A stretch of 63,960 nucleotides of DNA, the filler included, from Reticulomyxa filosa (Eukaryota; Protista; Foraminifera), in NCBI GenBank assembly GCA_000512085.1. It is 21 parts of 21 records of this genome, joined end to end, with 100 filler letters (N's around TTAATTAATTAA, not from the genome) between each part and the next. Parts side by side here need not be neighbours in the genome. Positions count along the whole stretch, not along the records: positions 17,984 to 24,871 come from ASPP01024819.1; 20 more parts are not named here. One strand, 5' to 3'. Positions 1 through 63,960 of the stretch are shown one piece after another. The notes beneath the pieces are model-generated. The model was not told the DNA's origin. It worked only from the letters and a program-made list of their open reading frames with translations, and did not search any database. The stretch's first letter is position 1, and each line of letters opens with the position of its first letter. The position numbers and the translations under genes are program-made.

Positions 1-12539: not shown

Positions 12540-13745
12540 GATGATGAAATAATTTTAAAATAAAAACCTTTTTTTTTTATTTTGAAAGTTCAGACTTAAT
12601 TTAGAAATTTACAAAAAAAGAAATTTGATTCGTTTAAAGGAGAATTTTAAATGTTTTCATGCAACCTTTTCCATAAACACGAAATAATATTTAAAAAAAC
12701 TCTTATCGATTCCAAAAAAAAAGTTTTTACAAGTAAATAAAAAATTTTATGTTGAAAACGCTTGATTTTAAATTGATGTGATATTAAGCACAATTGTTTT
12801 GAAATTTTGTGTTTCCTTTCGACTTAGTCAATGTGTGAATTAAAAATACGAAAATAATTTATGATATAGTCTTACTATTAAATATTAAGAAGATAAAAAT
12901 AATATCATTCAATTGATAAAATTAAAAAAAATATTGTGAAAATGTAATTTAGAAAAAATTTAATTTCATTATTATTACTTTGCATTAAAAGAAATATCTT
13001 ATATTCAATTTTTTGTTTTCGTTGAAAAAATGACTTTACTTTGTAAAGTCATTTACTTCAATAAATTACGATTTACAATTAATTATTTTTTTCTTATCAT
13101 CATCTGTAAAATGAATCTATTAATTAAGTCACTTAATTTCTTGATATTGTCCACTATTTGCAATACAAAGTAATTTCATTAATGCTCTTGTTGTTGTATA
13201 TATGCGATTCCAGTTTAGTTATTCTTTACAAAAAACATTTCTGATACGGTATTTAAAAAAAAAACACAAATTTTGGAACGACGTGATAACTTGAATATTT
13301 GACTAGCAACGTATATGTATGAGAATTTTATGTGCAATTAGATTTATGCACATTGTTGAAATTTTTAATGTTTGTCAAAAGATAAAAAAAAAATCATATC
13401 GTTTATATTTCTTCATTCCATTTCTAAATAAGACATACATCATTGCTAGCTGATTGTCTCATCCCAAGAGCCCTATACAAACTTATTCAACTATTTCAAG
13501 TTAATTCATGAAAACATATCATTTATTAATTTATGAAATTTATATACTATTTTCAAAGTTTATATTGAAAACCTTTCTAAAAAAAAACTTGTGATATACA
13601 TGCATAAAAAATCACATGATTGTTAAAATCCATTTTTCATGTTCCCAAAAATATTTTTAAAAACTACCTTTCATTACCCTTGAGAAAAAAAAGCTCAATA
13701 TCTTCCATTTTACATCGTCAAAAACGATCTTAAACAAAAATCAAA

Positions 13746-14370
13746 ATGACAACTCTTAGTAATGAGAAACAAACTTCAACACAACTGGCATTGGTAAGCT
13801 TTATTACAAGTTTTCAGAAAGTTTATTGCCTTTTTAATTGTTTTATTAATTATATATAATTTTTGATTCAAACAGTCCGAAGAAGAAAAGGTTCAAATAG
13901 TCCTACAACATTGGATTCGAATGTTGCAAATCAAATTTGGATGGATTCATGAGTTTGATAAAATTGTTATCGATTATGTTAGTTCATTTACTCTTCCTTT
14001 TTTTAAAAAATATCAATCAAATGTTTATTTAACATAGATATCCATTATCTTCATGTTTGATACATTTTGCTCATCATCCAAACTAATCAATACATTCGCT
14101 GGACATACAAGTGATGTGTTTAGTATTGATTATTCAACATTTGATGATTGTCAATTCATTTGTTCTGGATCAGAGGATAATACAGTTCGTGTATGAGATG
14201 TTGATAACAACAAACAAATCCAATCATTCAATGGACATTCATCTATTGTAAATTATGTGAAATTTTCATCATATCATTATCATAATCATCGTCAAAATGT
14301 CATTTGTTCTTCATCAAAAGACAAAACCTATTTATTTTTGGGATTTCAAGCATAATCGATAATTTCAAGT
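13746..14370 (+). pseudogene. WD40-repeat family pseudogene
   Basis: MTTLSNEKQTSTQLAL|SEEEKVQIVLQHWIRMLQIKFGWIHEFDKIVIDY|...GHTSDVFSIDYSTFDDCQFICSGSEDNTVRV*DVDNNKQIQSFNGHSS... Premature TGA and a later frameshift. Confidence 0.85.
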
Positions 14371-14773
14371 ATTCGAAAATATAATAACTACCAAGAAAAG
14401 TGAACAGAAATAACTTTGTCAAAATTAAACTATCTTATATGTGTGTAATCTCCATTTCAATTTCATAAAAGAACAAAAATATTTTTGGAAAATCCTCAAA
14501 GCCATGAAAAATGTAAGGAAGAGAAAAATGCTTTTCTCTTACTTAAAATGATCAAAGTCCGAACTGAACGTCTTGTTTCTCAGTACAAGTGTATTCCGCT
14601 GAAACATTTCAGACGTTTGAATATTTTTTTTTTTCATAAGCAAGAATCAAGAAAAACATATATATTAATTCAATTTAAATTTTATTTCGAAAATCAAGTC
14701 TTGTTTGAATAGTTTGTTGTCAAAAGGTGTCATGTCATATCCACCTTTAAAAAACTTCAGCAACATTAACAAC

Positions 14774-16679
14774 ATGGATAATCAAACTACAACACAAAAA
14801 TCTCCTGAAGGACAAACTAATCAAACTGAACAAAGTCAACATGTTAATACTTCAACTTCCTTTCAACATTTGAAAGATTTGCCTACTCCACTTTCTGAAA
14901 GACAAGCCAAAGAAATCAACATCTTATTACTCCCTTTCAATATCTGAAGGCTTTGCCCATTCTACTTTCTCTCTCTCAATGTGTGCAATACAAACACGGA
15001 CTCCTCATTTGTGGAGGTAAAGATAAAAGCGTTTGTTATTCTTATCATACAATCAAAAACGAATATAAGTTTATCTGTGAGTATCCAAGTCATATTAAAG
15101 TAGAAAGTCACTGTGTAGTGAAACTGGTAGACAACAACAATGAAGTCACTTTGTTGTCTTTTGGTGGATTTTGTCAACATACATTGGTGATGAAATATGT
15201 AAGTGTTTGTGATGACATATCAAACAAATTAAATGAGTTAAATAATTACAATCAATGGATTCCTTTCACAGACAACCACAATCGTCCAATTAACATTGGA
15301 TCTTTGAATAGTACTTATATTGGAGCGCGTGCAGTGATTGGTGGAAGCAACAATCATTTGTTATTTATCACTCACCTTTATCGTGAGATCAGTGTGTTTA
15401 ATTTAAGTAAATTTAAATTTATTAAACACAATTTTTTACCAACTTATAATTATATTGAATATCATTGCTTTGTATCAAATTCAGAAAATGGGCAAGGACA
15501 AGAAAAGATTAAAACAAATAAAAAAAATTATCAAATGCTGTTGTTTTGTAAAAAGGCAGGATTATCAATTGAATATGATGAAGATAAAAACACTTTTCAA
15601 TTTCATCAATTATCTGTTTATGATGATATTGCATCATTATTTAAATATGCATATGTGCGTATAAACGATGCCATTTTGTTCTTTGGTGGATGTAATGCTA
15701 GTAGCTGTAATGCTTCAAAATTAATGCACAAATATTTAATTCGAGAAAACAAATGGATGCCATTTCAAAAAGCTTTGCCCGATCCATTGTTTGATTGTGC
15801 TGCAATATTGAGTGAAGATAATAATATACACATTATTGGAGGAAATATTGATACAAGTGTCACAGTATCAACTCACGTAAATACAAAAATGTGTCTATGT
15901 GATCCTTCACAGTTGGTAATAATTTGTTTATTTATTTATTTTTTTGGTGATCAAACAGAAATAAATTATATTACATAAACAATAAATAATTAACAACAAA
16001 TGAAATGAAATTTATTATCCAATATTAGATTCGAGTTTTAAAGATAAAATTAGGATGGATTGATGAATTTAATAAAATTGTTATTAACTATGTTAAGTAA
16101 TATTTATGTTTTTTTTATATAAATGATTGTTATTATATAATTTGCATTTTCAAATAGGTAAAAGGTTATCAATTATTAATGGACATGGCAAAGCAGTGAT
16201 CGGTGTAAGGTTTTCTGCAGATGGTCGCAAGATTGTTTCGGTATCATATGATCATACTGTCATCATCAGGTGATAAAATAATTAATCTGTGGAACGTAGA
16301 ATCCGGTGAAATATTGAAACAATTCAAAGAACATTCTCGTAGTGTAACACGTGCAAAATTTTCTCCAGATAGAAAATTTATTGTATCATGTTCATATGAT
16401 AATACAGTTCGAATATGGGATATTAAAACAGGAATAGAATTGAAAATATTTAAAGAACATACAGATTGTGTGGATGATATACAATATTTTCCAAATTGTC
16501 AAACGATTGTATCATGCTCAAGAGACAGAACAATTAAATTTTGGAATGTAGAATCAGGGGAGAGAACACAAACGTTGAAAAAAAACTCTGATGTGAAATG
16601 TGTGGATGTTTCTCAAAATGGGAATAAAATTATATCAGGCTCTAATGATTGTAAAATCGAAATCTGGGGATTATTATAA
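14774..16679 (+). pseudogene. Kelch-like beta-propeller + header linker + WD40 fusion gene, probably disrupted
   Basis: Kelch-type GG repeats (LLICGG, LLSFGG, ILFFGG, IHIIGG) at 14953-15915. After an intron, FIIQY*IRVLKIKLGWIDEFNKIVINY, then about 4 WD40 repeats (16221-16679). Small tandem duplication/frameshift near 14900-14955 and an in-frame TAG. Confidence 0.8.
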
Positions 16680-16869
16680 TCATAAAAGTAATAAAATTAT
16701 TTTTTTAAAAAAATGAATGACTTTGAAGTGGTTTTTTTTATTGTGTTCCTTTTGAATATAATTTTCTGAAGTTTATTTCAATCTTATCCACCAAAGAACA
16801 AGATTGTACCATTTATACACACACACACATGCATAATATTTGAATGGTGCAATTTCATTACAAACAGGT

Positions 16870-17030
16870 AGTTGATAAAATTGAAAAGTTTGTATCTTCA
16901 TCATATTTCATCATCTCTTGTCCTTGCACATTTTCTGGTTTTGATATAAAGTAATTATAATTAATAAAATCATTGGTTGGCAATATATCATGTTTAATAA
17001 ATTGAAATGTATTTAAATCAAACACGATAA
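16870..17030 (-). pseudogene. Kelch-family fragment cut by a Tc1 TIR insertion
   Basis: IVFDLNTFQFIKHDILPTNDFINYNYFISKPENVQGQE matches VFNLSKFKFIKHNFLPTYNYIEYHCFVSNSENGQGQE of the kelch ORF at 14953. Confidence 0.7.
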
Positions 17031-17032
17031 TA

Positions 17033-17170
17033 CAGTAGATTGCAAAAAAAAACTGCCATACCTAAATGGCACTATATGAAGAGAATCGATTTTCTCCATG
17101 AAAAATAAAGATTTAAACCTAAAAAAATATCTACTAATCTTGTAGTTTTTAAATAAGTTTTTTTTAAATG
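17033..17170 (+). mobile_element. Solo Tc1-like terminal inverted repeat
   Basis: TA|CAGTAGATTGCAAAAAAAAACTG...CATGAAAAAT...ATATCTACTAATCTTGTAGTTTT is the reverse-complement homologue of 25500-25627. It has a TA target site and a CAGT terminus. Confidence 0.8.
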
Positions 17171-17590
17171 ATTTTTAAAAATTTCGAAGGAGTTCATATA
17201 AATTCAACCTGTATTGAAAATAAGAAATTTTTAAATCTTTTAAAAAGAGATTAAAATGTTATTTGAATATATCATTAAAATGGTCAAAAGAAAATTTGTC
17301 AATATTGAAGATATGAGCGCTTAGGGATATAATAACAATTTTTATTGACATTTTTAAAATAGAATTATTGTCTGCTATCAAATAAAAAAGATAATTTTAT
17401 GCACACTCGAATATCTTTCTTCTTGTGATAATATCGACTAAAACATAGTTGGAATTATTTTGTTGTTACTGTAATCTCTACTAAACAATTTCAAATGCAT
17501 TATTGTCAAATCTCTTCTCTTTTTAAAATCTTGTTATCAATTATGTAAATCAATTTTTTTAAACGTTCAAATAAAGTCAACTTCATCATC

Positions 17591-17883
17591 ATGCTTGCAC
17601 AACTTCAACATACGTTCCCCAAGATGAATGAAGAGATCATTTCAGATGTATTGAAATGGTTTCAGCAAGATATTGAAAAGACAAATGATGTCTTAACATG
17701 GCTAACAGAGAACACGTAACAATACGTTTTATGTGATTTCATTTCTCTTTTTACTAACAAAACATTTAACAAATATTGCATATAGCACAAATTTGCAACA
17801 ACAAAATTATTTGATGAATTTATTCCAAAAATTTGGCAGTAAGCTCGAAAAAAAGACAATATCACAGACATGGAAAAATTACA
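17591..17883 (+). CDS. 5' part of a multicopy gene with a CUE-like N-terminal helical domain (truncated)
   Basis: MLAQLQHTFPKMNEEIISDVLKWFQQDIEKTNDVLTWL | intron 17716-17785 | TNLQQQNYLMNLFQKFG... Close paralogue at 60486-60849. Confidence 0.65.
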
Positions 17884-18695
17884 NNNNNNNNNNNNNNNNN
17901 NNNNNNNNNNNNNNNNNNNNNNNNNNNTTAATTAATTAANNNNNNNNNNNNNNNNNNNNNNNNNNNNNNNNNNNNNNNNNNNNTGCATTTTCTTTCATCA
18001 GATAAAATGCAGATACTAAAACGGCACTAGATTAATAAATTTTATTTTTCCAATTCGGTTTCAAAAGCAACACTCCACTAGTAGTGATGCTTTTTCCTCC
18101 TTTTGGAACATCCTACATTTTTTTATATTTTGTGTGATTGTTTAAAATAATTTGTTTTTATTGAAATAGATCTTTGTGCGAAAATGTACATGCGAAGACC
18201 CGGTGCATTCCTTCACTCACCACCAATAGTCGTCATTCTGGCTTCAAACAAAACTCGGTGAAATGGATTAATATACGCGCACAAATATTTGCCAAAAGCC
18301 AATCTATTGCCCTAACTCTTATGTGGAGAAACGGCTTCTCTTAAAAAAAACTTTGTTGAAGTTTCTATATTATTTATGTTGATCTCAAAATCTTCAATTT
18401 TATTTACTCACAAAATGAATAAAATTTCCCTTTTTACTCTATTATCGATCAGAGGCATAGTTAATCACGAGGAAAAACAATTTATATTTTTGGTTTTTTT
18501 ACTTTCCAAAAGTATGTTTAAAAAATTACTGTTTAGGTCATAACAACGCAGATTAAATTTTGTTTCTAAAGTAAGCTGTGCAAATAAGACAAAATAAAAT
18601 TTGAATATCACCCGTTCAAATTGAAATCAAATCAATTACACTGTGACATAAAAGAAGCAGATCAATAAAGGTGAAGAGGGAGGGAAACAAAATTT

Positions 18696-19528
18696 CTAAA
18701 AAAGAGTAGCCAAAATGTTATTCATTTGATCAGTAGATATTGTCTGTAGTTGTTTTTTGGTTTTTTCAGTCAAATCTTTAGGTATAATTACTTTATCTCC
18801 TTCTACCTTCCATTGTACATTGAATTGTTGAAGCAAAGGCTTTAGCTCTCCTTGACCCTACATATTTTAATTTTAAATTAGGTACAAATACACATTAATT
18901 AAGCTATTTATCATTGTTTTTTCTTTTTTTGGTGACATTAACTATCTGTAATAAATCACATAAAAATGCGGCGGGTATCGAGTGATAGGTCCAAGACACG
19001 GCAAGACAAATATATTTTCGAATGGATTGCTCAAAGTTCTTGCATTCTTGAAATGTGGATTTGGTTACTTCATATTCTTTCCAAAATCCAGAAAAGTCAC
19101 CTTCTTCTAAAAACCTTCCCATTTTCAACACTTTTTCCAATTCTTTGTTGCCTTGTTTCTATTGTCCGTTTGATTTTCATTGATTTATTTTTTGTGAATT
19201 TTCGCTTTTTCAAACGTGTACAAAAATAAATAAACAAAAATGAAATAATGCTTCAAACCATTTGTGGCATCGATATAAGATATACCAATAAGGCAAAATC
19301 AGAATTTGGCAAATTAGTTAAAGATGTGATGAGGATTTTGACAATTATTTCCATTTTAGAAGTGTTTGGAAACAATCAGTACATTTTCATAAGATAAAGA
19401 TTTGATGGAAAATCGTACTCGCCTTTTGTCGTTTGCTTGCTGACATGATCTTCCAAAGGACGGAGAGCTTCTTTGGTTGCTTCGAAGAGATTTTGTTCGA
19501 TGTGATATTCAATATCTTCACTTGCCAT
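18696..19528 (-). CDS. EIF3K: Eukaryotic translation initiation factor 3 subunit K (3 exons; one in-frame TGA)
   Basis: LEDHVSKQTTKGEYDFPSNLYLMKMY*LFP...ILITSLTNLPNSDFALLVYLI | LEEGDFSGFWKE...FEQSIRKYICLAVSWTYHSI | ...WKVEGDKVII: eIF3k motifs, with intact splice sites. Confidence 0.85.
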
Positions 19529-20141
19529 TGCTACAATAAAGAAAAGGAAAAAGGGAAATGGATAAAGAGTATTTTGTGATGAAAATTTCAAGTTTTAGTT
19601 GTTTCTTTCTGTTAAAACGAAATATTTCAAGTTTTTAAGATATGCATAACATTTGTGCTACAAACTCCAAAAGGTATATTTGGTTTTACTGAGTTTTTCA
19701 TTGTACAAGAAATTGGATAATGACTTAATTTTTCTTGGTGCTTTATTTATTTTTAAAAAGATCTAATTTAGTTTTAGCCGATATTTGTGTTTTTTTGTAA
19801 TGTTTTAATAGTTGAAATAGTCCAAGTTTATCTCTTTTTTTTTAAAAAAAAAATAATGTTATTTCAAGCACAATTAATTAAAGCAAAGAGGAAAATAAAA
19901 AATGAAAAAGAAAAGGAGACCATGATCAGTGTTAACGTCGGATTGAAGACGAGGAAGATGTCCACTAATGGGATCATTAACATTAGAATTGGTATCATTA
20001 TTATTGTTATTATTCTTAAAAAGTAACTTTCATTATGTTTGATTCCATTAAATTGGCTTGAATTACTTTAGAAAATTTCAACTTCACCAAAACAAATAAT
20101 TTTATTAACAAAAATCATAAACAAGCCAAACACAAAAAAAA

Positions 20142-23100
20142 TCAAAGTTTCCCACCACGTTGTTCTATAAGCAACTTTTGTTGCGACGTCAAACCATTTG
20201 TATCATTCCAAATACTCTCCTCCATTGACAGACCATAACTCTGAACACCTGCTTGCCAAATGCATTTCGTCAAATTAGGTCCACTTACACCAACTACTTT
20301 ATTCTCAGTATTCCATAAGCGAATTGTTCTATCTTCTGAGCATGAAACTATTTTTGAACCATCTGGTGATAATTTCATTGCATTAATTTTGCCGATATGC
20401 CCTTGGAATATTTGTATTTGTCGTCCTGAAGACACATCCCAGGTTCGGATAGTCCTATCATCGGAGTAAGAGATAACTTTAGAACAATCCGGCGTAAATT
20501 CCGCTTTTGATATAAATTCCGAATGACCTTCAAACACTTGAAGTTGTTTTCCAGACAAAACATTCCATAGTCGAATTGTTTTATCCCATGAATAGGACAG
20601 TATTTTGTTACTCTCTGATGTAAATTGCACTCCCATTACCCAATGTGAATGTCCTTTCAATAATAGGATTTGCTTTCCAGATGACATCTCCCAAAATCGA
20701 ATCGTGTTATCTTTGGCACAGGTTACAATTGTAGAATTATCTTGTGAAAATTGCATATCCGTTATATCTTCTTCATGTCCAGCAAATAGTTGGAGCTGCT
20801 GGCCACTAAATACATCGCATAAGCGAAGAGTTTTATCTGTAGACCAGTATGCAATTTTGGAATCATCTGGTGAAAATCGCGCTCCTGACATCCAAGAGGG
20901 TCGTCCATCAAATATATGAAGCTGTCTTCCTGACAATGTGTCCCATATTCGAACGTTTTATCATAGGAATATGATAAAACTTTTGATCCATCTGACGAAA
21001 ATTCGGCTCCGTTTACGATTTCGTGATGCCCTCTTAACACAATGAGTTGCTCTCCAGATGACACACTCCATATTCGAAGTGTTTGATCTGCAGAATAGGA
21101 CAAAACATTGGAACCATCTGGTGAAAATGTTACCCCACGCACAAAAAGATCATGTCCTTCAAACACTCGAATTTGCCTTCCTGTTCGTACATCCCATAAT
21201 CGAATCGTTTTATCAGATGAACATGACACAACTTTAGAGCCATCTGGTGAAAAGTACACTCCAGTGATACTAGATAGATGCCCTTCTGTTAGCTGAATTT
21301 TCCTTTCTACGGCAATATCCCATATTCGAATAGTTCCATCGCCCGAACATGACAAAATCTTAGAAACATTTGGAAAAAATTTCACTTCGCACACGATATT
21401 TGAATGTCCTTCTAATACTTGAAGCTGTTTTCCAGATGATAAATCCCATATTCGAATTGTTCGATCAGCTGAGCCAGACACAATTTTCAAATTGTCGAGT
21501 GAAAATTGTGCTGTAGTTACACCATGTGAATGTCCCTCCAGTATTTGAAGTTGTCTTCCGGACAACACGTCCCATAACCGAATTGTTTTATCTTCTGAAA
21601 ATGACAAGATTTTAGCTTCATCTGATATTAGTCGAATTCCATTTATGAAATGTTGATGTCCTTCAAATATCTGAATTTGTTGATATGAAGACATATCCCA
21701 CATTCGAATAGTTCGGTCCCATGAGTAGGACAGAAGTTGTAACCCATTGGATAAGAACTGTATTCCATTCACACCTAGTGTATGCCCTTCCAATATTTGA
21801 AGTTGTTTTCCAGACAACACATCCCATATTCGAATAGTCGTATCTCTTGAACATGACACAACTTTAGAGCCATCTGGTGAAAATTGCAATGCGGTAACCA
21901 TATTTAAATGCTTATCCAATAATTGAAGCTGTTTTCCAGAAGATACATCCCATATTCTGACAGTTTTGTCCTCTGAACATGACGCAATTTTAGAGCCATC
22001 TGGTGAAAATTGTATCGCCTTTACAATTTCGGAATGACCAGTCAACAATTGTATTTGTTGACCTGATGATACATCCCATATTCGAACAGTATCATCCCAT
22101 GAACATGACCCAATTTTAGAACCATCAGGAGAAAATTGCACTGAGGTGACAGAATTTGTGTGTCCACTCAATAAATGAATCTGTTTTCCTGACAATATAT
22201 CCCATATTCCGATGGTTGCATCGGCTGACCATGAAACGATTTTTGTTTCGTCTGGTGAAAATTGAATTCCATTTACACGATCTGAATGCCCTTTAAAATA
22301 TGCATATTCTCCAAAGTAAATTCCATTCATTGATGCATTCGTAAAGTTAGTTTTATTTAAAAAAGCTTGATAAAAACGAACATTATCCAAATTAGCATTA
22401 CTAAAGTTAGTTCCTTCAAGGAATGCGCGATCTAAAATTGCGTGAGGGATTTTGATATTGTCCCAATTTCGACAATGCATATTCACGTTTGCCGAATTAA
22501 GTATGGTAATAGCATTTGCTGCTGCCATACTAACATTCTCATTATTTTTCGATGCTTCGATAATTCTAAATAACCTTGATTTTAAATTTACATATATTGG
22601 ATTGATGTCATGAATTCTTTCTGCAATAAACTGAATAATTCCCAATTCTTCATTTAATAATTTGTAATTGATAAACAAGTGTTGAACGTGCATTTCAAAT
22701 TGCTGTTGAAATTGTTGATTATTAACATCAACGACATTAGGTTTCCATGAAATGATGTCAAATATTATCTTTTGTGCCGCATAATATTCTTGACAAGATT
22801 TATGTAAAAATTGATATTTATTTTTACCAATTCTTCTCAATACATATTTTGCAACACTGTCACTGTTGAAATATTTTTCCCAAATATCTTGTGTTTTTGC
22901 AATTGAAGATTGAACTTTTTGATTGATTGTTTTTATTTCTATTTTTTCATCTACAATACTTTTAGCTTCATCTTCTCCTATCATCGGATCTAATTTACTC
23001 CAAATTTCATGATTGTTGTCAGATTGAAATTCTGGTTCAATTACAACTTGAGTTCCTTGAATAAACATATCAAATCCCAAATCAAGACAATACTGTTTAA

Positions 23101-24871
23101 GTGTTGATTTTATTTTATTGGCACTTATTTGAATTCGTAATTCTAATAATTTTGATATTATATTTTGAATGTGAATATCAATCCAATGATCATTAAATAC
23201 TTCATATACTTGTGCTTTTGCGACATTTGCACCTGCACCATATTGTTGCGCTAATGATGGCAATATAGTTAAAATAAGTTGAAGAAGAAACGGTTCTTCT
23301 ACCATTTTTTGTAAATTTGGATAACTGTTCAATGTTTCTTCATATCTTTTTGGTGTCCAATCATTATTATCACTCTTTTTTTATGTTTTGATTTCATTTT
23401 TGCAAATTTTTCAATGTAGCTATACATTTGTTGTTTTGTAAATGGCCATAAATGCGTCATTTCTGTTATGTTTTGACTTTGATTTGAACCAATTAAAACT
23501 TGTTTAATATCTTCATCAGTTAGGACATGACTTCGACAGCTTACAATGAATTTTGCATTCCATTGCCCTAGATTAAATCGGTCATAAAAATATCTTTGAT
23601 TTTGATTATTTTTATTATATTTATCAAATATTTCATCAAATCCATCTAAGATAAAGATAAAAGAAATATTTTCACGAATGACATCAATGATATCTTTATG
23701 AATATGTTTAAGTTGTAAAGCTTGAGAAATGATTTGTTGTTCATGTAATGGATGATAACATTTTGGTAAAGAAATATAAATAGGAATAGATGTAATAAAA
23801 TGATTATGATATGATTCCCATAAATTTTCTTCTAAATAACGACAAAATAAACTTTTTCCTGATCCAGATTTTCCTTGTAATAAAATAACTTGTTTTTTAA
23901 TATTAGAATTAAATTCATTTTTATTTTCTTGTTCTTCTGTTAATAAATGATTTATATGTTGATAACAATCATATGTATTATTAATAATTTGATTATCGAT
24001 ATATGGATAGTGATTTGCCTGTAAAGGAATATATGTTTCAAGTGCTTGTAATATAGTATTATCTTCTTGTATTTCTTGGTTCATAGATTTTTTAAGTAAT
24101 GATATAATATCAATAATACATGCAGGGTTACCTTCACCAATAATATACTTTTTAAAAAAATCAAATAAAATGACATAAATAGCTTGTCCTTTCATTTTTA
24201 AAGGTTTAAAATTACAAAGTTGATCGTAAACAAATTTAATTAATTTGAATGATATATTATTTATATCTTCTTTTTCATTTATATTACTTAATTGTGAAGG
24301 TTTTAATATTTTAATTTCTGAATGTGATTTGTAACGATTAGAAATTTTTTTTTATTTCTTTTTCATCTATCCATTCACAAATAATATCATTAATTTTTGT
24401 TAATGTTTGATAACTTGCTTGTTTAAATAATTCTTCTTTTTCTTCTTCTAATTTCCATAATCTAATATGTTCATAAAATAAATGGCTTAATTTTGGATTT
24501 TCTATTATAGTATATCCTTCTAATGTTGTATAATTTTTTAATGTTGCTTGCATTTCAATATATACATCATATTTAGAAACATATAATTTAATATTATGAA
24601 AACGATGATGTGTTTTTGATTGTTTATTAAAAAAATCTTTATCTTCTGATACTATTAAATTAAATTTTTCTGCTTTCTTTATTACTGCTACTACTGTTTG
24701 TAATTTAATTGAATTATCACATAAAATAGTAAATCTTCCTATGTCAAATATTTCATTATAATTACCATTATAATCTGATTTTATTTTTTCTAATAATCTT
24801 TCATTTCCTTTTAAATTAGGTGGTTTTACAACTGTTATTTCATATTTTTGTAATTCTATTATTAAATTCTT
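20142..24871 (-). CDS. NLR-like STAND protein copy A: RelA/SpoT-like domain - NACHT - pentapeptide - 16x WD40 (5'-truncated; 3 apparent frameshifts)
   Basis: Joins ORFs 24338-24871, 23329-24195, 20762-23332 and 20142-20936. Walker A GKSGSGKS, Walker B FILDGFDE, FLHKSCQEYYAA, pentapeptides (AFLEG TNFSN ANLDN), 16 repeats of ~42 aa, and a C-terminal GLTSQQKLLIEQRGG tail. Confidence 0.9.
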
Positions 24872-24971
24872 NNNNNNNNNNNNNNNNNNNNNNNNNNNNN
24901 NNNNNNNNNNNNNNNTTAATTAATTAANNNNNNNNNNNNNNNNNNNNNNNNNNNNNNNNNNNNNNNNNNNN

Positions 24972-25627
24972 TAAACTTTCTACCAAATTCGCCAGATCTG
25001 AATCCAATCGAAAACTTTGGTGGATACTAAAAACAAGATGTATAAATGGAAAAAAATAAATACAAAGCAAGATATATGGGAAAAATTCAAAAAAACATGG
25101 TAAGAAATTGATCAACAATTATGCCAATCACTAATTGAATCTATGTCCAAAAGAATTCAAGCAGTAATTGATGCAAAAGGAAAACCAACAAAATGTTATA
25201 TAAAAAAATTTTTAAAAATAATACTTTTAATTTTTTACTAAAAACTAATTTCAATATTAAAATTTTAATCATTCGGCATACAAAGGGAATAAACTGGAAT
25301 AAAAGAATATGATTTCTCTCAAAGACTACAATGATACAAGCATAATTTTTTTTTTTAAACAAAAAAATTTGAAAATTTCTTAATTTTAATAAAAGTGCAA
25401 ATGATACGCATTCTAGCAGAATTGTCAAAAATTATTTGAAAGAATGGTGATTTCATCCAACAAAAAAAAAAAAGTTATTAAAAAATCAATTTCATATTTA
25501 AAAACTACAAGATTTGTAGATATTTTTTAAAAAAAATTAGGTCTAAATGTTGATTTTTCATGGAGAAAATCAATTATCATCATAAGATATCATTTTTGGC
25601 GTTCAGTTTTCTTTGCAACTTACTGTA
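24972..25627 (+). mobile_element. 3' end of a decayed Tc1-like transposon with its right TIR
   Basis: NFLPNSPDLNPIEN(L)WWILK...LCQSLIESMSKRIQAVIDAKGKPTK is the Tc1 DDE C-terminus. The element ends ...TTTGCAACTTACTG|TA. Confidence 0.9.
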
Positions 25628-25989
25628 ACTTCTTTTTCTACTTTAAAAAAAAATTGAGTTTTTCACATGTAACAGTAATAATGCAGTTTTTTTGTTAAGT
25701 TCTTCAAAACAACAATGTTTTCTTTTTCAAAATATTTTGGAAAACCCTTTAAATATTGTATTAAAAAATTGGACATTTGTTTCTTTTATGTCAAGCAAAA
25801 TAAGTTCAGAGAATGACACCCTTACTAAAATAAAAACCTTTAAATTGAAATAATGAATATTTATGTGCTCAAAGATACTCTATTGAAAAAAGTAATGTTC
25901 GCTTTAGAAAAAAAATTCAAAAAAGACAGCATTTAAAAAATGCACAACTTTGCTTAATTATGTTTGATGAAAATATGAAAGTGTTTAAT

Positions 25990-26566
25990 TTGATTACTAT
26001 CATGTGATGAAGCACAAATAACATTATGATGATTATTTTGATAATGATATTGTGAAAATTTCACACAATACACTCAATCTAAATATCAATTAAATAATTG
26101 AATTTTTTCGTTGGTCTCTACATCCTATGTACAAGCTGTTTTATCTGATGATCCAGAACAAATGAATTGTCCATCATCGAATACTGAATAATCAATACTC
26201 CAGTGTGTTCATTGAATGTATTGAGTAATTTGGAAGATGAATAAAACGTTTCAAATATTTTGAAGTCAGTTGTCAAATAGTGGCTATGAATGCTAACATT
26301 AAATACTTGAACATTTCACATAAAAAATAAAGCAGAAAACACAACATAATCGACAACGAGTTTCTCGAAATCATTAATCCGTCATAATTTAATGTCTAAT
26401 GTTCGAATCCAATATTGAAGAATTATTTGGATTTTTTCTTTTTCTAACTGGTTCAATCACAAATCACGTATACAAGAACAATAAAACCTAATGACAATCA
26501 ACTTTCTGAAATTTTGAAAACGGAGCTTACCAAGGAAATTTGCTTTTCATTTATAACGACTGCCAT
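25990..26566 (-). pseudogene. WD40-repeat family pseudogene
   Basis: MAVVINEKQISL|LEKEKIQIILQYWIRTLDIKL*RINDFEKLVVDY|...SIDYSVFDDGQFICSGSSDKT...YCVKFSQYHY, with multiple stops. Paralogue of 13746-14370. Confidence 0.8.
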
Positions 26567-26857
26567 TTTTTTTTTGAGATTTGTTGAAGTGTACAAAGAC
26601 ATTATTGAACGGGAACTTTCACTATTGTTTTATGACAAAAATACTATCAGCCGAACTGAAAGAAATTTTTTTAAAACAGAAGGGTTATTTCTTTAAAAAT
26701 TCAGATGACATCAAAGGTATGATGAGGGAAAAAAAATATAAACTTTATATTGAAAATTAATCTTTGGTTTTGCAAATCTTTAAATTTTTTAGAAAAAGAA
26801 TTTTCTTTTCTTCTGAAAACAAGTAAAACAAAAAAGAAGTAACTGTAACATAACAAA

Positions 26858-29348
26858 ATGACAAAAATAATAAAACAAGAACATTGAAAGAATATTGAAT
26901 TTACCTGGAAATAAATTTTGTAGTGATTGTGGAGCGAAGTTGACGAAAGATGTGGGTTGGGCATCATTGAATTTGGGTGTGGTATTATGCATAAAATGTG
27001 CAGGCGTTCATCGAGCGATGGGAACGCATATAACAAAAATTCGGTCATTTCGATTGGATACAAACGCATGGACCGATGAGATAACAGAGACATTTGAAAA
27101 AGTCGGAGGAAATGAAAAAGTGAATACGAATGTGTGGGAAGCACTTTTGCCAAGTTATTGGATGAATCCGAAATGGGACAGATGCGAGGCCGTTCGAGAT
27201 CATTTCATACGAATGAAGTATGAGAATAGAATGTTCCTGCCACCAGACCCGACCAAATTGAATCCGTGTGTGCGTAAAATGCCGGTCGAAGTTATGCAAG
27301 GGAGTGTTGAATGTAAATCACCAGATGCCAAAAAATGGTCAAAACAATGGGGAGTCCTACATTCAAGGTTAATTTTCTGCCGCTTATTATGAATACATAT
27401 ACACGTATATGTGTATAACATATACGTGCGTGTAGATGGTTTTCAAGATACACGGGACCCAAACAAACGGAGGCGAAAGCAGCTATAGATTTGGCACACT
27501 GTAAATTGATTGTCGAAGAGCAAGACAGCAATGACCTCTCCTCCGGCTTTGTGTTTTTACTATATGAAGATCGATTCACTACCTCGCAGCGTGAACAACA
27601 GGATTCGAAAGCGCCGGACTCTACAGGTGCAGCCAAGGCCTCGATCAACTCCGCGGACTCTCTGCAAACAAGAGTGCGACTTGAGCGTGAAATGACAGAA
27701 GATGGTATCCAATTTTTTTTTTTTATCAATCTTTTTTTTCTCTCCCTCTCACCCTTTCCATATCTACTCAAAAAAAAAAATAATAAATAAATGCAAAAAC
27801 ATTGGATCAGCGGAACCTTGGTTGGCATGTCGTGTTGTCGACTTCCAAGAGTTCAATAAATGGGTCACTCGCATTCGCATGGCGACCTCGTTTTATCGCG
27901 TGTTCGATATCCTGTTTGAAGTAGAGCCTGAGAAAAACATCACCAATGTAAACCTCAAGGAGTTGCAATCTGGGAATGTTAAGCACTTTGGATGGGCCAA
28001 AATCTCTTGGGCCAAAATTGGATGGTCCAAACGATGGTTTTGCTTTTTAAATGGCAATTTATATTGCTTTCAGTTTTGCTTTTTTTTTATTTATTTTTTT
28101 AATTTGCACATTGCATGCACCATATGTATGCGTATTGGTTTTTTATCTTTTTAAATGCAGCAAAGATATAACGCAAATGGGAGCCGATATTGCTCCTCCG
28201 CACAAAGTGTTTGATTTGCAATTGACAGATTTTACGCTGGATGAGGACGGACAGCGGAGTGGTAGTAAGAATGTTCTGTTGCTCTTTCATCACAAAGAAA
28301 CATTTCACATTCGCTTCGACAGTGGACCTGAAGCCGTCAAATTCTATTCCGATTTAAACAATTGCTGGAAAGAGACTCGGGGGAGATTCACCGTCGATTT
28401 CGCAGATGAGCCTCCTGTTATCACTGGTGAGGCCATTGGAAATGACAATCGACCACTTTCTGCTCTTTCGCCAAGATTAACTTTTGCCACGCCTGAGGAG
28501 TTTTCTTATTTTTTTAAAAATAATAAATATATACATATTTATTTATTTTTAATAAACCCCCTCATAACAACATACACACACCATATATCACTGTTCTGTT
28601 TTCTTTAAAAAAAATAAGGCTCAATTCTCAAAACAAAGGAACCATCGAGATATTGGAACTGATAAACGAAATTCAGCAACAGCAAAGGTTGCGTGAAAAG
28701 GAGTTACGACAATTGCGAAAGGGTGGTTCGAATGACGACATCAATTTCAATGCGATAATCGGCTCGGGCCCGACACAATCGGAGATGGCGTTGGTTGATG
28801 GTTCTGGAGCAAACGGGGACATAGACAACAAGCTTAAGTTAGGCGACAATGAAGATGATGACGACAGCGATGAGGGGTTATATCGCGGTGCGGAAGGAGA
28901 AGGAGAACAAAAGCGTGCCAAAGGCCATCACGGCCAACAAGACACAATGTATTTAATGGGATTACTTGGCACGAGTCTGAGCAATGAAGAGCCGAATGGA
29001 CATCGTCGAGGCGCGCCTAGCTTCACTCAAATGAATATTCCAAAGCTGCCCTCGCAAACCAATTTATTGGTGCAGGAGAGAGAGCGACAAGGCACTGTAT
29101 ACGTGTCGAGCGAGCCTTTGGACCCGCAAATGGATCTTTATGAAAATCCCGGCGAACTAGCTAATACCAGATCCCTCAGTGACAAAGATGAATTGAAGGA
29201 TCATGATGCACATCCTCCAGGAGGCCAAGCGCAAGACAATGACCAGGCGCTTGCTGTTGTTTCCAATAACTCATTCGTTGCAGATGGCGGTTTGTTTTTT
29301 TTATTTATTAAAAAAGGGTATTATATTGATGACTGCAAAAAAAAAAAA
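26858..29348 (+). CDS. ArfGAP + PH-domain protein (ADAP/centaurin-like), multi-exon, 3'-truncated
   Basis: PGNKFCSDCGA...WASLNLGVVLCIKCAGVHRAMGTHITKIRS (ArfGAP CX2C...CX2C plus catalytic R), then PH-like WSKQWGVL and WSKRWFCFLNGNLYCF segments. The start region may carry a 1-nt frameshift. Confidence 0.9.
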
Positions 29349-29703
29349 NNNNNNNNNNNNNNNNNNNNNNNNNNNNNNNNNNNNNNNNNNNNTTAATTAA
29401 TTAANNNNNNNNNNNNNNNNNNNNNNNNNNNNNNNNNNNNNNNNNNNNAAAAAAAAAAAAGGGGTTTGCCGTCACCAGTCCAAAAAAATTCTTCAATCTT
29501 TCATCAACACAAATTTGTGTCAGACCTTCCATCCGGCCGGAGCCTACTTCCAGCATCTACTCTCGCTTCATCGTAACCAAATGAACACACCACATACACA
29601 CAATATAATATGACATATATTCTTGCATGTGATCAATATTCCGACACATACATATATACATATACGTATACATATATATATACATATATGTATATGTATA
29701 ACA

Positions 29704-30594
29704 GCTAAAGAATTGGACTCCACAATTGATGTGGTGTTCATCGGCACACTTGAATACGGCGAAGCGCAGGCGCAGATGGGGATAGACGAGATGAAAAAGT
29801 CATACAAATTTGTACTGGAGCCGTCACATGCGGAGGTGACAGTAGAAGAGATTCGCGTCTGCAACAAGCGCATATCGAGTTTGGCAATGATAAAGGGCAG
29901 CAGGATGGGGATACGCGTGCGAATAGCCCAGCGCTATATCCAAGAGCATCCCAAGCGGAGTCGAGGGAGGAGACTGCTGTTTGGCATACCTCTGGACTTG
30001 CCACCAATGGCAGGATTGATTGGCTCCGGCTGGAACTCTCTCGGTGCCACAGAGGTGTGTGTTGTGGATATCATGCCCTTATTCAATCGCTATCAACACT
30101 CTTTTCGTCAACACTCCAAGTTTTTGTTTTCGTATCATAATATGGTTGCGGAAATGGAAATTGTGTTGATTGAACGCACCATGTTCACTGATTATTATGG
30201 CTATTATCTTTGCCAAACTGTTCATGAAAAACTTTTGGATACCAAACAAGAATTGCCTGAGGCTATTATTGAACTCATTCTATCTTTCATTACAGATAAA
30301 AACACTCTGCAACAAATGACTCAAATAAGACCCGTCACCTTTCCTCAAAAATTGCACTATTTTCGCATTTTTGGCGTTGTCCGACAACCTTTGGGCACTC
30401 TTTTTAATACCAACAAAAATCAAAATATCTTTGTTATTCTTGCACAACGTCAGGTCGCGGGAAAAGGCAAATTTATCGGACCGATGGATAGTGAGACCTT
30501 CCGCAAAACTTATCCAAATGAATTCAATTGGTGCGGGTCTGTTGCGAGGAAATTGCATAATAACACTAAAATATCGAAGTTGTCCCCAAATTGA
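29704..30594 (+). CDS. Last exon of a hypothetical protein with possible translation-factor (EF1A/HBS1-like) domain II-III similarity
   Basis: Long open exon after a TA-repeat intron. VFIGTLEYGE...FVLEPSHAEVTVEEIRV...GSRMGIRV and RQPLG...ILAQRQVAGKGKFI loosely match EF-Tu-like beta-barrel patterns. Confidence 0.55.
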   Translation, partial: AKELDSTIDVVFIGTLEYGEAQAQMGIDEMKKSYKFVLEPSHAEVTVEEIRVCNKRISSLAMIKGSRMGIRVRIAQRYIQEHPKRSRGRRLLFGIPLDLPPMAGLIGSGWNSLGATEVCVVDIMPLFNRYQHSFRQHSKFLFSYHNMVAEMEIVLIERTMFTDYYGYYLCQTVHEKLLDTKQELPEAIIELILSFITDKNTLQQMTQIRPVTFPQKLHYFRIFGVVRQPLGTLFNTNKNQNIFVILAQRQVAGKGKFIGPMDSETFRKTYPNEFNWCGSVARKLHNNTKISKLSPN

Positions 30595-31047
30595 TTTTAT
30601 TTGTCTCTCTCTGAAATATTGCACATCTATTCGTCCTGAGGGCATTCATTTGACAATGGCCAAGTAGGACTGGTTTACACTCTTATTCTCATGAAGTAAA
30701 ATGTATGCACAAATAAAAAAATAAGGCTTTCTGGCCAGTTTTCATTGAATTTGAGTGTCAATATTTTTGTCTTTTATTCATACGCTTCTTTTTATTGTTA
30801 ATGAGGTTAATCCAATTGTTTCAAACGTGGACTAAACATGCCGCATAAAATCTTTGAATATCGTTTAAATTGATAACAAGTAATGTAGCTGGAAATCAAC
30901 TTACTTCAGTCAGCGCCTTTGTTATTTGTGTGTCATCTGTTTGAACAACAAGTTTGTTTAGAAACTTCCAGGAGAAGAACGCGAGTCATTGTTCTTGAAA
31001 CAGCCCTTTATCATCAGTATTAGTGCAAGGATAAAAATAAAAATAAA

Positions 31048-31315
31048 ATGACAAATTTGTATCACGTCTTACAGCAGCAAGAAATGTTTGGTCATAAAAC
31101 TTGTTAGTTTGTGTAACTTGGAAATTTCTTTTCAAAGCCCAGCGTTACTACCATACATGTAAGGTTTGGCTCTGTTAACAACGAACAGGGTCAAAGTACT
31201 TTCACCAGAACGATTATTGCCACCCAAAAAACCTCTTTGGCATGGAGTATTTTGTCCGTCGATTAGAGCTTGCAGAAGAGTTGCAATCACATGAAGGTTG
31301 TGTCAACACAGTAAG
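31048..31315 (+). CDS. 5' end of a DCAF8/DCAF6/WDTC1-like WD40 protein (truncated; not in the ORF track)
   Basis: MTNLYHVLQQQEMFG | intron | ...EYFVRRLELAEELQSHEGCVNT resembles the F-V-x-R-...-H-x-G-C-V-N-T start of DCAF8-family proteins. Confidence 0.65.
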
Positions 31316-31473
31316 GTTAAAAAAAATAAAAAATAAAAAAAATGAATGGAGGGGGGGGGGGGGGGGAGGGAAANNNNNNNNNNNNNNNNNNNNNNNNNNN
31401 NNNNNNNNNNNNNNNNNTTAATTAATTAANNNNNNNNNNNNNNNNNNNNNNNNNNNNNNNNNNNNNNNNNNNN

Positions 31474-31640
31474 TTCAAGTATGGGATGCAGTATCAGGAG
31501 AGCAGTTGAAAAAAATAGTAACGCCTTCTATTGAATCACTTGGCTTGCAAGACTTTCCAGATGGTCAAACTATTGCTGTGTGGTTTGATGATAAGACAAT
31601 TCGGTTATATGATGTTGAATCAAGGCTTAAAAAAAAATAG
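31474..31640 (+). pseudogene. WD40 repeat remnant
   Basis: QVWDAVSGEQLKK...FPDGQTIAVWFDDKTIRLYDVES, followed by decay. Confidence 0.6.
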
Positions 31641-32291
31641 TAAATAATTCCATTATTATTGATATCTCAAATGCATTACGTGAGGAACATTGCAAATTTC
31701 CTAAAGATGTTACATTAAAAATAGCGATTTACAAGATTTAAAAAAGTTAATATCAACCATTTTAATTCTTTTGGATTGACTTAGAGGAAGAATAATTTCA
31801 TGCAATGTCCCATAATGTAATTGAACATTGATTAAAAAGTAAAATAATAAGATGTAAAAAGTTTGTTCTGTTAATTTTATTAATTTAACGTGTCTTATTT
31901 CAAACCATTGGGATTAAAATTTCATTATTTGTGAACACAAAGAACAAACAAGAATCACTGCAATCACAAAACATAAAACCCAATTGTTTCTGAGGAAGTG
32001 TATTCTTGGACAATCTCTGAATAAAGTTTTACAGAACAGTAGAAGGATTTCTTCTTTGTTTGATAATAAACACAAAAAGGAATAATTTTTTTTTGAGAAG
32101 AGCTTGGAGTGTTTTTGGCATTGGAAATAATTTCAATTGAAAACATAAAAGAGAACACGCCTTAACTTTTTTTAAAAAATCAAATGTTTTTAAAAGCATT
32201 ACTACTGATGACATCTCCGTAAGGCGAATATTTATATTTGTAAGTGATTTGTCAATGAATAATATGTATTTGTTGAAATCAAAACATTATG

Positions 32292-32702
32292 TTATGAAAA
32301 ACAAAAATATTGATATGATAAAAATTTTACCCAATTTACAGCTGTAACATGTTTATTGAATGATTGGATGAGTTTATTAGTATATAAATCCCATACACGA
32401 ACTGTGTTACTACCTGACCCAGAACAGATATATTGATGACAATTAAATATTGAATCAATACTACATAAATGATAACAAATCACTGAATGAACAAAAACAA
32501 AAGAACTAATATAATTCATAATAAGTTTGTCAAAATCATATATCCATCCTAATTAAATTTTTAATTTCTAAATCCAATTTTCAACGGTGATTTGAATCTC
32601 TTCTTATGACTGATTCAATCATAAATATAATAAACACAATTAACAAGGCTTATAAAAAATTGAAATTAAGCTTTTTGCGTTAAAACCTCGAAGTGAGTCA
32701 TC
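32292..32702 (-). pseudogene. WD40-repeat family pseudogene
   Basis: EEIQITVENWI*...LGWIYDFDKLIMNY header exon, then ICSGSGSNTVRVWDLYTNKLIQSFNKHVTAVNWVKF. Disrupted. Confidence 0.75.
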
Positions 32703-33140
32703 CTTTTGATTTTTTAAGATTTGATTAGACGCAAGATGAAACTATTTAAACTTTTTTTCTCAATAAAAAAGCCAAAAACACTTTAAATAAGGAACATAAA
32801 AAAATTTGTTTCATTACTATTTTGTCAATCAATCCTGCCAGCTCTTTCAATTAAACGCTCAATACCATCTATAATTAATGCAGCTTTTATGTTTATTCAC
32901 TTTTAAAAAACAAAATTATTTAAACAACCTTTCTAATAAAATAAAAAAATTGCACGACATAGCAACAAACTAAAAAAAAAACTACTGCGCCTTATCAAAC
33001 ATAACTTTATAAATCAAACAACATAACAAATGACAACATTTTTGTCAAATAATGTAAGTACTTATAAAAAAAATAAATCTCACAATTAAAAAAACCTAAC
33101 TATTTCAATAAAAAAAAAGCATAATTTTAAAAACATATAA

Positions 33141-33272
33141 AAAATTAAGTTTAAATTAACTCCCTTGGGAAAAACAGAAAATAAAACAAAATATATTCGC
33201 CGGCACAAGGTACAGGCGAACATTTTTTTTTTATTTTGTTTTTGTCAAGGGAGTTAATTTAAACTTAATTTT
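33141..33272. repeat. ~132-bp foldback hairpin
   Basis: aaaattaagtttaaattaactcccttg...caagggagttaatttaaacttaatttt is a perfect 27-bp outer stem. An imperfect inner stem continues to ttcgcc/ggcgaa. Confidence 0.9.
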
Positions 33273-33758
33273 AGTTTTATGCAAGAATAAGGTTTCATAT
33301 AGCACAAAAACCTAGATTAAAAGGTCCCCTGTTTCACAAAAAACCGATAAATACTTTTTCTGCAGGAAAATTTTAATGTAATTTGTTTCGTGTTGATAAG
33401 TTATATTACGATTGATTTATTTGAGCAAAGTGTTGTCAAATGCTTGTACTATTCTTTGTTATGAAATTCAAGAGTCATGTTTGCCTTGTCAAAGTTTTTT
33501 TGCATAAGTTTAATGTTTAAAAAAAAATTTTCAATTGTCTGAAGAAATATTAAAGCTATTTCATTCGATGTACTCAAGTTTAAGATTGATACTTTCAATA
33601 CTTTTTAAAAATATTTTGCAAATTTAAGTGAAAATTTGAATGTTTTTGTTAATAATGCAATGAAGTAAAGTAATAAACCCAACAAAATAAAAAAGTTTCA
33701 AAAAATTTTGTTGTATTTTTCAAATAAATTGCTGTATGAATAATGAAAACAAAGTATA

Positions 33759-36088
33759 TCATTCTAATATTGTCCGTTGTTTACTAGTTAGTCTTGCTGA
33801 TCTGCGTAGTTCAATAGTACTTGTTTCATTTAATTCTCCTACTTCACTAGTTGTATGACCTAACTTTCGCTTATATCTTTTTCGGAATTTCTGATCTTAA
33901 TTGCCTTTTGTTTCTGCCAATTTTTATAGCATAATTTGCTATTTTAAATAATTCAAATAACGATCTTGCAAAAGATTCAGTTTTTATCATTTCATGAATC
34001 TTTATATTAAACTCCTTTTTTTCTTCATCAATATTATCGATCTCCATCCATACAAATCTAGGATATGCAACTAACACACCAACCCTAGCCCCAGTCCAAA
34101 TCATGTAGCTCGCAATTTGATGTATTGGATTAACTAAAATAGCAGGGTTCATTATGGGCCTAGGCTGTTTTGCATTTAGTCGCTTTATCATGTCGTTATT
34201 ATCATTACTTCGATGTATTCCTAAATTATCACAACTATATTCTAATACTTCTTTATCATACATGCTCCAAGGTAACGTTTCTTGTTTATGACGCAAAAAT
34301 ATATGCTTTTCATTCTGTTTTGTACATTTCATATTAACACCTGCATCACTAATTTTAGATTGAATTTCGCTTTCTTCTTTTGCTATAACCTTTCCAACAC
34401 TTTTGTTTATCTTTAGCGCTATTGTCTTTTCTTTGTTTTTAATTATTTTGTTTTATTTATAAAATATAATAACATATCAACACGTTAATCAATAATATAT
34501 TAACTTGTTGTATTTATTTTTTGTTGAGATAATTCGCAGCAACCTTGCAACCATGTCGCCTGTAGGACTCCAATTTCATTATTAAATGCTTCTAATACAT
34601 TTGGTGGTTTATAATCAAATACAATAAATGGTTCAGATGGCTCACTTTCACCAAATAGATTATTATTTAATGACCAAAGAAGATCTGGATAAGCAAATCC
34701 ATTATTTAAATCACCTTCTTTTGTTTTTAATCCTGATAAAGTTCCGCAAACAGTAGCATATATATTTTTATTTATTATTGACTTAAATATAAATTGTAAT
34801 GATCTTGCTATCCAATCATTTTTTGTTTCTTTTGAATTATCTTCGATCATACATTTCCAAAATCCTTCAATAATAACAGATAACTTATATAAATCAATAT
34901 TTCCAATTAAATTATCAAATTCAATTTCCTCATTACTTATAATTTTTTCTATGAATTTGATATGTATGATTTCGTGAGCTACCCTACATTTTTTTACTTC
35001 ATATGAGCTACTACAATGAGCAATTTGCGCTTCATTCCATTTAACTTCTTCATTGAAATTAATATTACTTTCAATTTTTTGTAATGCCTGTTCAACTGTA
35101 ATATTTACTAATCCAGATGAACTAAATAAATTAAAGTTTGGCATGTTGAAATTATTTTCCTTTTTTTCTTCGTTATCATTGCCATCAATTTGATAAAGTC
35201 GTTCATTTTTTAATTTAAGATCTTTTTTCAATTGTTCAATTTCAATTGTTTGATTATTCTGATTTATTATTTATTATTTGTTTATATGTGAAATAGAAAT
35301 AAGAAAATAAAACATACCAGTTGTTGTTTTAAGATTAAATTGCTATCATTCAATTTTGATATTTCCTCCTTTTATTTTTTTTTCATTATGTATTTTTTTT
35401 AATTTCAATTTTTTATATTTTCATATATTTGGTGCTTGATTAAAACATAAAATATATAACAAAACATCACTTGTTGTTTTTGCACGATATTAGTTACTAA
35501 TTCAAAATGTTGTTTCATGTTTTCAATTAAATGTTGTTCTAAATCTCTTTCGGAAAAATATTTACATCCAAATTGCTCAAACCAACATGTAGATTCTTTT
35601 AATGTACATAAATTATTTAGGTGCCCATGCATATCTTTTATTTTTCCTTTAAAATCACATGTTGTTATAATATCTCTATATATTTGCTCTTCTTCATTTC
35701 CTCCAATTGTTTTCAAATCTTTTTTGAATTGATTATAACATATGACATTCAATTCATCGATATGTTTTTGCATCCCATTTACTTTGTAATACATGCAATC
35801 GTCATGATGATGAACAGGACATTTATTGTTATTGTTGTTTAGAAATTGTTTTAAACAATTATCACCAACAATTAATTCTCCATCCAAATCTTGGTGCTGA
35901 ATACAATTTAGCTTAATTGGATTGTTTGCAATATGTTTGCAAATGAAACAAATACAACGGTTAATTTGTTCTTGTGTGTTAAATTGTAGCACCCAATTTT
36001 TGTCAAAGCATTGTTGACTAAAAGAAACTGGAACTTCTCCAGTTTCAACAAGTTCTTCAACTTCTTTCTGACCTTCAATTTTGTTCAT
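33759..36088 (-). CDS. RING/TRAF-type zinc finger + coiled coil + putative PD-(D/E)xK (REase-like) domain, multi-exon
   Basis: CFICKHIANNPIKLNC...HQ...CLKQFL...CPV; CDFKGKIKDMHGHLNNLC; CWFEQFGC...LEQHL. Downstream exons read YPDLLW...IVFDYK...HQIASYMIWTGARVGVLVAYPRFVW. The last frame is restored by removing one A near 33880. Confidence 0.75.
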
Positions 36089-37263
36089 ATTCACTTACTA
36101 TTTCTATTATTTCAGATATTTATTAGTAAAATTTCTTTGTTAAGGGATCCTTAAAAAGAAGTTCAATAAAAAAGATCAGCGTATAGATATGACTTAAAAA
36201 CAAGATTTCTGAAAAAAAAAAAAACAGTCAAAATTTATAATTTTTGCGCTAACGAAATAATTGATAAAATGTAGAACAATGTATGCAAAATGTGACAGCT
36301 ATAGAATAATTGCAAAGTACAATGAACGCATCATAATTCTTTAAAAAATTTACAAGTGTATCTTTCTTTTGTCAGAGTGGAAAGATAGATTATATAACAA
36401 AGTATATTGTATTATTACAACAATTTATCAATAATTAGTTTCATTTAAACAAAAGTTATAAATAACTTCCTTCAAAACAAAAAATGCATACAACTACCAT
36501 ACACGAATCTAATTTGCTTTCTTTGAATTATTTTGTTTTAAATCTTAAATATCTGAAACATCCAATGAACTCAATCAATTATTTTGCTACTTTGTTTTGC
36601 TGTGGTCACAAAACATTACAATTTCTTTTATTGTTAACCGATGTAATTTTGCAACATTTTATTAAGATATAAACTATTTCCCACTATCTGTGAGCAAACA
36701 GACATGATTATAGAAATATATAGTAGAAAACTATAAAAAAGTTTAAAATGTTTATCAATTTTTCAAAATCGTTTAAAATAAAATAAACAAAGGAATGTCT
36801 TCTTTTCGTAACATATCACAAACTTTTTTTGTAGTATTAGCCTTTATTTGCCATTTTTTAAAATAACATCAAAGTCTAAAAAACCCAATTACTTTTTTTA
36901 CAGATACTTTCTTTGTTCAAAAGTGATAACGTAATAAGTTATGTCTTAACTTCCCACAATATCATTCACTCAATAATGCCAAGCCAGTTAATTGAGATTT
37001 TTTGTAGTTGGCTAAATGACCAAAAATTCATCGTCATTGTAGTATCTTCTTTTAAGAAATTGTTGAAGACAAATAAACAAGTTTATTTTTTAAGTCTATT
37101 TGGCAAATTCAGCAGGATATGGTGACAATTGAAAAAAAAGGCACATAATATTGCGTGCATAAGNNNNNNNNNNNNNNNNNNNNNNNNNNNNNNNNNNNNN
37201 NNNNNNNTTAATTAATTAANNNNNNNNNNNNNNNNNNNNNNNNNNNNNNNNNNNNNNNNNNNN

Positions 37264-37302
<39 letters not shown>

Positions 37303-51299: not shown

Positions 51300-52400
51300 T
51301 TTTTTCAAAATTTCAATTTCTTTTTGCAATGCATCCAAATCTTCTTTCGATTTGCCGGCCTTTTTGATGACTTTCAACGCAAAAGGCTTTCGGTCATGCT
51401 TTCTGGTGATTTTGCGCACTCGAGCAAAAGAGCCTTCGCCAAGTTTGCCTGCTTCGATCCAATACTTTTGATAAAACTCGGGCTCGGTTAGCTCTCCCTC
51501 TTTGTCAGGCAAGCCAAGTTGCACCTGTGGATGCAGTTTCTTTTTCGAGTGTCCGGCTTTGAGCTGATCAAATGCAGTGTTCATGTCGCGTTGCGAGTCG
51601 CGGATCAATGTGTCGTCCAATGAAAATATGCGATTACTGCGGCTGTTCAAAGCATTGGCAAATTGAGGAGCATACATACTTTCATCCGAGTCATAGCCGT
51701 CGACGTATTCTGGAGGAGGTTGCGTAGGCGGGGGTGGGAGTCCTCTGGCATTACAAGATTAAACAAAGAGAGAGAGAGAGAAAAAAAAAGAACAGTTACA
51801 AAAAAAATGTTACGTTTAAACAATTTGAACAATGATTGTTGAAAAGTATACAAAAAGAGGTATAATATCTATGTTTAAACAATAAATAAAAAAATAAAAC
51901 AAAAAAGTCTGACTTGTTTGCTTGCTTTCGTTGTGGCTTCCTTTTTTTTGCTAGGGTGTTGATGCCTTTGTCCGCCACCGGGCTGCTGTAAGGCTGCAGC
52001 ACCATTGCCAGTGGCGAGAGAGCGACGGTAGTTCGGATCAGCGCCGGATGAGGGATGCGGATTGGAGCCCATCATTGTGCCCTGGTAGTCTTGTTCATCC
52101 CCTATTCGATTCACAAACGTCGTGGCTTGCTTCTGAGCCGCCGCAATGGCTTCTTTCAACGTTTGTCCTGCTTTTTGGACAGTCACTTCGCCGAGGTCTC
52201 TGTCTCCGACTCCGCCTAGTTGCCGTTGGCTGCGCGCATGCAGCTCTTGGACCTCTGCCACGTCCATCTCCATTAACACCGACTCTTTTTCCTTCACCAC
52301 TAGTCCGACGGACGCCGCCAACGGAAATGGTGACGGGTTCGAGCTGCGAGCTGTCGTGGCCACTGGTTGCAAATAGGATGGTGGTGCTTTATTTCCATCT
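51300..52400 (-). CDS. Ser/Thr protein kinase (CAMK-like), N-terminal extension plus subdomains I-III, truncated
   Basis: KLGEGSFARVRK...FALKVIKK...LQKEIEILKK (Gly-rich loop, VAIK-type Lys, helix-C Glu), with upstream exons. Confidence 0.88.
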
Positions 52401-52769
52401 ATTTGAAATTTTGTCGGTTTTAAAAGTTTTTTTTTTTTTTTTATACCCCCAAACAAAATCAAATGAGCTTAAAAAAAATAATAAAAAATGAGTAATTTAA
52501 CATTTTTAGCATTTGCGTTCTCAGCACCACTCTTCTGACGACTAACATTGGCAGGAGGAGGAGAGGNNNNNNNNNNNNNNNNNNNNNNNNNNNNNNNNNN
52601 NNNNNNNNNNTTAATTAATTAANNNNNNNNNNNNNNNNNNNNNNNNNNNNNNNNNNNNNNNNNNNNTTTTTTTTTTTTTTTTTCCCCTTTTTTTTTTTTT
52701 TTTTTTTTCTTACATACCTTTTTTTTTTTACTTACATACACACGTATACAAAAGACGCTTGCTTTAAAA

Positions 52770-53164
52770 GTGGATTGTGTAGTACCTATTGGGTGATTTT
52801 CATTTTGCAACTGACTGGTTGGATGTTGCCAATGATGACTATCGAGGGATGGGGGGCTGAAAGACATGCTGTTCGAGTGTCATTGCATTTGTTTATCTTG
52901 GATTTATGCACCAATGTTCCCATTATTATTGCTATCGTCGCTACCAGTTTTACTTTTCATTTTGTCATTTATTCTCTGCCTCTTTTTCTTTTAACTACTC
53001 ATGCACGTGGATGTTTGAACAGACGGGTACAAAGTATCTCCGGCTGTATTTTTTGATCTGTTATGGAAAGCATGTGGCTTCATTCGTTCAGCCTCTTATT
53101 TTCTTGTGTACTACATTTGGCTTCGAAAAGGAAAGAAAGCTAACACAACTCCGCAGAAAAAGTA
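52770..53164 (+). CDS. 3' fragment of a hypothetical membrane protein
   Basis: WVIFILQLTGWMLPMM...LFILDLCTNVPIIIAIVAT | intron | GYKVSPAVFFDLLWKACGFIRSASYFLVYYIWLRK...*. Confidence 0.45.
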
Positions 53165-54442
53165 AAGTTCAATTCATTATCTTAATTTATGCAACAAAGC
53201 GGCCAAGAGAAGAAAAAATAACAAATCAAGAAGATTGAATTTATGTTCACAATTTTCTTTATCCTTCAAAGGAGATGTCCATTGACAGTTTGTATTCAAT
53301 TTTTGACACAAGACAATATGTTTTGGTTTTTTTGATTCTGTGAGTTTGTGATGTTTTTTGGGTTCTAAAGAGTGAAAAGCTTAGATTTTTTTAGTGTAGT
53401 GACATTGACTTTATTTGTTTCCATATATTTCTCAAGTCACCACTTTGAAGTTTCTGGTCATTGTCTTGTGAATTGACGACTATCCAAATCTTTATTTTAT
53501 GTTTGTTTTTATTTTTTATTGTTACGGTTACAATCTTTTGACTGAATTGATTGGCACAAAGAAGTCAATCTGAATGTGGATCATGAGGTATTTGTACAAT
53601 CATAAACACAGATATGTGCTGTATTATTCCATATCTAAAAGCAGATGTTACACATTTTTGCGGTTGCAAATGCTTAAATACGAAAATAGTAGATTTTCTC
53701 AGTGAAACAAATATTTTGTAAATTTTTATGTCTACATTGAGAACACAAACAATGATTACACATTCTGAAAAAGTCACGAAACCATATGAATTTTTTAGAT
53801 TTTTTTGCAAAAAATGATTTTATTTAAGCATAAAACATTCTTATGTGTAGGAACAGTGCGATTAAATGTAATACGAAAGGTGATGTTTCAAAAATAAAAT
53901 TTCAGTAAACGAAATAAATTAAATAAAAATAATTCACAAAAGAAAAAGAAAGGAAAAGGAGAAGCGTTGTTTGTTGAAAACGTTTAACCTATCAGGGACT
54001 CCACAATTCCTTTTTTGTTGAACAAATCGCAGAACGTTACATAATCAAAGTGTGATACTTTAGCTATCATTAATGATTTTAAAGTAGAGCTGTCACGTTA
54101 AAAGTATTTCAAAAACTAATACATGTCACAAAATAAATAAAGTTTTCATGACAAATTTGATTAAGATAAATTCACTAAAAAGATACTATTTCCTTTGTAG
54201 GTATGATTAAGATTTAAGATCTTATAAAATAATCATGCAACAAAAACAATACTCAAATAAGTTGTTCAATATTATTAGTATTTTAGAAAATATCTTTAAA
54301 CTCTAGATTTATCATTTCCTTGTGTTTTCTCAACTAATTTGCACAGCTAAAAACTTATTATAAAAGATTGTTGCAATACAACTATTTTCATTTGTTAATT
54401 GATTGACTGGACACTGAAAAAGGAAAAAATCTTTAAGGTATA

Positions 54443-55757
54443 ATGACAGCACGTGAAGAGTCGCCTGTCACACCATTGGCTGGAGATCAAACACAAAAGT
54501 GGAATGGAACTGACAACGCAGATGATCAAAATGACAACAATCAAGTTGAAGAAATGGAAGAATTACAACAACGACAACCAGACCAAGGCGATGACATTGA
54601 AGACCAAGACGATGATATTGAAGACCTTCACTTTTCAAACAACGCGGCCTTTGAGAATTGGAGAAGCATTTTGAGCGATCCAAACAAGACTGTAATGACA
54701 ACTTATTGCTATAAACGCATACATATACATATATATATATCTTTATTTATCTGTAAATTTTTTTGATAAAAGAGAGAAAAAGGAGGGAGATCGGAAAAAG
54801 CACGTATCACACGACCAAAAAAAAAATCATGAGTATGACATGAGAGCACAAAAAAAAGTGAATGTATGTAAAAATGGGTAGGTTTCTCAATTGGTCCCTT
54901 GCTTGGAAGCATTTGGAAATCAAAATGAACAATTAAGAAAAAAGATCGCAAAGTTGAGCGAAAAATTGCACGAGTCAAAATCTACGCACAGAGGTTCCAT
55001 TGTTGCCTTACACACCAAAATGTTTCGAAAATTGCTTGACGCAGAAGAAAAGCATGAATCTGAAGTTTATTTTTTAAAAAAATTCTGGAAATCTTTTTTT
55101 TTTTTTTTAAACAGTGGGAAAAAATAAAAAAAAAGAAAAAAAAAAAGAAAAGATAACCCCCCCCAAAACAAAAACAAAAACAAATATACAAAAAAACAAA
55201 AGAGTGAAACGAAGTTGAAAAAAATGTCGGAATTGGAACGCAAGATACAAATGTATGAACAGATAGACCGAGACGGAAACATCAACAAAAGTTTGGAACA
55301 ATTTGCCGAGAGGGAGCAAAAATATGCCAATGAAGTTTTGGGGGCCTATAATCTAGCAACAAAACAATGCGACATTACATATATAAATATATGTATATGT
55401 ACATGTATATTTATTTATATATGTATATGCATATACACATATATATGTATATATGTTTGTTTGATAATATGAACAGATACAACTTTTGCAAAAAGAAAAT
55501 AAACGTCTGGAAGATGAGCTGAAAATAGAACGAATGAAGGTGGAAGATGGCGATCGGGAGAGACGCAAATCGGTGGCGTCATTACACAATCGCATCTTCA
55601 AACGCTTCCTCGAAGCCGAAGAACACAGCGAAACAACGATTAGCGCGCTGAGGACACAAAACGAAGAGTTACAGAAGGAGCTGCACCAAGAGAAACTCAA
55701 AACCAAAGAACTGGACAAAAGCCGAAGGGAATCGATTTCCACGCTGCATTTCAACAT
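54443..55757 (+). CDS. Coiled-coil protein with repeated R-x-S-[IV]-x-x-L-H-x-x-x-F motifs, multi-exon, truncated
   Basis: Acidic N-terminus, then heptad-rich exons containing HRGSIVALHTKMF, RRKSVASLHNRIF and RRESISTLHFN. Confidence 0.65.
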
Positions 55758-56357
55758 NNNNNNNNNNNNNNNNNNNNNNNNNNNNNNNNNNNNNNNNNNN
55801 NTTAATTAATTAANNNNNNNNNNNNNNNNNNNNNNNNNNNNNNNNNNNNNNNNNNNNCCCCGTCTCCACAAGGAGAAATCATGGTTTGTTTATCTATTTT
55901 TATTTTTATTTTTTTTGCATAATGACATTATGTGTTTTTCAATTACAGCTGCAGCCCTATTCAAAATAAAAATAAAAATGTATACGTCCCTTCCTTCCAA
56001 AGAAAAATTTTGGGGTTGAAGCCATCCCCGTGTCCAAAAAGCAATAAAAAGGTTTTTATTTATTTATTTATTTATTTTTTTAATAAAATCTATGTTTGCT
56101 TTTGAATAGGCATGCCCCCATCAAAAGAAAAGTGCTTGTCCTCCCCTCCACGTGCAAAAGAAAAAATTATAGGAATTGGAATTAGAGCTTTGAGCTCCTA
56201 GCAAAAGTATGCTTGTTTGTTTTTTTTTTTAAATGAAAAAATTTTGATTTGTGATATGCAATAGGAGTCGATAGCAAGATTTGGAAGTTTTTATTTATTT
56301 ATTTTTATTTTTTGTATTTCTATTTGAAGATGGATAGGGAAAAAGGTATTGTAAAAT

Positions 56358-56460
56358 GGTGGGGAAAATATGGGGAAATGTGGGGAAAATATGGTGAAAT
56401 GTGGGGAAAATATGGGGAAAATATGGGGAAAATATGGGGAAAATATGGGGAAATGTGGAG
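56358..56460 (+). repeat. G-rich minisatellite (TGGGGAAAATA / TGGGGAAATG)n
   Basis: About 9 tandem 10-11-nt units, followed by a ~330-nt A-rich purine tract. Confidence 0.9.
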
Positions 56461-57039
56461 AAAAGATTGTGAAAAGATTGTGAAAAGGTGGGAAAAAAAG
56501 TGAAAAATAAAGTGGAAAAAAATATATAAAATTTTTATTTAAGAAAAAGAATAATAAAATAGAAAAAAATAAAAAGAATGACAAAAATGGAAAAATAAAA
56601 AGAATGATAAAAAAAAATGAAAAAAGAAAAAAAAATTGCAATTTGAAAAATGGAAAAAAAGATTAAAAATAGAAAAATGAAAAAGGAAAAAAAAATAGAA
56701 AAGATAGAAAAAGAGAAAAAATGAAAAAAATAAGAAAAAAATATAAGGGAAAATTGTGGGGAATGAAAGAAAAAATGAAAAAAAGAAAAAAAACAACGTG
56801 ACATGTACGTGCGCATATTCGCAACTCAAGATCTTATCATTAGTGTGGATATTGTACAGCTGACAACCAAAACAAGTTTGCCAATAATGAAAAAAATGAA
56901 GCAGTTTTGATATCGAGCAAAGTGAAACGATATCGACATTGTGATCGCAATGGCTGGAAAAGAAGCTGAAGTCGATGAAGAACAAAACGTTGAGTTATCA
57001 GTAAATACCTACTCAAAGCAGTCGAGAAAACCACTGCAT

Positions 57040-58350
57040 TGTGAGAACAAGTGGCTCAACTTAGCGGATGAATTGTACGAAATTCCGCCGAAACATTGGT
57101 AAGCAGAAAATGAATACGATGAGAATGAGAAAGAGGATGATAAAGAAAAGAAAGTAAATTTCTCGTGGAACTATTTAAAAAAAACTCGTCACCAGATTTG
57201 TTGAATGTGGTTATGTACTTGCTCTTCACACCCGTATTTCCAGGCATGCAATACTTCAAATAGAGCGCGCAAATTAAAGATAATGAATAGGCGTTGAAAT
57301 ATCTATAAGTGGTAATTCGGACAATTGGAAATAACTTGGCAATCAACATATGTTCACACAAGTCTATTGCGCTTTGCCACTCCAACAATTATCTTCAAAG
57401 ATGCGTCCGACTGCGATTTACATGTTCCAACAAACAAGGGACGCTATGTTGTTATAAAAATGACGCTAACTACTCGTGCAAAAACTGTTCGTTGGTCGTA
57501 CATAAGCTGGTGGTAGTAATCTTTCGCGCAAATACGCCCAAGAATGAAAAAAAAATAACAGTACTCCTTACTTTATTAAATCGTAAATAGAAGTATTGTA
57601 TGTACTGGAAACGCTCGTGAAAAGTGTGTCTCTAATCACAATGGAGACTATTTCTTTCAAGTGCGAAGTCCATCCGCTCTCGTGGAACAGTTGGACAAAA
57701 TTTACACAGGTTAGTCCAGGAAAGTTGGATCTTGGTACCGGACGACGAAAGAAAGCTAATCAAGAAGAATAAAAAAGAAAGATGGTGATACGCGCAAAGA
57801 GTATAAAATATGGTGTCGCAACGGCAGCAGAGAAGATGTAGAAATCGATAAGAAAAGAACGTGGGAGTTGTTCAGTGCAATCGAGAAAACAACTGCATTG
57901 TTAGAACATTCCATGTGAGATTGATTCAAATTGGTGGGGTTGTGCGAAACTCCGTAAATACATTATCAACCAAAAAGAGTAATGTGATGATGAGAGTAAT
58001 GATGACGAAGAGAAAGAAGAGAATATCAATATCTCGTTGGACCTGTTTAAAAAAAAAAAAAAAATTATACAGATTTACATTCACGGGCGTGAAGATCCAG
58101 TGCATAACCACACTTAGTAGACTTTGTGTTTCCAGACATGTACTACTTTCATATAGAACGCGCCGATCAAAGAATGAATAAGTGTGTGGAAATCTTGCAG
58201 TGGTAACAGGAAAAAATTGAAAAGAACTTAGCCATCAACATATGCGCACACAAGTCTCTAGCGATTTGCTAAGTCAGCCGTGATCCGCAAAGATAGAGCC
58301 AAACTGAGATTTACAGACTCCAACCAACAAGTGAAACCAGTTTGCTATAT
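57040..58350 (+). repeat. Degenerate multicopy module family (copy set 2; two tandem units)
   Basis: Units read VFP[DG]M[QY]YF...NLAINIC[SA]HKS[IL]A[LI]C...LRFT[CD]SN[KQ]Q, with stops. Homologous to 46230-46960. Confidence 0.7.
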
Positions 58351-58879
58351 AAAAGATTCTAGCTATAAACATGTTGAAATTGGTCGTGACTGCGCGCATA
58401 GTCGCAACTTGGCTTTGTAGTAGTTGTCCGTGTGCTGCTGATGGGAGGAATGGTTAGATCGCGAGTGGTATAAGCAATAATGATTGTAAAAAGATATATA
58501 TATATATATGTATATAGATATAGATAGATAGATAGAGAGGAAAAACTGTTTGTATTTTCTGGCTCAGTTCGGCAAAGATCACCAGCACTTATTCGACACA
58601 CGCAAGGCAATCGATTCTTGAAGTGATGGTCTCCAGATCGACNNNNNNNNNNNNNNNNNNNNNNNNNNNNNNNNNNNNNNNNNNNNTTAATTAATTAANN
58701 NNNNNNNNNNNNNNNNNNNNNNNNNNNNNNNNNNNNNNNNNNTTTTTTTTTCGCACTTTTGTTGTCAGGCATAATGAGGGTCTTATGGGTCACACCTTTT
58801 TTGAGTTCACTGTTTATTTTATTTCATTTTTTTTTTAAGTCTTGGTCATTAAAACAAACAAAAGTGCAGGACATACCAA

Positions 58880-60260
58880 ATCACGGATTAGCTCTGAGAT
58901 TAGTATCAACCTTGGCAACAACCTTAGTAAGTAAATGAGTGCATACAAGTGTTTGACTAGAAAAGAAAATGACACAAAATAGAGAAAAAACTAACATTTT
59001 GAATTATATCATTACTTTTGAAATGGTCCAAACTCTTCCAAATATTTTCTCATCTCCGCCAATGAGACCATTTTGTTTTGCCTTCACACTAGTTTTTTTT
59101 TGATATAATTTATGTAAATTACACTTAATATACATACATATAATACATGTACATATGCACGTCAAAATGAAAATGAAAAGTATTCTAAAGCATAAATACC
59201 ATACCCAAAATAAGGCATTTGAAGACGTGGACTTGTAAAAGATCGCACCACTCATTAAATCTTGAGTGCTCCACAAAGCCAATAAGTTTGATAGCGAAAG
59301 AGTCTTTTTAAATAGTCTGTGACGACAGCAACAAATCCGAGGTCGTGTTAATATTGGTATCCAACATTTCCAAGAAAAAACCAAAGTCGATGTCTTGTTG
59401 TGTTTGCACAAGCTTATTTACAATGAATAGTTACCACAAACTCATTTTGCTGTTTGCTTTGGTAACACAAGTCGGCATTCAAAATGTGCTGATCAAATTT
59501 CTCAATAATCACCCGTTTCAGTTTTTTCTTCAATCTGCTCACGATTTGATCCACTTGTTTGCACAATATTCCTTACGCTTCATTCCTATCCACGTTTGCA
59601 TCCCCTCTGTTCATAAATTTCCATTGCAATGTTTCTCCAATCAGTAGTTGCGATATTTCGTCATGTTTCATTATTTTGATTCTAACGCTTGTGGATACGT
59701 CCTGCACTCTTTTGTGCTCGACTTTTTCATTTTTTCCATGTATTACACCATGCTCTTGTTTTTTCCATTTATGTGTACACAATTCATCAAAAAGTTTTTT
59801 ACCCCCCCTTTTTTTTTTAGAAAAAAAAATTCTTGATATTTCCAAACTTTTTTTTGCATCTAAAAATAAAATAAATAAATAAAAATACATCTTTTGTGGA
59901 TTGATGTTCAGCTCATGTATTTATAATGTAAAGTCATTTTCAGTTTTGTTTATCCATTCCACATCAGACGGAAACCTTGAAACTCCTTGTTGAGTTTTGA
60001 TTGTGTGCAATTGTTGTGATCCTGTCCAAAAGAGTTTCTGCTCAGATTGTACCACTTCTTTGTTTTTATTTTCCATCGATTTTGCAATTCTTTCCAGATC
60101 ATTTGTCCCCATTTTTTTGTTCCGTTTTATTTGGTGCTTTTTTTTTCATTCAAAGAGCTGTTTCAAGGAGGGGAAAAAAAGCCAACCAGAATATCTTGAT
60201 TCCAAAACGTGTATTGTTTTGGTAAATAGTCATGCGCAATGGAGGCAAAGCATCGACCAT
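58880..60260 (-). pseudogene. Interrupted hypothetical gene fragments
   Basis: Several coding-like minus-strand segments separated by intron-like tracts, with in-frame stops. Confidence 0.3.
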
Positions 60261-60485
60261 GTCTAATACATGTTTGTAAAGATCTCAAAGAGTAAGAAGC
60301 ATGATTCATTTTTTTTTTTGAACTTCTTCTTCACAAGGGAGAGCAGACTTTTNNNNNNNNNNNNNNNNNNNNNNNNNNNNNNNNNNNNNNNNNNNNTTAA
60401 TTAATTAANNNNNNNNNNNNNNNNNNNNNNNNNNNNNNNNNNNNNNNNNNNNTTCATATTTTATTTACATTTAACTCATTTAAGT

Positions 60486-60849
60486 TGGAAGTTGCACAAA
60501 TCTCGAGTAATTTCTCTACTGTGTCGACATAAATTTGATTATAATTTTTCCATGTCTGTGATATTATCTCTTTTCCTAGATTATTGCCAAATCCTTTGAA
60601 TAAATTCATTAGATGATGTTGTTGTTGTAAATTTGTGCTGTATTAAAATATATAAAGCAATGATTTGTTAAAAAATATTGAAATATTTTTGTTATTAAAA
60701 AAGAGAAAAGAAAATAATTGTTACGTGTTCTCCATTAGCCAGGTTAAGACATCCTTTGTCTTTTCAACATCTTGATCAAACCATTCCAATACATCTGAAA
60801 TGATCTCTTCTTTCATATCGGGGAGCGTATGTTGAAGTTGTGTGAGCAT
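60486..60849 (-). CDS. 5' part of the CUE-like family gene (paralogue of 17591-17883)
   Basis: MLTQLQHTLPDMKEEIISDVLEWFDQDVEKTKDVLTWLMENT | same intron position | TNLQQQHHLMNLFKGFGNNLGKEIISQTWKNY. Confidence 0.65.
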
Positions 60850-61566
60850 GATGATGAAGTTAACTTTAAAAGAAAACCCTTTTTTTGTTTGAATGTTCAA
60901 AAAAAACTGATTTATGTAATTTGTGATCAAGAAGATTTTTGTTTTAAAAAAGAAAAAAAATTTGATAATATTAAAATTTTTACATTTCAACACCATAGAT
61001 TACGAATAACACTTCCAACTATGTTTTAATATTATTACAAGAAGAAAGACATTTGAGAGTAGGATAAAATTATTTTTTTATTTGAAAAGTCATATATTTT
61101 TGTAATGAAATTAAAGATTTAACAAATTGTTGCATATTTTCAATTTAGCATTTTTTCAGTATTTTGTTGCCTTGAATTTTTCATTACAAACAAGCATATG
61201 TGAAAACTACATCATATTGTTAAATATGCATTAAGTTTAATAACGAATACATACTTTTTATTTTTAATTCAACAAATAAGATTGTAGAAACATCAAATTG
61301 AGTCAACAAGAATCAATGCTTATCATATAATCTTAGAATGCTTTATTTTCTTTGTTTCTTATGTAAAATGTGAAAGGAATGAGTTTTTGAATTTTTACTT
61401 AAATATAATCAAAAGTGGAAAATTAAAAGATAGATACGTCTACCACATAAGAAATCAGTTTCATTTNNNNNNNNNNNNNNNNNNNNNNNNNNNNNNNNNN
61501 NNNNNNNNNNTTAATTAATTAANNNNNNNNNNNNNNNNNNNNNNNNNNNNNNNNNNNNNNNNNNNN

Positions 61567-62675
61567 TCTTCCATTGAATTGTTAGAAAGCTTTATTAATA
61601 CAAAAAACTTTATTAAAAATCCAAAGGAAGTATTCCAACCTTTTCTCACTGAAAAGTCCAGTGCGGCAGTCCGGTTGCAAGTCGAAAAACACAAATCTGA
61701 TATTATGCTCGCATTTCAACATGACAATTATCAAATTGCTCAAACAAAATTGGATGAATTGCATGCACTGAACAATGTTTTGAAAAATGATTCAATTGAA
61801 AGCGAGTACAACGATTGTGTCAAGAAATTGATCCACCAATGGAATGGGAAAATTGAACAAGCAAAAAGTGTATTTAATAAATCTATAGTGGCTCCACATG
61901 CAATCAGCAAAGAGGATGTTTTGGCTTATAAAAAAACAATTGACGAACTCAAATCTGCTGATCCATTGAGAAGTCATTTGAAAGATGCGATTAGTGCTGA
62001 TGCTTTGGTGCAAAACTTGAATGATCAAACCCACCATTTGATTAGTGAAATTGAAAAGAATATGGAAAATGAAATTGCATTAAAAGTACATTTGGACAAA
62101 TTGGCACAAGTGAAAAACGTCTTTCCCAACTTTGCATCTGCTTACAAACAAGCCTGTCAAACATTGGCAAAACTATTGACGAATTCTGTAAATAATGCAA
62201 AAGAATGTATCGAAAAGAATAAGTTTGAAGAAGTGAGAAAAGGTTTGGAGGCAATTGTAAAAGTATTGCCTCTTCAGTCCAATTTGGTTTCCTTGTTCGA
62301 TGTCAAAAAAGAAATACAACATTTGGAAACATTGTTGATGACCCATTTAAATAGTGTGGTGAATAAAGGGATTGTTGTAACCAAAAGAGCAGTGAAAGAT
62401 GAATCTGACTCTAAAAAAGAAGAAAAAGATGACAATTCTTCTTCTGTCCGAGTTAGCAAGCTTACAAAATCTGATATCGAATTGTTAGAAGCAAATATAA
62501 TATTATTGGAAACAGCAATGAATGTATTTGAATCACCTTGTGAACATTTCAATCTTAGTAAACCAATAAAAGAATTATTCCATTCATTTTTAAATGAAAT
62601 CATTGTTTATTTTGATAAGATCAGCCAAAAGATAACATCTCTTTTTGAAAAACAAAGATATCATGCATTTGATGA
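61567..62675 (+). CDS. Internal fragment of a large all-alpha-helical protein
   Basis: Uninterrupted ORF spanning the whole contig, with amphipathic helical repeats. No diagnostic motif. Confidence 0.75.
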
Positions 62676-63960
62676 NNNNNNNNNNNNNNNNNNNNNNNNN
62701 NNNNNNNNNNNNNNNNNNNTTAATTAATTAANNNNNNNNNNNNNNNNNNNNNNNNNNNNNNNNNNNNNNNNNNNNAAAGCTTTTTTCTTCATTTTCTTTT
62801 TGTTGGATATTCAATAGCTGTCCGTGCTTTAAAAGATCATTGATTACAACATCAAAAAAACTTTTTTATTCTCAGGACCCGTTCCGCTGTGTTTGTTTAA
62901 CTCGTTAGCGTCATTACCAAATCCAAGAAAAACTGACTTTTCAGTTTTTATTTCCCAAAATTACTAAAGTTTCTATTTATTTATTGTTAATTTATGTTTC
63001 CACACAACCCATTTGTTGCTTTGACCAACTTTTTTCTCACTCCTCTCCCCTTCATGCTTGTTGCGTGATAATCTTTCTTCTATTATACACATTAAAGAAG
63101 TTGAGATATTTGCACAACGCACTAACGTTTTACTCAATTGCATGCTTACCTTGTTGTTCATCCCGCTGACATGGCCCTATCTCTCGTACGACGCGCTTGT
63201 GGTGCCCAATCTGGCGCTTTTTCTGAAGACACTGCTGTTGGTACAAGGATATCAGGTTTTCAAAAATGTGATGTTCAATAGAGACACTCACCTCGACAAC
63301 ACCTTGCTCATGCTTGATGAATATCCTTGGAGCCAGTTGAAGTACCTTTTCAAGGAGGAAAGCCAAACTGATCATTGTCACGGTCGATCGCAACTTGGAA
63401 TGTATTGTCGAAAAGGCCAATGAAATGGGATTTCGATCCCCAAACACATAGATCATTACTTCATCAAAGCCATGATCACCATTGCTTAGATAATAATATT
63501 TGGAAAGACACGTCGATCGTCGATTTCTCCACTCTTTTGAAAAATCTTGATGAGTTTGTCAAAGTCCCGGGCAATTATTACTTGGTTGAAAGAACAGTCT
63601 TCCCTTGCGAGGCTTGTCTCAACTCGATTAGATCTTCATGTATGGCTTGCTTTTTCCATTTAAATATCTTTAACTGTGATATCGAATTGATGTCCCTTTG
63701 TGAAGCTAATTTGCCTTGTTTAACTGTTTTTCCTTTCTAAAACTCGACCAAATGTTTTCTTGAGTTTCACTTAACCTTTGTTTAACTTATTTCAACTAAT
63801 AATATGACTCACTACTGAAATTTTATTTGTGGGCTTTCATTTCCTAATTTAAAATTGACACATACTAGTTTTAACTTTTCAGATGTATGATTGAACTATA
63901 TTTAAAAACACTGATTTGCCAAAATTAAACAAATAAAAATTATATCCTTTATATTAAATA

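Follow-up and report, generated by a model that had tools for sequence, protein, structure and literature searches.

What kind of protein ends in the contig ASPP01024819.1 of the foraminifer Reticulomyxa filosa? An earlier note had read on its minus strand a copy of a RelA/SpoT-like (RSH) domain, and this raises the questions of whether the likeness extends to fold and catalytic residues, what the domain is attached to, and whether the copy belongs to a functional gene. The window, meaning the whole stretch of DNA that was analysed, is 63,960 nucleotides long including filler, of which positions 17984-24871 are the part from this contig, and that part is very AT-rich (GC 19-40%). Our re-translation of the minus strand of 24338-24871 gives the same residues as the hand translation in the earlier note (KNLIIELQKYEITVVKPPNLKGNERLLEKIKSDYNGNYNEIFDIGRFTILCDN...QSKTHHRFHNIKLYVSKYDVYIEMQATLKNY...). 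The frame comprises 177 residues (24341-24871), with its first stop at 24338-24340; at its other end it continues without a stop up to position 24871, the edge of the contig, where the N-terminal helix of the domain is cut off. The remark that the ORF track mostly misses this domain is also correct: as the contig stops before the frame does, the mechanical ORF list has just one ORF of 71 aa, which begins at an internal ATG (24338-24553).

The RSH domain is not free-standing. It is the N-terminal module of a gene of ~1,575 codons, in which the order is RSH, helical linker, NACHT, pentapeptide repeats and ~16 WD40 repeats. This gene is truncated at the contig edge, and its frame is broken three times by single-base shifts within 4.7 kb. 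The features are as follows:

24341..24871, minus strand: RSH synthetase-fold domain, Tas1-like, 177 codons (from translation, Pfam, predicted model, Foldseek and VIA)
24345..24353, minus strand: frame break 1, a one-base shift in an A9 run, where paralogs read EKEIKKIANRYK... straight through
23890-24344, minus strand: conserved helical linker preceding the NACHT domain
23404..23889, minus strand: NACHT NTPase domain (Pfam PF05729, E 2.4e-9, 37.7 bits)
23851-23874, minus strand: Walker A motif of the NACHT domain, GKSGSGKS
23632-23658, minus strand: Walker B motif of the NACHT domain, IFILDGFDE
23376..23382, minus strand: frame break 2, in an A7 run
22307..22489, minus strand: pentapeptide repeats (PF00805, E 1.1e-7), after the NACHT-associated helical region and before the WD40 array
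20142..22300, minus strand: ~16 WD40 repeats with a 42-residue period, up to the stop codon at 20142-20144 (Pfam WD40, E 1e-109 and 8e-44)
20953..20954, minus strand: frame break 3, a single-base offset inside a WD40 repeat (between DKT and VRIWD) with no long homopolymer

The PF05729 match lies above its 26.7-bit cut-off and includes both Walker motifs. This copy was searched as four separate pieces. The effector, NOD and repeat order is seen in it over these pieces, which are split by the three breaks. In tblastn the R. filosa protein ETO36350.1 (1734 aa) covers the gene collinearly, with its residues 161-332, 333-614 and 614-1465 followed by the WD tail. The gene is collinear with the paralog P0041, which, like P0036 and P0039, has the tripartite order within one protein model.

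Several kinds of evidence bear on the fold of the N-terminal domain. Pfam RelA_SpoT (PF04607) matches its residues 21-109 with an E-value of 2.8e-5 and 24.8 bits, which is below the 27-bit gathering score, and a similarly sub-threshold match is found in 11 of 19 paralogs; because of this shortfall the RSH domain is absent from public annotation. An AlphaFold2 model, built from a 35-sequence alignment (pLDDT 84.7, pTM 0.76), has strands and helices in the order seen in small alarmone synthetases and predicts the five-stranded mixed sheet with flanking helices of the synthetase fold. When the model was compared to the PDB with Foldseek, Tas1 (6OX6) came first (E 7.3e-7), then SAS1/RelQ, RelP, Rel and CapRel, and all 55 matches at E<=1e-3 were RSH synthetases. 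Structural alignment with VIA-align over ~150 residues gave Z-scores of 12.3 for RelQ, 12.0 for YwaC and 11.4 for Tas1, as against 7-8 for other nucleotidyltransferases. A feature search of the ESM Atlas returned unnamed bacterial clusters and one RelA_SpoT cluster and nothing else, while NCBIfam gave no match for the RSH piece and the PADLOC models none either. The RelA/SpoT likeness proposed earlier is therefore beyond chance (Pfam E 2.8e-5, Foldseek ~1e-6, VIA Z 11-12), and on the predicted model the domain is a divergent member of the RSH synthetase fold. It is the Pfam, model, Foldseek and VIA results, together with the profile matches described below, that place it in this fold and group it with Tas1-like toxin domains.

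The putative catalytic motifs of the domain, numbered by residue, are:

24782..24826, minus strand: basic motif KPPNLKGNERLLEKI (K21, R25, K29), which aligns with the RSH ATP-phosphate-binding motif and with IKSRERAMQKI of Tas1
24719..24748, minus strand: FDIGRFTILC, the counterpart of DIaGvRII in small alarmone synthetases, a strand with the motif D-x-x-R (D43, R46)
24584..24622, minus strand: QSKTHHRFHNIKL, equivalent to the GYRSLH motif, with R90 common to distant relatives
24539..24562, minus strand: YIEMQATL, which corresponds to EIQIRT and is the catalytic strand with E-x-Q (E106, Q108)
24461..24484, minus strand: HLFYEHIR, an H-x-x-Y-x-x-x-R helix motif (H130, Y133, R137), common to Tas1 (GHKYYEDWR) and SAS enzymes (EHKIYYK)

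Thirteen residues are common to the R. filosa family and its distant relatives, namely K21, R25, K29, Y34, G36, D43, R46, R90, E106, Q108, H130, Y133 and R137; all are kept in this copy, and all but Y34 and G36 are listed as near-invariant in the 35-sequence alignment, while 15 distant relatives show no variation at K21, R25 and K29. In alignment they correspond to the ATP-binding, DxxGxR, GYRS-like, ExQ and HxxY motifs of Tas1 and YwaC. By sequence alignment the domain has the acidic residues expected of a catalytic site (the D of DxxGxR and the E of ExQ) and the basic ATP-binding residues. Work on RelSeq by Hogg and colleagues in 2004 reportedly identified two acidic residues, D in the second motif and E in ExQ, as essential to the synthetase. 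Two departures are seen: the GYRS-like motif reads HHRF, unlike both Tas1 (GYSG) and the SAS enzymes, and the R of IRT is missing from the YIEMQATL strand, as it is in Tas1.

By the ranks of its sequence and Foldseek matches, the domain is closer to Tas1 than to other RSH groups. Tas1 was the best match of a single-protein search of the PDB (E 0.013) and the sole PDB match of a profile made from R. filosa sequences only (E 0.009); once metagenomic relatives were added to the profile, Tas1 was matched over the whole domain at E 2.2e-19, with YwaC the next chain at 1.2e-8. At the level of sequence, then, the Tas1 link is weak from the foraminiferal sequences alone (E ~0.01) and strong via metagenomic intermediates. 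Two distant relatives reached through the family profile, P0080 and P0088, have RelA_SpoT above threshold together with TPR repeats, and other relatives lie at or near the C-terminal end of giant proteins with eCIS_core or Phage_Mu_F domains, a position typical of toxin cargo. The nearest non-foraminiferal relatives are on these and on other giant proteins that resemble toxin carriers.

Tas1 itself is a type VI secretion effector of Pseudomonas aeruginosa and a (p)ppApp synthetase, which uses an adenine nucleotide as acceptor and does not use GDP/GTP (PMC8118318). It shares with the R. filosa domain the pattern LK-x-x-ER-x-x-x-KI-x-x-DY-x-GD...D-x-x-R-x-tI, the E-x-Q strand and H-x-x-YE-x-x-R. 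However, identity is only ~20%, the motifs before strand 4 differ, and Tas1 is secreted as a toxin against bacteria and has its own immunity protein, whereas the R. filosa domain is part of a receptor-like protein. RelQ/SAS1, RelP/SAS2 and YwaC have the same fold, the highest VIA Z-scores and an aligned catalytic D and E-x-Q, but are 14-17% identical, match the profile at 1e-8 or weaker, and are stand-alone tetrameric (p)ppGpp synthetases, unlike a domain fused into a larger gene. The CapRel and toxSAS tRNA pyrophosphokinases (7ZTB) also match in fold (Foldseek E 3.5e-5, VIA Z 9.1), and CapRel offers a further likeness in that its RSH toxin domain is fused to a sensor and switched on during infection; nevertheless, CapRel is bacterial and its sensor is a small pseudo-ZFD, where R. 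filosa has a STAND NTPase.

The earlier note saw in this copy one member of an expanded family and not a one-off fusion, and the wider searches bear this out. A word-based protein search found 35 proteins, all of them R. filosa entries named 'hypothetical protein RFI_xxxxx' with 54-83% identity and none with a precomputed RelA_SpoT match. An exhaustive profile search gave 62 representatives at 50% clustering, about 45 of them from R. filosa, and there are at least ~50 paralogous fragments in this genome. Many public models break off at VPKHD, at the end of their contigs, and for this reason the first profile, A2, had 133 positions and lacked the E-x-Q strand; A3 and A4 were built from longer members. 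The strong matches that were looked up are R. filosa proteins (ETO36350.1, ETO33612.1, ETO08206.1, ETO21379.1 and others), and public names within the family are 'hypothetical', 'NACHT domain-containing' and 'NB-ARC domain-containing'. Two matches are environmental: P0051, from an ENA metagenome contig with a GC of 48% compared to 31% for the gene studied here, is 46% identical and yet has FDIGRFTILC, THHRFHNI and YIEMQATLK letter for letter; the other, P0059, comes from a WGS soil-metagenome record. The fusion of an RSH-like domain to NACHT (plus pentapeptide and WD40 repeats) recurs in the same order in the longer paralogs P0036, P0038, P0039 and P0041, and ahead of the RSH domain paralogs have a further module, CUE/UBA-like and 4-Cys beta-sandwich.

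That the motifs recur on other contigs likewise proved correct, since FDIGRFTILC, THHRFHNIKL and Y[IV]EMQATL are unchanged in P0001/L003, P0002/L004, P0036, P0039 and others. Overall, these motif-sharing paralogs are 67-83% identical, and their motif codons differ at synonymous positions. Among 20 R. filosa sequences the mean entropy of the 31 motif columns is 0.38 bits, compared to 1.07 in the other 144 columns (Mann-Whitney p 4e-8), a gap that persists within the domain core, so that the motif columns are more conserved than their flanks. FDIGRFTILC is the lowest-entropy 10-residue window and YIEMQATL the most conserved 8-residue window in the family, while QSKTHHRFHNIKL ranks 19th of 163 windows. 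Codon alignments with six paralog contigs gave Nei-Gojobori dN/dS values of 0.03-0.26 at dS 0.5-1.4, with 0-0.08 in motif codons and 0.1-0.34 elsewhere, values which have to be read with the short alignments, a dS near saturation and the extreme composition in mind. Between this copy and L003 the motif codons have a dN of 0.0 and a dS of 0.46, and it is because of such synonymous divergence inside the motif codons that we favour purifying selection over gene conversion. These sequence comparisons thus support the earlier suggestion that the family is expanded and that its putative catalytic motifs are under purifying selection.

Whether this particular copy is functional depends on how the three frame breaks arose. 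Real introns are ruled out, since the tblastn segments of ETO36350.1 abut without extra sequence at the breaks, which are therefore point-like. Two of the three lie in the A9 and A7 runs of a very AT-rich draft assembly, fragmented into 50,809 scaffolds with an N50 of 3.6 kb (PMC13746701), and this favours assembly error in homopolymers; however, homopolymers are also where genuine slippage tends to occur, and the third break is outside any long one. This leaves as a serious, if less probable, alternative that the copy is a dead pseudogene, in which the breaks are real slippage mutations and the motifs reflect no more than recent descent from a functional paralog. Three breaks in 4.7 kb would fit this reading, as would the birth and death by which NLR-like families evolve and the similar breaks on other paralog contigs (L003 in a T run, L008 near 3990). 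On the other hand, no in-frame stop interrupts the ~1,550 codons, even though one would arise from 6.3% of single-base changes made at random (a fraction counted on the pieces concatenated for that count alone). The dN/dS of this copy against its paralogs (0.10-0.26) is similar to that of other copies, and its private changes, 4 in 77 conserved columns, are mid-range for paralogs. The breaks on the L003 and L008 contigs, being of the same type, can also be counted towards assembly error. Taken together the evidence suggests either assembly error or a very recent break, and we think it rather more likely that the three breaks are homopolymer errors of the draft assembly than that they mark old pseudogenisation.

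The same difficulty affects other paralogs. Public gene models span paralog breaks with pseudo-introns, and because even the 'intact' paralog ETO36350.1 itself needs a pseudo-intron over a frame break, no copy is seen uninterrupted end to end. A search for sequencing runs turned up none of R. filosa DNA or RNA and just two 'synthetic metagenome' runs with 6% of the words. These gave 157-base identical pieces and 90%-identical paralog fragments, but as none of them crosses a frame break they are uninformative on the breaks or on expression. The R. filosa draft gene models for this RSH-NACHT family are consequently unreliable, with pseudo-introns over breaks and contigs ending inside the repeat.

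The combination of an RSH-type domain with NACHT and WD40 is already known, because RelA_SpoT has been listed among the N-terminal effector domains of fungal NLRs, with RELA_SPOT-NACHT-WD40 examples from Gaeumannomyces graminis (Dyrka et al., 2014; PMC4986451), and because a survey of the Sordariales counts it among the canonical N-terminal domains, most RelA_SpoT NLRs (14, 82%) being T-NACHT NLRs (10.1101/2024.11.26.625400). When architecture alone is compared, the R. filosa gene is like these in its order of RSH-type effector, NACHT NTPase and WD40, and both occur in expanded, variable families. They differ in that R. filosa belongs to Rhizaria, another supergroup, and its domain is below the Pfam cut-off and Tas1-like; moreover, the CUE/UBA-like and 4-Cys beta-sandwich modules stand in front of the domain in R. 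filosa paralogs and pentapeptide repeats lie between NACHT and WD40. Our literature search found no paper linking Reticulomyxa with NACHT and none describing RelA/SpoT in Reticulomyxa. Three features appear to be new: the family is greatly expanded in a rhizarian, its affinity is with Tas1, and its paralogs have additional N-terminal modules.

We consider it likely that the domain is the RSH effector head of a STAND/NLR-like protein, one of dozens of paralogs with motifs under selection, and that its breaks are more probably assembly errors than not. By analogy with fungal and bacterial STAND proteins that have enzymatic heads, a ligand bound by the WD40 propellers would release NACHT-driven oligomerisation, which would bring the RSH domains together and activate them by proximity. 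Once activated, the domain may use ATP to pyrophosphorylate a nucleotide at its 3'-OH. The acceptor would most likely be an adenine nucleotide, as in Tas1, so that (p)ppApp is made and ATP is drained; alternatively, it could be the 3' end of tRNA, as in CapRel-type enzymes. Metabolism or translation would then be shut down locally, or the affected cytoplasm would die, and this would serve in immunity or in the response to non-self.

R. filosa feeds on bacteria. It could be asked whether the domain is an active (p)ppGpp synthetase the product of which acts on bacteria, be they prey, symbionts or pathogens, and not on the foraminifer. The RSH fold and the catalytic residues would allow this, and a comparable role was suggested for fungal NLRs by Dyrka et al. 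(PMC4986451), but the domain would be intracellular, on a STAND receptor without any testable secretion signal, and we regard this as improbable. That the RSH-like domain is no longer catalytic, and works within the receptor as a structural or adaptor module, seems to us equally hard to sustain, if not harder. The unusual equivalent of GYRSLH (HHRFHN) and the missing R of EIQIRT point that way, as does the soil-metagenome homolog P0059 with FEMSQF in place of FDIGRF; yet Tas1 likewise lacks the R of IRT, conservation is strongest at the residues shared by RSH synthetases and Tas1-like relatives, and all of these are kept in ~20 paralogs and in P0051. It is scarcely credible that the stretch is a bacterial contaminant or that AT-rich DNA resembles an RSH domain by chance, and contamination is rejected, for although the nearest relatives outside the family are bacterial or metagenomic, the same contig has an intron-containing eIF3K/CSN8-like gene and a GC of ~20-30% like other R. 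filosa contigs, the genome holds dozens of paralogs, and the fold evidence is strong.

A bolder version of the effector-head proposal is that of a foraminiferal NLR-like family with a Tas1-type (p)ppApp synthetase as effector, in which an ATP drain kills or silences the local cytoplasm and which also carries the CUE/UBA-like module and a 4-Cys beta-sandwich without a solved counterpart. We put this forward tentatively, as a possibility that we ourselves doubt; if true, a death or immune effector that makes (p)ppApp would be known for the first time from a eukaryote.

NLR-type receptors with enzymatic heads connect bacterial conflict systems to eukaryotic immunity. To our knowledge, RelA_SpoT heads were previously known from fungal NLRs only, and none of these has been assayed. 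The R. filosa family widens the taxonomic range of the RSH-NACHT-WD40 architecture to a rhizarian, and it leads to the prediction that (p)ppApp synthesis or tRNA pyrophosphorylation may be an output of cell-autonomous defence in eukaryotes.

Members of the R. filosa family carry two extra modules upstream of the RelA/SpoT-homologue (RSH) domain, as seen in the family alignment (A5) and at residues 1-215 of the paralog P0022. Both are known from paralogs, the corresponding part of the window gene lying beyond the contig edge at window position 24871, and they can be described as follows:

Module 1, paralogs, within P0022:1-215: three-helix CUE/UBA-like part, with VIA Z ~6 against the CUE1 of SMARCAD1, the UBA of NBR1 and the CUE of Vps9
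Module 2, residues 105-207: beta-sandwich, modelled confidently (pLDDT >90)

Four cysteines are invariant in the beta-sandwich (GINLQGYC...CLA...CPDC), for which no clear PDB counterpart was found (Foldseek E >0.06; VIA Z <6).

Single-base frame breaks, like those of the window copy, also occur on two other paralog contigs, where public gene models treat them as introns:

L003:439-460: frame break in a T-run
L008:3948-4030, near 3990: frame break on the contig encoding the paralog ETO36350.1

Moreover, in three cases, namely L001, L002 and the window contig, the contig end falls within the RSH domain. Since three contigs stop within this domain, the assembly has collapsed at the RSH repeat and copy number is underestimated. 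Exact 157-base pieces of the window gene (region 20100-24871) are found in two 'synthetic metagenome' runs (X1 and X2), which additionally contain paralog fragments that are 90% identical. These runs were probably derived from reference assemblies and provide no independent evidence.

The downstream neighbour of the window NLR-like gene is:

Window 18699-19528, minus strand: intron-containing gene of the eIF3K/CSN8/PSMD8 family (PF10075, E 9.5e-8, middle exon 18907-19140)

This neighbour confirms that the nuclear context is an ordinary eukaryotic one. A divergent HSP70 gene occupies L001:3633-5873, 1.8 kb upstream of a family member that starts at L001:7637; several short, T-rich introns (about 70-90 nt) interrupt it. 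One gene with kelch repeats and one with WD40 repeats are also present on this contig.

Two environmental homologs were compared with the family. In P0059, a protein of 242 amino acids from a metagenome WGS record, FEMSQF replaces FDIGRF and the upstream basic motif is missing, which may reflect either catalytic degeneration or poor gene calling. P0051, encoded on an ENA metagenome contig (L007:60-1475), has the 4-Cys domain, RSH domain and pre-NACHT linker in the same order as the R. filosa family, and all three motifs (FDIGRFTILC, THHRFHNI and YIEMQATL) are identical despite 46% overall identity. Its source differs greatly in base composition (GC 48% vs 31%). Because P0051, from a compositionally distinct organism, shares both order and motifs, the RSH-bearing module is present beyond the R. 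filosa assembly.
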